Part shown: positions 1-64,000 of the stretch, piece after piece
Layout of the letters: each line of letters starts with the position of its first letter
How positions within the stretch are numbered: position 1 is the first letter of the stretch
NCBI GenBank assembly: GCA_963741955.1
Contig: CAVUKB010000006.1
Span: forward strand, 416,001-480,000
Length of the DNA: 64,000 bases
DNA from: an uncultured Acidobacteriota bacterium
GTDB taxonomy: Bacteria > Acidobacteriota > Thermoanaerobaculia > Gp7-AA8
Direction: 5' to 3'
Translations under genes and position numbers: made by a program
The notes under the pieces: generated by a model
What the model saw: only the letters and a program-made list of their open reading frames with translations
Database searches by the model: none
What the model was told of the DNA's origin: nothing

Positions 1-5
1 AGGGC

Positions 6-716
6 GTGCTCAGCTACATGGCGATCATCAACATCGTCCTCGCCATCTTCAACCTCATTCCGGCCTTTCCACTCGACGGCGGCCGCCTCCTCCGTTCGGG
101 ACTCTGGAGGTGGAAAGGAAATCTCCGCTGGGCCACCCACATCGCGTCTCAGGCCGGGAGTCTCTTCGGACTCCTGCTGATCGTTCTTGGACTGGTCAGC
201 GTCTTCTACGGAAATTTCATCGCCGGAATCTGGTGGTTCCTGATCGGGATGTTTCTCCGGAGCATCGCCGCGAGCTCGTACCAGCAGGTGCTCGTCCGCC
301 AGACGCTCGAAGGCGAGCCGGTGCGCCGTTTCATGAAGAGCGACCCGGTGACCGTCCCCCGTCACATCTCGGTCGAGGACCTCGTGGAGAACTACATCTA
401 CCGTTACCACTACAAGATGTTTCCCGTGGTCGACGGTGACCGTCTCCTCGGCTGCATCACCACCCGCCAGGTCCGTGAGCTTCCTCGCGACGAATGGTCG
501 CGGCAGTCGGTGGGTGCGATCGCCGACAGCTGTACGCCCGCCAATGCCGTCAGCCCGGATACCGATGCCATGGCCGCTCTCGCGAAGATGAATAGCAGCG
601 GCTCCTCCCGCCTGATGGTGACCGAAGGCGACCGGCTCGTCGGGGTGCTCAGCCTCAAGGATCTGATGCGCTTCCTCGCGCTGAAGATGGAGCTCGAGGA
701 CGACGGAAAGAGCTGA
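6..716 (+). CDS. Site-2 protease (peptidase M50) with C-terminal CBS pair, 5' truncated by window edge
   Basis: NLIPAFPLDGGR (NPDG motif of M50), hydrophobic helices, then two CBS-like repeats (FPVVDGDRLLGCIT; LMVTEGDRLVGVLS). Confidence 0.9.
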   Translation: MLSYMAIINIVLAIFNLIPAFPLDGGRLLRSGLWRWKGNLRWATHIASQAGSLFGLLLIVLGLVSVFYGNFIAGIWWFLIGMFLRSIAASSYQQVLVRQTLEGEPVRRFMKSDPVTVPRHISVEDLVENYIYRYHYKMFPVVDGDRLLGCITTRQVRELPRDEWSRQSVGAIADSCTPANAVSPDTDAMAALAKMNSSGSSRLMVTEGDRLVGVLSLKDLMRFLALKMELEDDGKS

Positions 717-908
717 ATTGTCGGCCTTTTCGCGCCATTTCCGAGCCTCCGGAGCGATCCTTCCGCACTTCCCGTAAACGGCAGAAAAGGAAACATTACT
801 CTCCCCTCCAGCCTGCCTGGAGATGGTCTGTCGTTTGCTAAATATAAGGAACTGAACAGGAGGTGAGAACAGGGGCCGGCGGAGCGAATCGTCGGCCTTT
901 GCGAGGAT

Positions 909-2423
909 ATGAAGAAGCACGATTTGGTGAAAACTGAGCTGATCTCGACGGGAACGCCCGGGCTCGACGAGATCCTGGGAGGCGGACTCCCGCGGAACCG
1001 GGCATACCTGATCCAGGGAGAACCCGGGGTGGGAAAGACGACGCTCGGTCTGCAGTTTCTTCTCGCAGGTCGTGATTCCGGCGAAAGCGGTCTGTACGTC
1101 TGTCTTTCGGAGACTGAAGAAGAGCTCGAGGAGATTGCGCAGTCGCACGGATGGACGACGGAAGGAGTCACGATTTTCCAGCTCTCCCCGGGGAGCGACG
1201 CGTTGACCGGAGATGAGGAGAACACGTTGTTCCATCCATCCGAAGTCGAGCTGGCCGAGATCTCGAGCACTCTACTCGATCAGGTTCAGAAGGTTCAGCC
1301 GAAGCGGGTGGTGTTCGACTCGCTCTCCGAGATCCGGCTGCTCGCGCAGAGTGGTGCGCGTTACCGCCGGCAGATCCTGGCGCTCAAGGAATTCTTCACC
1401 CGGCGCAACTGCACGGTGTGGTTTCTCGACGACAGCACCGATCTGACCGGCGACCGTCATCTGCAGACCATCGCGCATGGTGTGATGGCACTCGAGCAAC
1501 GCGCACCGATTTTCGGGCCATACCGCCGGCGAATGAAAATCGTGAAGCTGCGCGGGATCGAATTCATCAGTGGTTACCACGATTTCCGCATCATTCGGAG
1601 CGGCTTGCGCGTCTACCCGCGCCTCGTCGCCGCAGAGCATCGCGAGGCGCATCAGCTCCAGCCTCTTCTGAGTGGAGTCCCGCGTCTCGATGCGCTGACC
1701 GGCGGAGGGCTCGACCGCGGCAACAGCACTCTTCTGATGGGGCCGGCCGGTACCGGAAAGTCCGCGGTCGCGATGCAGTTCTGCGTCGCGGCCGCGGAGC
1801 GTGGTGAACGCTCTGTGCTCTTCAATTTCGACGAGACGACGCAGAGCGTGATCAAACGGAGCCAGGGATTCGGCATCGACCTGAAGAAATATCTCGCTGC
1901 CGGTCTTCTCGAGATCCGGCAGATCGACCCCGGAGAGATGCCTCCCGGCGAGTTCCTTTCCCTCGTGCGCGAAGCGGTCGAAGAAAAGAACACCCGCGTC
2001 GTCGTGATCGACAGTCTGAACGGCTACCTCAACGCGATGCCGGATGAGAGCTTCCTGACGATTCAGATGCACGAGCTGCTCACGTACCTCGGGCAGAAAG
2101 GGGTTGCCTCGATCCTCATCGTTTCCCAGGCGGGCCTGATCGGCTCCGCCGTGGATGCACCGATCGACCTCAGCTACCTGGCCGACTGCGTCATCCTTCT
2201 CCGGTACTTCGAGTTCAGCGGCGAAGTCCGGAAGGCCATCTCGGTTCTGAAGAAACGGACCGGGTTACATGAAACGGCGATCCGCGAGCTCCGACTCTCA
2301 TCCGAGGGAATTCATCTCGGTGAACCGCTGCGCGAGTTTACGGGCGTATTGCAGGGGATTCCTCGTCTGAATGGACAGTCTGATCTCGAATCCGACGAGC
2401 TCGACGCCCGCGCAGCGGGATGA
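909..2423 (+). CDS. KaiC-like double RecA-domain ATPase
   Basis: STGTPGLDEILGGGLP start; two Walker A motifs GEPGVGKT and GPAGTGKS; VVFDS/VVIDS Walker B; KLRG and KKR motifs. Confidence 0.9.
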   Translation: MKKHDLVKTELISTGTPGLDEILGGGLPRNRAYLIQGEPGVGKTTLGLQFLLAGRDSGESGLYVCLSETEEELEEIAQSHGWTTEGVTIFQLSPGSDALTGDEENTLFHPSEVELAEISSTLLDQVQKVQPKRVVFDSLSEIRLLAQSGARYRRQILALKEFFTRRNCTVWFLDDSTDLTGDRHLQTIAHGVMALEQRAPIFGPYRRRMKIVKLRGIEFISGYHDFRIIRSGLRVYPRLVAAEHREAHQLQPLLSGVPRLDALTGGGLDRGNSTLLMGPAGTGKSAVAMQFCVAAAERGERSVLFNFDETTQSVIKRSQGFGIDLKKYLAAGLLEIRQIDPGEMPPGEFLSLVREAVEEKNTRVVVIDSLNGYLNAMPDESFLTIQMHELLTYLGQKGVASILIVSQAGLIGSAVDAPIDLSYLADCVILLRYFEFSGEVRKAISVLKKRTGLHETAIRELRLSSEGIHLGEPLREFTGVLQGIPRLNGQSDLESDELDARAAG

Positions 2424-3939
2424 GCGCGTCCTGATACTCGCTCCTTTCGGTCGTGATGGGAGGCTCGCCGCGCGAGCCCTTGCAGACAACGGCCTCGAGC
2501 CGGAGGTGTGCCGGGGGATCTCCGAGCTGGTCGAGATGCTCCGCAAGGGTGCGGGGGCCGCCATCCTCACCGAAGAGGTGTTGACCCGGCCGGCGATGGA
2601 GGAGCTCCGCCAGTTCATCGATGCGCAGCCCGGCTGGTCCGACTTCCCTTTCATCGTCTTCTGCACGGCCGACGGAGTGCGACTCCGGAACCGGCCTCTG
2701 GAGAAGTTCGGACCGAACGCGAACGTCACGTTTCTCGATCGTCCGACCCGGATCCAGACCGTCGTGAGCACCACGCGGGCCGCACTTCGCGCGCGCCGGC
2801 GGCAATACGCGGCGCGCCGGCTGATGGCGCAGCTCGAGAGCCGGATCCGGGAGCGCGACGAGTTTCTCGCGATGCTCGGACACGAGCTCCGGAATCCGCT
2901 CGCCGCCATCGTCATGGCCACCCAGACCGTCGAGGGCCCTCTCTCGGCCGAGGTGAATCATCGAGTGGAACTGATCGAACGGCAGGCCCGTCATCTCGCG
3001 AGACTGGTCGACGATCTCCTCGAGGTCTCGCGTGTGACGTCAGGAAAAATCTCGCTGGTGAAACGGCCGATCGATTTCTGCGATCTGGTCCGTCACTGCA
3101 TCGAGACCATTCATGCCCCTCACACCATCGAGGTCAACGTCCCCGACGATGCGTGCTGGGTCGACGCCGATCCGGTGCGGCTCGAACAGGTGGTGACCAA
3201 TCTCCTGACCAACGCCGTGAAGTACAGCCCTCCCAAGACTCCGATCCGGATCTCCATCGAACCGGGAGAGAATTTCATTGCGCTCCACGTGAAGGACGAC
3301 GGAATCGGGGTCGACCCCACCCTTCTTCCGCGCATCTTCGACATGTTCATGCAGATCGACAAGACCATCGACCGTTCACAGGGAGGACTCGGGCTCGGGC
3401 TGACCCTCGTCCGCAATCTGGTCGAGATGCATGGCGGAGACGTCGAGGCCCGCAGCGACGGAATCGGGAAAGGAACCGAATTCATCGTCCGCCTTCCGTC
3501 GTCCGAAAACCAGGAGCGCGCCGAGGAGTTGCCCGAAACGGATGCCGTCGTCGGTGACGCCCGGGCCCTTTCCGTCGTCGTGATCGAAGATGCTGCCGAC
3601 GTCCGCGAGCTCCTCAAGATCATGATCCGCAAGCTCGGGCACGAAGCGACCGCCGCATCGAACGGAATGGACGGCCTGGACATGATCTTCGAATCGAGGC
3701 CGGACGTCGCAGTGATCGACCTCGGACTACCCGGGATCGACGGGTACCACGTCGCGCGGAGAGTGCGAGAGGAGATCGGTCGGAGCATCTACCTCGTTGC
3801 CCTCAGCGGCTATGGACAGCCCGAGGACCGGAAGCGCGCCGCCGATGCGGGATTCGACGTACACCTGACCAAGCCTGCCGATCTCGCCATGCTGCGTCAG
3901 GCGCTGTACCAGCCCGGCTCGTCCGTCGCGGGAGGGTGA
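2371..3939 (+). CDS. Hybrid sensor histidine kinase (pseudo-receiver + HisKA + HATPase + REC)
   Basis: H-box FLAMLGHELRNPL, N-box NLLTNAVKY, G-boxes DDGIG and GLGLGL, C-terminal receiver VIEDAAD...DLGLPG...KP; start codon uncertain (overlaps the KaiC-like gene). Confidence 0.9.
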   Translation: MDSLISNPTSSTPAQRDERVLILAPFGRDGRLAARALADNGLEPEVCRGISELVEMLRKGAGAAILTEEVLTRPAMEELRQFIDAQPGWSDFPFIVFCTADGVRLRNRPLEKFGPNANVTFLDRPTRIQTVVSTTRAALRARRRQYAARRLMAQLESRIRERDEFLAMLGHELRNPLAAIVMATQTVEGPLSAEVNHRVELIERQARHLARLVDDLLEVSRVTSGKISLVKRPIDFCDLVRHCIETIHAPHTIEVNVPDDACWVDADPVRLEQVVTNLLTNAVKYSPPKTPIRISIEPGENFIALHVKDDGIGVDPTLLPRIFDMFMQIDKTIDRSQGGLGLGLTLVRNLVEMHGGDVEARSDGIGKGTEFIVRLPSSENQERAEELPETDAVVGDARALSVVVIEDAADVRELLKIMIRKLGHEATAASNGMDGLDMIFESRPDVAVIDLGLPGIDGYHVARRVREEIGRSIYLVALSGYGQPEDRKRAADAGFDVHLTKPADLAMLRQALYQPGSSVAGG

Positions 3940-4160
3940 GGGAGGTCGTGGATCGAAGCTCGTCGGCTGCGAATGCAGTCTTCGCAAAAGACCTGACCCT
4001 CTCTGGGTGAGCGGTGAGCGGCGCGGGAACACACTATCTGACTTCCGGCAACTCTCCCGTTTCTGCCGACGGGCGCCGCGGCTTTGGCCGCGGCCGGCAC
4101 GGCGGAAGCCGTGCCGCTCCAACTGCAACATCTGCTCGATGTTCGTCGCTCGTCGCTCGC

Positions 4161-5045
4161 TCAAACTCCTCGCACCACGAGGGCGGCCGGATTGATCGAG
4201 ATGTTCAACGGACGCTCCATCTCGAACAGCTCCCCGTCGACCGCGATGGAGACGCGCCGGTGCGGAGCATCGACCCGAAGACGGGTCGTTGCGAGCCGGC
4301 GGAACCCGTCGACGTCCTCGAGTTGTCCCCGCAGATAGCGCAGGAGCGTTCGGGTGAATTGGATTCTGGTCTGGAAAGGAAGCCAGTAGACGGAAAGGCG
4401 TCCGTCATCCAGAGTGACTTTCTTCGCGAGGATTCCGATCTTCGAGAGATCGTACGAGTTGACCGAGACGGCGAAGAGCTGCGTGCGGACGGTCTCCAGG
4501 CTGTGCGGGGTCTCGAGCGCCAGTGAGACGTGAGGAAAGCGGCGCAGCGCGAGTCCGAGCGCTCGGCGGTATGCCTTCCACTTGCCGGCGCCCCCGCGCA
4601 GGCGCTCCCGATCACGCACCAGTGCAGGGTAGACCCCCAGCATCAGGTTGTTGATGAAGTGGCGGCCGTTGACCGTCCCGGTGTCGATCTGCCGCTCTCG
4701 TCCGTGGAGTGCGAGCTCGAACGCCTCGCGCCAATCCGCCGGAAGGCCGGCGTCGCGCGCGAAATGGTTGAAGCTCCCGAGCGGAATCACCCCGAGGACC
4801 GACTCGGTGCCGACGAGATGCTGGATCACGTGGTGAATCGTTCCGTCTCCTCCTGCGGCCACGACGAGTCTGCGGTCCTTCGCGAGGTTCGAGCGGACCA
4901 GAGCCGCGAGATCGACGTCTCCGCCCAGCTCGACGACTTCGAGTCCGGCCGCATCGGCACGCTCGCGCAGCTCGTGCCTCTCTTCCTCCCCGAGGGACCC
5001 GGAACGCGGATTCAGTACGAGGACTCCTGCGCTGCGTGGGGGCAT
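4161..5045 (-). CDS. Diacylglycerol/lipid kinase family (YegS/DAGK-like)
   Basis: NPRSG, AAGGDGT, IPLGSFNHFAR, VDGE motifs. Confidence 0.9.
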   Translation of the reverse strand: MPPRSAGVLVLNPRSGSLGEEERHELRERADAAGLEVVELGGDVDLAALVRSNLAKDRRLVVAAGGDGTIHHVIQHLVGTESVLGVIPLGSFNHFARDAGLPADWREAFELALHGRERQIDTGTVNGRHFINNLMLGVYPALVRDRERLRGGAGKWKAYRRALGLALRRFPHVSLALETPHSLETVRTQLFAVSVNSYDLSKIGILAKKVTLDDGRLSVYWLPFQTRIQFTRTLLRYLRGQLEDVDGFRRLATTRLRVDAPHRRVSIAVDGELFEMERPLNISINPAALVVRGV

Positions 5046-5096
5046 TCTCTTTCTCTCCGGCGCGACCGTATCGACGCGGATGCACGGACCGCCGCC

Positions 5097-6017
5097 TCAG
5101 GAGCCTCCCTTTTTCGATCTCGTGGAGCGCGGATTCTCATCGCCGCCCTCCTGCTGGCGCCTTCGACGATCCTCTTCGGTCTCGCGATCGCCTCGCGAGA
5201 CGACCTCGGTGACTTCCGCTCCGAGGAGCAGAATCGCGGTCACGAGATAAATCCAGAGAAGAAGCACATAGAGCGAGCCGGCCGCGCCGTAAGCCGATGC
5301 GACATTGAACGTCGAGAAGTACAGACCCAACAGAAACTGGGCCGCGAGCACGAGGATCGAAGTGATCGATGCGCCGAGCCAGACGTTCCGCCACTTCACG
5401 TGCACGTCGGGGACGTACTTGAAGATCATCGCGAAGAGCGTGGTCAGAAGGAGAAAGAAAACCCCCAGGTCGGCGACCTGCCAGAGCGTCGCTCCTCCGG
5501 GAATCGGAATTCGTACCAGCTTCCGAAGCATCGCCACGGAGATCGCCCCAAGGACCGAGATGAAGAGGAAGAGGAGAGCCCCCACCACCATCACCAGAGC
5601 GACCACCTGATCCCAGAGCATTCCTTTCCAGCCGCGGCCTTTCTTCGGAGGAACGTTCCAGACGATCGCCAGCGCTTCCTTCAGCCGATAGAAGACTCCC
5701 GAAGCGCCGATCACGAGAATCAACAGCCCGAGCACCGTCGTGAGCTGCTGGGCGTTCTGGTTCCAGACGTTCAGAACGAAGTGCTGGACGCGGACTGCGG
5801 CGGAATGTCCGACCAGCGACTGGACCGTCGAGGCGACTTCTCCTCGTGCCGCCGCCGGCCCGACGATCTGCACGATGATCCAGATCAGGAAGACGATCAA
5901 CGGGACGATGGAGAACATCGCGAAAAACGCGACCGCCGCAGCGAGGCGGAGCGAGCCGTCGCTCAGCCATTCGCTCACCGACTCGCGAGTGATGTTCCAG
6001 ATCCGTCTCCACGCCAT
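5097..6017 (-). CDS. YihY/virulence factor BrkB family membrane protein
   Basis: LAAAVAFFAMFSIVP, ALAIVW, YGAAGSLYVLLLWIY...LLGAE motifs; start moved to ATG 6017 (MAWRRIW). Confidence 0.9.
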   Translation of the reverse strand: MAWRRIWNITRESVSEWLSDGSLRLAAAVAFFAMFSIVPLIVFLIWIIVQIVGPAAARGEVASTVQSLVGHSAAVRVQHFVLNVWNQNAQQLTTVLGLLILVIGASGVFYRLKEALAIVWNVPPKKGRGWKGMLWDQVVALVMVVGALLFLFISVLGAISVAMLRKLVRIPIPGGATLWQVADLGVFFLLLTTLFAMIFKYVPDVHVKWRNVWLGASITSILVLAAQFLLGLYFSTFNVASAYGAAGSLYVLLLWIYLVTAILLLGAEVTEVVSRGDRETEEDRRRRQQEGGDENPRSTRSKKGGS

Positions 6018-6381
6018 TACACGAGTGCGGTTCCACTGTCGTGCCAGCCAGGAGTCTGTGCGGTGGCAGCACCCGCGGATGGCGTCCGGCCGCATGGTTG
6101 CCCGAGCGGGCACTCCCCGAGAAAGGCCAGGGGCTCCAAGACGTCGGAAGAAGATTGTGCGGTGCACGGGCCAACGAGACGCAGAAACTGCGTGTCCAGG
6201 CAAGGATAACGGAATAAAATTCTGCCACTATGACTGCAGACAGAATAATCGGCGGTTCGCGTCCGGCCGGAGCCGACACTCTTCTTCCTTTCCCTCTCCC
6301 GCGACTCACCAGCCACAGCGCCAATGGCCCTCATCTTGCTCTTTCTCCTTCCAGCGGCTTCTACCGCCGCCAGGAGATCGA

Positions 6382-7614
6382 ATGACCCGACCGGTATCGA
6401 CGCGCGGCCGCGCAATGCCACCTTCTCCCATCCGGAACCTGATGCCTTTCGCAGAAGAAGCGAAGAGCCGTGGCGTCCGCGTGCTGCATCTGAACATCGG
6501 CCAACCCGACCTCGAGACGCCGGCGCCGATGCGTGAGGCGCTGTCGAAGATCGACCGGAGAACGCTCGCCTACACCCCTTCGCAGGGGACGGACGAGTAC
6601 CTCGACAGCATCCTCAGCGATTACCGCAGGATCGGGATCGAGCTCGCCCGCGACGAAATTCTCGCCACGGCCGGCGGGAGCGAAGCGTTGATTTTCGCCA
6701 TGATGGCGTGTGCGGATCCCGGAGACGAGGTGCTGCTTGTCGAGCCCTTCTATGCGAACTACCGATCGTTCGCGACCATGGCGGGGCTTCACGTGAAGGC
6801 GCTCACCGCGCGCGGTCGCGACGGATTCCACCTCCCCCCTCTCCATCTCTGGGAGGCCTCCGTCACGCCGCGAACGCGGTTCGTGCTCCTCTGCAATCCG
6901 AACAACCCCACCGGCGTGGTGTACACCGCCGACGAGATGCAGATGGTGGCGGACTTCTGCACTCGGCACGACCTCTTTCTCATTTCGGACGAGGTGTATC
7001 GCGACTTCGTCTACGACGGAGTGGAAGCGATCAGCGCCCTCACGCTCGAAGACCTCGAGGATCGGGTCATCACCGTCGACAGTCTCTCCAAGCGATTCAG
7101 CGCCTGCGGAATCCGCCTGGGGTGGCTGGCCACGCGAAACCGCGGACTCTATTCCGCGATGATGCGGATGGCGCAGGGCCGCCTCTCCGCCCCGGGCCTT
7201 GCACAGCTGATCGCTCCCGCAGTCGCCACTCTCGGCGATGAGTACTTCCGGAAGGTCCGCTCGGAGTACCAGAGACGGCGTGACCTCCTGTACGACGGTC
7301 TGACCAGCATCGACGGAGTGTTCCTCGAAAGGCCGGAGGGGGCGTTCTACTTCGTGGTCCGCCTCCCGATCGACGATTCGCAGGATTTCGCCCGCTGGCT
7401 CCTGACCGATTTCGAGCACCACGGTTCGACGGTGATGGTCGCGCCGGCCACCGGCTTCTACGCGAGCAACCACCTCGGGCGCAACGAGGTGAGGGTCGCG
7501 TACGTCCTCAATACCGAAGACCTGACCCTCGCGATCGAGATTCTCGCCCGTGCAATTCCCCGCTACCAGGAGATCCGGGGAGAGGAGCTCGCGGCCGCGG
7601 GAATGGTCCCGTAG
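6382..7614 (+). CDS. PLP-dependent aminotransferase class I/II (aspartate aminotransferase-like)
   Basis: LNIGQPD, CNPNNPTG, SDEVY, SLSKRFSACGIRLG (PLP lysine); AGGAG RBS before ATG 6382. Confidence 0.92.
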   Translation: MTRPVSTRGRAMPPSPIRNLMPFAEEAKSRGVRVLHLNIGQPDLETPAPMREALSKIDRRTLAYTPSQGTDEYLDSILSDYRRIGIELARDEILATAGGSEALIFAMMACADPGDEVLLVEPFYANYRSFATMAGLHVKALTARGRDGFHLPPLHLWEASVTPRTRFVLLCNPNNPTGVVYTADEMQMVADFCTRHDLFLISDEVYRDFVYDGVEAISALTLEDLEDRVITVDSLSKRFSACGIRLGWLATRNRGLYSAMMRMAQGRLSAPGLAQLIAPAVATLGDEYFRKVRSEYQRRRDLLYDGLTSIDGVFLERPEGAFYFVVRLPIDDSQDFARWLLTDFEHHGSTVMVAPATGFYASNHLGRNEVRVAYVLNTEDLTLAIEILARAIPRYQEIRGEELAAAGMVP

Positions 7615-7654
7615 CCGGTCGTCCACGCCGTCGATCCCGGGCCCTCCCGGCGCC

Positions 7655-8794
7655 TCAGCCGGCAGCGGGCATTCCGTCCCGAAAGCTCCATCGCGAAACG
7701 GGGGTCATACCTGCAGTTCGCATCACCTGAGCGTGGGTATGGATGTCCCACGACCCGGTGCGGAACTGATCGCCACTGGCGCCGAGCGAATAGCCGCCGG
7801 GGATGGTCGAACAGTTGAAGGTGAAGAGCACCCCGCCCCCCGCCGCGAGACGGAGTCCGAAATCCCACTCCTCCCGGGTACTGACGAAGGGGACGCTCTC
7901 CGGCGAAAAGAGCGTATGGATCGAGATCGCGCTCTCCAGATCGCTGTCCCGGGGAAGGAAAGAAGAATCGGTGAACGCCGCACCGCCCGCCGGGCGGAGT
8001 CGCGGGATGCCGAGGATCGATGCGCTGCGGCCAAAACGGTTCCGGAGCCATGCTTCGTGCGTCACGAGCATCGCCCAGTCCTGTCGCCACTCCGAGAGCC
8101 CCGAGAGGACTCCCATTCCCACCGCGGGTATCCCGGCCCGGATCATCCGTTCCGGCGCGTCGATCCGCCACGCGAAGTCCGCCTTTCCGTCCGCTCCCGG
8201 GTGAAGCTCCTCGTACCTCGCGCGGTCGTACGTCTCCTGCCACAGAATCGAGAACGTCGCGCCAGCGGCAACCAGCTGACGGTATTCGTCCTCGCTGAGT
8301 GACTCCGCACTGATTCCGACGATACCGCCGCCTCGCTCGTCGAGGAGCCGGGCGACCAGTTCGACATGCCGGGCGATCGCATCGGCGCGGTTCTTCGGGT
8401 CCGATGCGTAGACCAGCTCGATCGCGCGGATTCCCTTCTCCTCGATGAGAAACCGGCTCTCGGCTGCGATCTCGTCGTCGCTCAGCCGGACCCGGTCGAT
8501 CCCCCCGGCACGACTGTCCGCGCGGTAGTTGCAGTAGAGGCAGCGCTCGCGGCAGATGCTGGTGACGTAGAGCGGCGCGATGGTGAAGACGTTCCCTGAA
8601 AAGCGCTCCTGGCGGTGTCGTCGCGCCTCGAGGAGGAGTCGTTGCTCCGCCGCCGCCGTTTCCGGCTCGCCGATCTGCTGGAGGGCTCGTACTGCGGCTT
8701 CGAGATCGCCTGGCTGTATGTCGAAGCAGCCCGGCGCCGCTGAAGAAGCGCGGTTCAGTTTCTGGCGGAGGGATTCGATCTCACGGGAGAACAT
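7655..8794 (-). CDS. Radical SAM protein, ThiH/HydG (aromatic amino acid lyase, BATS-like) family
   Basis: APLYVTSICRERCLYC (CxxxCxxC), WQETYDRARYEELHP, GMGVLSGL, PRLRPA, STRE motifs typical of ThiH/HydG. Confidence 0.8.
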   Translation of the reverse strand: MFSREIESLRQKLNRASSAAPGCFDIQPGDLEAAVRALQQIGEPETAAAEQRLLLEARRHRQERFSGNVFTIAPLYVTSICRERCLYCNYRADSRAGGIDRVRLSDDEIAAESRFLIEEKGIRAIELVYASDPKNRADAIARHVELVARLLDERGGGIVGISAESLSEDEYRQLVAAGATFSILWQETYDRARYEELHPGADGKADFAWRIDAPERMIRAGIPAVGMGVLSGLSEWRQDWAMLVTHEAWLRNRFGRSASILGIPRLRPAGGAAFTDSSFLPRDSDLESAISIHTLFSPESVPFVSTREEWDFGLRLAAGGGVLFTFNCSTIPGGYSLGASGDQFRTGSWDIHTHAQVMRTAGMTPVSRWSFRDGMPAAG

Positions 8795-8867
8795 CGGGCT
8801 CGCCGCGATTCTCTCGGGAAGCCCGCAGCCGCGCAGCGTCGTTTGTCACATCCCGGGGTGATTCCCT

Positions 8868-9140
8868 TCAGCGCGGATCAGCGTTGCCGGGCCGGGTGAG
8901 CGATTCGAGTCTTTCCAGGTAGTCCATCGCATCTTCGAACGACTCGCCGCACATCTCTTCGGAAGGGCGGAGACGATTGCAGACCTCCGGACGCTCCGGC
9001 CGGCCGAAGATCGCGCAGCGGTTGTCCGGCGTCAGCTGAACGCACCGCTCGCCGGCCGCCTTTCCGTCCGGCATTCCGGGAATGGGTGAAGAGATCGAGA
9101 GAGCGATGCAGCATGCCCCACACCCTGCGCGACAATCCAT
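8868..9140 (-). CDS. YkgJ family cysteine-cluster (Zn/Fe-chelating) protein
   Basis: [36 protein letters not shown]...RPEVC...MCG; start moved to ATG 9140. Confidence 0.88.
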
Positions 9141-9343
9141 ACTCGCGGGAACTCTCCAGACCGGCAGGTATTCCACTAACCCGGAAAGGACGAGTGTCTC
9201 CATCCGCCGGCCGATCCTCCTCCCCGATCATGAGTCCGGGAGGGGAGGGGGACAGCGAAGGCGCGCTTTTCCTCCGATGGCGGCGCCGGAGAAAATGCCG
9301 GCGCGCCGCCACCGGAAAACGGCGCAGTGTCGATGCGTTTCGA

Positions 9344-9571
9344 CTACACGGCCGTGAGCACGGGCTCCGTAAAACGCGCTGCGATGTTCTCGTTCATTTC
9401 GATCTCGCGTCGCAGCTGTTCCTTGAACTCTCTGCTCGAAGTGTGGTTGAGCTCGTGAAGAAGCTCGTCGTGGGCGTGCGCGAGGGTGCGGGCGATGTAC
9501 ATCCGTTCACGTTCGGAAAACTCGTAGTGTCGCACGATGCCCTTCCTTTCATCGGGCGGGGCGGCGTTCAC
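9344..9571 (-). CDS. Small hypothetical helical protein
   Basis: GAGGAGG before GTG 9571 (alternative GTG 9535); amphipathic ELLHELNHTSSREFKEQLRRE. Confidence 0.5.
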   Translation of the reverse strand: MNAAPPDERKGIVRHYEFSERERMYIARTLAHAHDELLHELNHTSSREFKEQLRREIEMNENIAARFTEPVLTAV

Positions 9572-9622
9572 GTCGCGTCCCTCCTCGAATCGTAAGTTCA
9601 CAACCGAGCGGATGCACGTCCA

Positions 9623-9650
9623 GGCGTCTGCGCGGTAGAAACTGTCCTGC
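9623..9650 (+). repeat. Partial or degenerate copy of the GGAGTCTGCG-ended MITE-like element
   Basis: GTCTGCGCGGTAGAAACTGTCCT is the reverse complement of the element end at ~17142-17164. Confidence 0.6.
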
Positions 9651-9878
9651 TGGCGGTGACGGATAGCAGGCCGGTCGGATCCGGGGAAGAGATTCCGAAA
9701 TTCGCTCCTTCCGGTCGATAGCTCGACGGCTCCAGGTGGAACCGCTACACTCTCAGCTCGCTTGAACGATACGGTCCGGGGAAGCTCGCAGGATCACGCG
9801 AGACGCCCGGCGTTCGCGGCAGGAAGAGTATCGGCGCAGCGAGATCAACCGTTGCGCGGGAGACATGGCGCCGAGCTG

Positions 9879-11762
9879 ATGACGGAACGGATGAAATTGC
9901 CGGTCACATCGTTTCCGAAGGGAACGCTTCCGGAAGGACTGCGGTCCCTGCAGTCGGATCTCGCGGCCGACGAGATCGTGACGGCAGAAGTGCGGCTTCC
10001 CGGCGCGCACGAAGAGCTCATCCGCGCCCTCACCAGCGACGACCAGCTCCTGCTGGCAAACCTCGCGACCGAACATGCTCCCGAGGGGATCGTCGTCCTC
10101 AAGGCTCACGGCGACTCTGCGGATCCCCGGATCATCTTCGTCAACGATGCGTTCTGCCGGATCACCGGGATGGAGCGAGAGGAAGTGATCGGCCAGGGAC
10201 TGCAGATCGCTCGCAATGCCGAGACCGACCGGGCCGTCCGGGACGCGCTGAATCATCCCGCCTGCCGCCGCAAGCCGTTCGAAGGCGAGGCACCCGCGAT
10301 CCGGAAAGACGGAACGCCGTACTCGCTGGAACTACTCCTGGTACCGATCCACGACGGCTTCGGGGGTGTGAGCTTCTGGGTTGCCTACATCAAAGACGTC
10401 ACCGACCGGAATCGGCAGCTTGCGGCACTCGAGCAGCAGGCGCTCCACGACGTACTGACGAACCTCCCGAACCGGATCCTCCTGGTCGATCGGGTGGAGC
10501 AGGCGATTCTGGTGGCGCGCCGAACCGGTGCGCCGGTCGCGCTGATGATCATGGATCTCGACGGGTTCAAGGAGATCAACGACACGCTCGGTCATCACGC
10601 CGGTGATCTCCTTCTTCAGGAAGTCGCCACGCGCCTTCGCAACGAGATGTCGGAAGCGGACACCGTGGCGCGGCTCGGCGGTGACGAGTTCGCCTTCGTT
10701 CTCCCGACTGCCGGCGATGCCAGTGGAGCTCTCCGGACCGGGCGGCGCGTAATCCGGGCACTCGAGGATCCGTTCGAGCTCGAAGGCGACGAATGCGAGA
10801 TCGGTGGAAGCATCGGCGTCGCGATCTATCCCGATCATGGTCGTGATGCGGCGACGCTGATGCGGCGGGCCGATGCAGCCATGTATCACGCGAAGCGGAC
10901 GGGCCGCGGCTGTTCGCTCTACTCATCCGAATTCGATCAACGCACCTCTTCCTCTCTGGCACTCGGAGTCGAGCTGAGGCGGGCGATCGAGGAAGAACAG
11001 CTCTGCATCTTCTACCAGCCGAAGATTCACCTCCGCACCGGTGTGGTCACCCGTGTCGAAGCGCTGGTCCGCTGGAACCATCCCGAACGCGGACTGATGC
11101 TCCCGGACGAGTTCATCCCTCTCGCCGAGAGGACCGGCCTGATCAAACCGCTCACCGAATGGGTTCTGAGCTCCTCTCTCGCTCAATGTGCGGAGTGGCA
11201 GCGACAAGGTCTTCCGATTCACATCGCAGTGAACCTCTCGACCCGCACGCTCCAGGAGCACACCCTTCCCCACACCGTGGCTCTTCTTCTCGATCGCCAC
11301 GGAGTGGAGCCGCATTCGCTCAAGCTCGAGATCACCGAGAGCAGCATCATGGCCGACCCTCCCCACGCCCTGGCGATCCTTTCACTTCTCCATTCCATGG
11401 GCGTGAAACTCTCGCTCGACGACTTCGGGACCGGCTACTCTTCCCTGGCCCATCTGCGGGAGATGCCGGTCGACGAGATCAAGATCGACAAGTCGTTCAT
11501 CATGGGGATGGCCACCAGCACGAGTGACACCGCGATCGTCCGAGCCACCATCGACCTCGCCCACAGTCTCGGCCGGCAGGTCGTCGCGGAAGGCGTGGAT
11601 CTGGAGGCGACCTGCCGCTCTCTCTCGATTCTCGGGTGCGACCTCGCTCAAGGTTTCTATCTCAGCCGTCCTCTCCCCGCGCACGGATTCGAGCGCTGGC
11701 TCACGAATACGAACTGGGGACTGACCACCCTCCAGAAGGTCCTCGGACTCGGCGCCGGCTGA
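9879..11762 (+). CDS. PAS-GGDEF-EAL c-di-GMP enzyme
   Basis: PAS (IIFVNDAFCRITG), HDVLTNLPNR, RLGGDEF, EALVRW, LDDFGTGYSSL, QGFY; start uncertain (9762-9891). Confidence 0.93.
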   Translation: MTERMKLPVTSFPKGTLPEGLRSLQSDLAADEIVTAEVRLPGAHEELIRALTSDDQLLLANLATEHAPEGIVVLKAHGDSADPRIIFVNDAFCRITGMEREEVIGQGLQIARNAETDRAVRDALNHPACRRKPFEGEAPAIRKDGTPYSLELLLVPIHDGFGGVSFWVAYIKDVTDRNRQLAALEQQALHDVLTNLPNRILLVDRVEQAILVARRTGAPVALMIMDLDGFKEINDTLGHHAGDLLLQEVATRLRNEMSEADTVARLGGDEFAFVLPTAGDASGALRTGRRVIRALEDPFELEGDECEIGGSIGVAIYPDHGRDAATLMRRADAAMYHAKRTGRGCSLYSSEFDQRTSSSLALGVELRRAIEEEQLCIFYQPKIHLRTGVVTRVEALVRWNHPERGLMLPDEFIPLAERTGLIKPLTEWVLSSSLAQCAEWQRQGLPIHIAVNLSTRTLQEHTLPHTVALLLDRHGVEPHSLKLEITESSIMADPPHALAILSLLHSMGVKLSLDDFGTGYSSLAHLREMPVDEIKIDKSFIMGMATSTSDTAIVRATIDLAHSLGRQVVAEGVDLEATCRSLSILGCDLAQGFYLSRPLPAHGFERWLTNTNWGLTTLQKVLGLGAG

Positions 11763-11916
11763 TCCCTCGCGTCCTCCCCCGCAGAGGATGCCCCGGTCAG
11801 ATTCTTTTTGGCGCGACGATTCTCCCTTCGGTCAGATTTAGTTTGGCGCGATACGCCCTCCCTCGCTGCAACCCGACTGGTGTACCCTAGTGGGTGCCTG
11901 CGTGGCGGGAGGGTGT

Positions 11917-12828
11917 GTGCGGAACGAGATCGGCGATTTTCTCGACTATCTCACTTACGAGCGGAACGTCTCGGCCAACACGGTCGAAGCCTACCGCGAC
12001 GACCTCGACTCCCTTTTCCGTTTCCTTCTCGAGGATTACTGGAACACCACCCGCGACGCGCTCGATCTCACGAAGATCGACCATCTCGCCATCCGAGCCT
12101 GGCTCGCTCACCTCGCAAAACGAAAGCTGGCCCGCAGCTCCATCGCCCGGCATCTTTCCGCGACCCGGATGTTCTTCCGCTTCCTGGTGCGGGAAGGAAT
12201 CGCCACCGCGAACCCGGCCCGCGCCGTTGCCACGCCGAAGCGCGAGAAACACCTCCCCGCCGTGCTTCAGGTTTCGGAGATCACCATTCTCCTCGAGCAG
12301 CCCGACACGTCGCGCGCTCTCGGACGCCGCGACCGCGCCTGGCTGGAGCTTCTCTACGCCTCCGGCTTGCGGGTCAGTGAGCTGGTGGGCATCGACCTGG
12401 ACGACCTCGAGCTCCGCTCACGCCTGGTCAAGGTTCGGGGTAAGGGAGCGAAGGAGCGGATCGTCCCGTTCGGATCGAAGGCCGGCGCCGCTCTGAAGGA
12501 GTGGCTGGCGGTTCGCCCGGAGATCGTCACCGGAAAAGAGGAATCGGAGGAGATCCCTCTCTTCGTGAATCACCGCGGTGGACGGATCACCACACGAAGC
12601 ATCCGCCGCCTCCTCGACCGTTACGTCCGCCGCGCCGCGCTCCGCAGTGGCATCTCTCCTCATACGCTCCGCCACTCGTTCGCGACGCATCTTCTCACCG
12701 CTGGAGCCGATCTCCGCTCGATCCAGGAACTACTCGGACACGTCTCCCTCTCCACCACCCAGAAGTACACACATCTCAATGACTGGCAGCTGATCGAAGT
12801 CTATCGAAAGGCTCACCCGCGGGCCTGA
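11917..12828 (+). CDS. xerC: Tyrosine recombinase XerC
   Basis: SANTVEAYRDDL, LELLYASGLRVSEL, GKGAKER, HTLRHSFATHLL, QELLGH, TTQKYTH; ~300 aa. Confidence 0.85.
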   Translation: MRNEIGDFLDYLTYERNVSANTVEAYRDDLDSLFRFLLEDYWNTTRDALDLTKIDHLAIRAWLAHLAKRKLARSSIARHLSATRMFFRFLVREGIATANPARAVATPKREKHLPAVLQVSEITILLEQPDTSRALGRRDRAWLELLYASGLRVSELVGIDLDDLELRSRLVKVRGKGAKERIVPFGSKAGAALKEWLAVRPEIVTGKEESEEIPLFVNHRGGRITTRSIRRLLDRYVRRAALRSGISPHTLRHSFATHLLTAGADLRSIQELLGHVSLSTTQKYTHLNDWQLIEVYRKAHPRA

Positions 12829-12903
12829 AACGGGCATTTCGAGAGTCGCTCCATGGTTCTCGACGAAGCCGCCGGCGCTCTGATCTCCGCGGCCTGATTC
12901 GAC

Positions 12904-14760
12904 ATGATCCACTCCATCGTCCACCAGGGATTCGTGAGCGAAAGCGTCGAGTACTTCGCCACCGTCACCGGCCCCGATCTCGACCGGAAATTCTTTTTCG
13001 AGCAGATCGACGACAGCCGCGGCCGGATGGTCCGCTATTTCGGTGGCGGCTCGGAGATCACCCTCGACACGGAAGGGGTGAGCTTCCGCGGCAACGGGGG
13101 AACCGTCGGTGAGTACATGTTCGGTGGCCATTTCCCGGTTCAGGATCTCCTGAACGACGAAGTGGTGAACCGGCTGGTGCTCTTCGGCGGCATCTACGAC
13201 CCGCAAACGCGCGAGCTTCGTTTCACTCCTCACACGCTCGGATACGAAAGCTACGACGATCTCTTCTTCCTCGGCAACGCGGTCGCGAACTACTTTTTCT
13301 TCGTCGACGATCGGAATCTGACCCGTTCGGTGACCGAGCGCCAGGAGAGGACACTTCGGCTGGTAGGGAAGCTCCTCAAGCGGACCCGCCGGGTCGGCGG
13401 AGGAAACTTCCTCGATCTTTCGAGCGAGATCCTGGACGTGCTCAACGAGCCGAGCTCCACGGTCTTCCTCGTCCGGTTGATCCACAAACACCACCAGCGG
13501 TTCTACGAAGCGTGCCGGCGCGCGTATGCCGAGCATCAGTCGTTCAGCGATTTCACGCGTGCGGTGGAGGAGCTGGTGCCCGACGTTCCGATCGAGCCGT
13601 ACCAGCGCGAACGGATCCAGATCGACGTCATCTATCACCACCCGAACAACCAGAATCTGATCGACGAGTACAAGCGGGTGCTCGCCTCGTGCGCGGGATC
13701 GAAGATCGGGCCTTCGGAGCGCGCGCGCCTGATGCGGCTTCGCACCCTCTCGCTCCGCAATGACGTCCCCCTCTCCATCTTCGACACGCTCGAGGACATC
13801 CTCCTGCAGGAAGTCGAGCGGACTCCGGACGTGCAGCAACGGGAACCGGAGCACATCCGCTCCACCCGCGAGATTCTGGAGGGTTTCTTTCTCGGAAAGA
13901 ACATCGCCAAGAAGCTCTCCGCCAGCGATCTCGTGCAGCTGATGGAGAGCAAGCAGAAGGCGGCTGCGAACCGGGATCAGGATTTCGAAGAGATCCTCCT
14001 GGAGACGGGGCGGCAGATCGACGAACGCGCGCGCGAAGACGAAGACTACGAACGGATGGAATCGTTCGGTGAGCTGATCACGCTTTTCGACCGCTTCGAC
14101 CACACCACGACGCTGATCAACAAGCTCGCCTTCATGGACGACGTCGAGCTCACCGACGAGCAGGTCCGCTCGATCCTCGGCAACATGCACGTGTTCGAAG
14201 ACCTGCGCCGCGGACTGTTCCAGTCACTCTTCATCGATCCGGTGGTGAGCAACGAGTACACCCTCTCGTACGGCAGACGCAAGCTCTTCGCCCTGATCCT
14301 CGGGTTGATCGAGATCGAGAACAACGAAGCGACGCTCTCGGACATTGCGAACGAGGTGCGGAAGATCAACCGGCAGGAGAGAGCGTACTTCTCGCTGTAC
14401 CAGCTCTCGCGCCGGCGCATGGCGACGTTCTACCTCGAGCTGAACACCTCGGAAGGACGGGATACGTTTCGGAAAGAGATCCACGACGAGATCGACCGAG
14501 ACCCCGAACTGCGCGAGCTCTCCGATATGATCGACGACGAGCTCCTCGACGACGTGATCACCAAGATCCGTCTCGAAGCCTTCTACATCAACCAGCTCTT
14601 GCCGAGGATCATCGTCGAGCACGATCCGCGGCTGCGCAGCGACTTCCTCATGAACTCCGGCCTCGATCGGTTCCAGGTCGAGGAGCTCGAGAGCGAGTAC
14701 TTCGAGATGCGCGACTTCCCGCCACAGCTGCTGATCTCGATCCGCCAGAGAACGGCCTGA
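12904..14760 (+). CDS. Conserved hypothetical protein resembling the TIGR04442 family
   Basis: N-terminus (HQGFVSESVEYFATV...GGTVGEYMFG...DLLNDEVVNRL) and end (FLMNSGLDRFQVEELESEY) recall TIGR04442 from memory; ~620 aa, helical. Confidence 0.65.
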   Translation: MIHSIVHQGFVSESVEYFATVTGPDLDRKFFFEQIDDSRGRMVRYFGGGSEITLDTEGVSFRGNGGTVGEYMFGGHFPVQDLLNDEVVNRLVLFGGIYDPQTRELRFTPHTLGYESYDDLFFLGNAVANYFFFVDDRNLTRSVTERQERTLRLVGKLLKRTRRVGGGNFLDLSSEILDVLNEPSSTVFLVRLIHKHHQRFYEACRRAYAEHQSFSDFTRAVEELVPDVPIEPYQRERIQIDVIYHHPNNQNLIDEYKRVLASCAGSKIGPSERARLMRLRTLSLRNDVPLSIFDTLEDILLQEVERTPDVQQREPEHIRSTREILEGFFLGKNIAKKLSASDLVQLMESKQKAAANRDQDFEEILLETGRQIDERAREDEDYERMESFGELITLFDRFDHTTTLINKLAFMDDVELTDEQVRSILGNMHVFEDLRRGLFQSLFIDPVVSNEYTLSYGRRKLFALILGLIEIENNEATLSDIANEVRKINRQERAYFSLYQLSRRRMATFYLELNTSEGRDTFRKEIHDEIDRDPELRELSDMIDDELLDDVITKIRLEAFYINQLLPRIIVEHDPRLRSDFLMNSGLDRFQVEELESEYFEMRDFPPQLLISIRQRTA

Positions 14761-14941
14761 AAATGCCCTCAGTACCAGCCGACGGCAATGAAGCACATTG
14801 GTCCTGAATTACGCCCGGGAGAGACACGGCTTTCGCCGTGCCGCCGCGGCAGAAGCCGCCGCGCGCCAGGGAGAAACGACAAGAGCGGGTTGCAGACTCG
14901 ACTCGGCGAATCCGGCCTCGTCCGGTGTGGACCCCCAGGGG

Positions 14942-16876
14942 TCAGATCTCCACTTCCATTCCCAGCTCGATCACCCGGTTCGCCGGAAGCCGGAAGTAGT
15001 CGTTCGGCCGCGCTGCGTTGCGTGACATCATCAGGAAGAGTCCCTTCCAGAAACGCGAGATACCGCTTCGTCCCGGAATCACGATACTGCTGCGATTGAG
15101 CACGTACGTGAGATCCGGAACATCGAGGGACAGGCCGTGGCGGCTCGCCAGCGTCAGATCGCGCGGCACGTCCGGGTCCTCCATGAACCCATAGTGCATG
15201 AACACCCGATAGAACTCTTTTCCGAGAGGCTCGACGTCGAGCCGCTCCCTCGTCGCGATGTGAGGCACGTCCTCCGACTTGATGGTGAGCACTACGTTCC
15301 GGGCATGAAGGCAGCGGTTGTGCTTCAGATTGTGGAGAAGCGCCACCGGAACCGACTCCGGATCCGCGGTGAAGAAGATCGCCGTCCCCGGGACGCGCGT
15401 CACACTCCCGCGCTCCAGACTCTGGATGAAGTCCTTCAAGGGCAGCATCCGTTTGCCGAGTCTTTCCGCGACCACCTTCCGTCCCTTCTCCCAGGTCGCC
15501 ATGAGCGCGAACATCGCCGCGCCGATCAGGATCGGGAACCATCCTCCCTGTGCGACCTTCACCGCATTGGCGACGAAGAACGAGAGATCCACCACCAGGA
15601 AGACGGCGGTGACGAAGATCGACAGAGCCAGCGGCCAATGCCAGACCCTGCGGGTCACCACGAACGCGAGGAGGGTGGTGATGACCATCGTGGTGGTGAC
15701 GGCAATCCCGTATGCCGCGGCGAGATTCGTCGAACTGCGGAACATGATCACCAGGACGATCGTGGCTCCCATCAGAATCCAGTTCGCCGCCGGAAGGTAG
15801 ATCTGCCCGATCTCGCTCGCCGAGGTGTGCACGATCTCCAGCCGCGGCAGGAATCCGAGTTGAATGGCCTGCCGTGTCAGAGAGAAGACTCCGGAGATCA
15901 CCGCCTGGGAGGCGATGACCGTCGCTGCGGTCGCGAGCACCACCAGAGGGTAGAGCGCCCATTCAGGGGCCAGACGGTAGAACGGATTGTGCGCCGCAGC
16001 CGGATGCGCGATCAGAAGCGCACCCTGACCGAAATAGTTGAGCAGGAGCGACGGAAGCACGATGCCGAACCAGTCGATCTGGATCGGCGTCTCCCCGAAG
16101 TGACCGAGGTCAGCGTAAAGAGCCTCGCCTCCGGTCGCAACGAGAAATACTGCGCCGAGAACGAGGAATCCGGCGAACCCGTTTCGTCCGAAGAAGTGAA
16201 TGGCATGCGCCGGGTTGATCGCGGCGAGAACGTGCGGATTTCCGATGATTCCTTTCACGCCGAGAATCGAGAGCACGAGGAACCAGACGATCATCACCGG
16301 CCCGAAAACTTTTCCGACCCCCGCAGTGCCGCGCTTCTGGAAGAAGAAGAGGCCGATCAGGATTCCGATCGTCAGCGGGACCACCAGCGGGTTGAAGACC
16401 TTCGTCGCGACCTCGAGTCCTTCCAGCGCTCCGAGCACGGAGATCGCCGGTGTGATCATCCCGTCGCCGTAGAGCAGCGCAGCGCCGAACAGGCCGAGTC
16501 CGACCAGAAGCCACGTCTTGCCGCGTGCGCTCAGGTGAGATCGTGCGAGCGCCATCAGGGCGAGAATCCCACCCTCCCCTTCGTTGTCGGCGTGCAGCAC
16601 GTAGACGTGGTACTTGATCGTGACGATGATGATCAGGGACCAGAGAATCAGCGAGAGAACGCCGAGAACGTTGGGGGTCGTCACCGGAACCCCGTGAGGT
16701 CCGAAGAAGCATTCGCGGATCGCATAGAGCGGACTGGTTCCGATGTCGCCGTAGACGACCCCGACGGCGACGAGACTCAGAGCTCCGAGAGAGGTCTTCC
16801 GAATCACCGGGATGGGCGATTCGGTTTGACCTCCGGAATCGGGAGGCGGCTCGGGCTGTAGACCGACTGATCTCAT
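14942..16876 (-). CDS. kup: KUP/HAK/KT potassium transporter
   Basis: GVVYGDIGTSPLY, DNEGEGG, YGDGMITPAISV, GGEALYADLGHFG, YGFME. Confidence 0.95.
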   Translation of the reverse strand: MRSVGLQPEPPPDSGGQTESPIPVIRKTSLGALSLVAVGVVYGDIGTSPLYAIRECFFGPHGVPVTTPNVLGVLSLILWSLIIIVTIKYHVYVLHADNEGEGGILALMALARSHLSARGKTWLLVGLGLFGAALLYGDGMITPAISVLGALEGLEVATKVFNPLVVPLTIGILIGLFFFQKRGTAGVGKVFGPVMIVWFLVLSILGVKGIIGNPHVLAAINPAHAIHFFGRNGFAGFLVLGAVFLVATGGEALYADLGHFGETPIQIDWFGIVLPSLLLNYFGQGALLIAHPAAAHNPFYRLAPEWALYPLVVLATAATVIASQAVISGVFSLTRQAIQLGFLPRLEIVHTSASEIGQIYLPAANWILMGATIVLVIMFRSSTNLAAAYGIAVTTTMVITTLLAFVVTRRVWHWPLALSIFVTAVFLVVDLSFFVANAVKVAQGGWFPILIGAAMFALMATWEKGRKVVAERLGKRMLPLKDFIQSLERGSVTRVPGTAIFFTADPESVPVALLHNLKHNRCLHARNVVLTIKSEDVPHIATRERLDVEPLGKEFYRVFMHYGFMEDPDVPRDLTLASRHGLSLDVPDLTYVLNRSSIVIPGRSGISRFWKGLFLMMSRNAARPNDYFRLPANRVIELGMEVEI

Positions 16877-17005
16877 ACTTGAAATGTAACGAGGCGGACG
16901 AGGCGAGAGTGACCGGCTTCATGGTTTCTTTAGGAATCCTTTCGAAGTCGCTCGGTTCGCGCTAATCTCGTCTTCAGAAGACGAGCTTCGGCAGAGGAGT
17001 GCCGA

Positions 17006-17167
17006 GGAGTCTGCGAGGTGGAAACGTCCGTAGCGAGAAAGCGGAGCAGCGAGGCCAAATTCGTTCGGATTTGAGGTGCGTAGCGGTGGCTACTCGCCGA
17101 AAATCCGGACGGATTTTGGACCGCTGATCCGTTTTCGCAGTAGGACAGTTTCTACCGCGCAGACTCC
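17006..17167. mobile_element. MITE-like element with terminal inverted repeats GGAGTCTGCG(A/C)GGT..
   Basis: Begins GGAGTCTGCGAGGTGGAAAC, ends GTTTCTACCGCGCAGACTCC; interior shared with the inverted copy at 34944-35060. Confidence 0.7.
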
Positions 17168-17221
17168 GAGCTCCCGGCGAGATCAGTGGTGAAGATCCGA
17201 TCCAACGGAAAGGCCGGCGGA

Positions 17222-18673
17222 ATGGCGGTCAAGCTGCTCGCGTCGCTGGCGGCGGTCGCCGGAGTGACGTTCGCCGGGACTGCATTCAAGCTGAACCCGA
17301 CTGCACTCGGGTTGATTTATCTGGTGACCGTGCTCGCCCTCTCGGCGTGGAGCGGTCTTCTTTCCGGAATCGCGGCGGCTCTGATCGCGGCGGCATGCTT
17401 CAACTACTTCTTTCTCCCCCCGGTCGGGACGTGGACGATCGAGGAGCCTTCCAACTGGGTCGCTCTCGCTTCGTTCCTTCTCGCATCCTTCATCGCGAGC
17501 CAGCTCGCGGATCGGCTGCGGCGTCAACTCGAGACGGCGGAACGCCGCCGCACCGAGCTCGAACAGCTCTACCGGCTCAGCATCGATCTGTTCCGGTCGT
17601 TCCCCGCATCGGGGAGCCTCGATCCGGCACTCGCCTCGGTACTGGAGAGTACCGGAGGGTCGGGTGGCGCCATCTTCCTCTTCGAAGGGAGCACCTACCG
17701 CCAGTCGGTGGCTGCCCGCTCCGGACCGCTCGACGACGACGTGGAAGACGTCGTCGCCGGTGTGGGACGCCACCGCCGTCCCTTCGAGTATCCTTCGAAC
17801 CCGAACGGGCGAAGGGATGTCTTCCTCCCGTTGCTGATCGGCAGTCGCGCCGTCGGCGTGCTGCTGGTCCGCAATTCAGCAGCCGCGAAAGGCGCTCTCG
17901 ACTCTGCTGCGTCGCTGCTCGCCGTCGCAGTCGAGCGGGTCCGCTTCGTCGCCGAGAATGCGCACGTGGAGGCACTCCGCCAGAGCGACGAGCTCAAGAC
18001 GGCCCTCCTGCGAGCCGTCTCTCACGATCTCGCGACTCCACTCACGTCGCTCTCGGTCCGTTTCGGAACGCTCCGTCGCGAGCTGGCGGGGCAGCTTCAG
18101 CCACTCGAAACTCTCACCAGCATCGAGCTCGAAGTCGGAACTCTGCGGCGGCGGATCGAAAATCTCCTCACCATGGCCCGGCTCGAAGCAGGCACCTGGG
18201 CGCCTCGCGCCGAACCGACCCCGGCCGCCGATCTCTTCCGAAGCGTGCGCGAGCACCTCACGTTCGTGGAGAGTGCCCGGCCTCTCGTCGTTCACGTCGA
18301 TCCCTCCTGTCCCGACATCGACGTCGATCCGTCGCTCGCGGTCGAAATTCTGGTGAACCTCGTCGAGAACGCACACCGTTTCTCCCCTGCTGGAACAGCG
18401 GTCGAGCTCGACGCTGGACCCGGCGGACCGGATGCAAAGTTCGTCGAACTGCGGGTCCTCGATCGGGGACCCGGGGTCCACACTGCGCCAGGCTCGACTC
18501 GGAGAGGATCCGACGCGGATGCGGGGCACGGCCTGGGACTCGAGATCGCGACGGCGCTCGTTCTGGCGAGCGGCGGGTCGCTCTCTCTCGAGGACCGCGA
18601 AGGGGGAGGAACCGTGGCGTGTGTCTCGCTCCCCGCCGCATCGTTCGAGCTCGTGGAAAGAGAGGACGAGTGA
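17222..18673 (+). CDS. KdpD-like sensor histidine kinase (DUF4118 TM bundle + GAF-like + HisKA + HATPase), lacking the N-terminal KdpD/USP domains
   Basis: ACFNYFFLPPVGTW (DUF4118), LRAVSHDLATPL, NLVENA, DRGPG, GLGL. Confidence 0.85.
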   Translation: MAVKLLASLAAVAGVTFAGTAFKLNPTALGLIYLVTVLALSAWSGLLSGIAAALIAAACFNYFFLPPVGTWTIEEPSNWVALASFLLASFIASQLADRLRRQLETAERRRTELEQLYRLSIDLFRSFPASGSLDPALASVLESTGGSGGAIFLFEGSTYRQSVAARSGPLDDDVEDVVAGVGRHRRPFEYPSNPNGRRDVFLPLLIGSRAVGVLLVRNSAAAKGALDSAASLLAVAVERVRFVAENAHVEALRQSDELKTALLRAVSHDLATPLTSLSVRFGTLRRELAGQLQPLETLTSIELEVGTLRRRIENLLTMARLEAGTWAPRAEPTPAADLFRSVREHLTFVESARPLVVHVDPSCPDIDVDPSLAVEILVNLVENAHRFSPAGTAVELDAGPGGPDAKFVELRVLDRGPGVHTAPGSTRRGSDADAGHGLGLEIATALVLASGGSLSLEDREGGGTVACVSLPAASFELVEREDE

Positions 18674-19368
18674 GCCCCAGATCACAATTGATCCTGATCG
18701 TCGACGATGATCCCGCCATTCGCTCCTCCCTCTCGGTCGAGTTGAGCGCCTCGGGATACGAGACTCTGACCGCGAACGACGGCCGGGCAGGAATCCGCCT
18801 CGCGCAGGAATCGAACCCCGACCTGATCCTGACCGACATCGCGATGCCCAACGCCGATGGGTTCCGTCTGATCGAGTCGCTCCGCAGGAGTGGAACCCGG
18901 ACGCCGATCATCGTTCTCTCGGTCCGGGGCGGAGAGTCGGATAAGATCCGCGCCCTCGACCTCGGTGCGGACGACTTCGTCGTGAAGCCCTTCTCCGTCG
19001 CCGAGCTTCAGGCTCGAGTTCGAGCGCAGCTCAGGCGCATCTCCGAGGCGAATCCTCGACTGTTGAGTTTTCCGGATCTCACCATCGATCTCGACCGGCG
19101 GCGCGTCACGCAGGGAAAAAGAGAGATCCGGCTCACACCGACCGAGCTCGCGCTGCTCGAGCTCCTCGCCACGAACGCGGGGAAGCCGGTTCTTCTCGAG
19201 ACCATCGTCGCCTCCGTCTGGAAGGGCGCTCCCGGAACCACGGCAGATACGGTTCGCGTCCACGTTGCCTCTCTGCGGAAGAAAATCGAGCCCGATCCTT
19301 CAGAGCCGCATTACATCATCACCGAACCGTGGGTGGGATACAGGTTCATCGAAGAGCCGCTCGATTAG
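18670..19368 (+). CDS. kdpE: KdpE-like OmpR-family response regulator
   Basis: GTGA overlap with the kinase; ILIVDDD, ALDLGADDFVVKPF, LRKKIEPDPSEPHYIITEPWVGYRF. Confidence 0.85.
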   Translation: MSPRSQLILIVDDDPAIRSSLSVELSASGYETLTANDGRAGIRLAQESNPDLILTDIAMPNADGFRLIESLRRSGTRTPIIVLSVRGGESDKIRALDLGADDFVVKPFSVAELQARVRAQLRRISEANPRLLSFPDLTIDLDRRRVTQGKREIRLTPTELALLELLATNAGKPVLLETIVASVWKGAPGTTADTVRVHVASLRKKIEPDPSEPHYIITEPWVGYRFIEEPLD

Positions 19369-19381
19369 TCGAGCGCCAGGG

Positions 19382-19556
19382 CCGCATTTCTCACACCGTC
19401 TCGTCGCGAGGAGGCGGAGAGTAGCCTGGATGCAAGGCGCGCGCAGCTTCGGCGACGAAGGCATAGTGGTGACTATGTTGAGGAGCCGAAGCTGTGCGCA
19501 ACGTAGCAGACAGGCCGCTATCCGTCTCCGCAGCAGAGACGATGTGAGAAATGCGG
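19382..19556. repeat. 175-bp imperfect palindrome (MITE-like)
   Basis: Ends CCGCATTTCTCACACCGTCTC / GAGACGATGTGAGAAATGCGG; inner arms GCGCAGCTTCGGC / GCCGAAGCTGTGC and CATAGT / ACTATG. Confidence 0.7.
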
Positions 19557-19696
19557 GCCGGGCCTTCCCGCCGTACCTGGTTCCGGACGAGCACGGATGA
19601 TTCGCGGGATCTCGTCGCGAGGAGTGCGAGGCGGGGTCCGTCCGACCGGTTCTCTCCGGCACATTCTGTGCGAGCATGGACGGGAGGGGGCGCGAG

Positions 19697-21733
19697 ATGA
19701 CCGAGCAGCGACACACGAACCGTCTGGTTCACGAGACCTCTCCCTATCTACTCCAGCATGCGCACAACCCGGTCGACTGGTATCCGTGGGGAGACGAAGC
19801 ATTCGCGAAGGCGCGTGCCGAGGATAAGCCGGTGTTTCTTTCGGTCGGATACTCGGCGTGTCACTGGTGTCACGTGATGGAGCGGGAGTCGTTCGAGAAC
19901 GAAGAGATCGCGGCCCTGCTCAACCGCGATTTCGTCTCCGTCAAGGTGGATCGCGAAGAACGCCCCGACATCGACTCGATCTACATGCAGGCGGTTCAGC
20001 TGATGACCGGACGAGGCGGTTGGCCGATGTCGATGTTTCTCACTCCCGAAGGCGCTCCCTTTTTCGGAGGGACCTATTTTCCTCCGGACGACGTGCGCGG
20101 GATGCCGGGGTTCCCGCGCGTCCTCACCCATGTCGCCGACGTCTTCCACAACCGCCGCGACGACGTGACGGAAGCCACTCGCGAGATGCAGCGTGCTCTG
20201 GACGGGATCATGGAGATCGCTCCGAGCGACCGCGCATCCTCCCGGGAGGAACTGACACGAGCCGCCGGTGCGATCTCCGCCGGATTCGATCCGCGAAACG
20301 GCGGATTCGGCGGCGCGCCGAAGTTCCCGTCACCGATGACGCTCGACTTCCTGATGCGCGTGGCGCACGACCGGGAAGATGAAACCACTCGGGAGATGGT
20401 CGCGACGACCCTCCGCAAAATGGCGATGGGCGGGATCTACGACCAGGTCGGAGGTGGCTTCCATCGCTATTCCGTAGACGCACAGTGGCTTGTCCCCCAC
20501 TTCGAGAAGATGCTGTACGACAACGCACTCCTCGCCCGCACGTATACCCGGTACTGGCAGTGGAAAAGGGATCCGTTCGCTGCACGCATCGCGAAAGAAG
20601 TACTCGGATTCGTCCAGCGCGAGATGACCTCACCCGCGGGAGGGTTCTACTCGACACTCGACGCCGATTCCGAAGACGAAGAGGGGAGGTTCTACGTATG
20701 GGACCGCAGCGAGATCATGGAGGCGCTCGGCCAGGATGAGGGCCACGTCTTCTGCACTCTGTACGGAGTCACGGAGAGGGGCAATTTCGAAGGAAAGAAC
20801 ATTCTCCACCTGCCGCAGAAGCCGGAGGAAGTCGCGTCGCAACTCGGCCTCTCTCTCGAGTCGCTCATCGACATCGCCGCGCGCGGCAAGTGTCATCTCT
20901 ACGGTAAGCGGGCGGAGCGGATCCGCCCGGGGCGCGACGAGAAGGTGCTCGCGGGATGGAACGGGTGGATGCTGACGGCATTCGCCGAGGGTGCGCTGGC
21001 CTTCCATTCCGAATCGATGCTGGAAGTCGCGCGGAAGAACGCGGACTTTCTCATCGGTACGATGATGCGCGACGACCGGCTGCGGCGGAGCTGGAAGGAC
21101 GGCAGCGCCCGGATCGAGGGACTGCTGGAGGACCACGCCGGGGTGGCGTCCGGCCTCATCGCGACGTTCGAAGCCTCGCAGGAGCGCCAGTATCTCGACG
21201 CGGCGCGAAGCCTCGCATCGCAGATCGTGGCACACTTCCGCGATGACGCGAGCGGAGCGTTCTTCGACACCCCCGCGACCTACGAGAAACTGCTGACCCG
21301 ACCCCGCGATCCGTTCGACAACGCCACGCCGTCCGGCAACGCGATGGCCATCGACATCCTCTTTCGTCTCGCACGCTACTTCGGAGAGCCGGAGCTCGCA
21401 CGGATCGCCGAGCGGGCGGTGAGAGCGCTTCTTCCGACGGCACTCCGCTTTCCCTCCGGATTTGGATATCTCCTCGGCACGACCTGGGACTCGCTCGGAA
21501 AGACGATGGAGATCGCGATCACCGGACCGGCCGGCACCGCCGATTACGACCGGCTGATGAACGTGGCCGGCGAAGCGTGGCTGCCGAACCGGATACTCGC
21601 CACCAGCCGCGCCGGAGATCTCCCGATTCTGGAAGGAAAACCCGCCGGCGAGACGGCGGCATGGGTCTGTGAGGAGTACCGCTGTCTCGAACCGACCGGC
21701 GATCCGGAGAAGCTGAAGGAACTGCTCGGGTGA
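19697..21733 (+). CDS. Thioredoxin domain-containing protein (YyaL/SSP411 family)
   Basis: [48 protein letters not shown]. Confidence 0.95.
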
Positions 21734-21805
21734 GCGCACGTCCTGCAGAGAGATCTCGATCGCAATCCCGAAGCCGCGAACGTTCAGCTCTCGCGCGGCT
21801 CGCGC

Positions 21806-21995
21806 TCCCCTCTCCCCGTCCGCACTCATCATTTTCGGCAGAGTCGTCATTCGGGGAGAGGGGCCAGGGGGTGAGGGGATTCTCATCGTGCATGCTGCGA
21901 CGGCTGAAGGTCGTGCGTTGCGTGGGCTGCAAGACGTCGATTACACGAGAGTCGGTGATCGATTTTCCGGGTCCCCCCTCACCTCGCCCTTTCCC
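21806..21995. repeat. CCCCTCTCCC/GGGAGAGGGG-type palindromic REP-like element
   Basis: CCCCTCTCCCCG...CGGGGAGAGGGGCCAGGGGGTGAGGGGA plus the inverted half CCCCCCTCACCTCGCCCTTTCCCCG, in a convergent intergenic gap. Confidence 0.55.
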
Positions 21996-22116
21996 CGAAC
22001 GCGGCTCTCGCCTGAAGTTCGTGAGTCCGGACGATCTGCGCGGCGGATTGAAAATCCGCACTCCGCGAGGGCGCGCGGCGCTCGACTCTTCTCCCGGAGG
22101 CGAACCGAAGGGCTGA

Positions 22117-23265
22117 CTACCTGGCGACGAGAGCCGCAGCGCTCTCTCCCGGCACACTCTCGTTGCCGACTTTGTCCACGCTGGTCACTGAATAGACGTA
22201 GGTCGTTCCGGGAACGACCGACTCATCGCGGTAGAACGCCTGGTCGATCGGCGTCGGCGTGAGCAGCTCACGTTTCCCGTTCGCGGTCCGGTACACGTTG
22301 TACCCCCCGAAGTCGGGAGCATCGACCCGGTCCCACACCACCTGCACCGCGCGCTCTTCGGCGAGCACCGCAACGTTCGCCGGAGTCGGTGGAGCGACCA
22401 CGTCGCGGAATTCTGCGTAAACGGTGGGCGACGGATCGCTCTGGATCAGCGGTGGCCCTGCGGAGGCGACCGTGGTGACGGAATAACGGTACGCGCCGTA
22501 AGGAGGAGCGTCCTTCCACGTCGTCGTATCGATCGGACCGCTGTTCACCGGAGATCCGAGCTCGACGATCGGTCCTTCCGCCGGAAAGCGGTAGACGTCG
22601 TAGCCGACCGGAGGGGTCGCGCTCGCCGCTTCCGGCTGCTCCGGAGCTTTCCACTTCAGCATGATTCCGTCCGGTTCGGCGCTCGCTTCGAGGTTCCCCG
22701 GCGGCGGCGGCGGCGGAAGAGGCACGATAGTGGCCAGGTTCGACGGCTCGCTTCGGTTTCCATGCGCCTCCGTCACCACTGCGTACGTGAGGCGGACCGG
22801 AAGGCCGCCTTCGGCCTCGAATTGCGGGGCGTCTTCGTAGAGGAGGCTCGCGCCGCTCGAGTACTTCGGCAGGTCCTCCGCTTCGATCGCGTCGAGCCGG
22901 ATCTTCAGCTTTTCGAACTGCCGCGGCGGCATCTCCGGGAGGCGTTTGAACAGACGAATCGAAGTCGGCACGTCCTTCGCTGCAAGATCCGGTGACTCGA
23001 CTTCGGGGTTCGCTCCGGCGATCGATGCAGGAAGGACCTCGGTGGTTCGGTAGACGATCACCCGGTCGAACTTCGCGAGGTTCGTCCCCGCGGTGGTCAG
23101 AGAGGGATAGCTCCACGACAGGACCACTTTCGGCCCGCGCTGTGCTACAACGAGGTCGCTCGTCCCTTTGGGAATGATCGGCACCGGCGGGTGCGGAGGG
23201 CCCTGCTTCCCGCACGCGACGAGAAGCCCGGCGAGCAGCAGAATCGGGAGTCGAATCGTTCTCAT
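22117..23265 (-). CDS. Lipoprotein with fibronectin type III repeats
   Basis: Lipobox LVAC followed by GKQGPPHPP; FN3 signatures (LKWKAP..GYDVYR; YVYSVTSVDKVGNES). Confidence 0.8.
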   Translation of the reverse strand: MRTIRLPILLLAGLLVACGKQGPPHPPVPIIPKGTSDLVVAQRGPKVVLSWSYPSLTTAGTNLAKFDRVIVYRTTEVLPASIAGANPEVESPDLAAKDVPTSIRLFKRLPEMPPRQFEKLKIRLDAIEAEDLPKYSSGASLLYEDAPQFEAEGGLPVRLTYAVVTEAHGNRSEPSNLATIVPLPPPPPPGNLEASAEPDGIMLKWKAPEQPEAASATPPVGYDVYRFPAEGPIVELGSPVNSGPIDTTTWKDAPPYGAYRYSVTTVASAGPPLIQSDPSPTVYAEFRDVVAPPTPANVAVLAEERAVQVVWDRVDAPDFGGYNVYRTANGKRELLTPTPIDQAFYRDESVVPGTTYVYSVTSVDKVGNESVPGESAAALVAR

Positions 23266-23348
23266 TCTCCGGTCCAGGCGCAAATCCGGTGCATTCTAAC
23301 GCGGATCTTGCATTGGAAAGGAGGAGAGATGAGCTCGAAAGGAACCTT

Positions 23349-25178
23349 ATGTGCGGAATCATCGGATACGTCGGAGAGCGCGACGTGGTGCCGGTCCTCC
23401 TGACCGGACTGAAAAAGCTCGAATACCGCGGATATGACAGCGCCGGGATCGCGGTGGTGGCCGACCACGGAGTACGCGTGGTTCGCGCCGAAGGAAAGCT
23501 GGCGAAACTCGAAGAAAAGCTCCGGGACGAACGGATCGAAGGGAACTTCGGGATCGGCCATACCCGATGGGCGAGCCACGGCCGGCCCAGCGAGAACAAC
23601 GCCCACCCCCACCGCGACTGCAGCGGGAAGGTGGTGGTGATCCACAACGGGATCATCGAGAACTTCGTGAGCCTCAAGCAACGTCTCGCCGCCGCGGGAC
23701 ACGAGTTCCGGACCGAAACCGATACGGAAGTGGTGGCGCACCTGATCGAGGAGAATCTCGACGGCCGTTCGTTCGTCGATGCAGTGCGGAAGACGCTCAA
23801 AGAGCTGAGCGGTCATTATGCGCTGGTGATGATCGACGCCGACGAGCCCGGAACCATCATCACTGCCCGGCAGGGGCCTCCCCTGGTGGTCGGCGTCGGA
23901 GAGGGAGAGAACATCGTCGCTTCAGACGTGACCCCTCTCCTCTCCTACACCCGAAACATCCTCTATCTGGAGGACGGCGAATACGCGGTGGTCCGGAAGG
24001 ATTCGGTGAAGCTTTTCGACCGCGAGGACCAGCCCGTTCAGCGCGACCCGAAGCGGATCAACTGGGACGCGGTGATGGCGGAGAAGGAAGGGTACAAACA
24101 TTACATGCTCAAGGAGATTCACGAGCAGCCCCGCGCGGTGAAGGACACCTTCACCGGCCGGATGTTCATGGACTCCGGCGAGGTCTTCTTCAACGATCTC
24201 GACATCGCGCCCGAGGAGTGGAAACGGTTCCGGAAGGTTCACATCATCGCCTGCGGAACGTCGTGGCACTCAGGCCTGGTGGGTAAGTTCATGCTGGAGA
24301 ACTCGGCGCCTATTCCGGTGGAAGTCGACTACGGCTCGGAATACCGATACCGCAACCCCATCGTCGACGAGACCACTCTGGTCATCGGCGTCACCCAGTC
24401 GGGAGAGACCGCCGACACCATCGCCGGAATGCAGGAAGCGAAGCGAAAGGGGGCGAAGCTGATCACCATCTGCAACGTGATCGGCTCCGCCGCGACGCGC
24501 CTCGCTCACGGCACGATCTACACCAACGCAGGTCCGGAGATCGGCGTCGCCTCGACCAAGGCATTCACCACTCAGCTCACCGCGTTCTACCTTCTCTCTC
24601 TCTACGTGCAGCAGGTGCTCGGAGGAGACAAGAAGGACCTGCAGTACGCAATGCACGAGCTCTCCGTCATTCCTCAGAAGATGGAGGCGATTCTCCGGAA
24701 GGAGAAGGAGATCGAGGAGCTCGCCCATCGCTACTACAAGGCGAGCGACTTTCTTTTCCTCGGCCGCGGATACCAGTACCCGATTGCTCTCGAAGGGGCG
24801 CTGAAACTGAAGGAGATCTCCTACATCCATGCGGAAGGGTACCCGGCCGGAGAGATGAAACACGGACCGATCGCACTGATCGACGAGAACCTGCCGGTGG
24901 TCGGCGTGGTGACACACACGCCGGTCTACGACAAGATCATCTCCAATCTCCAGGAGGTAAAGGCGCGGGACGGAAAACTGATCGTCATCTGCGACGAAGG
25001 GGACGAAGACGCGAAGGCACTCGCGGATGAAGCGATCGAAGTGCCGTGGTCGATCGAGCCCCTTCAGCCGCTCCTGACCGTCATTCCGATGCAGCTGCTC
25101 GCGTACCACATCGCTCTGCGCCTCGGCTGCGACGTCGATCAGCCGCGCAACCTCGCAAAGAGCGTCACGATTGAGTAG
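23349..25178 (+). CDS. glmS: Glutamine-fructose-6-phosphate transaminase (isomerizing)
   Basis: MCGIIGY start, LEYRGYDSAG, GHTRWA, GVASTKAF, DQPRNLAKSVT. Confidence 0.98.
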   Translation: MCGIIGYVGERDVVPVLLTGLKKLEYRGYDSAGIAVVADHGVRVVRAEGKLAKLEEKLRDERIEGNFGIGHTRWASHGRPSENNAHPHRDCSGKVVVIHNGIIENFVSLKQRLAAAGHEFRTETDTEVVAHLIEENLDGRSFVDAVRKTLKELSGHYALVMIDADEPGTIITARQGPPLVVGVGEGENIVASDVTPLLSYTRNILYLEDGEYAVVRKDSVKLFDREDQPVQRDPKRINWDAVMAEKEGYKHYMLKEIHEQPRAVKDTFTGRMFMDSGEVFFNDLDIAPEEWKRFRKVHIIACGTSWHSGLVGKFMLENSAPIPVEVDYGSEYRYRNPIVDETTLVIGVTQSGETADTIAGMQEAKRKGAKLITICNVIGSAATRLAHGTIYTNAGPEIGVASTKAFTTQLTAFYLLSLYVQQVLGGDKKDLQYAMHELSVIPQKMEAILRKEKEIEELAHRYYKASDFLFLGRGYQYPIALEGALKLKEISYIHAEGYPAGEMKHGPIALIDENLPVVGVVTHTPVYDKIISNLQEVKARDGKLIVICDEGDEDAKALADEAIEVPWSIEPLQPLLTVIPMQLLAYHIALRLGCDVDQPRNLAKSVTIE

Positions 25179-25188
25179 AAGGCATCGA

Positions 25189-25480
25189 TTATCTGGTATC
25201 TGTTATCTGTTATCTGTTATCTGTTATCGATAAAGTGGCGGATAATTATGGGTTGTTACAGATATCAGATACCAGCATGATTCAATCGCCCCTACGGGGC
25301 TGTCGGGGGGCTGATGTGCCGGCCAGCAATCCCAGGACTGCGTCCTGGGCTATTGTCAATCGCCCCTCCGGGGCTCTCCCCGATCCCCGATCCTCGATCC
25401 TCGATCCTCGATCCCCGATCCTCGATCCTCGATCCTCGATCCTCGATCTCAGATAATAGATAACAGATACTAGATACCAG
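25189..25480. repeat. Composite intergenic repeat: (TTATCTG)n, REP-like unit, (CGATCCT)n, (AGATAAT/AGATACC)n
   Basis: Tandem 7-mers at 25190-25228 and 25381-25449; GCCCCTACGGGGC...CCCAGGACTGCGTCCTGGG...GCCCCTCCGGGGC at ~25288-25375. Confidence 0.85.
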
Positions 25481-26600
25481 ATGCCTTTATCCAGCCACCG
25501 CCGAGGCAGAGGTCATCGTCGTAGAAGACGACGGCCTGACCCGGAGCGACGGCGCGGAGTGGCGCAGAGAACGTGACCTTCGCCAGACCGCCGTCGAGAG
25601 GCTCGACCGTCGCGGCGACGTCGTTCTGGCGCGACCGGACTCTCGCGGTGACCTCGACCGGTCCGGCCGGGGGCCGTCCCGAGATCCAGTGAACTCGTGC
25701 CGCGTAGAGTTCCGAGCGCTCGAGGTTTTCCGCCGAGCCGATGGTCACCCGGTGCGAGGCAGGATCGACGTCGACGACGTAAGTCCGCTCGGGAGACCCT
25801 CCGATCTGCAGACCGCGCCGCTGGCCGATGGTGAAGTTGTAATAGCCGTCGTGATGACCGACGATCTTTCCTTCCGTGTCGACGATCTCTCCGGAACCGT
25901 CGTCCGTGGCGACTGCCGCCGCGAGAGGAGAATCATCGCCCTCCTCGACCATCCGGCGCGCCTCCGCCTCGACGATCTTTCGGTACCCGTCGCGCTTCGG
26001 CACGAAGCAGATCTCGAACGACTCGCTCTTCTCCGCGACCGGAAGACCCGACGTCGCAGCGATGGCGCGTACTTCCGGCTTGGTCAGCTCGCCGAGCGGA
26101 AAAAGAGTGTGCGAGAGCTGCTCCTGGGAAAGCTCGAAAAGAAAGTAGGACTGATCCTTCGCGAGGTCGAGTGCCTTCCGCAGCTCGAACGTTCCGTCGG
26201 CGGCCCTGGTGATCCGCGCGTAGTGACCGGTCGCGACCTTCTCCGCTCCGGCCGAGATCGCCTTCCGATGAAGGAGAGCGAATTTCACGTGCGTATTGCA
26301 GAGAACGCAAGGTGAGGGCGTCAGTCCGCCGAGGTAATCGTTCACGAACGGACGGATCACCGCCTCCCGGAAGCCCTCCTCCATGTTCAGCACGAAGTAG
26401 GGAATCTCGAGCTTCCAGGCTACACGCCGGGCATCCGCCAGATCGTCGATCGTGCAGCATCCCCCGTACTCGCTCTCCGCACGCTCCAGAGCGTTGTACA
26501 TCTGCATCGACATCCCGATCACGTCGTGGCCCTGCTCCTTGAGCAGGTATGCGGCGGTCGAAGAATCGACCCCGCCCGACATTGCGACTGCCACTCTCAT
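25470..26600 (-). CDS. mnmA: tRNA 2-thiouridine(34) synthase
   Basis: [45 protein letters not shown]. Confidence 0.97.
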
Positions 26601-26684
26601 CTGTTTTGCGTCCCGCGAAATGTTTCCGCCGGAATCGTCATCAACAATGCGAGGAATGGGTAAAATTCATCCCCTTTGGACACG

Positions 26685-27101
26685 ATGACGGATTTCGCTG
26701 ATCAGCCCGCCAGGACGGTCCTCGTCGCAGACGACGACCCACACATACGCCGACTGATCGTGGTGGCGCTCGCCCGCGCAGGATTCGCGTTCGAACAGGC
26801 CACCAACGGGATGGAGGCGCTGCAGATCATGCGCTCCCGGGCGGTGGACCTGGTCCTCCTCGATCTGATGATGCCGATCCTCTCCGGGTGGAGCGTTCTC
26901 GAGGAGCGGTCACACGATGCGGCGCTGCGGAAGATTCCGGTGATCGTCGTGAGCGCCGCCCACGATTCGGTCCTGCTCCGGCGCCCACCGGAAGGGGTGT
27001 GCGGGGTTCTCGCGAAACCGTTCGACGTCAGCGCGCTGCGCACGATCGTGGAGGAGTGCTTGCGGGGGACGGATGGAAACCCGGAGTCGGGGACGGCGTG
27101 A
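26685..27101 (+). CDS. Single-domain response regulator
   Basis: VLVADDD, LLDLMMP, VIVVSA, KPF. Confidence 0.88.
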   Translation: MTDFADQPARTVLVADDDPHIRRLIVVALARAGFAFEQATNGMEALQIMRSRAVDLVLLDLMMPILSGWSVLEERSHDAALRKIPVIVVSAAHDSVLLRRPPEGVCGVLAKPFDVSALRTIVEECLRGTDGNPESGTA

Positions 27102-27135
27102 GGCGACGACGGAAACCGCGCGTGCCGGCCGGGAC

Positions 27136-27166
27136 AAAAAAAGGCCGGAGCAGGTGCTCCGGCCTT
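27136..27166 (-). terminator. Intrinsic terminator after maeB
   Basis: GGCCGGAGCA-GGT-GCTCCGGCC hairpin with A7 on + (U7 on -). Confidence 0.8.
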
Positions 27167-27186
27167 CGAAGTCCAACGAACTCCGG

Positions 27187-29493
27187 CTAAACCGTGACGG
27201 GCTCCGGAGAGATCGACGGGACGGTACGCCGTTTCTGGTCCTTCTCCTGTGCATCGAGCACGGCGATCGCCGCCATGTTCACGATGTCGGAGACGTCGAC
27301 TCCGCGCTGGAGCACGTGAACCGGCCTGGACAGCCCCTGGAGGATCGGTCCGATTGCTTCGGCGCCACCGAGTCTCCAGAGGAGCTTGTACGCGATGTTC
27401 GCCGACTGCAGGTCGGGAAAGATCAGGACATTCGCGTCGCCCTGCAGAGGACTCCACGGATAATCCGCGGCGACTTCCGGAACGACTGCCGTGTCGGCCT
27501 GCATCTCGCCCTCGACCACCAGATCGGGGTGATGATGCTTGACGATCTGCACCGCCCGCTTCACTTTCTCCTGCAGCGGATGATTCGTCGAGCCGTAGTT
27601 CGAGAACGAGATCATCGCCACCTTCGGGTCGATGTCGAAACGCCGCGCGGTCTCCGCGGTGAGTACGGCGATCTCCGCGAGATCTTCCGCGGTCGGATCG
27701 ATATTGACCGTCGTGTCCGCGAGCACGAGCAGCCGGTTCTTGAACATCAGGATGTAGACACCCGAGACGCGATTGACGTCGTTGCGGGTCTTGATCACCT
27801 GAAGTGCCGGACGGATCGTCGCGGGATAGTAGGTCCGAAGTCCCGAGATCACCGCGTCGCCATCGCCCGCATCGAGCATCAGCATGGCGAAGTAATTTCG
27901 GTCCGCGGTAATGGTCTGCCGGGCATCGGTCAACGTCAGCCCTTCCCTCTTCCGGAGATCGTGGAAGCGATGGACGTAGGTCTCGAGCTTCTCGGACTGA
28001 AGCGGGTCGATCAGGGTGAACTTCGAGCCGTCGATCTCGAGCTTCGCCAGCACCGCCTCGATCTCGTCACGGTCACCGAGAAGGACCGGATGCGCGATCT
28101 GCTCTTCGACGAGGATTCTCGCCGCACGCACGATCTTCTCCTGGTCGCCCTCGGGAAAGATCACCCGCTTCGGACGCTGCTTCGCCTTGTCGAACACGCT
28201 GTGCATCAGCTGGCGCGAGCGCCCCAGGAGGTTCTCCAGGCGGCGCTTGTACGCGTCGTAATCCTGAATCGGCATCTGGGCCACTCCGGTCGCCTCGGCA
28301 GCCTTCGCCACCGCCACCGGCACCCAGAGGAGCACGCGATAATCGAACGGCTTCGGGATGAGATAGTCGGGACCGAAACGGAACTCGTCCTCGCCATAGG
28401 CGCGGAGAACCGATTCGGGAACGTCCTCTTTCGCCAGGTCGGCGAGTGCATGGGCGGCAGCGAGTTTCATCTCGTCGTTGATCGCCGTTGCGCGGCAGTC
28501 GAGTGCGCCGCGGAAGATGAACGGGAACCCGAGGACGTTGTTGACCTGGTTCGGATAATCGGAGCGGCCGGTGGCCATGATGATGTCCGGGCGTGCCGAC
28601 TTCGCGTCGTCATAAGAGATCTCGGGATTCGGGTTGGCCATGGCGAACACGATGGCGTTCTTCGGCATCGAACGGATCATGTCCTGCGTGACCAGCCCTC
28701 CGACGGAAACGCCGATGAACGCTTCTGCTTCCTTCATCGCGTCGGCAAGAGTCCGCGCCTTCGTATCCGCCGCGAACTCCGCCTTGAGCGGAGTCATGTT
28801 CTCGGTCCGTCCCTTGTAGATCACGCCTTTGCTGTCGACGAGCATGACGTTCTCTTTCCGGACCCCGAGCTTCATGTAGAGGCGCAGGCAGCCGAATGCG
28901 GCCGCACCGGCGCCGGAGAAGACGACTTTGACGTTCTCGATCTTCCGTCCGGTGATCTCGAGGGCGTTGAGGAATGCCGCGGCCGAGATGATCGCCGTCC
29001 CGTGCTGGTCGTCATGGAAGACAGGGATTTTCATCTCCTTCTTCAGCCGCTCCTCGACTTCGAAGCACTGCGGGGCGGAGATGTCCTCGAGGTTGATTCC
29101 GCCGAACGTCGGCTCGAGCAGCTTCACGCAGCGGATCAGCTCCTCGGTGTCGAGCGTGTCGACCTCGATGTCGAACACGTCGATATCGGCGAAACGCTTG
29201 AAGAGGACGCCCTTCCCTTCCATGACCGGCTTGCCCGCGGCCGCGCCGATCGCGCCGAGCCCCAGAACAGCCGTGCCGTTGCTGATGACGGCGACGAGAT
29301 TCCCTTTGTTCGTGTACTTGTAGACGTCAGCCGGATTCTTCGCGATCTCCAGGCAAGGCTCGGCGACACCCGGCGTGTAGGCGAGGGAGAGGTCGCGTTG
29401 AGTGGTGGTCGGCTTGGTCGGGACGACCTCGGTTTTTCCAGGGCGCCCTACCGAGTGGTAGTCGAGCGCCTCTTCTCTACTGATCTTTCGCAT
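27187..29493 (-). CDS. maeB: NADP-dependent malic enzyme with PTA domain
   Basis: DLSLAYTPGVA, FHDDQHGTAI, GRSDYPNQVNNV, C-terminal phosphotransacetylase-like domain (FPEG; GEMQAD); 768 aa. Confidence 0.97.
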   Translation of the reverse strand: MRKISREEALDYHSVGRPGKTEVVPTKPTTTQRDLSLAYTPGVAEPCLEIAKNPADVYKYTNKGNLVAVISNGTAVLGLGAIGAAAGKPVMEGKGVLFKRFADIDVFDIEVDTLDTEELIRCVKLLEPTFGGINLEDISAPQCFEVEERLKKEMKIPVFHDDQHGTAIISAAAFLNALEITGRKIENVKVVFSGAGAAAFGCLRLYMKLGVRKENVMLVDSKGVIYKGRTENMTPLKAEFAADTKARTLADAMKEAEAFIGVSVGGLVTQDMIRSMPKNAIVFAMANPNPEISYDDAKSARPDIIMATGRSDYPNQVNNVLGFPFIFRGALDCRATAINDEMKLAAAHALADLAKEDVPESVLRAYGEDEFRFGPDYLIPKPFDYRVLLWVPVAVAKAAEATGVAQMPIQDYDAYKRRLENLLGRSRQLMHSVFDKAKQRPKRVIFPEGDQEKIVRAARILVEEQIAHPVLLGDRDEIEAVLAKLEIDGSKFTLIDPLQSEKLETYVHRFHDLRKREGLTLTDARQTITADRNYFAMLMLDAGDGDAVISGLRTYYPATIRPALQVIKTRNDVNRVSGVYILMFKNRLLVLADTTVNIDPTAEDLAEIAVLTAETARRFDIDPKVAMISFSNYGSTNHPLQEKVKRAVQIVKHHHPDLVVEGEMQADTAVVPEVAADYPWSPLQGDANVLIFPDLQSANIAYKLLWRLGGAEAIGPILQGLSRPVHVLQRGVDVSDIVNMAAIAVLDAQEKDQKRRTVPSISPEPVTV

Positions 29494-29820
29494 CGTGTTT
29501 CTCCGTAATTCGCAACTCCTGAATTCGCGGAGTCGCGTCGTGTTTTGCTGATCCCTTGCCTTTCGCTGGCGATGCCCCCGGCCGCAGTTCGGTTCTCATG
29601 GCCCCCGATCCGCGGCTCGCAGGCCCCTCCAGGGAGGGGTAAGGGATCATGGGAGCGTTACACTAGCACGACCCTTCCGGGGCGGCGGTGACGTGCAACC
29701 GTCCTTTCTGGCAGCGACACGCTGGCGTGGGGCTGCGTCTCCGGGATATCCTGCCGGATTCGCACGAGGCCGCTGAAGTCCGCCCGAACCGGCGATTCCA
29801 AATATAACTCCCCCAGAACG

Positions 29821-29848
29821 AAAAAGCCGCGCCAAAGGCGCGGCTTTT
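29821..29848 (-). terminator. Intrinsic (possibly bidirectional) terminator after secF
   Basis: AAAAAGCCGCGCC-AAA-GGCGCGGCTTTT. Confidence 0.85.
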
Positions 29849-29867
29849 CGAGAGAAGGCTCGGGAGA

Positions 29868-31061
29868 TCAGGCGCGGACGCGATTCTTCCCCTTCGCCTC
29901 GGCTGCGGCGCGGCTCTCGCCCCGCTCGAAGACGTCGCCCTTGGTGATGTGCCGTTCCCACCAGATGACGAATGCGGTCACGATCATCAGCGTCGAATAC
30001 GTTCCGGCGATGACTCCGATCAGAAGGATCCATGCGAAGTCGTGGATCACCTCGCCCCCGAACACGATCAGCGCGATCAGGACCAGGACGACCGAGCCGC
30101 TGGTGAGGATGGTTCGCGACAGGGTCTGGTTGATCGACAGATCGAGGATCTCGGCGAACGGCTGTTTCACGCGGGACTTCCGCTGATTTTCACGGACACG
30201 ATCGTAGGTGACGACCGTGTCGTTGACGGAGTAACCGACGATCATCAGGAACGCCGCGATCATCAGGAGAGAGACCTCGGCGTGAATCATGATCAGGAAC
30301 GCGAACGCGGCGAAGACATCGTGTGTGAGCGCTACCACCGCTCCGATTCCGAACTTCAGATCGAACCGGATGGTGATGTAGGCACCGATCGCGAGGGTCG
30401 AGAGGATGACCGCCAGAATGGCCTTGGTCTTCAGCTCGCGGCCGACCTGTGGTCCGACCGTTTCCTGATTCAGGACGTTCATCTTGCCGAGCATCGTATG
30501 CTCGGAGAGCACTCGTGCAGTAGCCGAGCTCACCCCGGGGATGGAGGTCACCTGCGACATGCTGGTGAAGATTCCGAGCTCAGAGCGTTTCGCGATGATG
30601 TTCTCGGAGAGATCGGCGTAATACGTCTCGGCCTGCGGCCCACTTCCCTTCGAGTCGGGATCGTTCTGCATGAGAAGTTCGGACAGTGTGTCGCGACCCT
30701 TGAAGTTCAGATCGATCTTGTTGCCGACATCGCCGTTGATCACGCCGTAAAGCTGGTTGACCACGCGGCCGGCGTAATCGCCTTCACCTTTCTGCTCGGG
30801 GAGCCGGATCAGGACGGTGTTGTCCTCCGGCGCGCCGTACCGCTGGATGGTCGCATCGGGGAGATGGCTTCGAAGGGTCTGGACTGGCACCTGTTCGGCG
30901 AACTTCACCACGATGCTCGCTCCGCCGGAGAAGTCGATGCCGAGGTTCAATCCACGCCAGAAGAAGGAGGCGAAGCCGGTGAGAATGAAAACGAGTGAGC
31001 CGATCACCGCGTAGTTGCGGTACTTGACCCAGTGATAGTTCGGATCGTGAAATAGTTCCAT
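29868..31061 (-). CDS. secF: Protein translocase subunit SecF (with periplasmic insert)
   Basis: LGIDFSGG, VGPQVG, GYSVNDTVVTYDRVREN, QTLSRTILTS. Confidence 0.96.
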   Translation of the reverse strand: MELFHDPNYHWVKYRNYAVIGSLVFILTGFASFFWRGLNLGIDFSGGASIVVKFAEQVPVQTLRSHLPDATIQRYGAPEDNTVLIRLPEQKGEGDYAGRVVNQLYGVINGDVGNKIDLNFKGRDTLSELLMQNDPDSKGSGPQAETYYADLSENIIAKRSELGIFTSMSQVTSIPGVSSATARVLSEHTMLGKMNVLNQETVGPQVGRELKTKAILAVILSTLAIGAYITIRFDLKFGIGAVVALTHDVFAAFAFLIMIHAEVSLLMIAAFLMIVGYSVNDTVVTYDRVRENQRKSRVKQPFAEILDLSINQTLSRTILTSGSVVLVLIALIVFGGEVIHDFAWILLIGVIAGTYSTLMIVTAFVIWWERHITKGDVFERGESRAAAEAKGKNRVRA

Positions 31062-31077
31062 GTGTGTCGCCTCTTCC

Positions 31078-32655
31078 TCAGATGCTGATCTGCTGCGGGC
31101 GCTTGGACGGATCGTAGATGGCGTCGAACATCACACGCGAGACGAAGAAGGCGGTGAAGACCGAAGCCGCGAGACCGATGAGCAGCGTGACCGCGAAACC
31201 TTTGACCGGTCCGCTTCCGAACTGGAAGAGGAACAGGGCCGAGATGATGGTCGTCATGTGGGTGTCGATGATGGTGCCGAACGCGAGCGAGAATCCGTTC
31301 TCGATCGACGCGGCGACGGACTTTCCGGCCCGGCGCTCCTCACGAATGCGCTCGAATACCAGAACGTTCGAGTCGACTGCCATGCCGAGCGTCAGGATGA
31401 TGCCGGCGATGCCCGGAAGGGTGAGGGTGGCGCGGAAGTAAGCCATCGCTCCGAGGAGGATGACCAGGTTGAGCACCAGCGCGGTGACCGCGTTGATTCC
31501 CGCTCCTCGATAGTAGAGCCCCACGGCGCTCACCAGGAGGATGAAGCCGATCAGCGACGCGGTCAGCCCCTGGCGGATCGAGTCCGCGCCGAGGGACGGA
31601 CCGATCGTCCGCTCCTCCAGCGTGGTCAGCGAAGCGGGAAGTGATCCGGTACGGAGCACCAGAGCGAGGTCGCTCGCTTCCTGCTGGGTGAAGCTTCCTT
31701 CGATCACACCCTGGTCTTCGATCCGGCTCTTGATGTTCGGGGCCGACTGGACCTTGTTGTCGAGGACGATCGCCAGACGGCGTCCGACGTTGTTGCCGGT
31801 CAGGTCTCCGAACTTGCGGGCGCCTTCGGGAGTGAGCGAGAAGCCGATGGTCGGTTCTCCGAACTGTCCCTTCTGCACACGCGCGGTCTTCAGATCGAGA
31901 CCGGTGACCGGGACGGTCTTCCGGATTGCGTAGAACTCCCGGCCGGTGACTCGGCCGAACTCGTCACGCGAGTCGCCGGGGAGGATGTCGACGTCACCCC
32001 GGACGTCGGCCGGGAGAGACTCGAGCACCTTCTGCGGATCGTTGCCCGGCGTTCCCTCGACCAGCCGGAACTGCAGCTGCGCGGTGGTCTTGATGATGTC
32101 CTTCACGCGGGCCGGGTCGTCGACACCGGGAAGCTGAATGACGATCCGCTTGCCGCGGATGCCTCCCTCCCTCGCGATGATCGGCTCGGTGACGCCGAGC
32201 GCGTCGACGCGGCCGCGGATCGTTTCGATCGCCTGGGCGACGGTGTCGTCTTCCAGGGTCGAACCGACGTTCGGCTTGATCGTGAAGACGAGCGTGTTGT
32301 TGTCGCCCGTCGCCGTGTCGAACTGGGCGAGCCAGTCCTTCGCGATCTTCTCGTAATGATCTGCGAGCACGCCCTGCGGCGGAGTGAGAACGAACGAGGA
32401 GTCGCTCACCCGCTTGACCTGCGGGGTCGGCAGCGACTGCTTCGCGGCCTGGTTCTTGAGCAACTCCATCGCCTGGTCGACTTCCAGCCGGAGAGCATCG
32501 CCGGTGTTGACGCGCATCACCAGGTGGGTCCCTCCGCGGAGGTCGAGTCCGAGAGCGATGTTGTCGTACTTCTTCCCGTGCGGGATCAGCGGGTAAACCG
32601 AGATCGCCAGCACGGCGAGAATCAGCACGATTTTCCAGATCAGATTCTTGTTCAA
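31078..32655 (-). CDS. secD: Protein translocase subunit SecD
   Basis: LGLDLRGG, RVDALGVTEP, IGPSLG, GMAVDSNVLVFERIREE; TTG start at 32655. Confidence 0.96.
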   Translation of the reverse strand: MNKNLIWKIVLILAVLAISVYPLIPHGKKYDNIALGLDLRGGTHLVMRVNTGDALRLEVDQAMELLKNQAAKQSLPTPQVKRVSDSSFVLTPPQGVLADHYEKIAKDWLAQFDTATGDNNTLVFTIKPNVGSTLEDDTVAQAIETIRGRVDALGVTEPIIAREGGIRGKRIVIQLPGVDDPARVKDIIKTTAQLQFRLVEGTPGNDPQKVLESLPADVRGDVDILPGDSRDEFGRVTGREFYAIRKTVPVTGLDLKTARVQKGQFGEPTIGFSLTPEGARKFGDLTGNNVGRRLAIVLDNKVQSAPNIKSRIEDQGVIEGSFTQQEASDLALVLRTGSLPASLTTLEERTIGPSLGADSIRQGLTASLIGFILLVSAVGLYYRGAGINAVTALVLNLVILLGAMAYFRATLTLPGIAGIILTLGMAVDSNVLVFERIREERRAGKSVAASIENGFSLAFGTIIDTHMTTIISALFLFQFGSGPVKGFAVTLLIGLAASVFTAFFVSRVMFDAIYDPSKRPQQISI

Positions 32656-32671
32656 GGGGTTCCTCCGATGT

Positions 32672-32986
32672 CTAGTCCTGCTGCGACGATCCGTCGACCA
32701 CCGCCGCAACCGCAGACCGGCTGAGCTTAAGCTTCACGTTGTCCGCGACTTTGACGTAGACAATATCTGGTTCGACACTCTGAATGGTTCCGTGTATTCC
32801 CCCGGACGTGACGATGCGGTCGCCTTTCTTCAGCGCTTCCAGCATCTGCTGTGTCTTCTTCCGCTGCCGGTTCGCCGGCGCGATGACGAGGAAATAGAAG
32901 ATCGCGAAGATCGCGAGAATCGGGACGACGTTCCAGAAGAGGGCTGAAGCCCCCCCGGCCGCCTGGAGGTACGCAACTGGAGTCAT
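32672..32986 (-). CDS. yajC: Preprotein translocase subunit YajC
   Basis: IFYFLVIAP...LKKGDRIVTSGGIHG; lies between tgt and secD. Confidence 0.95.
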   Translation of the reverse strand: MTPVAYLQAAGGASALFWNVVPILAIFAIFYFLVIAPANRQRKKTQQMLEALKKGDRIVTSGGIHGTIQSVEPDIVYVKVADNVKLKLSRSAVAAVVDGSSQQD

Positions 32987-33040
32987 GGATGCCTTCTCAC
33001 TCTGTCGATGTCTGGATGAATTGCCGGAGTCGAGTTACTT

Positions 33041-34207
<1,167 letters not shown>

Positions 34208-34897
34208 TCAGTTGATCTTGACCTGCTCGACCCGCACGTTCGGCGGCAGGTTGAGCGTGAACGTCGAATCGGCGATCGGCGCATTGATCCGGATGTTCGA
34301 GAACTCGTAGCGGGTCAGGTCGCCGTCTCCCTCCACGTATTCGATCTTCGTGGTGAGATAGCTCTTCCGGTCGATCCAGAGCTTGATCTCTTTGACCCGG
34401 CGCGCGATCGCAGCAGTCTTCGGCTGGAGCTCGAGACGGTATTCGCTGCTTCCTTTCGCATCGACCACCGTCACGTCGAAGTATCGCGTGAGCTCCTCGA
34501 TCGCGCCGCTCGCTCCGAGGTAGCGGAAGATCCGATCCTCGAAACGTTTCACCTCGATTCGCTCGGCGCGACGCAGATCGGGGAAGTACGTGGTCAGCTC
34601 TCCGTTCGCGATGAGCATCGTCACCGGTTTCGGCTTGTCGTAAATCCAGAGGACCTTGTTCGGCCGGGCGTACTGGAACGTTCCGGTCGAAACTTCCGCA
34701 TCGGAGAGAAGAGCCATCTCCTTCTCCTGCCGGAAGTCGGCCTGGAGCGTCTTCACCGTCTTCTGCCGGGCCGCGATCTGCTCGAGGATGGTCTGAAGGG
34801 TTTCACTTTTCGGGATCACACCGGCCACGGAGATCCCGGCCAGCAGCGATAAGGAAAGTCCCGCGGCGGCGGCAATGCTGAGGATCGTTCGGTTCAT
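34208..34897 (-). CDS. Outer-membrane lipoprotein carrier LolA-like protein
   Basis: Signal peptide; TLQADFRQ, GTFQYARPNKVLWIY, FSNIRIN...FTLNLP. Confidence 0.8.
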   Translation of the reverse strand: MNRTILSIAAAAGLSLSLLAGISVAGVIPKSETLQTILEQIAARQKTVKTLQADFRQEKEMALLSDAEVSTGTFQYARPNKVLWIYDKPKPVTMLIANGELTTYFPDLRRAERIEVKRFEDRIFRYLGASGAIEELTRYFDVTVVDAKGSSEYRLELQPKTAAIARRVKEIKLWIDRKSYLTTKIEYVEGDGDLTRYEFSNIRINAPIADSTFTLNLPPNVRVEQVKIN

Positions 34898-34943
34898 ACC
34901 GTCGGACGCAACGCCGCGCCCGACGCCGGAATTTCCCCTCCTC

Positions 34944-35060
34944 GGAGTCTGCGCGGTAGGAACGGTCCTACTACGAAAGCGGATCAGCGGTCCAAATCCG
35001 AATGAATTTGGCCTCGCTGCTCCTTTTTCTCGCTACGGACGTCTCTACCGCGCAGACTCC
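34944..35060. mobile_element. Second, internally shorter and inverted copy of the GGAGTCTGCG MITE-like element
   Basis: GGAGTCTGCGCGGTAG...CTACCGCGCAGACTCC; interior GCGGATCAGCGGTCCAAA and AATTTGGCCTCGCTGCTCC match 17006-17167 reversed. Confidence 0.7.
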
Positions 35061-35174
35061 GCCCACTCGACGCAGCGGCGGTCGCGCGCTTACATCTGCG
35101 AAATCCCTTTCCCATCACGGTTTTTCGGCATCAGCCGGCGTTATACTGATGGAAACCTTAGTGAGGCCTTCACA

Positions 35175-36029
35175 ATGCGACGAACGACTCTGCTCTTCTC
35201 GGTCATGCTTTTCCTCCTCTCTCTGCCGCTCTCCGCAGCGGTCCAGGAGGCAGTCCACTACGAATTCCGACAGGTCCTCCAGACCGGAACCGACGGAGCC
35301 GGCCCGCTCGAAACGGAAGGAAAAGCAATCGTCGACGGAATGAACAGCCGCGTCGAGTACACCCGGAGCCCGTACTACCCTCCCGGAACATTCGTCATTT
35401 CCACAAATGGCTCCCGGAACATGTTCGTGGTCAATCCGGCGAACAAGACGTACGCCGAGATCAACGTGGGAAACGCCGCCACCGCACTCGGCACCGCACG
35501 GATCAAAGTGAGCAACCTGAAAACCTCGGTCCAGGAGCTCGACGACCACCAGGTGATCGCGGGCTATCCCACCGACCATTACCGCTTCGAGTCGAGTTAC
35601 GACATGACCGTGACGCTCGGAAGCCTTCCGGTGACCCAATCGATCCACACCACGATCGACAAGTGGACGACCAACCTCTTCCCGAGCGCCGACGTCGGTC
35701 TCTCCTCCAACCCCCCCCCGACGGGCAACCCGGAACTCGACCAACTGCTTTCTACGGAAGCGACGAAGATCAAGGGCTTCCCGCTCAAGCAGGTGATGGT
35801 GATCGCCACCCAGGCCCAGAACACCGGATCGGGCGGTGCGAAAGAGATCTCGTCGAGCCGGCGGCAGACGGCCGAACTGGTCGTCACTTCGATCCGGACC
35901 GCGCCCGCCGCGCCATCTTCGTTCCAGATTCCGCCCGGATACGCGCGCATGGAGCCCGGCCAGACGGAACCGGAAAGCAACGTCCACATGCTGGAGATGC
36001 AGCCTGCCGTCCCGGCCCCACCCCAATAG
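35175..36029 (+). CDS. Secreted hypothetical protein (DUF4412-like beta fold)
   Basis: Signal peptide MRRTTLLFSVMLFLLSLPLSA; VNPANKTY, IAGYPTDHY, GFPLK, FQIPPGY motifs. Confidence 0.65.
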   Translation: MRRTTLLFSVMLFLLSLPLSAAVQEAVHYEFRQVLQTGTDGAGPLETEGKAIVDGMNSRVEYTRSPYYPPGTFVISTNGSRNMFVVNPANKTYAEINVGNAATALGTARIKVSNLKTSVQELDDHQVIAGYPTDHYRFESSYDMTVTLGSLPVTQSIHTTIDKWTTNLFPSADVGLSSNPPPTGNPELDQLLSTEATKIKGFPLKQVMVIATQAQNTGSGGAKEISSSRRQTAELVVTSIRTAPAAPSSFQIPPGYARMEPGQTEPESNVHMLEMQPAVPAPPQ

Positions 36030-36086
36030 CCCAGAGGCACCAACCGTTCTCGTGACTGCACCGCCGTGCGAACCGGGTCGGCAACT

Positions 36087-36170
36087 ACGAATGCAGAACG
36101 AAGAGTTGAGAAAGGACACCAGCCCTCCTTTCATTCTGAATTCTGAACTCTGCCTTCTGCCTTCTGCCTT
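36087..36170. repeat. Short 7-mer-type repeat (TTCTGAA/TTCTGCC)n with an inverted partner
   Basis: TTCTGAATTCTGAACTCTGCCTTCTGCCTTCTGCCTT at 36134-36170; GAATGCAGAACGAAGAG upstream. Confidence 0.6.
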
Positions 36171-36273
36171 CGTCGGGAGCGGTCGCATCACTTCTCCCCT
36201 CGAGGTTTGTGCGCACGCCCCCACCGTCCCACGGGAGTTCCCCGGTTGCGCCGGCATTGCTGCCTGATGTTTA

Positions 36274-37617
36274 ATGGCTGATGGGTTGAGTCCGATGAAT
36301 CGTCTTCTTGGCTGGTGCCGACGTGCGGGTGAGGTGTTGCTGGACCGGCGAGCGTACTTTGCCGTCGTTCCACTCGTCGCGCCGCTCGTTTTCGCCACTC
36401 TGACCGAAACGCCGATCCCCGCCACTCCGGTCGCACGATTCGAGCTCGGGCCGGCGATCCACTACTCCGCACCTCCCCTTCCTCCTCCTCCTCTTCCCAG
36501 GCATCCGGTCTATCTCGACGTGCGATCCGGAGATACGCTCGAGGGTCTCTTCGTCGCAGCCGGTCTCTCCCGCAGCGACAGTCACACCCTCATGGAGGGG
36601 TTTCGCAAGTTCGTCGATCCACGGAGACTTCGGCAGGGACAAATGCTCCGCTTCGAGTTCGATGACGACGGCGTGATCCGTACGGTCGGGATGAAGATCA
36701 ACGGCTGGGGAACGATCAACGGGACCCGCACCGCTTCGGGGTTCGAGGTGACAGGAGCTCCGGCTGAGAAGAGTGAAGTCGAGGCCACCATCTCCGCGAC
36801 GATCTCCAGCTCGCTCTATGGTGCCGTGACTGGAGCGGGGGAGTCCCCGGCGCTGGTCCAGCAGTTGGTGGACGTGTTCCAGTGGGACATCGATTTTTTC
36901 AGGCTGCGCGGAGGTGACACCTTCAGCGTCGTGGTGGAGAAGAAGTACGTCGGCGACGACTTCGTCGGTTACGGACCCGTCCTCGCCGCGCGCTTCAACT
37001 CCGACGGTCAGACCTACGAGGCGTTCCGTTTCGAGAATCACACGTCCGCGGGCTACTACAGCCGGAACGGAACGCCGCTCCGGAAGCAGTTCCTCAAAGC
37101 GCCCTTGAAATTCACCCGCATCACCTCCGGCTTCACCAACCGGCGCTTTCATCCGATTCTGCACGTCTTCCGTCCGCACCCCGGGATCGACTACGGCGCT
37201 CCGGTCGGCACCCCGGTGATGTGCACCGCCGACGGCGTCGTTGAAGCCGCCGGGTATGGCGGAGGCGAAGGAAACTTCATCCGCGTGCGGCACACCTCCC
37301 GGTACCAGACTTTCTACATGCATCTCTCCCGCTTTGCCTCCGGGATCCACCGAGGCGCGAAGGTCCAGCAGGGAGAGATCATCGGATACGTCGGACAGAC
37401 CGGACTTGCGACCGGCCCGCATCTCGATTACAGAATTCGCGACAACGGCCAATGGATCAATCCATTGAAGATGAAATCAATCACGCCCGACCCCATCCGC
37501 GGGTCCTCGCTCCAGGCGTTCCGGAATTCGGTCCGCGCATGGCTGCCGAAACTCAGCGATACCGAGCCGGTCGTCGCGGAGAAAGATCCCGGAGAGCAGG
37601 CCCCCGGAAACTCCTGA
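36274..37617 (+). CDS. M23 family peptidoglycan DD-endopeptidase (MepM/Csd3-like)
   Basis: FQWDIDF, RFHPIL, HPGIDYGAP (HxxxD), TGPHLDY (HxH variant). Confidence 0.9.
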   Translation: MADGLSPMNRLLGWCRRAGEVLLDRRAYFAVVPLVAPLVFATLTETPIPATPVARFELGPAIHYSAPPLPPPPLPRHPVYLDVRSGDTLEGLFVAAGLSRSDSHTLMEGFRKFVDPRRLRQGQMLRFEFDDDGVIRTVGMKINGWGTINGTRTASGFEVTGAPAEKSEVEATISATISSSLYGAVTGAGESPALVQQLVDVFQWDIDFFRLRGGDTFSVVVEKKYVGDDFVGYGPVLAARFNSDGQTYEAFRFENHTSAGYYSRNGTPLRKQFLKAPLKFTRITSGFTNRRFHPILHVFRPHPGIDYGAPVGTPVMCTADGVVEAAGYGGGEGNFIRVRHTSRYQTFYMHLSRFASGIHRGAKVQQGEIIGYVGQTGLATGPHLDYRIRDNGQWINPLKMKSITPDPIRGSSLQAFRNSVRAWLPKLSDTEPVVAEKDPGEQAPGNS

Positions 37618-37624
37618 GACCCCG

Positions 37625-39505
37625 ATGAAAAAAATCAACGTCCGTGTGCCGGTTCGCGCCGATCTGGCCGGAGGAACTCTCGACCTCTGGCCGATCTACC
37701 TTTTTCACCCTTCGTCGCGTACGGTCAACGTCGCGATCTCACGTTACGTCGAGTGTGAAGTTCAGTCCCGCAGCGAAGAAGGAATCGAGATCTTCCTCGC
37801 CGACGAGCACTATCACCGCCACTTCGGATCGCTGACGGAGCTGGCGGTCGATCCGCGTCTCTCACTGGTGTCGCGCCTGGTCGAACATTTCCGCCCGGGA
37901 GGGCTCGCGATCACCGTTCGTTCTGACGTGCCGCGCGGCTCGGGACTCGGAGGTTCCTCTGCGCTGGCGATCGCACTCAGCCGGGCCCTTTCCGAGCTGA
38001 GCGGCGATCCGGTCGAGGGAGAGGAGTTGATCGCGCTGGTGCGCGATCTCGAGACGCGACTGCTTCGCTGCCCTGCCGGAGTTCAGGACTACTACCCCGC
38101 CGTCTTCGGAGGGATCGCCGCACTCCATCTCGATCCCGGCCGTGTCATCCGGCATCCGATCGCGCTCCCGCTTCCCGATCTGGCGCAGCGGCTCCTGATC
38201 TACTACTCCGGTGTCGCCCACTTTTCGGGAACGAACAACTGGGAGATCTACAAACGCCACCTCGACGGAGATCCCCGGGTGTTCGAAGGCCTCCGCGCAA
38301 TCGCCGAGAGTGCAACCTCCCTCGAGGAGGCGCTGGCCGCGGGAGCCTTCGACCGCGCCGCGGCGGCGATGAACGACGAATGGACCGCTCGCAAATCCCT
38401 CTTCGACGGAGTCACTACCGTGGAGGTCGATCGGGCGATCGAGGTCGCAATGAAGAGCGGGGCCGACGCAGCGAAGGTCTGCGGCGCCGGGGGTGGAGGC
38501 TGCATCGTCTTCATGGTTCCACCCGAGAAGCGTGAGCGGGTCGCTGCCGCGCTCGAAAAGAGCGGCGGACAGATTCTCGACGCGGTGCCGGTCGCGCAAG
38601 GCCTGGTCATGGAGCGAAGCGACCAGGTCGAGCTCTCGCACTGGTCACGACGGACTCTGATGAGCGAAGGGGGAAGCGAAGACCCGGGCCAGTTCTTCCT
38701 TCACACCGACGAACCGGGAACCTACCGGCCTTTCATCGTCGCCGAAGCGGCGGTGACGTTCGACGACGCTCGCAAAGGAGTGCATCAGACCGTCGTCCGC
38801 GTTCTCGCCGCGTCCCTCGATGTGCGGGGAGAGCGGGTACTCTGGTCCGAGTCGCTCCCGGTTGATCCCGATCGCCTCCGGCTCGACGCCGCTCCCGATC
38901 CGGCGGCAGACATCGATACATCGGTGGATGCCGACCTCGTCTTCTCGATCTCGCGTCAGGGGGAAGATCTTCTTCGGGAATACCTCGCCGAACAGGAGCG
39001 CCTACGGCTCTGGTTCAATCCCGCATTCGCGATCTATTCGGAGGCAGGAGAAGCGCGATCCGCGTTCGTGGATCGCTGCCTCGAGTTCGCGAGACGCGAG
39101 GCCGAGAGTCAGACCGAACGGCTCGAGTCCACGTTCCGCCGTCGCATCGACCAGCTCCGTGAGAAGGCCGACCGGCAGCAGCGCGAAGCGGATGAGACCG
39201 ACATCGAAGTCGAGAGACGAGAGGTCGGGATCGCCTGGGGTCAGACCCTCTTCAATATCACCAGTGGGCGTCCAGCCGATGTCGGTGCCCCTCAATCCGT
39301 CGAGGAGGCCGACTTCCTCGAGCGCATCCGCCAGGTCCAGCGCACCTGGGAGCGGGAGGTCCGGGAGCTCCAGGACGAGCTCGACTCGAAGGCGCGGCAG
39401 ATCGAAGAAGTTGCTTTCGCCCCTTCGCTGAAGAATGTCGAGGTCCGGAAGTTCCTCATCCTCTGGGCTCCCTCGCTGCGCGATGTCGTCGCGGCCGCGG
39501 AGTAA
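37625..39505 (+). CDS. GHMP kinase (HddA-like sugar-phosphate kinase) fused to a ~280-aa extra C-terminal domain
   Basis: PVRADLAGGTLD, PRGSGLGGSS, GVQDYY, KVCGAGGGG in the first ~335 aa, then an unrelated coiled-coil-rich region. Confidence 0.8.
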   Translation: MKKINVRVPVRADLAGGTLDLWPIYLFHPSSRTVNVAISRYVECEVQSRSEEGIEIFLADEHYHRHFGSLTELAVDPRLSLVSRLVEHFRPGGLAITVRSDVPRGSGLGGSSALAIALSRALSELSGDPVEGEELIALVRDLETRLLRCPAGVQDYYPAVFGGIAALHLDPGRVIRHPIALPLPDLAQRLLIYYSGVAHFSGTNNWEIYKRHLDGDPRVFEGLRAIAESATSLEEALAAGAFDRAAAAMNDEWTARKSLFDGVTTVEVDRAIEVAMKSGADAAKVCGAGGGGCIVFMVPPEKRERVAAALEKSGGQILDAVPVAQGLVMERSDQVELSHWSRRTLMSEGGSEDPGQFFLHTDEPGTYRPFIVAEAAVTFDDARKGVHQTVVRVLAASLDVRGERVLWSESLPVDPDRLRLDAAPDPAADIDTSVDADLVFSISRQGEDLLREYLAEQERLRLWFNPAFAIYSEAGEARSAFVDRCLEFARREAESQTERLESTFRRRIDQLREKADRQQREADETDIEVERREVGIAWGQTLFNITSGRPADVGAPQSVEEADFLERIRQVQRTWEREVRELQDELDSKARQIEEVAFAPSLKNVEVRKFLILWAPSLRDVVAAAE

Positions 39506-39726
39506 AAGTCCCGCGAGTCTGCCCTGCGTTCCTGCAATCGCGACAGGCTTCCGGTGGTTCGGAATCCCTCCTGGCCAACCGTTCGGAATCTGGACAGCTG
39601 TCCAGTTTTCGAGATCGCCTCGACTTGCGCCTGTCTGAACAAGCCTCGCGCCTTCAACAGGTTGCACGACTCGATCCTCCTGGCAGCGCCTTTGATTAAG
39701 AAAGCTGTCGGAAGGTGAGATCGAAC

Positions 39727-40611
39727 ATGAGAAAAGTCCTGGTTGTCGATGACGAAACATCCATCACAGACGGACTCACGGCGCTCCTCCAGCTGGAACA
39801 GATCGACGCCTCAGGGGCGTACGATCGCGAATCTGCCGAGCTGGCGATCAGCCGTGACTTCTATCCCGTCATCCTCGCGGATCTCCGGTTGCACACCGAA
39901 GAAGACGGCTTCCGCCTGATCGAATCGATCCGGCGCGTCAGCCCGCGCTCACGCATCGCGAGTCTCACCGCGTTCGCCACTCCCGAAGTCGAAGAACGGC
40001 TGCTGGAGCTCGGCTCCTCCACGGTTCTCCGCAAGCCGATGGAGTTCGACGAGATCATCCGCATCGTCGAAGAGATGCTCGTCGAGATCGAGCACGAAGC
40101 CGCGGCGCAGGAAGCGCTCACCGGAGAACCTCTCGATCTCGACCAGCTCTACCAGGACGTGCAGAAGGTGCTCTACGCGATTCCGCAGCGGAGGTACGGC
40201 CTCGGCCCGGAAGAGACGGAAGACCTGGTCCAGGAGGCATGGAGTCTCTTTCTCCAGAAACGCCGGACCGTCAGCTCCGCAAAGTCGTGGCTGGCCGGCA
40301 CCATGGTCAACCTCGCGAAACAGCAGATCCACTCGCGCGTCCGGGCACGAGAACACACCCGCGAGATCTCACCCGAGGTCGAGCGGACTCTCGGCTACTC
40401 CGAAGACGGCGCGAACGAAAGCACCATGATGGTGCGCCAGGGACTCGGCCAGATCGATGAGCGCTCCCGCAAACTCTGCGTGCTGATCGGAATCGAAGGA
40501 TGGAGCTACGAGGAAGTCGCCGACGAGCTGGGTCTGCCGATCGGGTCCGTCGGGCCGCTCTACATCCGCGCGAAGAATCGCCTGAGAAAAGCGATCGATA
40601 CGGAGAACTAG
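39727..40611 (+). CDS. Receiver domain fused to an ECF-type sigma-70 factor
   Basis: VLVVDDE...ADLRL...TAF...KP receiver; EDLVQEAW...SWL (region 2); EGWSYEEVADELGLPIGSV...RAKNRLRK (region 4). Confidence 0.85.
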   Translation: MRKVLVVDDETSITDGLTALLQLEQIDASGAYDRESAELAISRDFYPVILADLRLHTEEDGFRLIESIRRVSPRSRIASLTAFATPEVEERLLELGSSTVLRKPMEFDEIIRIVEEMLVEIEHEAAAQEALTGEPLDLDQLYQDVQKVLYAIPQRRYGLGPEETEDLVQEAWSLFLQKRRTVSSAKSWLAGTMVNLAKQQIHSRVRAREHTREISPEVERTLGYSEDGANESTMMVRQGLGQIDERSRKLCVLIGIEGWSYEEVADELGLPIGSVGPLYIRAKNRLRKAIDTEN

Positions 40612-40950
40612 AAGCATCGCGGATCGTGGATCGTGGATCTGAAAGACATCGATTATCGCGTATCGCGCATCGAGGATCCGAGATGCATCGTGGGTCGAGT
40701 TCCGCGGACAGCCCCGTAGGGGCGTTTGACAATAGCCCAGGACGCAGTCCTGGGGTTCCGGTCCGGAAGTCCACGCTCCGAGAGCCCCGTAGGGGCGATT
40801 GAACCATCCCATTTCTCGAGGCTCGAAAGGCATCGCAGATCGCGGATCGCGGATCGCAGATCGCGGATCGCGGATCGCAGATCGCGGATCGCGGATCGCG
40901 GATCGTGGATCGCGGATCGCGGATCGCGGATCGTGGATCGCGGATCGGGA
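40612..40950. repeat. REP-like unit plus (GGATCGC)n heptamer array
   Basis: GCCCCGTAGGGGCGTTTGACAATAGCCCAGGACGCAGTCCTGGG at 40711; long GATCGCG/GATCGCA/GATCGTG tandem run at ~40832-40948. Confidence 0.9.
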
Positions 40951-41290
40951 AGACCATCACGGGTTGAGGATGGATCCGAGAACGAAGATCCTAGGAGTCT
41001 GCGCGAGCTTGCTGAGCAGCGAAGGATCCTCTCTCCGAGGGGCGCCACGGCTCCCGCCGTGGCCGCGCAGATCGCCTTCAGAACGCAACGAGACGACACC
41101 TGCGGCAGATGCGCAGTAACTCCGCACATCGGCTCTGTGAACACCCACAGTGCCACTTAAGGCCATTGGGGCTAAAGCATCGTGGATCGCGGACGGAGCT
41201 GATATCGAAGATCCGAGCTCGGCGATCTGAGAGAGCGGATCCGGAAAATCGGCTGCAGCGATGTTGCGGGCGCTCCGAACGTTCGCCGAT

Positions 41291-42664
41291 CTACTTCCGC
41301 CCGACGGTTCCTGCGCTCTTCGGTTCGGATTTCAGTTTCGAATAGAGCGTCGAAGGACTGATGTCGAGCAGGCGCGCCGCCGCGCGCATGTTCCCCCCTG
41401 CAGCCTCGACCGCCTGCCGGATGTAATCGGCCACAACCTCGTCGAGCGGACGGATCTCCCAATCCACTTTCGGCGCGAGGGTCGGCTCGCCGAGCGCCAT
41501 CGCCTGGTTCTCGAGGAGGAGATGCTCAACGCGGATCTCACCGGAGCGTGCCGTGAGGAGTGCGCGCTCCAGAACGTTCCGAAGCTCACGTACGTTGCCC
41601 GGCCACGAATAGCGGGAAAGGCGTTCGACCGCGCGCGCGGAGATTCGCGGGCGCGATACGCCGAGGTTCTTTCCGAGCCGCTCGAGAAGAGCGTTACTGA
41701 GAATGGGGATGTCTTCGAGCCGCTCCCGCAGCGGCGGGATGTGAAGCCGGATGACACTGAGGCGGAAGAAAAGATCGCGGCGGAACGCGCCGGTCGACAC
41801 CGCCTCCGACAGATCGCTGTTTGTCGCGGCGATCAGCCGGAACTCCGAGCGGATGTCGCGGATCCCTCCGAGCCTCCGAAATCGCCGATCCTCGATCGCC
41901 TTCAGCAGCCGCGCCTGGACCGACGGATCGAGCTCCCCGACTTCATCGAGAAAGACGGTACCGTTCGCGGCGATCTCGAACAGCCCGGGCTTGGCGGAGC
42001 TGGCATCCGTAAATGCGCCCCGCTCGTGTCCGAACAGCTCGGATTCGAGAAGCTCTCTCGAAAGGCCGGCGCAGTTCAGGTCGACGAACGGAGCGCGCGC
42101 TCGATCGCTCCTGTTGTGGATCAGGCTCGCGACGATTCCTTTCCCCGTACCGGACTCGCCTTCCAGGAGAACCGGCGATGGTGCGCCGGCGATCGCCTCG
42201 ATGGTCGATTCGATCTCCTTCGCCACGGCAGAGATGCCGAGAAATGAACGTTCCGGGTCTCCCTTCGTCCTCTTCAGTGCCTCGAGCTCCCGCCGCGTGG
42301 CGACATTCCGGCTGACCTGCTCGAGCACCAGCTCCAGATTGTCGAAGTCGCACGGCTTCGAGACGAAAGTCTCCGCCCCCTTCCGCATCGCTTCGACCGC
42401 CATGTCGATGGTCCCGACCCCCGACATCACGATGACCGGCGTCGCCTCCGAATAGCCTTTGATGTGATCGAGAACGTCGATGCCGGAGATATCCGGAAGC
42501 ATCACGTCGAGGAGGACCACGTCGGGCGACTGTGCCTCGAATTCTCTGAGCGCCTCGCGGCCGCCGGTGGCCGAACAGACACGCCATCCGCTGTGGGCGA
42601 GGAGCGCCGTCGTCCCGGCGAGTACGTCGGGGTCATCGTCGACGACGAGGATGGTCTTCTGCAT
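41291..42664 (-). CDS. Sigma-54-dependent response regulator (NtrC family)
   Basis: Receiver; GESGTGKG; ESELFGHERGAFTDA; WPGNVREL; C-terminal Fis HTH. Confidence 0.95.
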   Translation of the reverse strand: MQKTILVVDDDPDVLAGTTALLAHSGWRVCSATGGREALREFEAQSPDVVLLDVMLPDISGIDVLDHIKGYSEATPVIVMSGVGTIDMAVEAMRKGAETFVSKPCDFDNLELVLEQVSRNVATRRELEALKRTKGDPERSFLGISAVAKEIESTIEAIAGAPSPVLLEGESGTGKGIVASLIHNRSDRARAPFVDLNCAGLSRELLESELFGHERGAFTDASSAKPGLFEIAANGTVFLDEVGELDPSVQARLLKAIEDRRFRRLGGIRDIRSEFRLIAATNSDLSEAVSTGAFRRDLFFRLSVIRLHIPPLRERLEDIPILSNALLERLGKNLGVSRPRISARAVERLSRYSWPGNVRELRNVLERALLTARSGEIRVEHLLLENQAMALGEPTLAPKVDWEIRPLDEVVADYIRQAVEAAGGNMRAAARLLDISPSTLYSKLKSEPKSAGTVGRK

Positions 42665-42697
42665 ATCGACTGATTGTAACGTCTGCGCACCGATGCG

Positions 42698-45085
42698 TCA
42701 GGATTCCCTTTCGCCCTTCATCCCGTTCGAGCTCGCGAGCGCGATCCGGATTTCCTCGAAGAGATCTCCGGCCTCGTAAGGCTTCTGGCGATACCGCGTC
42801 CGGCCGTCGCGCAGCAGTGGATCGAATCGACTCGACTCGCCAAATCCCGAAGAGATCAGAATCGGTATCGACGGGAGACGCCTCCGGATCTCCCCGTGCG
42901 CGACGTCCCCGCTCATCTCCGGCATTCCCAGATCGAGAATGATCATGTCCGGACGGAATCCACTGTCGAGGAGAGCGATCGCTTTCCGGCCGCGGTCCAC
43001 GACCCGGACGCTCGCGCCTTCGATCTCCAGCAGCGACTTCATTCCCGAGGTCACCTCGGTCTCGTCGTCCACGATCAGGATCTGAACGCCTTTCATCGAC
43101 TCCGCTGCGGAAGTCTCCACATCCCGTCCCGGCGCAGGTCCGGCCGAGGCTCGCGGAAAAGCCACTGCGAACGTGGTTCCTTCGCCCGGCGCGGATTCGA
43201 CGAAGACGCGGGCCCCATGCTGCTCCGCAATCCGGTGAACGACCGAGAGACCGAGTCCCACGCCCTTCCCGAGCTCCTTGGTGGTGAAGAACGGATCGAA
43301 AATGCTCTGGATCGCTTTCGAGTCGATGCCGATCCCCGTATCGCGGAGCTCGAGAACGACGTACTCTCCTCCGGGAAGTCCCCAGCGCGCGATCTCCGCG
43401 GCGCCCGCGACACGGGAGCCGAGCCGGAGAACCCCTCCCTTCGGCATCGCGTCGCGCGCGTTGATCGCGAGATTCAGAAGAAGCTGCCCCACCTGAGCCG
43501 GATCTGCTTCGATCGAGAGCGGCTGGGGATGCTGCACCACGACCTCGATCCCGGGAGGAATCGCCGGCCGGATCAGCTTCAACTGATAGTCAATCAGCTC
43601 TCCGAGCTCGAAGATCCGCTTCTCCGGCTTTCTCGGCTGCGCGAAGTCGAGAAGCTGGCGGGTCACGTCCCTGGCGCGGTGCACCGCCCGCCGGATGTGG
43701 TCCGTCGCGTTCTGGATCGCCGGCTCCTCTGGATACTTCCGCCGGAGGAGATCGGCCCAGGGGAGCGCCGCCATCAGCGTATTGTTGAAATCGTGCGCGA
43801 TGCCCGATGCCATCTGCCCGAGTGCCTGGAGCTTCTGGGCCTGCGCGAGCGACCTTTCGAGCTGCCTGGTGAAAACTTCCGGCCTGAGGTCCCGAAACGA
43901 GACCAGAAACATCGGCTCACCGGACTTTTCGAGAATCGAGGCGCGGACATCGGCAGGGATCCGCTCTCCCGACGCCGCGACGAGCGTGACCTGACGGGAG
44001 CTCGTGGCCGCCTCCTCGCAGATCCGGTCGAGGAGCTCGTCGTTCCCGGATTCGACGATGTCTGCGAACCGAAGCCCGACGAGATTGAGCCGCGGCCGGC
44101 CGATCATCCCGGCGAACGCAGGGTTGACTTCGACGACCTTCCCGGACGCCTTGTCACAGACGATGTGCGGCTCGGCACCGAGCTCGAAAATCCGGCGGTA
44201 TCGCTCCTCGGCGCTCTTCTGCCTCGTCGTGTCGCGAAGAAATGCGATCAGTGCGTCCGTCGATCCGAATCGATGACTTCCCAGTCTCACCGCCAGCTCG
44301 ACCCGTTCGCCGTTCGGTCGCTCGATCACCGTCTCGTACTCCTCCACCTGCTCCGGCTCCATCGACGAAAGATTCTCGAGCTTCCTTCGAGCGGGTTGGC
44401 GCTGTTCCGCCGGGCGAAGGTCGGGAGTGGTCATCTCGATCAGTTCTTCATGAGTGCGTCCGGTCAGCCGCTCGAATGCGGGATTGCAGTCGAGAATCTT
44501 TCCGGTGTGCCGCTCGAGGATGGCAATCGGTTCGAGCGAGCGCTCGAAGAGAAGAGCGTAACGCTCCGAACGGTCTTCGATCGCGCTCACGTCCCGACCG
44601 TTCACGAGGATGTGCGGAACGCCTCCGAAGATCACCGGGTGGGCGCGGAATCCGAAGGGAAAGACCCGTCCGGTCACGGAGCGGAATCGCACCGCTCCCC
44701 GCGAGCTCTCTCCTCGCCGTTCGGCGGCTTCGAACTTCTGCCGCAGCACTTCTCGCGAGTCGTCGATGCAGAAGTCGACCAGATTCGTCCCCGCCAGGGC
44801 CTCCCGGGTGGAGTTCATCTCCTTCGCAGCGGCCGGGTTCGCATCGACGATCGTTCCGTCACCCAGGATCAACAGCATCGGGCTTTCGAGCTCCTGAAAG
44901 AGGAGCCTCCACCTCTGCTCCGATTCACTCTGCTCGTCGAGCTGCTGTCGGAGAACCGCGAGCTGACGGCGCAGCTCCGCGATCTCCTCCGAGAGACGGT
45001 CCGGTTCATCTTTCGCGTTCATGATCTGCGGGGGATCGGAAGGAAACTCGTTCCGCTTCCCCGAGCGTGGGTCCATCCGTGGCAC
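42698..45085 (-). CDS. Multi-PAS hybrid histidine kinase
   Basis: Three PAS-like repeats, GIAHDFNN, NLAINARDAM, FDPFFTTK..GLGLS, C-terminal receiver; start uncertain (45022-45085). Confidence 0.92.
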   Translation of the reverse strand: MPRMDPRSGKRNEFPSDPPQIMNAKDEPDRLSEEIAELRRQLAVLRQQLDEQSESEQRWRLLFQELESPMLLILGDGTIVDANPAAAKEMNSTREALAGTNLVDFCIDDSREVLRQKFEAAERRGESSRGAVRFRSVTGRVFPFGFRAHPVIFGGVPHILVNGRDVSAIEDRSERYALLFERSLEPIAILERHTGKILDCNPAFERLTGRTHEELIEMTTPDLRPAEQRQPARRKLENLSSMEPEQVEEYETVIERPNGERVELAVRLGSHRFGSTDALIAFLRDTTRQKSAEERYRRIFELGAEPHIVCDKASGKVVEVNPAFAGMIGRPRLNLVGLRFADIVESGNDELLDRICEEAATSSRQVTLVAASGERIPADVRASILEKSGEPMFLVSFRDLRPEVFTRQLERSLAQAQKLQALGQMASGIAHDFNNTLMAALPWADLLRRKYPEEPAIQNATDHIRRAVHRARDVTRQLLDFAQPRKPEKRIFELGELIDYQLKLIRPAIPPGIEVVVQHPQPLSIEADPAQVGQLLLNLAINARDAMPKGGVLRLGSRVAGAAEIARWGLPGGEYVVLELRDTGIGIDSKAIQSIFDPFFTTKELGKGVGLGLSVVHRIAEQHGARVFVESAPGEGTTFAVAFPRASAGPAPGRDVETSAAESMKGVQILIVDDETEVTSGMKSLLEIEGASVRVVDRGRKAIALLDSGFRPDMIILDLGMPEMSGDVAHGEIRRRLPSIPILISSGFGESSRFDPLLRDGRTRYRQKPYEAGDLFEEIRIALASSNGMKGERES

Positions 45086-45221
45086 AGTTTTGATACAGCC
45101 ACCGTCAGCCGCCGGGTCGGAACCGCTGGTAAACCCGAGGCAGCCTCGATCTTTCTTTTCGGCTACCGAAGGGAATCAACAGATGGTACCATCGGGTTCC
45201 CGGTGACGCGGCACTTTTCGT

Positions 45222-45298
45222 CGGGCAGTAGCGCAGCCTGGTAGCGCACCTGAATGGGGTTCAGGTGGTCGGGAGTTCAAATCTCCCCTGCCCGACCA
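45222..45298 (+). tRNA. tRNA-Pro (GGG)
   Basis: CGGGCAG acceptor stem with CTGCCCG-A-CCA; anticodon arm CCTGA-ATGGGGT-TCAGG; GTTCAAATC T-loop. Confidence 0.97.
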
Positions 45299-45462
45299 AA
45301 CCGCCGCGTCTCACCCTACCCTTCACGAATCACGCCCGCCCGCGACGCGCAGATCCGCTGATCCGCCGCACTCATCGCACTCGCTGCGAAACTCTCCGCA
45401 GGAATTTTGTCCCTCCACTTCGACTCAATAGAGACAACCGCGCGCAGCGAAAGGAGCCTCCG

Positions 45463-45771
45463 TTGGAAGAGAAAGACTCTCAGTCCATCCGCATCCGTCT
45501 CGACGACCCCGTCGCAAACGGTGAGTACGTGAACTTCGCGAACATCATCCACTCGCCGAGCGAGTTCGTGATCGACTTCGGCCGGGCCGTTCCGGGACGA
45601 GCGGAGATCCGGATCCACAGCCGGGTGATCATGACTCCACTCCACGCGAAACAGATGCTCGACGCGCTCGCACAGAACGTGGCCATCTTCGAACAGAAGT
45701 ACGGCCCGATCCGCACCGAACCGGGTATCGGCTCCTATTCCTCCCCCTCGGGCTCGGATCAGTCGAACTGA
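45463..45771 (+). CDS. DUF3467 family protein
   Basis: AAGGAG before TTG; GEYVNFANIIHSPSEFVIDFG...SRVIMTPLHAK...YGPI. Confidence 0.85.
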   Translation: MEEKDSQSIRIRLDDPVANGEYVNFANIIHSPSEFVIDFGRAVPGRAEIRIHSRVIMTPLHAKQMLDALAQNVAIFEQKYGPIRTEPGIGSYSSPSGSDQSN

Positions 45772-45790
45772 CACTCCGGACCGGACCCTC

Positions 45791-47092
45791 ATGGCGAACG
45801 TAAGAATCATCGGCGCCGGCCTTGCAGGCTCCGAGTGCGCGTTTCAGCTCGCGCGCCGCGGCCACACCGTGGAGCTCTGCGAGATGCGGCCCGAGAAGCG
45901 CTCGGCAGCCCACAAGAGCGGCGATCTCGCGGAGCTCGTCTGCTCCAACTCGTTCCGTTCCAACGCTCCGACGAATGCGGTGGGGCTCCTGAAACGGGAG
46001 ATGGAGATTCTCGGCTCGCTCATCATGCAGTGCGGCACGATCGCGCGCGTTCCTGCAGGAGACGCGTTCGCCGTCGACCGCGAGATCTTTTCGCGGGAGG
46101 TCACCCGTGCGATCGGAAATGAGGATCGGATCACCCTCCGTCGCACCGAGATCCCGGACCTCTCGATGGATGGATTCGATTTTCTCGTCGTGGCGACCGG
46201 TCCACTGACCAGCGACGCTCTTTTCACTGCGATCGGCTCGATCCTCGGCAACGACGGGCTCTACTTCTACGACGCGATCGCGCCGATCATCACTGCCGAC
46301 TCGATCGATATGTCGAAGCTCTACTGGAAGTCGCGCTACGACAAGGGAGCCAGCAGCGATTACCTCAACGCACCCATGAGCGAGGAAGAGTATCGCCGCT
46401 TCATCGATGCACTCCTCGGGGCCGAGATCTACCCGCTTCACGATTTCGAGAATGCCGCCCACTTCGAGGGATGTCTCCCGATCGAAGAGATGGCCGCGCG
46501 GGGAATCGAGACGCTGCGCTTCGGACCGATGAAGCCTGTTGGTCTCGAGCATCCGGTGACCGGCGAGCGCCCTCACGCCGTGGTTCAGCTCCGGAAGGAA
46601 GATCTTTCCGACGAGCACTTCAACCTGGTCGGATTCCAGACCAAGATGAAGATCGGCGAGCAGAAGCGAGTCCTCTCGATGATTCCGGGGCTCGAGAACG
46701 CAGCTTTCGCTCGCTGGGGATCGATGCACCGGAACACGTTCATCAACGGACCGAAACACCTGACCCCGACTTTCCAGCTCCGTCACGACGCGCGGATTTT
46801 TTTCGCGGGACAGATCAGCGGGGTGGAAGGCTACGTCGAATCCGCCGCGACCGGTCTTCTCGTCGGCCGGTATGTCGACCACATCGCGAAGGGAGAGCCG
46901 GCCGAACCGCTTCCTTACCACACGGCCCTGGGCGCGCTCGGACGTCACGTCGCGGAGTCGTCGCCCGAGCGTTATCAGCCGTCGAACGTCACCTGGGGCC
47001 TGATCGAAGACGTGATCGGCAAAGGGAAGAAAGCGGTTCGCAGAGAAGCCCAGGTCGAGAGAAGCATCGATTATCTGAGATCTATTATCTGA
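45791..47092 (+). CDS. trmFO: Methylenetetrahydrofolate-tRNA-(uracil-5-)-methyltransferase
   Basis: IIGAGLAGSE, AELVCSNSF, FYDAIAP, FGPMKPVGL, AGQISGVEGY. Confidence 0.97.
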   Translation: MANVRIIGAGLAGSECAFQLARRGHTVELCEMRPEKRSAAHKSGDLAELVCSNSFRSNAPTNAVGLLKREMEILGSLIMQCGTIARVPAGDAFAVDREIFSREVTRAIGNEDRITLRRTEIPDLSMDGFDFLVVATGPLTSDALFTAIGSILGNDGLYFYDAIAPIITADSIDMSKLYWKSRYDKGASSDYLNAPMSEEEYRRFIDALLGAEIYPLHDFENAAHFEGCLPIEEMAARGIETLRFGPMKPVGLEHPVTGERPHAVVQLRKEDLSDEHFNLVGFQTKMKIGEQKRVLSMIPGLENAAFARWGSMHRNTFINGPKHLTPTFQLRHDARIFFAGQISGVEGYVESAATGLLVGRYVDHIAKGEPAEPLPYHTALGALGRHVAESSPERYQPSNVTWGLIEDVIGKGKKAVRREAQVERSIDYLRSII

Positions 47093-47225
47093 TATCTGTT
47101 ATCTGTTGTCTGTTATCTGTTGTCTGTTATCTGTCTTGATATCTGATCTCATTATCACTACGGGGCATACAATCCGAAGATCAGATACCAGATAATAGAT
47201 AATAGATAATAGATAATAGATAAAT
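47069..47225. repeat. Inverted pair of heptamer arrays (TTATCTG)n / (AGATAAT)n
   Basis: Directly visible between convergent trmFO and the kinase gene. Confidence 0.85.
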
Positions 47226-47233
47226 TGATGTTC

Positions 47234-49552
47234 CTAAGCTGGCTGCGCCTGAGCGGAAGATTTCGCGGAATCGGCCATGATCCGCTCGACCGGAAGGCCG
47301 AAGTGGAACGTGGTCCCTTCACCCTGCCGACTCTCGACCCAGATCGAGCCGTCGTGTCGTTCGACGATCTGCTTCGCGATGTAGAGCCCGAGCCCGAGTC
47401 CACCGTAGTTGGAGACGGAAACGTCGCGGCCGCGGTGGAAGCGTTCAAACACCTGATTGAGCTCGTCGGCCGGAATGCCGATGCCGTGGTCGGAGATCGA
47501 GGTCACCACGCGGTCGCCCTCGTTCCTGACCCGAACTTCGACTCCGCTGCCGTCCGGTGAGTACTTGACCGCGTTCTCGAGAAGGTTTCCCAGGACCTGC
47601 TCGAGGCGGTCGCGGTCCCCGGCGATGCGGATTTCCTTCTCCGGCTGGTCGAGCTCGATGGTGCGGTCGGCGAACGCCGCATGGTGGCGTTTGACGATGT
47701 TCTCGACGAACTCTTTCCACTCGATCGGTTCGCGGCGGATCTCCAGTCTCCCCGTTTCGATTCGTGAAACGTCGAGCAGCTCGAGGATCAGGCGCGACAT
47801 GCGGTCGATCTGGTCGAGCGCAACGTCGAGGTACTCTCCGGCCGGAGGAAGGTCTTCTTCGGCGATCAGTGCCTTCGCCAGCTGGGTGTAGCCTTTGATC
47901 GACGTGACCGGGGTGCGGAGCTCGTGGGAAGCGATGGAGAGGAACTCGTCCTTGAGGCGCGAGAGATCTTCCATCTTGCGCCGGGCTTCCACCTGTTCCG
48001 CGTACAGCATGGTGTTCTCGATCGCGACTGCGGCACGTTCGGTCATCAGCTCCGCGAGAGGGAGCTTCTGGTCCGTCATCTGCCGGTCCGGATCGTTCGC
48101 GGCGATCACCAGGGCGCCGAGAATCTCGCGCCGCGTCCGGAGCGGGAGGACCAGGAGTGAAGAGAGCTTCATCTGCACCGGGTGATACGAGGCCGCGTCC
48201 GTCGCCGTCATCGGACCCTGCCCCTCGAAATTCGTCAGCAGCGCCGGATAGCCGGTACTGGCGACCTGGCCGATCAACCCCTCGCCAACGACCAGCGGCT
48301 GCCGGTAGATGAAGGCCCAGGCGAGTCCGAGCGAGGCCATGTCGCGATGGTAGATGGACGCGACGCGAAGCTCGTTCGACCCGGGAGTCTTGAGCACCAC
48401 CGCAGCCCAATCGCCCAGAACTTCCGCAACGCGCTCGGCGATGGCCTGAGTCACCCAGCCGGGGTCGATGGTGCTGGAGAAGAACGCACCCGCATCCGCG
48501 AGGATCAGGGCGCGCTCGGCCTGGCTCTGCATCTCCTCTTCCAGGCGCCGTCGCTCCGTCACGTCGCGGAAGCTGACGATGACGCCGGTCACCGCACCCT
48601 CTTCCTTCAGAGGAACCGCATTCATGGAGACGGTGACCTCTTTTCCTTCGCCTCGATCGATCGCGACGAGGGCGTCGCGTACCGGTTTTCCGCTGCCGAG
48701 CGCCTGAGCCGCAGGAATCTCGCCGGTCTCGAGTGGTTTTCCGTCCGTGGAACGGAATCGGTAGACGGCGGCCTGCTCCTCGATCGGAGTTCCGATGGTG
48801 GAGTTGTCGAGCAGACGCACTCCCGCCGGGTTGATGAAGACGACACACCCCTGGTGGTCGACCAGCATGACCCCGTCACCCATCCCCGCGACGATCGCCT
48901 CGGTGCGACGCACCTGCCGGGAGAGAGACTCCTCGAGCGAGCGCTCGATCCGCAACACGGCGAAGACACCGACGAAAAGGATCGCCACGCTGACGATGAT
49001 CAGGAGGAATGTGACCGCGAGCCGCAGGCCGTCGAGCTCGGCCTCGTCACGCCCGCGCTGGACGCTCTCTTTTTCCGCAAATGCTCCTGCGAAATCGTAC
49101 GCGGAACGGCGTATTCGCGCCGCCTCCAGCATCGTGTCGATCGCCGGCCCGGTGTTCCCGCTCTTCGAGAGAGAGATCTCCTCGTCCGAGAGCTCCTTGA
49201 GCTTCTGGAAGTGGTCCCGCATCCCGTTCACCAGAGCGCTGTCGCGCGGCTCGGTCGCGAGGGTCGCCGCCGCGGTCGCAGTCGACTCGAACTCCCGGAT
49301 CGCATCGTCGTACTGCGAGAGGAACTGCGTCTGGCGGGTCATGGTGTACCCGCGGGCGGCCGCCAGCATCGAGCTGACCGAGCCATCCATCTTCATGATC
49401 GCCTCCAGCAGAGGCTCGTAGACCTGAATGACCCTCGAGTATTGCCGCTTTTCCTGCTGGAGAACGATGATGTTCATCGTCGCCGCCAGGGTGACGAAGA
49501 CGAAGAGGGTGCCAAAGGCAGCCCAGAGAGTCTGTCGGGTGGTGCGGGTCAT
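47234..49552 (-). CDS. Membrane sensor histidine kinase (CHASE3-like + PAS + GAF + HisKA + HATPase)
   Basis: TM-flanked ARGYTMT..FLSQY (CHASE3-like), PAS, GAF (GEGLIGQVA), ASHELRTP, NLLENAVKY, GLGLGL. Confidence 0.9.
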   Translation of the reverse strand: MTRTTRQTLWAAFGTLFVFVTLAATMNIIVLQQEKRQYSRVIQVYEPLLEAIMKMDGSVSSMLAAARGYTMTRQTQFLSQYDDAIREFESTATAAATLATEPRDSALVNGMRDHFQKLKELSDEEISLSKSGNTGPAIDTMLEAARIRRSAYDFAGAFAEKESVQRGRDEAELDGLRLAVTFLLIIVSVAILFVGVFAVLRIERSLEESLSRQVRRTEAIVAGMGDGVMLVDHQGCVVFINPAGVRLLDNSTIGTPIEEQAAVYRFRSTDGKPLETGEIPAAQALGSGKPVRDALVAIDRGEGKEVTVSMNAVPLKEEGAVTGVIVSFRDVTERRRLEEEMQSQAERALILADAGAFFSSTIDPGWVTQAIAERVAEVLGDWAAVVLKTPGSNELRVASIYHRDMASLGLAWAFIYRQPLVVGEGLIGQVASTGYPALLTNFEGQGPMTATDAASYHPVQMKLSSLLVLPLRTRREILGALVIAANDPDRQMTDQKLPLAELMTERAAVAIENTMLYAEQVEARRKMEDLSRLKDEFLSIASHELRTPVTSIKGYTQLAKALIAEEDLPPAGEYLDVALDQIDRMSRLILELLDVSRIETGRLEIRREPIEWKEFVENIVKRHHAAFADRTIELDQPEKEIRIAGDRDRLEQVLGNLLENAVKYSPDGSGVEVRVRNEGDRVVTSISDHGIGIPADELNQVFERFHRGRDVSVSNYGGLGLGLYIAKQIVERHDGSIWVESRQGEGTTFHFGLPVERIMADSAKSSAQAQPA

Positions 49553-49678
49553 CGGCTCGGTTCCGCTGTCGGGCGCCTACGGGCCGATGCAAAGCTCCTG
49601 CCCTTATTGCCCGGATCCCCGCGCCACCGCGTACTGGAATGCCGGATGCAAGAAAAGCCCGCCACCGGAGGCTCAGTC

Positions 49679-50560
49679 ATGGCTCTCAGACCGACCCGTT
49701 CCGCCACCATCACCTTCGGACTGGTTTCCATCCCGGTCCGTTTCTACACTGCCACCCGGCAGGAGGACATCTCGTTCAACCTCCTCCACCAGGAGTGCGG
49801 AACCCGGGTCAACCGCAAATGGTGGTGCGCTCAACACGAGAGGATCGTCGACAACGACGATCTGATCCGCGGCTACGAGATCAGCAAGGGACGATACGTG
49901 ACCTTCTCCGACGAGGAGCTCAAAGCGCTCGAGAGCGGGGGCGACCGTGCTCTCGAGATCACGGAGTTCGTCTCCCTGGACCAGGTCGATCCCGTTTTCT
50001 TCGAAAAATCCTACTTCCTCGGGCCTGCAGACGGTGCGAGCAGGACGTACGCGCTACTGGCGACCGCATTGCGTGACGAAGGTAAAGTGGCCCTCGCCCG
50101 ATGGGTGCACTCCAATCGCGAGCAGCTCGTCCTCCTCCGTCCGTACGAGAACGGCCTGATTCTTCACACCATGTACTACGCAGATGAAGTACGGGACTTC
50201 GGACGGCTCGAGATCCCCGAGACCGAGGTGCGCGAGAAGGAGCTCCGTCTCGCCACCATGCTGATCGGAGAGCTGACCGAGAAGGAATTCGATCCGCTTC
50301 GCTACCACGACGAGTATCGAGCACGGGTGCTGGAGCAGATCGAGGCGAAAGCCGCCGGGCAGGAGATCATCACGCAACCCCAGGAGGCCGAAAAAGTGGC
50401 TGACGTCGTCGACATCATGGAAGCACTGCGCAGGAGTCTCGGAGAAGCGAAACCGGAAGGACGCCGCGGCGCGAAACGCGCTCCGTCGCGCAAACGCAGT
50501 AAGACGGAGAAACCCGAAACGGCGAAGAAAGGCGGCCGCACCGGCCGGAAGATCTCGTGA
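49679..50560 (+). CDS. ku: Non-homologous end joining protein Ku
   Basis: ITFGLVSIPV, RGYEISKGRYV, DPVFFEKSYFL, VVDIMEALRRSL, basic C-tail. Confidence 0.95.
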   Translation: MALRPTRSATITFGLVSIPVRFYTATRQEDISFNLLHQECGTRVNRKWWCAQHERIVDNDDLIRGYEISKGRYVTFSDEELKALESGGDRALEITEFVSLDQVDPVFFEKSYFLGPADGASRTYALLATALRDEGKVALARWVHSNREQLVLLRPYENGLILHTMYYADEVRDFGRLEIPETEVREKELRLATMLIGELTEKEFDPLRYHDEYRARVLEQIEAKAAGQEIITQPQEAEKVADVVDIMEALRRSLGEAKPEGRRGAKRAPSRKRSKTEKPETAKKGGRTGRKIS

Positions 50561-51261
50561 CGAAAGGAACTCTGGAGCGCTACCGCTCCATGCGGAACTT
50601 CGGCGAGACCCCCGAGCCTGCGGGAAAGAAAAAGAAGCCCGCGAAGAAGTCCATCTTCGTGATCCAGAAGCATCAGGCTTCCCATCTCCATTACGACTTC
50701 CGCCTGGAGATGGAAGGCGTGCTCAAATCATGGGCCGTTCCGAAAGGGCCGTCGTACGACCCCGCGACGAAGCGTCTCGCGATGATGACCGAAGATCATC
50801 CGTACGATTACGCATCGTTCGAGGGAGTCATCCCGGAAGGAAACTACGGAGCCGGGAACGTGATCATCTGGGACCAGGGGACGTGGGAACCGCTCGAAGA
50901 GAGTGCGGACCCTGCTGCGGCCCTGGAGAAGGGAAAACTCGCGTTCCGTCTGAAGGGGAAGAAGATGTTCGGGGAGTGGGCGCTGGTGAAACTGCACGGA
51001 AGCTCGCGGAAAGGGAACGAGTGGCTTCTGATCAAGCACCGCGACGAATTCGCGAATGCCGATTTCGACGTGACGCGAGAGGCACCTCGCTCGGTCGTCT
51101 CGAAGCGTGCGGTCGACGAGGTCGGATCCGGACGTCAGTGGGAGAGCAACCGGAAGTCCGCACCGCGAAAAGCACGCACGGTGGCGGATACCTTGCGCGA
51201 GAAGAAAGCACCGTCGTCGCGCGGTGCGAAGCGGGGGGGTGGGAGGAAGCGGTCGTCGTGA
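50557..51261 (+). CDS. Stand-alone LigD 3'-phosphoesterase (PE) domain protein
   Basis: GTGA overlap with ku; FVIQKHQASHLHYDFRLE, KSWAVPKGP, EDHP, YGAG, WLLIK; ends after the PE domain. Confidence 0.9.
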   Translation: MTKGTLERYRSMRNFGETPEPAGKKKKPAKKSIFVIQKHQASHLHYDFRLEMEGVLKSWAVPKGPSYDPATKRLAMMTEDHPYDYASFEGVIPEGNYGAGNVIIWDQGTWEPLEESADPAAALEKGKLAFRLKGKKMFGEWALVKLHGSSRKGNEWLLIKHRDEFANADFDVTREAPRSVVSKRAVDEVGSGRQWESNRKSAPRKARTVADTLREKKAPSSRGAKRGGGRKRSS

Positions 51262-51446
51262 GATTTGCCCGATTTCACGATTTGCACGATTTGCGCGATT
51301 TGCGCGATTTGATTTGTTGATTTGCGTGAGCTGCGAGACTCGATTTGGACGACTTGCGTGAGCTGCCGGTTGCTCGCCTCTCCGCACCGAGTCACGACGA
51401 TGGAGGAGTCGTGCGATTCGCGCAATTCGCGCAATCGCGCAAATCC
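51262..51446. repeat. Inverted nonamer arrays (GATTTGCGC)n / (CGCAATTCG..GCGCAAATC)
   Basis: Visible between the convergent ligD-PE and NUDIX genes. Confidence 0.75.
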
Positions 51447-51447
51447 C

Positions 51448-51882
51448 CTACCCCTTCCAGCTCTCCTTCGCCTCCACGAGGAGCTTCCGCTCCGACTCGA
51501 AGCTCGCCAGCCGGATGCCTTCGTCGATCTCGAACCACACCGCGTCGTCGACTTCGCTCAGCTGCGGACGGATCTCTCCCGCGAGGTAATCCATGAGAAA
51601 GAAATCGACCTGCTTCCTGATCAGGCCGTCACCCGCGCGAAAGAAATACTCGATCGTGTCCAGGAGTCGGATGGAGCGAGCTTCGAGGCCGGTCTCCTCC
51701 TGCACCTCGCGGACGGCCGCCTGTTCCGGCGTTTCACCCTTGCTGACCGCTCCTTTCGGAAGGCCCCAGCGGGTTCTTCCGCGGGTCGCGATCATGGCGA
51801 CGCGCAACGCGCCATCCACCTCGTCGAGGACCACTCCTCCGGCCGAATGCTCGTAGCGGATGCGTCTTTTCGAGTCGGCCAT
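51448..51882 (-). CDS. NUDIX hydrolase
   Basis: LPKGAVSKGETPEQAAVREVQEETGL Nudix box. Confidence 0.93.
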   Translation of the reverse strand: MADSKRRIRYEHSAGGVVLDEVDGALRVAMIATRGRTRWGLPKGAVSKGETPEQAAVREVQEETGLEARSIRLLDTIEYFFRAGDGLIRKQVDFFLMDYLAGEIRPQLSEVDDAVWFEIDEGIRLASFESERKLLVEAKESWKG

Positions 51883-51993
51883 TCCTGCATTGTACCCTGC
51901 CGGAGCGTCCGGTCTCCCCGCCGGCTTGCATGGACGGGCGGAGATTTTCGGCGTACATTGAATGTATCGACAACTCGGAGCGAAGGAGGGAAC

Positions 51994-52428
51994 ATGCCCT
52001 GGCTAGGTGCATTGACCGCCGCAGGTATCGTCGTCGCAGGCATCCTGGTTTGGCTCCTGGTGAAAATGTTCACCAAGGACCATCTGGATGAGATCCTCAC
52101 CAAACACAAGGCCGACGCGAAAATCTTCGGCCGCGCGGAGCTCGTTGAAGGTCGTGACCACATTCCGGTCGCGCTGGCGCTCTGCGGAGACGTCTTCTAT
52201 TACGAGAATCCCGACCTCCAGGCGAGGCTCGAGCTCGAGCGTGTGGACGAAGTGGAGTATGGAAACACTCTCGTGATCGGCCAGGAAGTCGCGGACGGCA
52301 GCGTGCTGCGGCTTCGCGCGCACGGTGCCGCGTTCGAGTTCCTTCTGTCGAAGGACGAGACCGCACGGTGGCAGAAGGTGCTCCCGGCGCGGATGATCAG
52401 CAACAGTCCGGTGCGCGCGCAGGCATAG
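51994..52428 (+). CDS. Hypothetical protein with N-terminal membrane anchor
   Basis: AAGGAGG RBS; one TM helix then a beta-rich domain. Confidence 0.7.
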   Translation: MPWLGALTAAGIVVAGILVWLLVKMFTKDHLDEILTKHKADAKIFGRAELVEGRDHIPVALALCGDVFYYENPDLQARLELERVDEVEYGNTLVIGQEVADGSVLRLRAHGAAFEFLLSKDETARWQKVLPARMISNSPVRAQA

Positions 52429-52673
52429 CCGCATCTCGATAGAGCGACGTCGGAGGCCGGGGTGACGCTCGGCTGCCGGCCCGCGCGCGCCTGACGAGCA
52501 ACTCACGCGTGCGGATCCGCCGATCCGCCCCGTGCGTCCCGCCGCCGCCCGTCATCGAATGGTCCCCGACCTGCGACCCCGGCTTCGCGTGTCACCGCTT
52601 TTCCTCCCTCTTTCGCGCACCACGCGATCCTTCTCCGATTGTGAACAGCTCCCTCCCCGGATCTGGTGCACAC

Positions 52674-52701
52674 AAAAAAAGGGCGCCCATGCGGGCGCCC
52701 T
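52674..52701 (-). terminator. Intrinsic terminator of the frameshifted secreted-protein gene
   Basis: A7-GGGCGCCC-ATGC-GGGCGCCC-T, ~22 nt past the stop at 52724. Confidence 0.8.
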
Positions 52702-52723
52702 CGAGGAGTCGGCGGAGGGAGTT

Positions 52724-54272
52724 CTATTGCGAGGAGAGGGTTCCCTGCCGCCCGCTCATCACGAAACCGGCTTCGCTGCAGTACCGGCCGCCGTCGTGCG
52801 CCGCCCACCAGCTGCTGGAGGTCGAGCACGTGTACGGCCAGCCGTAGTCGTAACCGGCCGGGAGGAGTTGCACTGTGGGGGAGACTTCCATGCGCTTCGC
52901 TCCATCCGAGAGTTGCAGGGCGACGCCGTAATCGACGCCGAGGCGCTGGCCGTCACCGGTGGAGTCGGTGCTGCTCTGGTTCCAGGTCCAGAAGCCGCTC
53001 TGGAGAGTGGCCGGAGGGATTGCGCTGCAGTAGACGTTCGGATTGCCGGCGTTGCAGAATCCCTGCGAGTGATACGTCACGTCGCCGGAGTAATGCGAGA
53101 CGTAAATGCTGGTCTGGCTCGCGATTCCGGTGGTCCAGCTGTTGGAGCAGACCTCGTACCAGGTGTAGTTCTGATATCCGTCGGCGCAACTTCCGTGACC
53201 TGAAGCGTTCGACCAGGAGCTCGTCGCTGCCACGTTCGCCAGAGCGAACGAATCGAGTGTCAGTCCCTGTGAGGTCTCGTCGACCGAGAGAGTGGCGAGG
53301 GGAAAGGTGAACTCTCCGTAGTAGTAGGCCCAGAACGGTGCGGCCGGAGTAGAAGCCGTCCCGCCCCTGGTCGACTGAGACATCCTGCGTGCCCGGGTAG
53401 CTGTACCAGCCGTCGATGATAGTGCGGTCGTGAACGTCGTAGTCATACGCACTGATCGACCATGCCGCAGGGGTCACGACCTGCTGCGGGTCCGCTCTCT
53501 GCCGGAGTCGCCGCCGCGATCTCGATGCTTCCGTCGACGGCGTTGTTGCTGCTGTCGTAGTCACCCGGGGTCACGTTCGAGAGTCTCACCGTCATCTTCT
53601 TCGTACCTGCCGCGGCGAAAACGTGGGAGAACTGACAGGTCACCGCACTCCCGGCGTTCACCCAGATGCCGTTCGCCTGGTCGACCGTCGCACCATCGAC
53701 GTCGAGGACGCAGTTCGCGTCGGCTCCCGTGTCGCCGTTCACCTCGTTCACCAGGGCCGAGATGGTCACCTTGGTGCTCATCGGCGCCTGCGCCGGGGCA
53801 TCGATCGAATTGACGGCCAGGTCCGGAGCGAGACGCACGGTGGCGTCGGCTTCGACCACATCACTCCGCTTGTCGATCCCGGAGACGTTGGCCTGAATCT
53901 CCACTCTCTCGCCGGTCATCACGTCCGGAAGATCGAGAACCGCGGTCGGCGCCCGACGGCTTGAAGTTGCGGCTCAACCGGAGCTTCCCATTCGCGTCGT
54001 AAATCTTGAGTTGCATCTTGTCGATGTTGCCGGCCGGTGCGCCGTCACCCGCCCGCGAGGCGATCGCCGTGAGGGTGGTGGTGCTCTGACCCCGAAGCGC
54101 CGTGACCGTCAGCTCGGCATTGCCGGAGCGGCCGGTCGCTTTCGCGGCTCTCGGTCACCTTGTACTTTTCCGTATTGGAGTGAAAAACCGGACTCGTGAT
54201 GTCCTCGGCAAACACGACCCCGCTCATCATCACCAGCATCCCGACGGCTGCAAAAATCTTCTCTCCTCGCAT
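52724..54272 (-). pseudogene. Secreted CARDB/Ig-like domain protein interrupted by four +1 frameshifts
   Basis: GAGGAG RBS and signal peptide at 54272; coding-like sequence continues across five successive frames (shifts near 54150, 53955, 53495, 53340); PDLAVNSIDAP...PGDYDSSNN is CARDB-like. Confidence 0.7.
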
Positions 54273-54357
54273 GTTCGACTCCTCTTCGTTTCGTTCGGGT
54301 TCTGCAGCAGGAGTCGTACGGGTGGCAGGAAAAATACAGGGAGCCGAACGGTCGGAG

Positions 54358-55045
54358 GGCATCGCGGATCGTGGATCGAAAAGCAGCGCGGATCGTGGAT
54401 TGAGGATCGTGGATCTGAAAGACATCGATTATCGTGTATCGCGCATCGAGGATCCGAGATGCATCGACGCTCGAGGTTCCGCGGCCAGCCCCGTAGGGGC
54501 GTTTGACAATAGCCCAGGACGCAGTCCTGGGGTTCCGGTCCTGCAGCCCACACTCCCTCAGCCCCGGAGGGGCGATTGAACCATCCCATTCCTCGAGGCT
54601 CGAAGGACATCGTGGATCGTGGATTGAGGATCGCGGATCTGAAAGACATCGATTATCGCGTATCGCGCATCGAGGATCCGAGGTGCATCGACGCCCGTGG
54701 TTCGGGCACAGCCCCGTAGGGGCGTTTGACAATAGCCCGGGACGCAGTCCTGGGTTTCCGGTCCTGCAGCCCACACTCCCTCAGCCCCGGAGGGGCGATT
54801 GAACCATCCCATTCCTCGAGGCTCGAAGGACATCGTGGATCGTGGATTGAGGATCGCGGATCTGAAAGACGTCGAGGGGCTCGCATCGTGGATCAAACAG
54901 CCTCGCGCATCGAGGATCCGAGGTGCATCGACGCCCGTGGTTCGGGCACAGCCCCGTAGGGGCGTTTGACAATAGCCCGGGACGCAGTCCTGGGTTTCCG
55001 GTCCGGAAGCGCCCCGAGAGCCCCGTAGGGGCCATTGAACGATTG
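54358..55045. repeat. Three tandem REPIN-like units (spacing 223 and 240 bp)
   Basis: GCCCCGTAGGGGCGTTTGACAATAGCCC(A/G)GGACGCAGTCCTGGG at 54488, 54711, 54951 with near-identical GATC-rich linkers. Confidence 0.9.
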
Positions 55046-55206
55046 AACCATCCGATTCCTCGACCCGCGGACGTTCGTGAACGTTCCGCCGCTCAGAAAT
55101 CAGTGCCCGAGCGGAGATTTCACGAAAACGACCGTCGAATCGCAGTGGACTGCCATCGTTTCGAGTTGGAGACTTCCAGGCTGGCAGGAGAAAGGAATTT
55201 CAGAGT

Positions 55207-55284
55207 TGGGGTGGGTAGTGGGATTCGAACCCACGACCTTCGGAGCCACAATCCGACGTTCTAACCAACTGAACTATACCCACC
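55207..55284 (-). tRNA. tRNA-His (GTG)
   Basis: G-1 GTGGGTA / TACCCAC-C-CCA; anticodon arm TCGGA-TTGTGGC-TCCGA; GTTCGAATC. Confidence 0.97.
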
Positions 55285-55313
55285 ACAAGGGGCAAACAAC
55301 GACGCGGGCGATC

Positions 55314-55390
<77 letters not shown>

Positions 55391-55416
55391 ACGGAACCGC
55401 GCCGCAGAGGCCCGGC

Positions 55417-55446
55417 AATCTAAATCCACGCCCCTGCGACTGTCAA
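55417..55446 (-). promoter_or_regulatory. Putative sigma-70 promoter of the tRNA-Pro/His pair
   Basis: TTGACA (55446-55441), 18 nt, TAGATT, then GC-rich discriminator GCCGGGCC. Confidence 0.55.
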
Positions 55447-55512
55447 GCAACATGGCGGGTGCGAATCGAATTTCGCAGATTCCAGGCGACTCGAATTCGG
55501 CTCGTACAGCAA

Positions 55513-55610
55513 CCCGGGGACTGCGACCCGGGCTATTGTCAAACGCCCCTACGGGGCTGTCCCCGAACCTCGGCCCTCGATGTCTTTCAGATCCTCGATC
55601 CGCGATGCCT
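55513..55610. repeat. Partial inverted REP-like unit
   Basis: CCCGGGGACTGCGACCCGGGCTATTGTCAAACGCCCCTACGGGGC, the reverse complement of the 54488-type unit. Confidence 0.8.
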
Positions 55611-55650
55611 TTCGAGCTTGTCACCCTCCGCTCTTCGACGGCTGCGCGTC

Positions 55651-56601
55651 TCATCGGGCGGTCGGACGTGCGCCGGTCAGCTCATGCTCGAACCATTTCC
55701 ACGTCCGCGCGAGACCGTCTTCCAGTTCGACCGGCTCGGGAAGTCCGGTCAGGTTGCGAAGCTTCGTCCCATCGAGGACGCTCCTCTGCTGCTCGCCGGC
55801 TTTCGCCGGGCCGTGAACGGACGGGACCTCGATCCCGGAGACCTTCCGCAGGGTCGCGTAGAGGTCGACCACCGAAGTCTCGACCCCGGTTCCGACGTTG
55901 AAGGAGCCTTCGAGCTTCATCGAAGAGGCAGCCATGTTCGCGCGAACGACATCGGCGACGAAGACGTAGTCGCGGGTCTGAGCTCCGTCGCCGTTGATGG
56001 TCACCGGCTCGCCCCGCAGCATTTTCCCGGCGAAGATCGCGACCACTCCCGCTTCGCCGTCCGCGCGCTGCCTCGGGCCGTAGACGTTCGCGTAGCGGAG
56101 CGCCACCGCGGAGAGGCCGAAGACCTGGCGGTAGTAGTTGAGGTACTGCTCGAATGCGAACTTCGAGCAGCCATACGGCGACATCGGCATGGCGGGATGT
56201 TCCTCGGTCTGAGGGACGTGGATCGGATCGCCGTAGATCGCTCCGCCGCTCGACGCGAAGACGATCCGCTCGACGCCGGACTCCTTCGCCGCTTGCAGCA
56301 GACGCAACGCTCCGACGACGTTCACCTCTGCGTCGAAAGCCGGATCGGCCACCGAGTGCCGGACGTCCATCTGCGCTGCGTGATGACTGACCAGATCGAC
56401 ACCGCCTTCGAACGCACGCGCCACGGCACCGGCGTCGTTGAGGTCACCAACGACGAGCTCCGCACGCGGGTCGACGTTCTCACGCCGTCCCGTCGAAAGG
56501 TTGTCGAGAATGCGCACCTTCCAACCGTCGGCGAGATATGCGTCGGCCAGATGCGATCCGATGAAGCCGGCCCCGCCGGTAATGAGAACGGTTTTCGTCA
56601 T
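55651..56601 (-). CDS. NAD-dependent NDP-sugar epimerase/dehydratase (GalE/WbpP-like extended SDR)
   Basis: [27 protein letters not shown] (YxxxK), [18 protein letters not shown]. Confidence 0.93.
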
Positions 56602-57018
56602 TCAGTTCCCCTTCTCCCCTTTCTCCAGAATCAAGGTCTGTCGCTGCGACAGTTCCTGGCGGTCATTGAGCACCCTTCCTTCCATCTCGATCCAAGCGTG
56701 GCCGATCACGGCCTTTCCGGGATCTCGGTCGAGCGACACACGTAGAACGGCGGGATATCCCCGGCGCAGAAGCATGTCGCGAAGTGCGAGAGACCTGGTA
56801 AGGCAAGCCGGACGGAGAACGTGCCACCGGGCCGCCGCAGCAAGATCCCGTGCGATCGTCTCCGCGGACTTCGCCGGGACGCGCCGTGCCGGCTTTATCG
56901 GCAGAAGCATCGTCCGGATGACGTGTCGGGGGCGGAATGCGACCATCGCACTCGCCCAGGTCAGCCGAAGGTACGCCTCGGCGAACAGCAACAGGTCTGA
57001 CACGGTGAACGGCGGCAT
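56602..57018 (-). CDS. Lasso-peptide B2-type (transglutaminase-like) cysteine leader peptidase
   Basis: ACLTRSLAL...RRG...GHAWIE...LND Cys-His-Asp pattern; start moved to ATG 57018. Confidence 0.85.
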   Translation of the reverse strand: MPPFTVSDLLLFAEAYLRLTWASAMVAFRPRHVIRTMLLPIKPARRVPAKSAETIARDLAAAARWHVLRPACLTRSLALRDMLLRRGYPAVLRVSLDRDPGKAVIGHAWIEMEGRVLNDRQELSQRQTLILEKGEKGN

Positions 57019-57037
57019 AACCCCGGTTCCCCGGCAC

Positions 57038-57304
57038 TCACTCTTTCGGGCTGACGAAACCGCGATCGCGGAGGAGCTCGAGAAAATCCGCGACGTCCCG
57101 ATCCGCTTCCTCGCGAGGAATTCCGTATTCGCGCGCAAGCTCGGTGGCAATGGCGGCGTCGTCATTCTCGCGGAGCCGCTTCCAGATGAAGCTCCCGGTC
57201 GGATTCAGCCCGAGGGTCGTGCCGGTCGCAACGTCGACGAGCACGGCTTCCGGTCCGACCATCTGCCAGGCAACGGACGATGTCGTTTCCCATTTCATGT
57301 TCAC
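57038..57304 (-). CDS. PqqD family / RiPP recognition element (RRE)
   Basis: EAVLVD....LGLNPTGSFIW...LAREY......DVADFLELLRDRGFV; ~86-88 aa; AGGAG RBS. Confidence 0.92.
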   Translation of the reverse strand: MNMKWETTSSVAWQMVGPEAVLVDVATGTTLGLNPTGSFIWKRLRENDDAAIATELAREYGIPREEADRDVADFLELLRDRGFVSPKE

Positions 57305-57311
57305 GTTGCTC

Positions 57312-58121
57312 CTACGATTTTCTCGCCACCACGTGCGCGTATCCGTGAATCACAGTTGCGACGATCTCGTACCCCGCCTCCCTCAACTCGTCTTCAACTT
57401 CGCCGGGCGTGTACATACGGCGATAGAAGAATGTCGCCATAGACTCTCCGGGCTCGAGCGGCCGCCGTCCCAGGATTCTACGGAGGACGCTCGCCACCCG
57501 TCGTCTCACGCCGACGGAGCGCGATTCGCCGCCCCGCTTCCAGAACGATACGAGCAGAGGCGCGCCCGGTCGCAGACCGCGATGGATGGCGCGGAGGAAT
57601 TCTATCCTACGCTCCCGTCCGATCATGTGGGTGTACGCCGCCCATCCGACCACGGCGCCGTCGAATGGAGCATTTCTCTCCGGAACCGCGTCCGGAGCAG
57701 CGAAGAGTGTCTCTACCGAACCTCGAGGAGCGAGCTTCTCGACGTTTGCGCAGAGCTCGCGATACAACTCCGGAACACACTCGGTCGCCGTGACCTGATG
57801 GCCCCGCCGGACCAGATCGAGGACCTCCCGCCCTCCACCTGCACTGGTCACGAGGAGATGTCCGTCCGCCGGAAAGTGCTTCGTGATCGCTCTCTCTTCC
57901 CACGCGTAAAGCCCGGCCAGAGTGTGGTGGTCGTCCCGGTACTTCCCGTCCGTCCGGTAGTCCTCGGCCGTCATACGGTCGAGCGTTTCATCCGATGCAA
58001 AACAGAAGATCAGCAACTCTACGGCAGCGATCCAGTGGCGTACGAAGAAATTCGGAAGGCGGTAGGCCGCACGGAGCAGCTTCACGGTACCGCTCGCACG
58101 CGTTTTCGTCGGAGGCGTCAT
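57312..58121 (-). CDS. Class I SAM-dependent methyltransferase
   Basis: LLVTSAGGGRE (motif I variant), VTATEC, FDGAVVGW, LRPGAPLLVS; ATGA overlap with the upstream gene. Confidence 0.8.
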   Translation of the reverse strand: MTPPTKTRASGTVKLLRAAYRLPNFFVRHWIAAVELLIFCFASDETLDRMTAEDYRTDGKYRDDHHTLAGLYAWEERAITKHFPADGHLLVTSAGGGREVLDLVRRGHQVTATECVPELYRELCANVEKLAPRGSVETLFAAPDAVPERNAPFDGAVVGWAAYTHMIGRERRIEFLRAIHRGLRPGAPLLVSFWKRGGESRSVGVRRRVASVLRRILGRRPLEPGESMATFFYRRMYTPGEVEDELREAGYEIVATVIHGYAHVVARKS

Positions 58122-58939
58122 CGACCTGCGCCGGCGTCCTCGAGAGCGCGGACGAACGGCTCCCACACCGGCGCTTCCGGCGACCATCCCATCCGAAACA
58201 CCGGAATGCTCTCGACGAGATTCTGGATGTTCAAGAGCGTCGCCTCCCACAGCCCGCGAACCGGATACACACGCAGCGACCGGACCAGAGCCTTCACCGC
58301 GTCTCCTCGCTCGAGCCGTGACAGCGAGAACCGGGCACTCTTGTCCAGCTCGGCCACAGCCCCCATCGCCACCATCCCGCGAGGGGCATCCATCGCAGCC
58401 AGCGCGCCCCAGAAGCCGTTGGCACCGAGCACGAACGGCATCCCTCGCACCACCACTTCCTCATCGGAAATGACGTCGAAAGGGCTCGTGGAAGCAAGCG
58501 TCGTTTTTCCCGCCCCCGAGGGACCGAAGAAGGCCCAACCACGCGCCCCGTCGGACACCGCAGCTCCGTGCAGCGCGAATCCGCCGTCCAGCGGGAGCAC
58601 CGCGGTCAGAGCGGTTCTCAACGCCGCCATGAATGCGTACGTACAGCGGTGGCGGCGAAATAGACTTCCCCTCCGCTCGAATGGAAGGACCTCGGCCTGA
58701 AAGTCGTCGTGGACGACTCGCACACGATCCTCGAACCAGACGATGCGAGCCGGGGTTCCGCGCTTCGGTACGTCGGGGAATTGAAAGATCGCCTCCGGCA
58801 CGATGTCCATCCGGAATTCCGGGAGCGGCGAGACGGCGGTGGGGGTTCCGATGGTTCGGAGGTAAGTTTCTTCTTCCTGAGTAAACGGGAAGCCGCCGAG
58901 ATTTTCGATCCGAAATGGAAGTTCCGCGAGATGGATCAA
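58118..58939 (-). CDS. HPr kinase-related P-loop protein
   Basis: FALHGAAV...FFGPSGAGKTTLA...VISDE; ATGA overlap with the radical SAM gene. Confidence 0.8.
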   Translation of the reverse strand: MIHLAELPFRIENLGGFPFTQEEETYLRTIGTPTAVSPLPEFRMDIVPEAIFQFPDVPKRGTPARIVWFEDRVRVVHDDFQAEVLPFERRGSLFRRHRCTYAFMAALRTALTAVLPLDGGFALHGAAVSDGARGWAFFGPSGAGKTTLASTSPFDVISDEEVVVRGMPFVLGANGFWGALAAMDAPRGMVAMGAVAELDKSARFSLSRLERGDAVKALVRSLRVYPVRGLWEATLLNIQNLVESIPVFRMGWSPEAPVWEPFVRALEDAGAGR

Positions 58940-59982
58940 GCGCTCGCGCGCTCCTTCCGGCGCCGCTCTTCGGCGACCTCCCAGGCGATCTCCGCGCGCG
59001 TGAGGAACGCCGGGTCGGGGTTCAGAGGATCCCCGGTCGCCTCGGCGGCGAGCGCGGGACAGTACGAGTAGATCGAATACGGAGGTTCCATCGTGCGCAT
59101 CCGTCCATTCGCGTCGTCTGCAACCGTCGCAGCATCGCGCCGGACCTGCGAGGTCCTCCAGAGCTCACGAAGCCGGATCTCACGTACGTTCCCCAGAGAC
59201 GTATGCCGCCACTGGATACAGGGGAAGACGTTTCCTTCGGGGTCAACGGCCATGGTGATGCGCCCCAGCCCGCAGTTGGCGGCCTTCTCCGGACGCTCGA
59301 TGAATCCGAGGGTATTCGATTCGAGTCCGATCTCGGCAACCCGCCGCATCGCGTCACGCGAGGCGGTGTAAACCAGTGGACCACGATCTCCATCGTCGCG
59401 GGGAGTGATCGTCGCATCCATCCGGTACTTCACGCCGAGGGAGGCAGCGAGGTCGAGCATCTGATCGATCTGATGCTCGTTCAGATTCGTCACGGGCGTC
59501 TTCAGAAGTACTCGCACTCCTTCATCACGAAGGCGCGTCAACCCGGAGAGCATCGCGTCGAAGGACCCCGGGAGTCCGGTCGTCCGGTCGTGGACGTCCC
59601 GCGTCGCCCCGTGCATGCTGATCTCCACAGCTGCCGGCTGCAACGCAGCGATCTCTTTCGCCGTCTCCGCGTCGACCAGACTTCCGTTCGTGAAGACCCG
59701 CAATGCGAACGCGCGTTCCCGAACCGCCTTCGCTACGGAAAGGAAGTCCGGGCTCGCCAGCGCTTCTCCTCCCGTGAGTGTGACGGTGAGGGTGCCGAGC
59801 TCGCGTAGATCGTCGAGGACGGTCATCCATTCGTCGCGCTCGAGCCGGCGGACATCGGAATGCCGCGGGTTGTAGCAGAAGACGCACCTCCAGTTGCAGC
59901 GGTACGTCAGCTCGAGAGACGCGGTGAGGGGCTGAGCGAGTGCGAATGCCCGGTCGGAGAACGAGCTGGAAGGAGTACCCAT
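58936..59982 (-). CDS. Radical SAM peptide maturase with truncated SPASM/Twitch domain
   Basis: LELTYRCNWRCVFCY, LTGGE, FTNG, ISMHG...HDRTTG..GSF; C-terminal NCGLG...EGNVFPC...LGNV...YCPA. Confidence 0.92.
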   Translation of the reverse strand: MGTPSSSFSDRAFALAQPLTASLELTYRCNWRCVFCYNPRHSDVRRLERDEWMTVLDDLRELGTLTVTLTGGEALASPDFLSVAKAVRERAFALRVFTNGSLVDAETAKEIAALQPAAVEISMHGATRDVHDRTTGLPGSFDAMLSGLTRLRDEGVRVLLKTPVTNLNEHQIDQMLDLAASLGVKYRMDATITPRDDGDRGPLVYTASRDAMRRVAEIGLESNTLGFIERPEKAANCGLGRITMAVDPEGNVFPCIQWRHTSLGNVREIRLRELWRTSQVRRDAATVADDANGRMRTMEPPYSIYSYCPALAAEATGDPLNPDPAFLTRAEIAWEVAEERRRKERASA

Positions 59983-59989
59983 CAGGCGC

Positions 59990-60154
59990 TCAGCTGAAGG
60001 TTCCGCCGATCTGACAACCCGTATCGCCCACCGTCTTCGAGCAGCTCACTCCGACGGCGGCAGCATCGAGCTGCTGTTCCCAGGCGATGGCTGGCTTCTC
60101 GTAATCTGGCCGGTGCTCTCCCTGGCTCTCGGAGGGGGTTTCTGTTTCTTTCAA
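59990..60154 (-). CDS. Putative RiPP precursor peptide, 54 aa (MKETETPSESQGEHRPDYEKPAIAWEQQLDAAAVGVSCSKTVGDTGCQIGGTFS)
   Basis: AAGGAG 5 nt before TTG 60154; YxxP leader motif; small-residue core with two Cys; stop 7 nt before the rSAM ATG. Confidence 0.8.
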   Translation of the reverse strand: MKETETPSESQGEHRPDYEKPAIAWEQQLDAAAVGVSCSKTVGDTGCQIGGTFS

Positions 60155-60222
60155 CAGGTCTCCTTGTGGTGTACCTACGAGTTTACTTGAAAAACCAGCC
60201 ATGTTCCTGCGAATCAGGCCGG

Positions 60223-60765
60223 TTACGGTCGGATCTGGAATGAAGCCGGAGCCGCGCACTTCAGTGGGTCGCCGTCCACGTACGCCTCTGCCTTCCAGGT
60301 CCCGTACAACGAATGACTCATGATCAATGTTCCGGCGACCGGAAGCCGCACGCTGGTTCCGAGCTCCTTTCCTTTCGACCAGCTCACCGGTTCGAGCACG
60401 CGCACCGGCATCGGAAGCGGATAGTCTTCGAGCTTCCTCTGTTTTCCTTTCCCATTCGCGTCGTACGTGAAGGGAATCGCGGTCGACTGGTAGAGATAGC
60501 CGTGGGGAGTGAAGATCCTCACTTCCACCTGGTGGTCGCCGGAGAAGCGATTCGCCGAGCCAGGGTTGAACAAGACCCAGAGATCGATGTCCAGGATCCG
60601 GGTCGCGGAGAAGCCGGCTGCGGGCGCTCCTCCGTCCGATTGCATCGATGTGGCCACCACGGAGACACACCCGCCGTTCCCGCCGGCAGCAGCGAATGCG
60701 GGTGAAACCGCACCTGCGAAGACGACGGTCATCGCCAGAAGAGTCGATCGTATCGTTTTCATCAT
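60223..60765 (-). CDS. Secreted hypothetical protein (beta-sandwich-like)
   Basis: Signal peptide ending SPAFA; GGGGAG RBS; GTWKAEAYVDG Ig-like end; two Cys in the mature part. Confidence 0.75.
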   Translation of the reverse strand: MMKTIRSTLLAMTVVFAGAVSPAFAAAGGNGGCVSVVATSMQSDGGAPAAGFSATRILDIDLWVLFNPGSANRFSGDHQVEVRIFTPHGYLYQSTAIPFTYDANGKGKQRKLEDYPLPMPVRVLEPVSWSKGKELGTSVRLPVAGTLIMSHSLYGTWKAEAYVDGDPLKCAAPASFQIRP

Positions 60766-60778
60766 TCACTCTCCCCTG

Positions 60779-63700
60779 TCACGGCGTGACGCAGTAGACG
60801 GAGCCACCTTCGGTCCCCACGTAGATCCAGTTGTTGAGGAAGTCGATGATCGGCGCTCCGACCGAGCCGGCATCGATGGAGCGGACGGTCTGCGACGGAG
60901 AAGCCGTGTTCAGGCCGTTCAGCCTGACCAGTTTTCCGTCTCCGGTGCCGACCCATCCGTCGGTTCCGTTGGTGACGATGTTCGACGGCGAGACGAGAGA
61001 TCCTGCACCGCTGGCCGGAGTTGCCCAGTTCAGTGTCGCGGAGGGGCCGTTGTCGGTCAGACTCCAGACCCGGTTCGTCGTCGTGAAGTAGAGTCGAGTC
61101 GTCGCCCAGTCGGGATAGACGTACGTCTTGATCGGCCCGTCGCCGGTTGGATAGCTCCACAACAGTGTGCCGGTCGCTTCGCTGAGCGCGTAGACGTCGC
61201 CGTTGTTGTTTCCGACGTACAACACGCCGTTCCGGATGGTCGGTGCCGTCTCGGCATCGCCGATCGGAAGAGCCCAGGCCAGCGATGCACCGCCTGCGGT
61301 GTAATTCAGGCACCAGACTGTATTCGAGCTTCCCCCGGATTCCGCGCGACTGGTGAAAAAGAGCCTCTGGGTTGCCGCATCGACGCTCGGGATCGCGGTG
61401 ACTACGCCGATCGCGCTCGCTCCTCCGCCGTTGTCGTAGCTCCAGACGGTCGCTCCCGTTGCGGCGTTGAGCGCGTAGACCACATTCCCCGTGGAGGAGT
61501 TTCTCGTCGCCGCAAACACGAGATCCAAGCCGCCGATCGTGCTCTTGTACTGACGGAATGCGATCGCCACCGGGGCCTGCACCATGTCGCCGAGCTGCGC
61601 GCTCATCCAGAGCCGGACTCCGGTGTCTGCGTCGAAACAGTAGACGTGTCCGTCCTGCGAGGAGACGAACGTGACGCGGGTGCTGCCCGAGATCGGGAAA
61701 AGTGTGGTCGGAACGATGATCGTCCGCCCCTGGGCCGGCGCGTTCATCGCCGGCGGCTTCCACTCCTTCGGTGCGAGCTCGGGCCAGTCACCACCCGGAA
61801 CGCTGACGTTCATCGAGTGGAGGCGGCGATCGTTCGAGACGCTGTAAACCGCGGTGTAGCTCGTCGGCGGAGCGAGCGCAGTCGCGCCGGAGTTGTAGAT
61901 CCAGCGCACGTCCTGGCCCGCCGACGTATCGCGAGGTGATCCGGAAGCGAAAGTTCCGGTCGAGTAAACTCCGGGACCCCCGGTGGCGGTCGCGGTCTGG
62001 CACGAGGAGAGTGATGACTCGCAGCTCCCGGTCGCATCGACGGAGGAGACCTGGTAGGAGTAGGTCGAACCGCCGGTCACGGCAGCGTCATCATAGCTCG
62101 TTGTGGCGACGCCGCTCGTCAGGAGCGTGGCCCCGGTGCACGTCGCGCCGTCGGCGCGGTAGACGTTGTAGGTCGCGCCGGCGGGCGTGCCCGCGGTCCA
62201 CGCGAGGTGGATGGTGTTGCTCGTGGGCGTCGTAAGCGTCAGGCCCGTCGGCGCGCCGGGGGTGGTGCACGAGGTGGTGGTCACCGAGACGCACGAAGAG
62301 GCGACGGACTCGCAGTTGCCGGTGGCGGCATCGACGGCAGTGACGCGGTACCAGTAAGTCGCTCCGGTCGTCGCAGTCGTGTCCGTGTACGACGTTCCGC
62401 TCACGGGTGACGCGTTCAACTTCGTGAAGATACCCGCCGGGCACGTCTCGGTCGAACGGTAGACGTTGTAGGTCACTCCCGCACCGGAGCTGGCCCACGT
62501 CACTGTATTCGAGGTCGAGGAGAGTGGTGATGCGACCACGCTGGCGGGAATCGCCGGCGCGCTGCACGTCGCACACGTGCTGAATCTGAAGCTGCCGATT
62601 CGCGTGTTCCAGTTGAACGATCCATTCGCAGCCAGGTACTCGGTCGTGAACCAGAAAGTGCATTCGTCGGTGGGATCGACGGTGAGCGACGAATAGTCGC
62701 CCCACCGATGCAGCGTCCCGGTCTGAGAGCCTGATCCAGGAAACATCGTGGCCTCGGTCTGCAGAGTGTTCGCCGGATCCGTGGAGAGCCTCCCGGTGTA
62801 TTCGATCGACGGATTGATCGAGGCGCTCGAGATGCTGTATCCGATTGCGATGTCCCCGAACTTGTCCATCGCGATGCTTCCCATCCATCGATCCTCGGTG
62901 GTGCTCGGGTTGTACGTGCTTTGCTGGTAGAGGCTCGGTGTCCCGTTCGGGTCACGAATCTCGTACCACCGGAGCGCCGACTGCTGCGCGCCGCCACCGT
63001 CGGGATCGACGGAATGTGTCACCACCAGCGATTCATGCGTCCCGAAATTGCGATAGGAGAGATGCCACATCAACCGGTCGGCCAGAGTATCGAGGGTATT
63101 CGACGTGCCCGCCTGGGCGATGCAACTTCCTGCCGCGCCATTACACGCGATTGTGATCGGACTGACTCCTATGATCGTCGGACCGCTGATACTCGAATTT
63201 GCGGGCGTCGCAAAATCCGAATGGAACTTCCAGAGCTGTAGACAGCCGCTCGCGTCGGCCGCGCCGCAGCCCGCCGAGGTATTGTCGAATGAGACGAAAA
63301 AGTTCGGCTCCCCGGGCGGAGGTGGGGTCGTTCCGTCCCAGTCTGCAGGGAGAAGACCACCATAGGTGGTTCCGAGATTGAAGTAGATCGCCGATGCGGA
63401 AGGGTTCCCGGCGAGCATTGCGGCACGATCGTAAGCGTAGACGCCGGCGCCTTCCCAGTTCTGGAGCCTCCTGCCGGAGAATTGGTTCACCGACATGTAG
63501 TACGCGTCCCTCCAGACCCCGGACTTGCCGTAGTCGTTGAAGACATCAGTGGTCCCGGCGACGCTCGGGAACGCGTAGCGATACCAGGTTCCGGTCGGAT
63601 CCGGCGATGTGGAGACCGCGACGCACTGATAGAACGGAGCGGCCGGATACCCGCTTCCACCGACCGTGAACGCGAATTGACTCATGAACCAGCGGTCGGC

Positions 63701-64000
63701 CGACGCATCGTACATGACCAGCGGGTCACCCTGGTTCGTGCTGGCACAAAGCCCGCCACCGCCCGAGAAACCGCTCCAGATCGTGTTGCCGGGTGCAGGA
63801 TTGCCGGACGTCGGATAGACGATGCCCCCGTTCTTGTCGAAGATCAGGAAGTCGGTGTTGACCCACTGGATGTAGTGATTGGGGCCGACCTCGCCCTCGG
63901 TATCGGGTGGAGCGACGGATGGCGAGTAGCCTACGATGCCCGTGCCCACGCCTTCGAAGGTCCCGTTCAAAACCGGGGCGAACGTCGCTCCGCCGGCCGT
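60779..64000 (-). CDS. Large secreted-type protein (>1070 aa, 5' end outside window): RWGDYS-type domain + 2 FN3 + PQQ/BamB-like beta-propeller
   Basis: Frame open to 64000; PPDTEGEVGPNHY, GDPLVMYD, HRWGDYSS; FN3 (TYNVYR..YWYRVTAVD); repeats VYCFDADTG..LW, VYALNAATG..VWSY, VYALSEATG..LWSY. Confidence 0.85.
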   Translation of the reverse strand, partial: TAGGATFAPVLNGTFEGVGTGIVGYSPSVAPPDTEGEVGPNHYIQWVNTDFLIFDKNGGIVYPTSGNPAPGNTIWSGFSGGGGLCASTNQGDPLVMYDASADRWFMSQFAFTVGGSGYPAAPFYQCVAVSTSPDPTGTWYRYAFPSVAGTTDVFNDYGKSGVWRDAYYMSVNQFSGRRLQNWEGAGVYAYDRAAMLAGNPSASAIYFNLGTTYGGLLPADWDGTTPPPPGEPNFFVSFDNTSAGCGAADASGCLQLWKFHSDFATPANSSISGPTIIGVSPITIACNGAAGSCIAQAGTSNTLDTLADRLMWHLSYRNFGTHESLVVTHSVDPDGGGAQQSALRWYEIRDPNGTPSLYQQSTYNPSTTEDRWMGSIAMDKFGDIAIGYSISSASINPSIEYTGRLSTDPANTLQTEATMFPGSGSQTGTLHRWGDYSSLTVDPTDECTFWFTTEYLAANGSFNWNTRIGSFRFSTCATCSAPAIPASVVASPLSSTSNTVTWASSGAGVTYNVYRSTETCPAGIFTKLNASPVSGTSYTDTTATTGATYWYRVTAVDAATGNCESVASSCVSVTTTSCTTPGAPTGLTLTTPTSNTIHLAWTAGTPAGATYNVYRADGATCTGATLLTSGVATTSYDDAAVTGGSTYSYQVSSVDATGSCESSLSSCQTATATGGPGVYSTGTFASGSPRDTSAGQDVRWIYNSGATALAPPTSYTAVYSVSNDRRLHSMNVSVPGGDWPELAPKEWKPPAMNAPAQGRTIIVPTTLFPISGSTRVTFVSSQDGHVYCFDADTGVRLWMSAQLGDMVQAPVAIAFRQYKSTIGGLDLVFAATRNSSTGNVVYALNAATGATVWSYDNGGGASAIGVVTAIPSVDAATQRLFFTSRAESGGSSNTVWCLNYTAGGASLAWALPIGDAETAPTIRNGVLYVGNNNGDVYALSEATGTLLWSYPTGDGPIKTYVYPDWATTRLYFTTTNRVWSLTDNGPSATLNWATPASGAGSLVSPSNIVTNGTDGWVGTGDGKLVRLNGLNTASPSQTVRSIDAGSVGAPIIDFLNNWIYVGTEGGSVYCVTP

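Follow-up and report, generated by a model that had tools for sequence, protein, structure and literature searches.

A putative ScmC/PqqD/radical SAM peptide maturation cassette in an uncultured Acidobacteriota bacterium

The window analysed here, a 64,000-nucleotide stretch of DNA from an uncultured Acidobacteriota bacterium, contains at positions 55651-60154 of its minus strand a cassette that is probably (with a probability of about 0.7) a ribosomal peptide maturation system of the ScmC/PqqD/radical SAM type, similar to SynChlorMet and operating through the series of steps proposed below. Across its relatives, the constant set consists of a peptide, a PqqD protein, a radical SAM enzyme and a ScmC-like protein. 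Gene content, protein families, peptide conservation and synteny were observed directly, as was the lack of a lasso cyclase among the homologues examined. An earlier note on this DNA had proposed a cross-linking and phosphorylating RiPP cassette with lasso parts; the RiPP cassette and its precursor stand, while the logic of a replaced lasso cyclase does not.

Operon layout and encoded proteins

Direct reading of the junctions agrees with the description given in the earlier note: seven tightly packed genes on the same strand, with overlaps or gaps of 0-19 nt, beginning with a 54-aa peptide. The peptide gene (59990..60154) starts with TTG at 60154, with an AAGGAG ribosome-binding site 5 nt upstream, and its stop is separated by 7 nt from the ATG (59982) of the radical SAM gene (58936..59982). 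A TTGA overlap joins the radical SAM stop to the start of the kinase-like gene (58118..58939; overlap at 58939/58936), and an ATGA overlap joins the kinase stop to the start of the methyltransferase gene (57312..58121; overlap at 58121/58118). The methyltransferase stop is followed after 7 nt by the GTG (57304) of the PqqD gene (57038..57304), whose stop lies 19 nt from the ATG (57018) of the B2 gene (56602..57018). The ATG (56601) of the epimerase gene (55651..56601) directly abuts the B2 stop. The operon is, however, bigger than had been thought: two more genes of the same strand, encoding a large secreted protein (60779..64000, running past the window end) and a 180-aa secreted protein (60223..60765), lie before the peptide gene, spaced by 13 and 68 nt. 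No exporter is encoded in the operon.

The large secreted protein, with its full length of about 1170 aa taken from the genome, possesses a signal peptide, and its start lies about 290 nt past the window end. It comprises an N-terminal domain of no known family, FN3-like repeats and a C-terminal beta-propeller of the PQQ_2/BamB type (Pfam PQQ_2, 43.3 bits, cut-off 27.6); residues 1-470 matched no family in the Atlas. The 180-aa protein had no Pfam or NCBIfam match. Its AF2 model (pLDDT 77.2) suggests an Ig-like beta-sandwich, with generic Ig-like PDB matches only.

The radical SAM enzyme was assigned by family matches (Radical_SAM, 86.3 bits, cut-off 29.5; SPASM, 33.5 bits, cut-off 21.5) and Cys conservation, and its C-terminal SPASM domain is shortened (twitch-like). 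Both the CX3CX2C motif and the C-terminal auxiliary-cluster cysteines are present, and Cys29, 33, 36, 237, 255 and 308 are invariant among 35 orthologues, with three of the six in a CX12GX4C-plus-one arrangement. Since the C-terminal cysteines are only three, the enzyme is predicted to hold one auxiliary cluster, whereas full SPASM domains hold two. Among solved structures, its closest relatives are PqqE (6c8v, E 6.7e-19) and then the thioether-forming SkfB (6efn, E 4.7e-15). The best NCBIfam matches are the mycofactocin, NirJ and PqqE maturases and not those of sactipeptides or ranthipeptides, so chemistry beyond thioether formation is possible.

By sequence, the kinase-like protein matched only PEPCK models, at 23.3 bits, which is below the cut-off of 26.5. 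Its structure model (pLDDT 92.1) gave best Foldseek matches, with E-values up to about 2e-3, that were all PEPCK or HprK/P. The protein carries a Walker A motif (139-147), Ser158-Asp159-Glu160 and His124, all kept in at least 95% of 23 orthologues, and its Walker A and Asp-containing motifs align with those of PEPCK. As was found from precomputed matches, 67 of 72 homologues carry PF27840, and an Atlas structure search named the aligned part ScmC, the family name of PF27840. By its modelled fold and its nucleotide-binding motifs, this ScmC-type protein belongs with the P-loop kinases of the HprK/PEPCK fold.

The stand-alone PqqD-family peptide-binding protein, a RiPP recognition element, scored 71.7 bits with Pfam PqqD (cut-off 23.4). 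With the lasso-specific models, it reached 40.8 for NF033530 (lasso PqqD chaperone, its best NCBIfam match; cut-off 70) and 30.7 for NF033536 (cut-off 80). B2, a lasso-type transglutaminase-like cysteine protease of 138 aa from the ATG at 57018, exceeded the cut-offs of both Transglut_core3 (PF13471; 65.8 bits, cut-off 26) and the lasso B2 model NF033537 (63.6, cut-off 33), and is the sole PF13471 gene of the genome. Its Cys, His and Asp were found by eye in contexts which we take to be those of the B2 catalytic triad. The family assignments bear out the earlier view of B2, and more tentatively that of PqqD, as a protein of the lasso leader-processing type. The methyltransferase (269 aa from the ATG at 58121) is a divergent member of the class I SAM-dependent enzymes with weak Pfam and NCBIfam matches (Methyltransf_25, 24.7 bits, below the cut-off of 27); it has 79 homologues besides the window's own, and those with names are (class I) SAM-dependent methyltransferases. 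The last protein is a GalE-like NAD-dependent epimerase/dehydratase (PF01370, 209.4 bits, cut-off 20.9; TIGR01179 GalE, 184.2, below the cut-off of 262.3).

The precursor peptide and the related loci

The precursor contains Tyr18-Glu-Lys-Pro21 and Trp25 in the leader and Cys38, Lys40, Cys47 and the C-terminal Ser54 in the core; a profile search matched it to no Pfam or NCBIfam family. When metagenomes were scanned with a degenerate DNA pattern of the leader motif, 81 stretches matched, 80 of which were read. All 80 encode an in-frame peptide of the precursor family (77 complete, two cut by the contig end and one frame-fused). Two cysteines, a Lys two residues past the first Cys and a C-terminal Ser are present in 77 of 77 complete peptides. 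Among the distinct complete peptides, all 55 have the terminal Ser, exactly two Cys, Lys at Cys+2 and the first Cys 21 residues after the Tyr. As many of the metagenome loci are almost identical to one another, the locus counts overstate their independence. The wider family includes 19 peptides from 16 of 24 genome loci, all with the invariant Pro, two Cys and the terminal Ser.

In all 80 metagenome loci read and in 16 of the 24 genome loci (the window counted), homologues of the peptide and of the enzymes lie side by side, and the small ORF is therefore no chance ORF. This upholds the claim that the 54-aa ORF is a real RiPP precursor, and homologous cassettes do possess a conserved small ORF. 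The precursor profile has matches in 89 of 401 genomes from the phylum and finds 6,945 unnamed protein clusters; among the best 120 of these clusters, all 120 have the terminal Ser and two Cys in the last 30 residues. The window cassette is an unusual member of this very large family of peptide systems, whose products have not yet been seen.

Two other genomes of the phylum have orthologous loci in which the arrangement peptide-PqqD-radical SAM-kinase is retained. The PqqD gene comes next after the peptide gene in 63 of the 65 metagenome loci with at least 400 nt of downstream sequence, and the order PqqD, radical SAM, kinase is found in 17 of the 19 with at least 2600 nt. The window's own order has no counterpart in 77 related loci. 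The methyltransferase and the epimerase occur in none of these 77 metagenome loci and are specific to the window's version of the cassette; a part for either in the pathway is thus without conservation support.

Proposed maturation and alternative explanations

All chemical steps of the pathway are suggested by analogy, a product being known for no member of the family. The 54-aa peptide would be the substrate, and its leader motif, Tyr-x-Lys-Pro-x-aliphatic-x-aromatic, would be bound by the stand-alone PqqD protein. The radical SAM enzyme, with its presumed single auxiliary Fe-S cluster on three Cys only, would modify the core, most likely forming thioether cross-links from the two invariant cysteines. 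By a parallel with the HPr-kinase homologues of lasso pathways, the ScmC-type P-loop protein may phosphorylate the invariant C-terminal Ser on its side chain. According to the review PMC8498205, the target of these homologues is the C-terminal Ser of the linear precursor, and their precursors have little in common besides that residue. The invariant Ser, which the earlier note overlooked, is the feature best explaining the kinase. In the window lineage only, the SAM methyltransferase would add a methyl group; in this lineage and a few relatives, the lasso-type B2 together with PqqD would remove the leader. An extracellular role is probable for the product, which would have the co-transcribed beta-propeller and Ig-like secreted proteins as its partners or its targets.

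A further reading, which we regard as unlikely, is that the cross-linked, C-terminally phosphorylated peptide is made to work with the secreted beta-propeller/BNR and Ig-like proteins as their small subunit, ligand or peptide-derived cofactor (prosthetic group) and is not a free natural product. There are precedents for such a partnership: PQQ serves beta-propeller quinoproteins, and in quinohemoprotein amine dehydrogenase a radical-SAM-cross-linked small subunit sits in the beta-propeller subunit. The conservation of the upstream secreted proteins, also overlooked before, is consistent with this reading. Homologues of the 180-aa protein and large beta-propeller proteins stay with the cassette through four gene orders (the window, L090, L095 and L058). 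Of the 48 metagenome loci that extend 700 nt or more upstream of the peptide gene, 34 have a homologue of the large protein as the immediately preceding gene, and the genome encodes two additional large proteins and another 180-aa paralogue directly upstream. Moreover, among named proteins the radical SAM enzyme is best matched by the cofactor maturases MftC and PqqE, and mycofactocin precursors are also marked by an invariant C-terminal residue. However, the propeller matches are at the level of repeats only (PQQ_2, BNR), BLAST searches found no homologue of the secreted proteins in the Terriglobia-type subfamily (L047-L052 and L056), six other loci have a C25 peptidase in the place after the peptide gene, and an export route for the peptide is not evident. 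If this reading were true, the approximately 7,000 unnamed precursor clusters would represent widespread, unrecognised peptide-dependent extracellular protein complexes in soil Acidobacteriota, and not just one more class of antibiotic-like peptides.

It is also conceivable, with a rather low probability, that the kinase-like protein prepares the C-terminal Ser for elimination and leaves no stable phosphoester. A Cys would then capture the resulting C-terminal dehydroalanine, or hydrolysis would turn it into an amide at the C-terminus, and the radical SAM chemistry would be unrelated. Class III and IV lanthipeptide synthetases phosphorylate and then eliminate in this manner, and the invariance of the terminal Ser and the two Cys would suit such a route, but the cassette has no lyase or cyclase domain. 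Besides, according to the review PMC8498205, the only characterised peptide kinases of the HPr-kinase fold yield stable Ser phosphates or polyphosphates.

The unique gene order of the window, with the methyltransferase and the epimerase as extra genes, raises the question of a decaying or inactive rearranged copy from which no product is made. A relative, G256, does carry a clearly degraded cassette, and B2 obtained poor codon-usage scores in a crude gene caller. Nevertheless, all reading frames of the window cassette are intact and translationally coupled, and the six radical SAM cysteines, the Walker A motif, the putative B2 triad and the invariant residues of the peptide have all been kept, and decay seems improbable.

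A canonical lasso system with its cyclase encoded elsewhere in the genome would account for PqqD and B2, which form the lasso leader-processing pair, and for the leader, which resembles the Tyr-x-x-Pro-x-aliphatic motif of lasso leaders. Yet neither the operon nor the PF00733 matches of the genome examined (six strong and three weak) yielded a lasso cyclase, in agreement with the earlier note. The examined matches score 35.8-228.5 bits with the lasso cyclase model NF033535 (cut-off 525) or are other enzymes. The six strong Asn-synthase homologues score 131.5-228.5 bits with it and all pass the model of glutamine-hydrolysing asparagine synthase. The weak ones, rejected as cyclase candidates, are a divergent Asn-synthase-like protein 31 kb away, in a glycosyltransferase cluster, an NAD synthase and a QueC-like protein; one further weak match (C1:302047-302226, 36.3 bits, in a 265-aa frame) lay outside this check. 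In lasso peptides, the core begins with a small residue and carries Asp/Glu at position 7-9, and the leader has Thr at -2; this pattern, including the acidic residue 7-9 after a candidate N-terminus, is not conserved in an alignment of 27 peptides (A4). B2 was present in eight of 77 metagenome loci, leaving 69 without it. Among genomes with related cassettes, G365 has a B2 likewise above the curated cut-off, and G068 and G224 have no PF13471 match. Taken together, these findings make a hidden canonical lasso system very improbable. The proposal that a radical SAM enzyme took the place of the cyclase beside lasso leader-removal machinery is not supported either: B2 is only occasional, and the cassette is not a lasso system with a swapped cyclase because its constant set is the peptide, PqqD, the radical SAM enzyme and the ScmC-like protein.

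Comparison with known systems

The ScmC/PqqD/radical SAM system proposed here shares features with several known pathways. Its stand-alone PqqD, its B2, the fold class of its kinase and the terminal Ser of its precursor recur in the phosphorylated lasso systems of the paeninodin type. It differs from them in having a radical SAM enzyme instead of the Asn-synthase-like cyclase and two invariant Cys in a core without a macrolactam signature, and most relatives do not possess B2. The sactipeptide and ranthipeptide systems (SkfB, AlbA, CteB) resemble the window cassette in the auxiliary cluster of their radical SAM enzyme, in the presence of Cys in the core and in PqqD-type leader recognition. In the window, by contrast, the recognition element is a separate protein, the C-terminal domain has three Cys only and the kinase-like partner is constant; the radical SAM enzyme is far under the cut-offs of the sactipeptide models (StsB, 93 against 625; AlbA, 75.3 against 850).

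Similarity to the PQQ and mycofactocin pathways (PqqA/D/E; MftA/B/C) concerns the radical SAM enzyme, for which MftC and PqqE are the best relatives, the stand-alone PqqD-type chaperone and a small peptide with invariant residues near its C-terminus. Nevertheless, the mycofactocin and PqqE scores are well under the cut-offs (116.8 against 265 and 106.7 against 381.35), the peptide motifs are different and other pqq or mft genes are absent. The HPr-rel-A models were not reached either by PqqD (TIGR04353, 28.3 against 35) or by the kinase (TIGR04352, no match; 26.6 against 200 for the kinase of relative L062), nor were those of GeoRSP (TIGR04302, 22.2 against 100; TIGR04303, 91.5 against 400).

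The likeness to SynChlorMet (ScmC, ScmD, ScmE/ScmF; TIGR04248-04251), recognised in the earlier note, gains support from PF27840 (ScmC) in the kinase-like homologues. Both systems combine a P-loop protein of the HprK/PEPCK fold, a stand-alone PqqD and a PqqE-like radical SAM enzyme. The window proteins miss the SynChlorMet cut-offs (ScmD, 34.9 against 100; ScmE, 101.1 against 400; ScmF, 79.6 against 400), and the ScmC TIGR model had no match in the window at E 0.01 (22.7 against a cut-off of 125 in relative L062). Unlike SynChlorMet, the window cassette has one radical SAM gene instead of two, and adds B2, the methyltransferase, the epimerase and the secreted proteins. To our knowledge, no SCM precursor is identified in the SynChlorMet TIGRFAM text, whereas a precursor family can be named for the window cassette. 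The description of the system as undescribed is thus appropriate for the product and the precursor, but not for the enzyme trio, which is of a catalogued, bioinformatically defined kind.

Layout of the operon and families of its proteins

The operon is located on the minus strand of the window at 55651-60154. It starts with a 54-aa ORF (60154-59990), the putative precursor, which has a TTG start codon 5 nt after AAGGAG. The next gene (59982-58936) encodes a radical SAM enzyme in which a profile search recognised Radical_SAM and a partial SPASM domain, and it is followed by a P-loop kinase-like gene (58939-58118) and a methyltransferase gene (58121-57312). The remaining genes encode a PqqD protein (57304-57038, profile search), a B2 protein (57018-56602) matching both Transglut_core3 and the curated lasso B2 model (63.6 bits, cut-off 33), and an NAD epimerase (56601-55651, Epimerase by profile search). 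All six junctions were read in the sequence. They comprise, from 5′ to 3′, a 7-nt gap, a TTGA overlap, an ATGA overlap and gaps of 7, 19 and 0 nt, in agreement with the earlier note, which described seven same-strand genes with overlaps or gaps of 0-19 nt. The observation is confirmed as real and far beyond chance.

The family assignments made earlier were borne out for the Radical_SAM/SPASM, PqqD, B2 and Epimerase proteins, whereas the methyltransferase (24.7 bits, cut-off 27) and the kinase-like protein, which matches PEPCK models, remained below the Pfam cut-offs. The methyltransferase has 79 homologues besides the window's own, and those that are named are SAM-dependent methyltransferases. 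A sequence search of the PDB gave no useful match for the methyltransferase and no match for the B2 protein. A consensus scan for promoters and terminators inside the operon revealed nothing beyond chance.

Downstream of the operon, genes for tRNA-Pro and tRNA-His lie on the same strand. An intergenic element of about 223 nt forms 3-4 tandem repeats at 54350-55010, and an inverted partial copy of it (81-90% complementary) is located at 55503-55615, directly after the epimerase stop codon, so that copies of the element bracket the two tRNA genes (55207-55390).

The precursor family and its gene neighbourhoods

The kinase profile matches 235 of 401 genomes of the phylum at E 1e-5 (this tally and that of the precursor profile below include an unpublished genome, G152, on which none of the individual claims depends). 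Only G059, G256 and G365 contain full-length matches that equal the window's own in strength. The gene order in G059 and G365 is peptide, PqqD, radical SAM, kinase. The B2 gene of G365 lies just upstream of the peptide gene (44.4 bits, cut-off 33); in G059 the contig ends at 11393, about 75 nt upstream of the peptide ATG at 11318, so the presence of B2 cannot be judged there. The locus of G256 (L044, contig C13, 8366-9842) carries a degraded cassette: the kinase-like gene is intact, just the final third of the radical SAM gene is left beside it, and PqqD is encoded on the other strand, preceding the gene for a homologue (1779 aa) of the large secreted protein described below. The next-best 20 loci contain the trio in the order kinase-like, PqqD, radical SAM, and none of their scanned proteins reached the cut-off of a SynChlorMet, GeoRSP or HPr-rel-A model.

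Nineteen peptides of one design adjoin the trios in 16 of the 24 genome loci (the window and L043-L065). Their leader contains Tyr-x-Lys-Pro, followed by aliphatic and aromatic positions. The first Cys occurs about 20 residues after the Tyr and is usually followed by x-Lys, the second Cys is 6-10 residues further on, and the peptide closes with a 5-8-residue tail that has Ser at its end; no variation occurs at the Pro, the two Cys or the terminal Ser. Seven of the eight loci without such an ORF have a profile match elsewhere in the genome or a weaker one within the locus, and the profile search of G256 returned no precursor match. Two or three tandem precursor genes with differing cores are present in L064 (5552-6348) and L061 (9122-9567).

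NCBIfam had no match for any of the nine peptides tested, and Pfam none for the one tested. The profile built from the 19 peptides retrieved 6,945 clusters (90% identity) at E 1e-3, none of which carries a precomputed Pfam family. Each of the best 120 of these clusters has a terminal Ser, Cys-Gly-Lys and, within its last 30 residues, two Cys; every name given by the source is 'hypothetical protein', and two source names point to Terriglobia and Acidoferrales. Within the phylum sample, the precursor profile matches 89 of 401 genomes and 63 of 228 genera. The prediction of a complex between PqqD (alignment A3) and the precursor (alignment A4) scored 0.48, against 0.47 when PqqD was replaced as a control, and speaks neither for nor against binding.

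A degenerate DNA pattern of the leader motif, restricted to the window's subfamily and holding about 40 bits of information, found 81 metagenome stretches. In all 80 loci read, the motif was in frame inside a peptide of the same design; 77 loci were complete, two were cut by a contig end and one was fused by a frame change, and the counts describe a clade and not 77 independent events, because many of the loci are near-identical populations. In all 55 distinct motif-to-stop sequences, Ser is the last residue, Cys occurs exactly twice, Lys stands at Cys+2 and the first Cys is at Tyr+21. A conserved small ORF stands by the homologous enzymes in 16/24 genome loci and 80/80 metagenome loci read. 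PqqD is the next gene in 63 of the 65 complete loci with at least 400 nt downstream, and the order PqqD, radical SAM, kinase was found in 17 of the 19 with at least 2600 nt downstream. In L143, the precursor frame runs from 1332 onward into PqqD and radical SAM as one long frame, which may be a frameshift or an assembly error.

Candidate modifications of the peptide

Six Cys are invariant in 35 radical SAM orthologues. Three of them constitute the CX3CX2C motif, and the other three are C-terminal (237, 255 and 308), the first two forming CX12GX4C. Judging from this arrangement, the enzyme is predicted to hold one auxiliary cluster with three protein ligands, where a full SPASM domain has two clusters. 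Among solved structures, PqqE and SkfB, which forms thioethers, come closest; of the curated models, MftC, NirJ and PqqE score best, each far short of its cut-off. The open iron site of the auxiliary cluster would bind a substrate Cys, and the product would probably be a thioether.

A search of 5.8 billion proteins placed the kinase-like protein in a set of 73 that includes the window's own, the nearest being 42-47% identical. Walker A, a Ser-Asp-Glu motif and a His are kept in the 23-member kinase alignment and show at least 95% conservation in 23 orthologues from related loci, and a profile comparison aligned the P-loop region with the P-loop of ATP-dependent PEPCK. The best PDB matches of the AlphaFold model (pLDDT 92.1, pTM 0.89) are PEPCK (E from 5.4e-7) and HprK/P (E from 2e-4) structures and no others. 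Because of the conserved P-loop residues and these model matches, the protein is best described as a predicted phosphotransferase-fold protein with intact nucleotide-binding residues. At the sequence level, the 'HPr-like kinase' of the earlier note draws a response from PEPCK models only, below cut-off. The curated NCBIfam models put the protein in no named equivalog, neither ScmC nor HprK-related kinase A. A contig scan with the kinase alignment responded to generic P-loop patterns and yielded at least 599 stretches, three of which were weak relatives.

According to a review of lasso tailoring (PMC8498205), HPr-kinase homologues of lasso systems act on the linear precursor and phosphorylate its C-terminal Ser at the hydroxyl, their substrates having little in common beyond that Ser, and a C-terminal O-methyltransferase modifies the lassomycin precursor. 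By analogy, the invariant terminal Ser would fit such a kinase better than any other feature of the peptide, and the extra methyltransferase of the window may act on the same end. The definite, testable predictions for mass spectrometry are −2 Da per cross-link and +80 Da on the last Ser and, for the window's version, +14 Da and loss of the leader.

Lasso systems, secreted partners and SynChlorMet

The earlier note saw in this operon lasso machinery in which a radical SAM enzyme replaces the cyclase. The genome of the window is 99.1% complete. The B2 gene of the operon is its single PF13471 gene, and PF00733 gave 11 matches. The six strong PF00733 proteins pass the model of glutamine-hydrolysing asparagine synthase (363-480 bits, cut-off 267.1) and reach 131.5-228.5 bits on the lasso cyclase model, the cut-off of which is 525; the weak matches include one NAD synthase and one QueC-like protein. 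The search took in these six and three weak proteins; a further weak match lies at C1:302047-302226 (36.3 bits, 265-aa frame). As expected earlier, no lasso cyclase was present among the PF00733 proteins examined, and a lasso system was rejected on this ground. Nor was a cyclase found upstream in the operon, where the genes encode secreted proteins. The third of the weak proteins, divergent and Asn-synthase-like, is 624 aa long and scores 24.4 bits on PF00733; it is encoded 31 kb from the operon (C6:507049-508926) in a polysaccharide cluster with glycosyltransferase, carbamoyltransferase and acetyltransferase genes.

The window has a peptide-modification cassette with lasso-type leader processing and without a cyclase. 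The idea of a replaced cyclase did not hold, since B2 occurs in only 8 of the 77 complete metagenome loci. Methyltransferase and epimerase genes occur in none of the 77. The ancestral unit is the peptide with PqqD, the radical SAM enzyme and the ScmC-type protein, to which B2 has been recruited occasionally; as parts of the cassette, the methyltransferase and epimerase are private to this genome. On the whole, the earlier interpretation is partly supported.

Two genes precede that of the peptide, separated by gaps of 68 and 13 nt. One encodes a secreted protein of 180 aa; the product of the other is about 1170 aa long and combines a signal peptide with FN3-like repeats and a PQQ_2-type beta-propeller. 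A homologue of the large protein is the immediate upstream gene in 34 of the 48 metagenome loci with enough sequence, and the pair is kept within the cassette through four gene orders: large, 180-aa, peptide, radical SAM, kinase, methyltransferase, PqqD, B2, epimerase in the window; large, 180-aa, B2, peptide, PqqD, radical SAM, kinase in L090; B2, PqqD, kinase, large, 180-aa, peptide, radical SAM in L095; and PqqD, large, 180-aa, peptide, kinase, radical SAM in L058. The model of the 180-aa protein is an Ig-like sandwich, to which the fold search assigns no function because the matches are generic Ig-like ones (TM 0.25-0.53, either normalisation). Just past the right end of the window (C6:480308-486771), three more same-strand genes precede the cassette, their products being a BNR/FN3 protein (925 aa), a paralogue of the 180-aa protein (169 aa) and a PQQ_2 beta-propeller protein (830 aa); the locus therefore extends over about 15 kb, and its secreted partners are duplicated. 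In L081 (202-613), L109 (732-1143) and L133 (10303-10714, oriented), two small ORFs of 52 and 49 aa upstream of the precursor replace the large secreted protein.

In another branch of the family (L054, L057, L060, L061, L062 and L064), a large C25 peptidase follows the radical SAM and peptide genes, in five of six scanned loci and in L062; these are Peptidase_C25 proteins of 1145-1464 aa with FN3 or PKD domains. The gene after them encodes a protein of about 180-210 aa whose alignment, by eye, appears to resemble an ECF sigma factor, with conserved blocks that we take to be regions 2 and 4; relationship of these proteins to the window's 180-aa protein was dropped on account of this likeness. 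Large secreted proteins recur beside the peptide gene, as both the propeller and C25 branches have them, and on this recurrence is based the reading that the peptide works with the co-transcribed secreted beta-propeller/BNR and Ig-like proteins, which we consider quite unlikely.

The searchable literature, with subscription journals and supplements outside it, contained no paper on the cassette, its product or substrate, or the leader motif. No mention of kinase or Acidobacteria was found in PMC10288494 and PMC7470986, and PMC13692751 deals with an unrelated archaeal system; the family may be listed in the supplementary files of PMC10288494, a radical SAM compendium. The precursor family provides a sequence pattern for mining, and the window's version, with its built-in leader protease, would lend itself to making the mature product heterologously.

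The likeness to SynChlorMet pointed out earlier proved real. PF27840, which the protein atlas equates with ScmC of the SynChlorMet cassette, is precomputed on 67 of the 72 other homologues of the kinase-like protein, and the atlas places the window's own protein among ScmC clusters (features 0.97, structure TM 0.78-0.84). The trio of radical SAM, PqqD and HprK-like proteins is already catalogued as a conserved cassette. What is now attached to it is a recognisable precursor family with a leader motif, two Cys, Lys at Cys+2 and a terminal Ser, and this matters because a catalogued cassette type without a product becomes linked to a very large unnamed family of precursors.

Follow-up and report, generated by a model that had tools for sequence, protein, structure and literature searches.

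A conserved acidobacterial precursor peptide and its putative pathway with a radical SAM enzyme and an HprK-like kinase

Gene content of the locus

All coordinates given here are positions in the window, the whole stretch of 64,000 nt that was analysed, and the pathway genes lie on its minus strand. The operon reads in the order peptide (59990..60154), radical SAM enzyme (58936..59982), HprK/PEPCK-fold kinase (58118..58939), methyltransferase (57312..58250), PqqD (57038..57304) and lasso-type B2 protease (56602..57165). The radical SAM ATG stands 7 nt past the peptide stop, and the kinase start overlaps the radical SAM stop by 4 nt. The class I SAM methyltransferase (Pfam Methyltransf_25, 3.9e-05, below cut-off) probably has its true start at ATG 58121, giving 269 aa and an ATGA overlap with the kinase stop; none of the 23 related loci described below holds a homologue, so that the gene is accessory to this genome's version of the operon only. 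The last gene of the same-strand run encodes a GalE-like NAD-dependent epimerase (55651..56601; Pfam Epimerase, 7.1e-62), for which no homologue was found beside the cassette in the 23 loci and whose membership in the pathway is doubtful.

Upstream of the peptide, and 68 nt from its start, lies the minus-strand gene of a 180-aa secreted protein (60223..60765) with a signal-peptide-like N-terminus. Homologues occur in 11 of the 23 related loci; the protein matched no Pfam or NCBIfam family, and the ESM Atlas returned unnamed clusters and generic beta-sandwich look-alikes. Further upstream, a large secreted protein with a C-terminal PQQ_2/BamB-like beta-propeller (60779..64000, minus strand; Pfam PQQ_2, 4.3e-11) runs off the window. 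Propeller homologues stand directly upstream of the cassette on the same strand in 16 of the 23 loci, in large proteins whose N-terminal parts vary between loci. No exporter gene is present between 55651 and 64000, and a promoter and terminator scan of 55400-61000 gave one promoter-like and five terminator-like sites, no more than in shuffled sequences.

A separate precursor gene inside a longer frame

The precursor gene runs from a TTG start (60154-60152) to a TGA stop (59992-59990), encodes 54 aa that are conserved across relatives and is preceded by the Shine-Dalgarno sequence AAGGAG (60160..60165, minus strand), 5 nt 5′ of the TTG. A first-pass annotation, made from the sequence alone, had noticed it as a separate small gene with AAGGAG-N5-TTG, hidden at the end of a 259-aa ORF. 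The coordinates agree with this description, the 259-aa frame is spurious and the homologues are separate small genes as well. The translation, with RPDYEKPAI, LDAAAVG, Cys38 (60043-60041), Cys47 (60016-60014) and a C-terminal Ser (59995-59993), likewise reads as first reported. The leader motif YEKPAIAW is encoded at 60080-60103. If the leader/core boundary is placed by the Tyr(−17) rule of lasso peptides (PMC10368454), residues 1 to about 34 would form the leader and G35-S54 (59993-60052) the putative core, which contains Cys38, Lys40, Cys47 and Ser54. The same rule gives no Thr at position −2.

The 3′ end of the 259-aa ORF (59990-60769) is the frame of the precursor gene. Beyond 60222, it overlaps out of frame with the gene of the 180-aa signal-peptide protein (60223-60765), which is conserved in related loci, and the long ORF is spurious for this reason. 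In every intact copy of the precursor, a start codon is found 14 to 22 codons ahead of the Tyr, the TTG of the window being 17 codons ahead, and GGAGG-like purine-rich stretches lie 5′ of the homologous starts. That the peptide is a chance frame or the mis-annotated tail of the 259-aa frame has practically no probability: the long open frame alone speaks for it, whereas a separate gene of 50 to 68 aa recurs in 173 protein clusters and in 23 of 23 related loci with its start position kept, and the 5′ part of the long frame overlaps a conserved gene in another frame. The hidden 54-codon ORF is confirmed as a real precursor (A) gene.

Conservation and spread of the precursor family

Related loci were found via the radical SAM gene, and all 23 Acidobacteriota loci contain a homologous small ORF on the same strand. 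It lies directly 5′ of the PqqD-radical SAM pair in 21 of them, directly 5′ of the radical SAM gene in one (L014) and 4.5 kb upstream in another (L007). The L018 ORF was identified by eye; the L024 copy is frameshifted and was left out of the precursor alignment, and L019 and L022 were each left out of one alignment owing to stops within the tblastn range. Matches in an archaeon, a Lachnospiraceae genome and a Chloroflexota MAG (L025-L027) are 27-32% identical along a portion of the radical SAM core and were excluded from the counts.

Y18, P21, W25, C38 and C47 occur in every row of the 23-row alignment, Ser closes 23/23 sequences and K40 is kept in 21/23. The leader carries the family motif YEKPx[IV]xWExxLE. 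A search with the precursor profile yielded 173 protein clusters at E ≤ 0.01, all of them unnamed and without a Pfam match. Among the best 120 of these 173 clusters, YxxPxxxW and the terminal Ser are present in 120/120, and exactly two Cys in 117, the other three having an extra Cys in the leader. In 114 of the 120, the second residue past the first Cys is Lys, and the three sequences with the extra leader Cys also contain CxK. Such counts are high partly by construction, because the profile was built on the same motifs. The Cys spacing of the window copy is C-x8-C, as opposed to C-x9-C in 117 of these 120 relatives. Neither in the 23-row alignment nor in the best 120 of the 173 clusters is any core Thr or Asp, or any internal core Ser, conserved, which leaves the two Cys, Lys40 and the terminal Ser as the only conserved residues of the core. 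The first-pass annotation had proposed that the Cys residues are likely thioether donors or form a disulfide, with Thr, Asp and Ser as possible acceptors. No thioether acceptor residue is conserved in the core, and the conserved Lys40 is without explanation.

At E ≤ 0.001, the precursor profile has hits in 71 of the 401 genomes sampled from the phylum, a count in which an unpublished genome (G152) is included, and in 67 of the 371 genomes of high quality. Five matching genomes spanning E-values from 3e-25 to 4e-05 were inspected: all five precursors have the YEKPx[IV] leader, CxK, the second Cys and the terminal Ser. In four of them, the HprK-like, PqqD and radical SAM genes are adjacent, and the fifth precursor lies at the end of a 7.6-kb contig. 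Pfam and NCBIfam assigned no family to the peptide even at E ≤ 10. The proposal that it is a RiPP precursor with a YxxP leader is thus borne out by YxxP, the Cys residues and the terminal Ser being invariant in syntenic loci, conservation that the first-pass annotation had named as its own check. The precursor family is uncharacterised and common in Acidobacteriota, a phylum that is plentiful in soil and has been little mined for natural products: the family matched about one in six sampled genomes and has no name, no Pfam or NCBIfam model and no characterised member.

Modifying enzymes and leader recognition

The radical SAM enzyme (348 aa; Pfam Radical_SAM, 3.3e-24) carries its CX3CX2C motif at C29, C33 and C36. 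Its C-terminus forms a truncated SPASM/twitch-like domain with three conserved Cys only (C237, C255, C308) and no fused RRE, and the SPASM match in Pfam (5.1e-08) is partial, covering profile positions 1-50 of 67. The Cys columns are conserved in 21/21 sequences. Every NCBIfam maturase model scored below its cut-off, the best being MftC with 116.8 bits against 265 (E = 1.1e-33). The nearest solved folds of the AF2 model (pLDDT 90.5) are the RiPP maturases SkfB, PqqE, CteB and SuiB, with Foldseek E-values of 2.7e-13 for SkfB, 8.9e-13 for PqqE and 1.8e-12 for CteB; the best sequence match in the PDB is PqqE (6c8v, 6.7e-19).

The next gene encodes an HprK/PEPCK-fold P-loop kinase-like protein (273 aa), which is present in 20 of the 23 related loci. 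Its PEPCK_ATP and HprK_rel_B matches are weak, and no HprK family model scored above cut-off (HprK_rel_B 14 against 200). The AF2 model (pLDDT 92.3) matched PEPCK at 3.9e-07 and HPr kinase/phosphatase at 2e-04 (1ko7), 3.6e-04 (1knx) and up to 6e-04 in Foldseek, with low TM-scores of 0.26-0.45. Eight positions, H124, G139, S141, G142, G144, K145, D159 and E160, are invariant in 20 kinase sequences. The spacing H124-x14-G139-x2-G142-x-G144-K145-[T/S], with T146 in the window, equals that of H148, G163, G166, G168, K169 and S170 in BsfK, residues described as important for catalysis (PMC10368454). The invariant D159-E160 (SDE) follows the Lys by 14-15 residues, whereas BsfK has D-D at 17-18, so that the second Asp is missing here. 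This likeness was drawn from the published motif positions of BsfK. A locus search with the kinase alignment, in which the P-loop was the sole usable pattern, gave at least five distant relatives, a number that is not a measure of the kinase's range.

According to the published descriptions, the Ser phosphorylated by PadeK and PsmK is the C-terminal one of the precursor, and this step precedes leader removal (PMC6993621, PMC10368454), while BsfK (PMC10368454) and LppK (PMC13381572) act on core Ser3. The putative core of the window also has a Ser at position 3 (Ser37), a position that is not conserved. The locus offers its most specific lead in the combination of the invariant terminal Ser and the HprK-like kinase encoded two genes downstream.

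PqqD is a discrete PqqD-family RiPP recognition element of 88 aa (Pfam PqqD, 6.4e-20, above cut-off) for which the NCBIfam subfamilies lasso B1, ScmD, PqqD_rel_X and PqqD all remained below cut-off. It is found in 21 of the 23 related loci, where it is placed between the peptide and the radical SAM gene. The first-pass annotation took YxxP to be the RRE-binding motif of lasso leaders, in line with the description of YxxPxL as such in PMC10368454 and PMC13381572. It also expected binding of the leader by an RRE, for which complex prediction lends weak support: the predicted PqqD-peptide complex scored 0.51, passing the mark, while the best of three controls scored 0.02. The mark is reached by 58 of 80 solved complexes and by 2 of 110 mismatched pairs, and at scores of 0.60 or less by just 7 of the 80 solved complexes and by both of the passing mismatches. 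The prediction runs, which used custom alignments as input, agreed in at least 82% of contacts with a partner pLDDT of at least 52. Because RRE-leader complexes have already been solved, the pass may reflect structures that the predictor had learned.

The B2 leader peptidase is a transglutaminase-like Cys protease that scored 63.6 bits against a cut-off of 33 with NCBIfam lasso_biosyn_B2 (NF033537) and 4.3e-18 with Pfam Transglut_core3. Its start is probably ATG 57018, 19 nt past the PqqD stop. It is the sole B2 in the genome, and Cys121 and His156 (GHAW) are invariant in all four B2 copies of the family. Within the family, B2 matches are limited to the window, L002, L021, G365 and, weakly and after iteration, L009. 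As most loci of the family lack this protease, its removal of the leader is not a trait that they share.

A pathway that may join radical SAM chemistry to peptide phosphorylation

On balance we favour the peptide as the substrate of a pathway in which a radical SAM enzyme and a lasso-type peptide kinase act together without a lasso cyclase, and we infer its chemistry as follows. PqqD would bind the YxxPx[IV]xW leader through Tyr18, Pro21, Ile23 and Trp25 and present the peptide to the enzymes. The radical SAM enzyme would then put one or two intramolecular cross-links, most likely thioethers of the sacti- or ranthipeptide type at Cys38 and Cys47, into the CxK...C core of about 20 residues. The kinase is expected to phosphorylate a Ser, most likely the invariant C-terminal Ser54, by analogy with PadeK and PsmK, whose lasso precursors also end in Ser. 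In this genome, B2, aided by PqqD, may cut the leader near Val34/Gly35, and the extra methyltransferase could add a tailoring step.

In the literature searched, we found no description of a radical SAM cross-linking enzyme combined with an HprK-like peptide kinase. The proposed pathway would reuse lasso-type parts (YxxP leader, PqqD, B2 and kinase) without the cyclase, extending the picture drawn in 2026 for linear polyphosphorylated peptides (PMC13381572).

Comparison with known peptide systems

A YxxPx[L/I/V] leader and a PqqD-type RRE are shared with the paeninodin (PadeA/K), pseudomycoidin (PsmA/K) and Bradymonas BsfA/K/B1/B2 systems. The likeness to phosphorylated lasso peptides further includes B2 (in this genome), the His/P-loop motif of the HprK-like kinase and a precursor that ends in Ser, which in paeninodin and pseudomycoidin is the phosphorylated residue (PMC6993621, PMC10368454). 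In contrast to them, the present operon has a radical SAM partner and no cyclase, macrolactam acceptor, NTP transferase or ABC exporter; the kinase has DE in place of DD, and B2 is absent from most loci.

The linear polyphosphorylated peptides (LPP) of Bacillota (LppA/K/B/S/D/N; Popov et al, 2026; PMC13381572) are likewise cyclase-less and have a YxxP leader, a discrete RRE and an HprK-like kinase. [quoted passage not shown] Of the LPP leader YxxPxVLxHQxIxFETxxS, our peptide shares only the YxxPx[IV] part. The terms "radical SAM" and "rSAM" do not appear in the main text of PMC13381572.

With the thioether maturases SkfB, CteB and AlbA, the radical SAM enzyme has in common the core domain, a C-terminal auxiliary Fe-S domain and a substrate core bearing Cys. 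All scores against such maturases are, however, far below cut-off (StsB 93 against 625, AlbA 75 against 850, SkfB 64 against 300); moreover, the RRE is a separate protein here and not an N-terminal fusion, and there are three auxiliary Cys only. We know of no kinase in the sacti- and ranthipeptide classes. PqqE/PqqD and MftC/MftB likewise pair a radical SAM enzyme with a stand-alone protein of the PqqD family for work on a small peptide, and MftC (116.8 bits, cut-off 265) and PqqE (106.7, cut-off 381) are the best sequence matches, both below cut-off. The precursor, unlike those of PQQ and mycofactocin, has neither Glu-x3-Tyr nor a C-terminal Val-Tyr, and those two systems are without a kinase or B2. 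We also considered whether the leader contains a PQQ-like Glu-x3-Tyr and abandoned the idea, since the positions ahead of the Tyr hold no conserved Glu.

Radical SAM/SPASM, PqqD-like and HprK-related parts also come together in SynChlorMet (ScmC/D/E/F) and the HPr-rel-A system (TIGR04248-04251, TIGR04353, TIGR04355), which are Haft's in-silico cassettes; to our knowledge, none of these has been characterised experimentally. Their models stayed below cut-off on our proteins (ScmE 101 against 400, ScmF 80 against 400, ScmD 35 against 100, PqqD_rel_X 28 against 35, HprK_rel_B 14 against 200).

Alternative readings

It is barely credible that the peptide is a true lasso precursor served by a cyclase from another part of the genome. 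The YxxPx[IV] leader, the PqqD RRE and the B2 protease are all there, the putative core begins with Gly35, and the genome holds 11 Asn_synthase matches. However, the operon and the window contain none of these matches, and the two closest on the contig lie about 32 and 43 kb from the peptide; the scan covered this genome and the operon genes. Most loci of the family lack B2, and the partner that is conserved is a radical SAM enzyme. At core positions 7-9, counted from any plausible cleavage site, no Asp or Glu is conserved: the Asp of the window comes at core position 10, and several subfamilies are without one ahead of the second Cys. Lacking both a cyclase in the operon and a conserved Asp/Glu acceptor, the peptide is not a lasso peptide, and we rejected this identity, the rarity of B2 in the family included. 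The first-pass annotation had already called the core not lasso-like; this conclusion holds, although the reason given, a missing Thr at −2, is weak and not decisive because lasso leaders with Ile or Val at −2 exist (PMC10368454).

For the remaining alternatives, precursor and enzymes are the same and it is the chemistry or the role of the product that changes. The C-terminal Ser could be the site of the radical SAM enzyme, either by MftC-like chemistry, MftC being an enzyme that modifies the C-terminus of its own peptide, or through a cross-link to Cys47 or Lys40. MftC is the best NCBIfam match of the enzyme, and the conserved Lys40 is otherwise without explanation. In L014, the terminal Ser is kept while neither PqqD nor a kinase is found within the 12-kb locus, so that this Ser may matter for the radical SAM step instead. 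Against this, the MftC score falls far short of the cut-off of 265, and three auxiliary Cys are found where full SPASM enzymes such as MftC have seven. The kinase would then need another residue, and BsfK and LppK do act on Ser3, but no internal core Ser or Thr is conserved here, and Ser-ending lasso precursors with a kinase carry the phosphate at that very residue (PMC6993621, PMC10368454). We regard this chemistry as unlikely. Less probable still is an elimination of the phospho-Ser to dehydroalanine and its capture by Cys in a lanthionine-like ring. Class III/IV lanthipeptides follow such a kinase logic, with phosphorylation as activation, and a kinase, an invariant Ser and an invariant Cys do meet on one core. 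However, Pfam and NCBIfam detect no lyase or cyclase domain in the cassette, the radical SAM enzyme would be left without a role, and the phosphate is retained in the characterised HprK-like systems (PMC6993621, PMC13381572), all of which makes this ring very unlikely.

The product might also be a cofactor, ligand or small partner of the secreted beta-propeller, the 180-aa protein or both, rather than a free natural product, a reading to which we give a rather small chance. Its logic would resemble that of PQQ, mycofactocin or the cross-linked gamma subunit of quinohemoprotein amine dehydrogenase. The propeller stands directly upstream on the same strand in 16/23 loci and the 180-aa protein occurs in 11/23; in the window, the gaps are 13 and 68 nt with no minus-strand terminator-like site between the genes. 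The cassette lacks an exporter, most loci lack a peptidase as well, and the cofactor maturases MftC and PqqE are the best sequence relatives of the radical SAM enzyme. On the other hand, the TLAVACAK subfamily (L003, L004, L005 and L017) has no propeller neighbour, the distant members G194 and G117 have no propeller or 180-aa match in the stretches examined, the peptide lacks an export signal although both neighbours are secreted, and synteny within a single phylum can be inherited and not functional. It is equally improbable, in our estimate, that a cross-linked and phosphorylated peptide works with the propeller and the 180-aa protein as a cofactor, a covalently or tightly bound partner or a sensed signal, rather than as a free, antibiotic-like product; if true, this would be a new type of extracytoplasmic protein-peptide system, with a radical SAM enzyme and a peptide kinase maturing the peptide part. 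As the precursor has been located, the favoured pathway of radical SAM enzyme and kinase is directly testable with four small genes.

A separate small gene ahead of the radical SAM gene

The first-pass annotation had placed a separate small gene, introduced by AAGGAG-N5-TTG, at the end of a 259-aa ORF, and our analysis confirmed this, the sequence reading as it had been given. The gene lies at window positions 59990–60154 on the minus strand, with a TTG start (60154–60152), 54 codons and a TGA stop (59992–59990); the AAGGAG (60165–60160, minus strand) is found five bases upstream of the TTG. The peptide proceeds from an acidic N-terminal part with RPDYEKPAI through LDAAAVG to VSCSKTVGDTGCQIGGTFS, which holds Cys38, Cys47 and the C-terminal Ser. 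Because its frame remains open as far as 60769 on the minus strand, the ORF list shows 259 residues. Upstream of 60222, however, this ORF overlaps the gene of a 180-aa secreted protein (60223–60765) in a different frame, and as that protein has homologues directly upstream of the cassette in 11 of 23 related loci, the long ORF is an artefact. The small gene sits inside a 240-bp gap ahead of the radical SAM gene and is real.

All genes of the operon run along the minus strand and either overlap or leave short gaps between them. The peptide gene is preceded by a large secreted protein with a C-terminal PQQ_2/BamB-like beta-propeller (60779 to beyond 63970, extending past the window end) and by the 180-aa protein, which has a signal-peptide-like N-terminus and belongs to no known family. 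It is followed by the radical SAM gene (58936–59982), whose ATG lies 7 nt past the peptide stop, a 273-aa HprK/PEPCK-fold kinase-like P-loop protein (58118–58939) overlapping the radical SAM gene by 4 nt, a class I methyltransferase (57312–58250), PqqD (57038–57304), a lasso-type B2 protease (56602–57165) and a GalE-like epimerase (55651–56601). The longest ORFs of the methyltransferase and B2 extend 133 and 128 nt into the genes before them. More probable starts are internal ATGs: 58121 for the methyltransferase, in an ATGA overlap with the P-loop protein stop, and 57018 for B2, 19 nt past the end of PqqD. Neither an exporter gene nor an Asn-synthetase-like cyclase was seen in the operon. All 11 Asn_synthase matches in the genome are outside it (on this contig, the two closest are found at distances of about 32 and 43 kb), and the operon's B2 gene is the only one in the genome. 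After the epimerase end of the operon come tRNA-Pro (55314–55390) and tRNA-His (55207–55283), and just beyond them a 223-bp unit is repeated 2.7 times in tandem with 92% matches (54390–55004).

Conservation of the peptide

Searching with the radical SAM protein as query and one genome per species yielded 26 loci. We kept 23, from MAGs labelled Acidobacteriota (Thermoanaerobaculia, Vicinamibacteria, Holophagales and unclassified) with 46–64% identity, and left out three distant ones (L025–L027). With the peptide as query, tblastn detected a same-strand homologue of the small ORF in 22 of the 23 loci, and reading three frames uncovered the 23rd homologue (L018), with YAPP in place of YEKP. One copy is frameshifted (L024) and one ORF lies 4.5 kb upstream (L007). 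In intact copies a start codon always lies 14–22 codons ahead of the Tyr, usually behind a GGAGG-like stretch; for the window TTG the distance is 17 codons. The first-pass annotation had named missing conservation of YxxP or of the Cys residues in syntenic loci as a finding that would count against it. Its reading withstood this test: in an alignment of 23 rows (the window and 22 others), no variation is seen at Tyr18, Pro21, Trp25, Cys38 and Cys47, all 23 peptides end in Ser and Lys40 is present in 21/23.

The alignment profile retrieved 173 protein clusters (E ≤ 0.01) from 5.8 billion proteins, 50–93 aa long, all “hypothetical” and none with a Pfam domain. Among the best 120 of these 173 clusters, C-terminal Ser and YxxPxxxW occur in 120, exactly two Cys with C-x9-C spacing in 117, and Lys two residues after the first Cys in 114 as counted, frequencies that are in part built in, as the profile itself includes those motifs; the other three clusters have one further Cys, placed in the leader, and all three also show CxK. 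Among 401 genomes sampled from the window's phylum, 71 matched at E ≤ 0.001 (67 of the 371 high-quality ones), a tally that takes in one unpublished genome (G152). Since the majority of these matches are weak, five were inspected across the range (E 3e-25 to 4e-05). In each of the five, the encoded peptide shows YEKPx[IV], CxK and a second Cys and has Ser as its last residue; three have two tandem copies. HprK-like, PqqD and radical SAM genes adjoin in four, and the fifth match sits where a 7.6-kb contig ends. Tandem precursor pairs whose cores differ slightly, as do VACAKLDDNDCGGTPLTS and IRCAKLDDTQCPGGPVTS, occur in more distant members of the family (L044, 7620–8190; L046, 6272–6707; L045, 183–459), where the gene order is kinase, PqqD, radical SAM, precursors.

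The conserved partner genes

PqqD is present in 21 of the 23 loci, where its gene separates that of the peptide from that of the radical SAM enzyme, and the P-loop protein is present in 20, so that the conserved core consists of peptide, PqqD, radical SAM enzyme and P-loop protein. B2 was found only in L002, L021 and, weakly, L009, as well as in one sampled genome (G365), and methyltransferase and epimerase homologues in 0/23 loci; judged by gene content, the window's genome has added B2 and the methyltransferase to the core as accessory genes.

PqqD scores above the Pfam cut-off (6.4e-20) and reaches no named NCBIfam subfamily. The P-loop protein matches PEPCK and HprK_rel_B weakly in sequence; by structure, its model (pLDDT 92.3) resembles PEPCK (3.9e-07) and HPr kinase/phosphatase (2e-04 to 6e-04), although TM-scores are low. 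Its invariant residues, H124-x14-G139-x2-G142-x-G144-K145-T146, have the same spacing as H148, G163, G166, G168, K169 and S170 of BsfK, the lasso-precursor kinase of Bradymonas, which are reported to be important for catalysis (PMC10368454). The Asp-Asp that follows in BsfK is Asp-Glu in the P-loop protein and stands three residues closer to the P-loop. Besides CX3CX2C, the radical SAM enzyme has no more than three invariant Cys (C237, C255 and C308, 21/21 sequences); its C-terminal domain, a shortened SPASM or twitch-like one, offers space for a single auxiliary cluster. It stays far below the cut-off of all NCBIfam maturase models (best MftC, 116.8 against 265); among PDB sequences it matches PqqE best (6.7e-19), and the folds nearest to its model (pLDDT 90.5) are SkfB (2.7e-13), PqqE, CteB and SuiB. 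In two loci (L002, 7788–10510; L006, 7825–9408), thiol:disulfide genes (thioredoxin/AhpC-like redoxin, DsbD-like protein) directly follow the kinase gene, convergent to the cassette, which may be chance or related to the Cys-bearing peptide.

A probable radical SAM and kinase RiPP family

We conclude that the peptide is the precursor of an uncharacterised radical SAM plus kinase RiPP family, whose chemistry and function we infer. The first-pass interpretation as a precursor peptide was largely right but incomplete. The family matters because the pathway is widespread and, with the precursor located, open to direct testing, a significance tempered by the indirect view of its chemistry and function.

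Leader, RRE, B2 and kinase are common to the window locus and to phosphorylated lasso peptides; genome mining in 2014 noted HPr kinase genes in some lasso clusters (PMC4289311). We rejected a lasso peptide identity, as the locus has neither of the defining features, cyclase and macrolactam acceptor. The LPP family (2026), as described in PMC13381572, is likewise cyclase-less, with a YxxP leader, RRE and HprK-like kinase; in contrast to it, the window locus lacks an SpI peptidase, NTP transferase and exporter and has an extra radical SAM enzyme, and the main text of that paper contains neither “radical SAM” nor “rSAM”. Sacti- and ranthipeptide systems resemble the locus in fold and Cys, but the window enzyme falls in none of their families. 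Full-text literature searches turned up nothing relevant on the combination of radical SAM enzyme and HprK-like kinase.

Genes, conservation and linkage are directly observed; the maturation steps are our proposal. YxxPx[L/V/I] is reported as the motif bound by discrete lasso RREs (PMC10368454, PMC13381572), and PqqD would bind the leader via Tyr18, Pro21, Ile23 and Trp25. The radical SAM enzyme would cross-link the core through its two Cys. Paeninodin-type HprK-like kinases are described as phosphorylating the precursor at its C-terminal Ser while the leader is still attached (PMC6993621, PMC10368454), and the kinase would likewise phosphorylate Ser54. In the Bradymonas system, the RRE reportedly speeds phosphorylation and is required for B2 cleavage (PMC10368454); here, B2 cleavage is predicted near Val34/Gly35 from the Tyr(−17) rule, and the methyltransferase might add a further modification. 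Complex prediction, run on alignments built in this analysis, lends weak support to PqqD–peptide binding: the score was 0.51 against 0.02 for the best of three controls, runs agreed in at least 82% of contacts and partner pLDDT was at least 52. Of 80 solved complexes, 58 passed the mark, as did 2 of 110 mismatches; only seven of the 80 complexes, but both passing mismatches, did so with scores of 0.60 or lower. The pass may also reflect memorised structures, because RRE–leader complexes are already solved. Several points count against this simple picture. BsfK and LppK, the LPP kinase, are reported to target core Ser3, not the C-terminus (PMC10368454, PMC13381572); L014 keeps the terminal Ser with neither PqqD nor kinase in the locus; the family has no conserved thioether acceptor; the conserved Lys40 is not accounted for; and a peptidase or exporter is absent from most loci.

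Upstream neighbours and related cassettes

In 16 of the 23 loci, the next gene upstream, also on the cassette's strand, encodes a protein that ends in the same PQQ_2/BamB-like propeller, the N-terminal domains varying by locus (DUF7948, SBBP and DUF11 in L002, none recognised in the window). This synteny is the basis for reading the peptide as a partner or cofactor of the upstream secreted proteins, which we consider improbable. In the four loci of the TLAVACAK subfamily (L003, L004, L005 and L017), the propeller protein is missing from this position. Related cassettes, on gene content, support placing the window family as one branch of a large uncharacterised superfamily. Two Chloroflexota loci of the same layout (L037, 5041–11563, and L038) have an HprK-like gene followed by a small ORF, a 1242-aa C25 (gingipain-like) peptidase, an S24-like peptidase and PqqD; the small ORF has a KPYIKPAIVQELDLEARA leader (YxxP), a Pro/Asp-rich core without Cys and Asp as last residue, and these loci form another cyclase-less kinase/RRE peptide system. 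In an Acidobacteria MAG (L039, 301–4094), an HprK-like ORF is followed by a 510-aa radical SAM ORF with an N-terminal PqqD-like stretch, and the opposite strand holds a small ORF with PWQRPRILFREPLE, in which WxxP replaces YxxP, two Cys and a terminal Ser.
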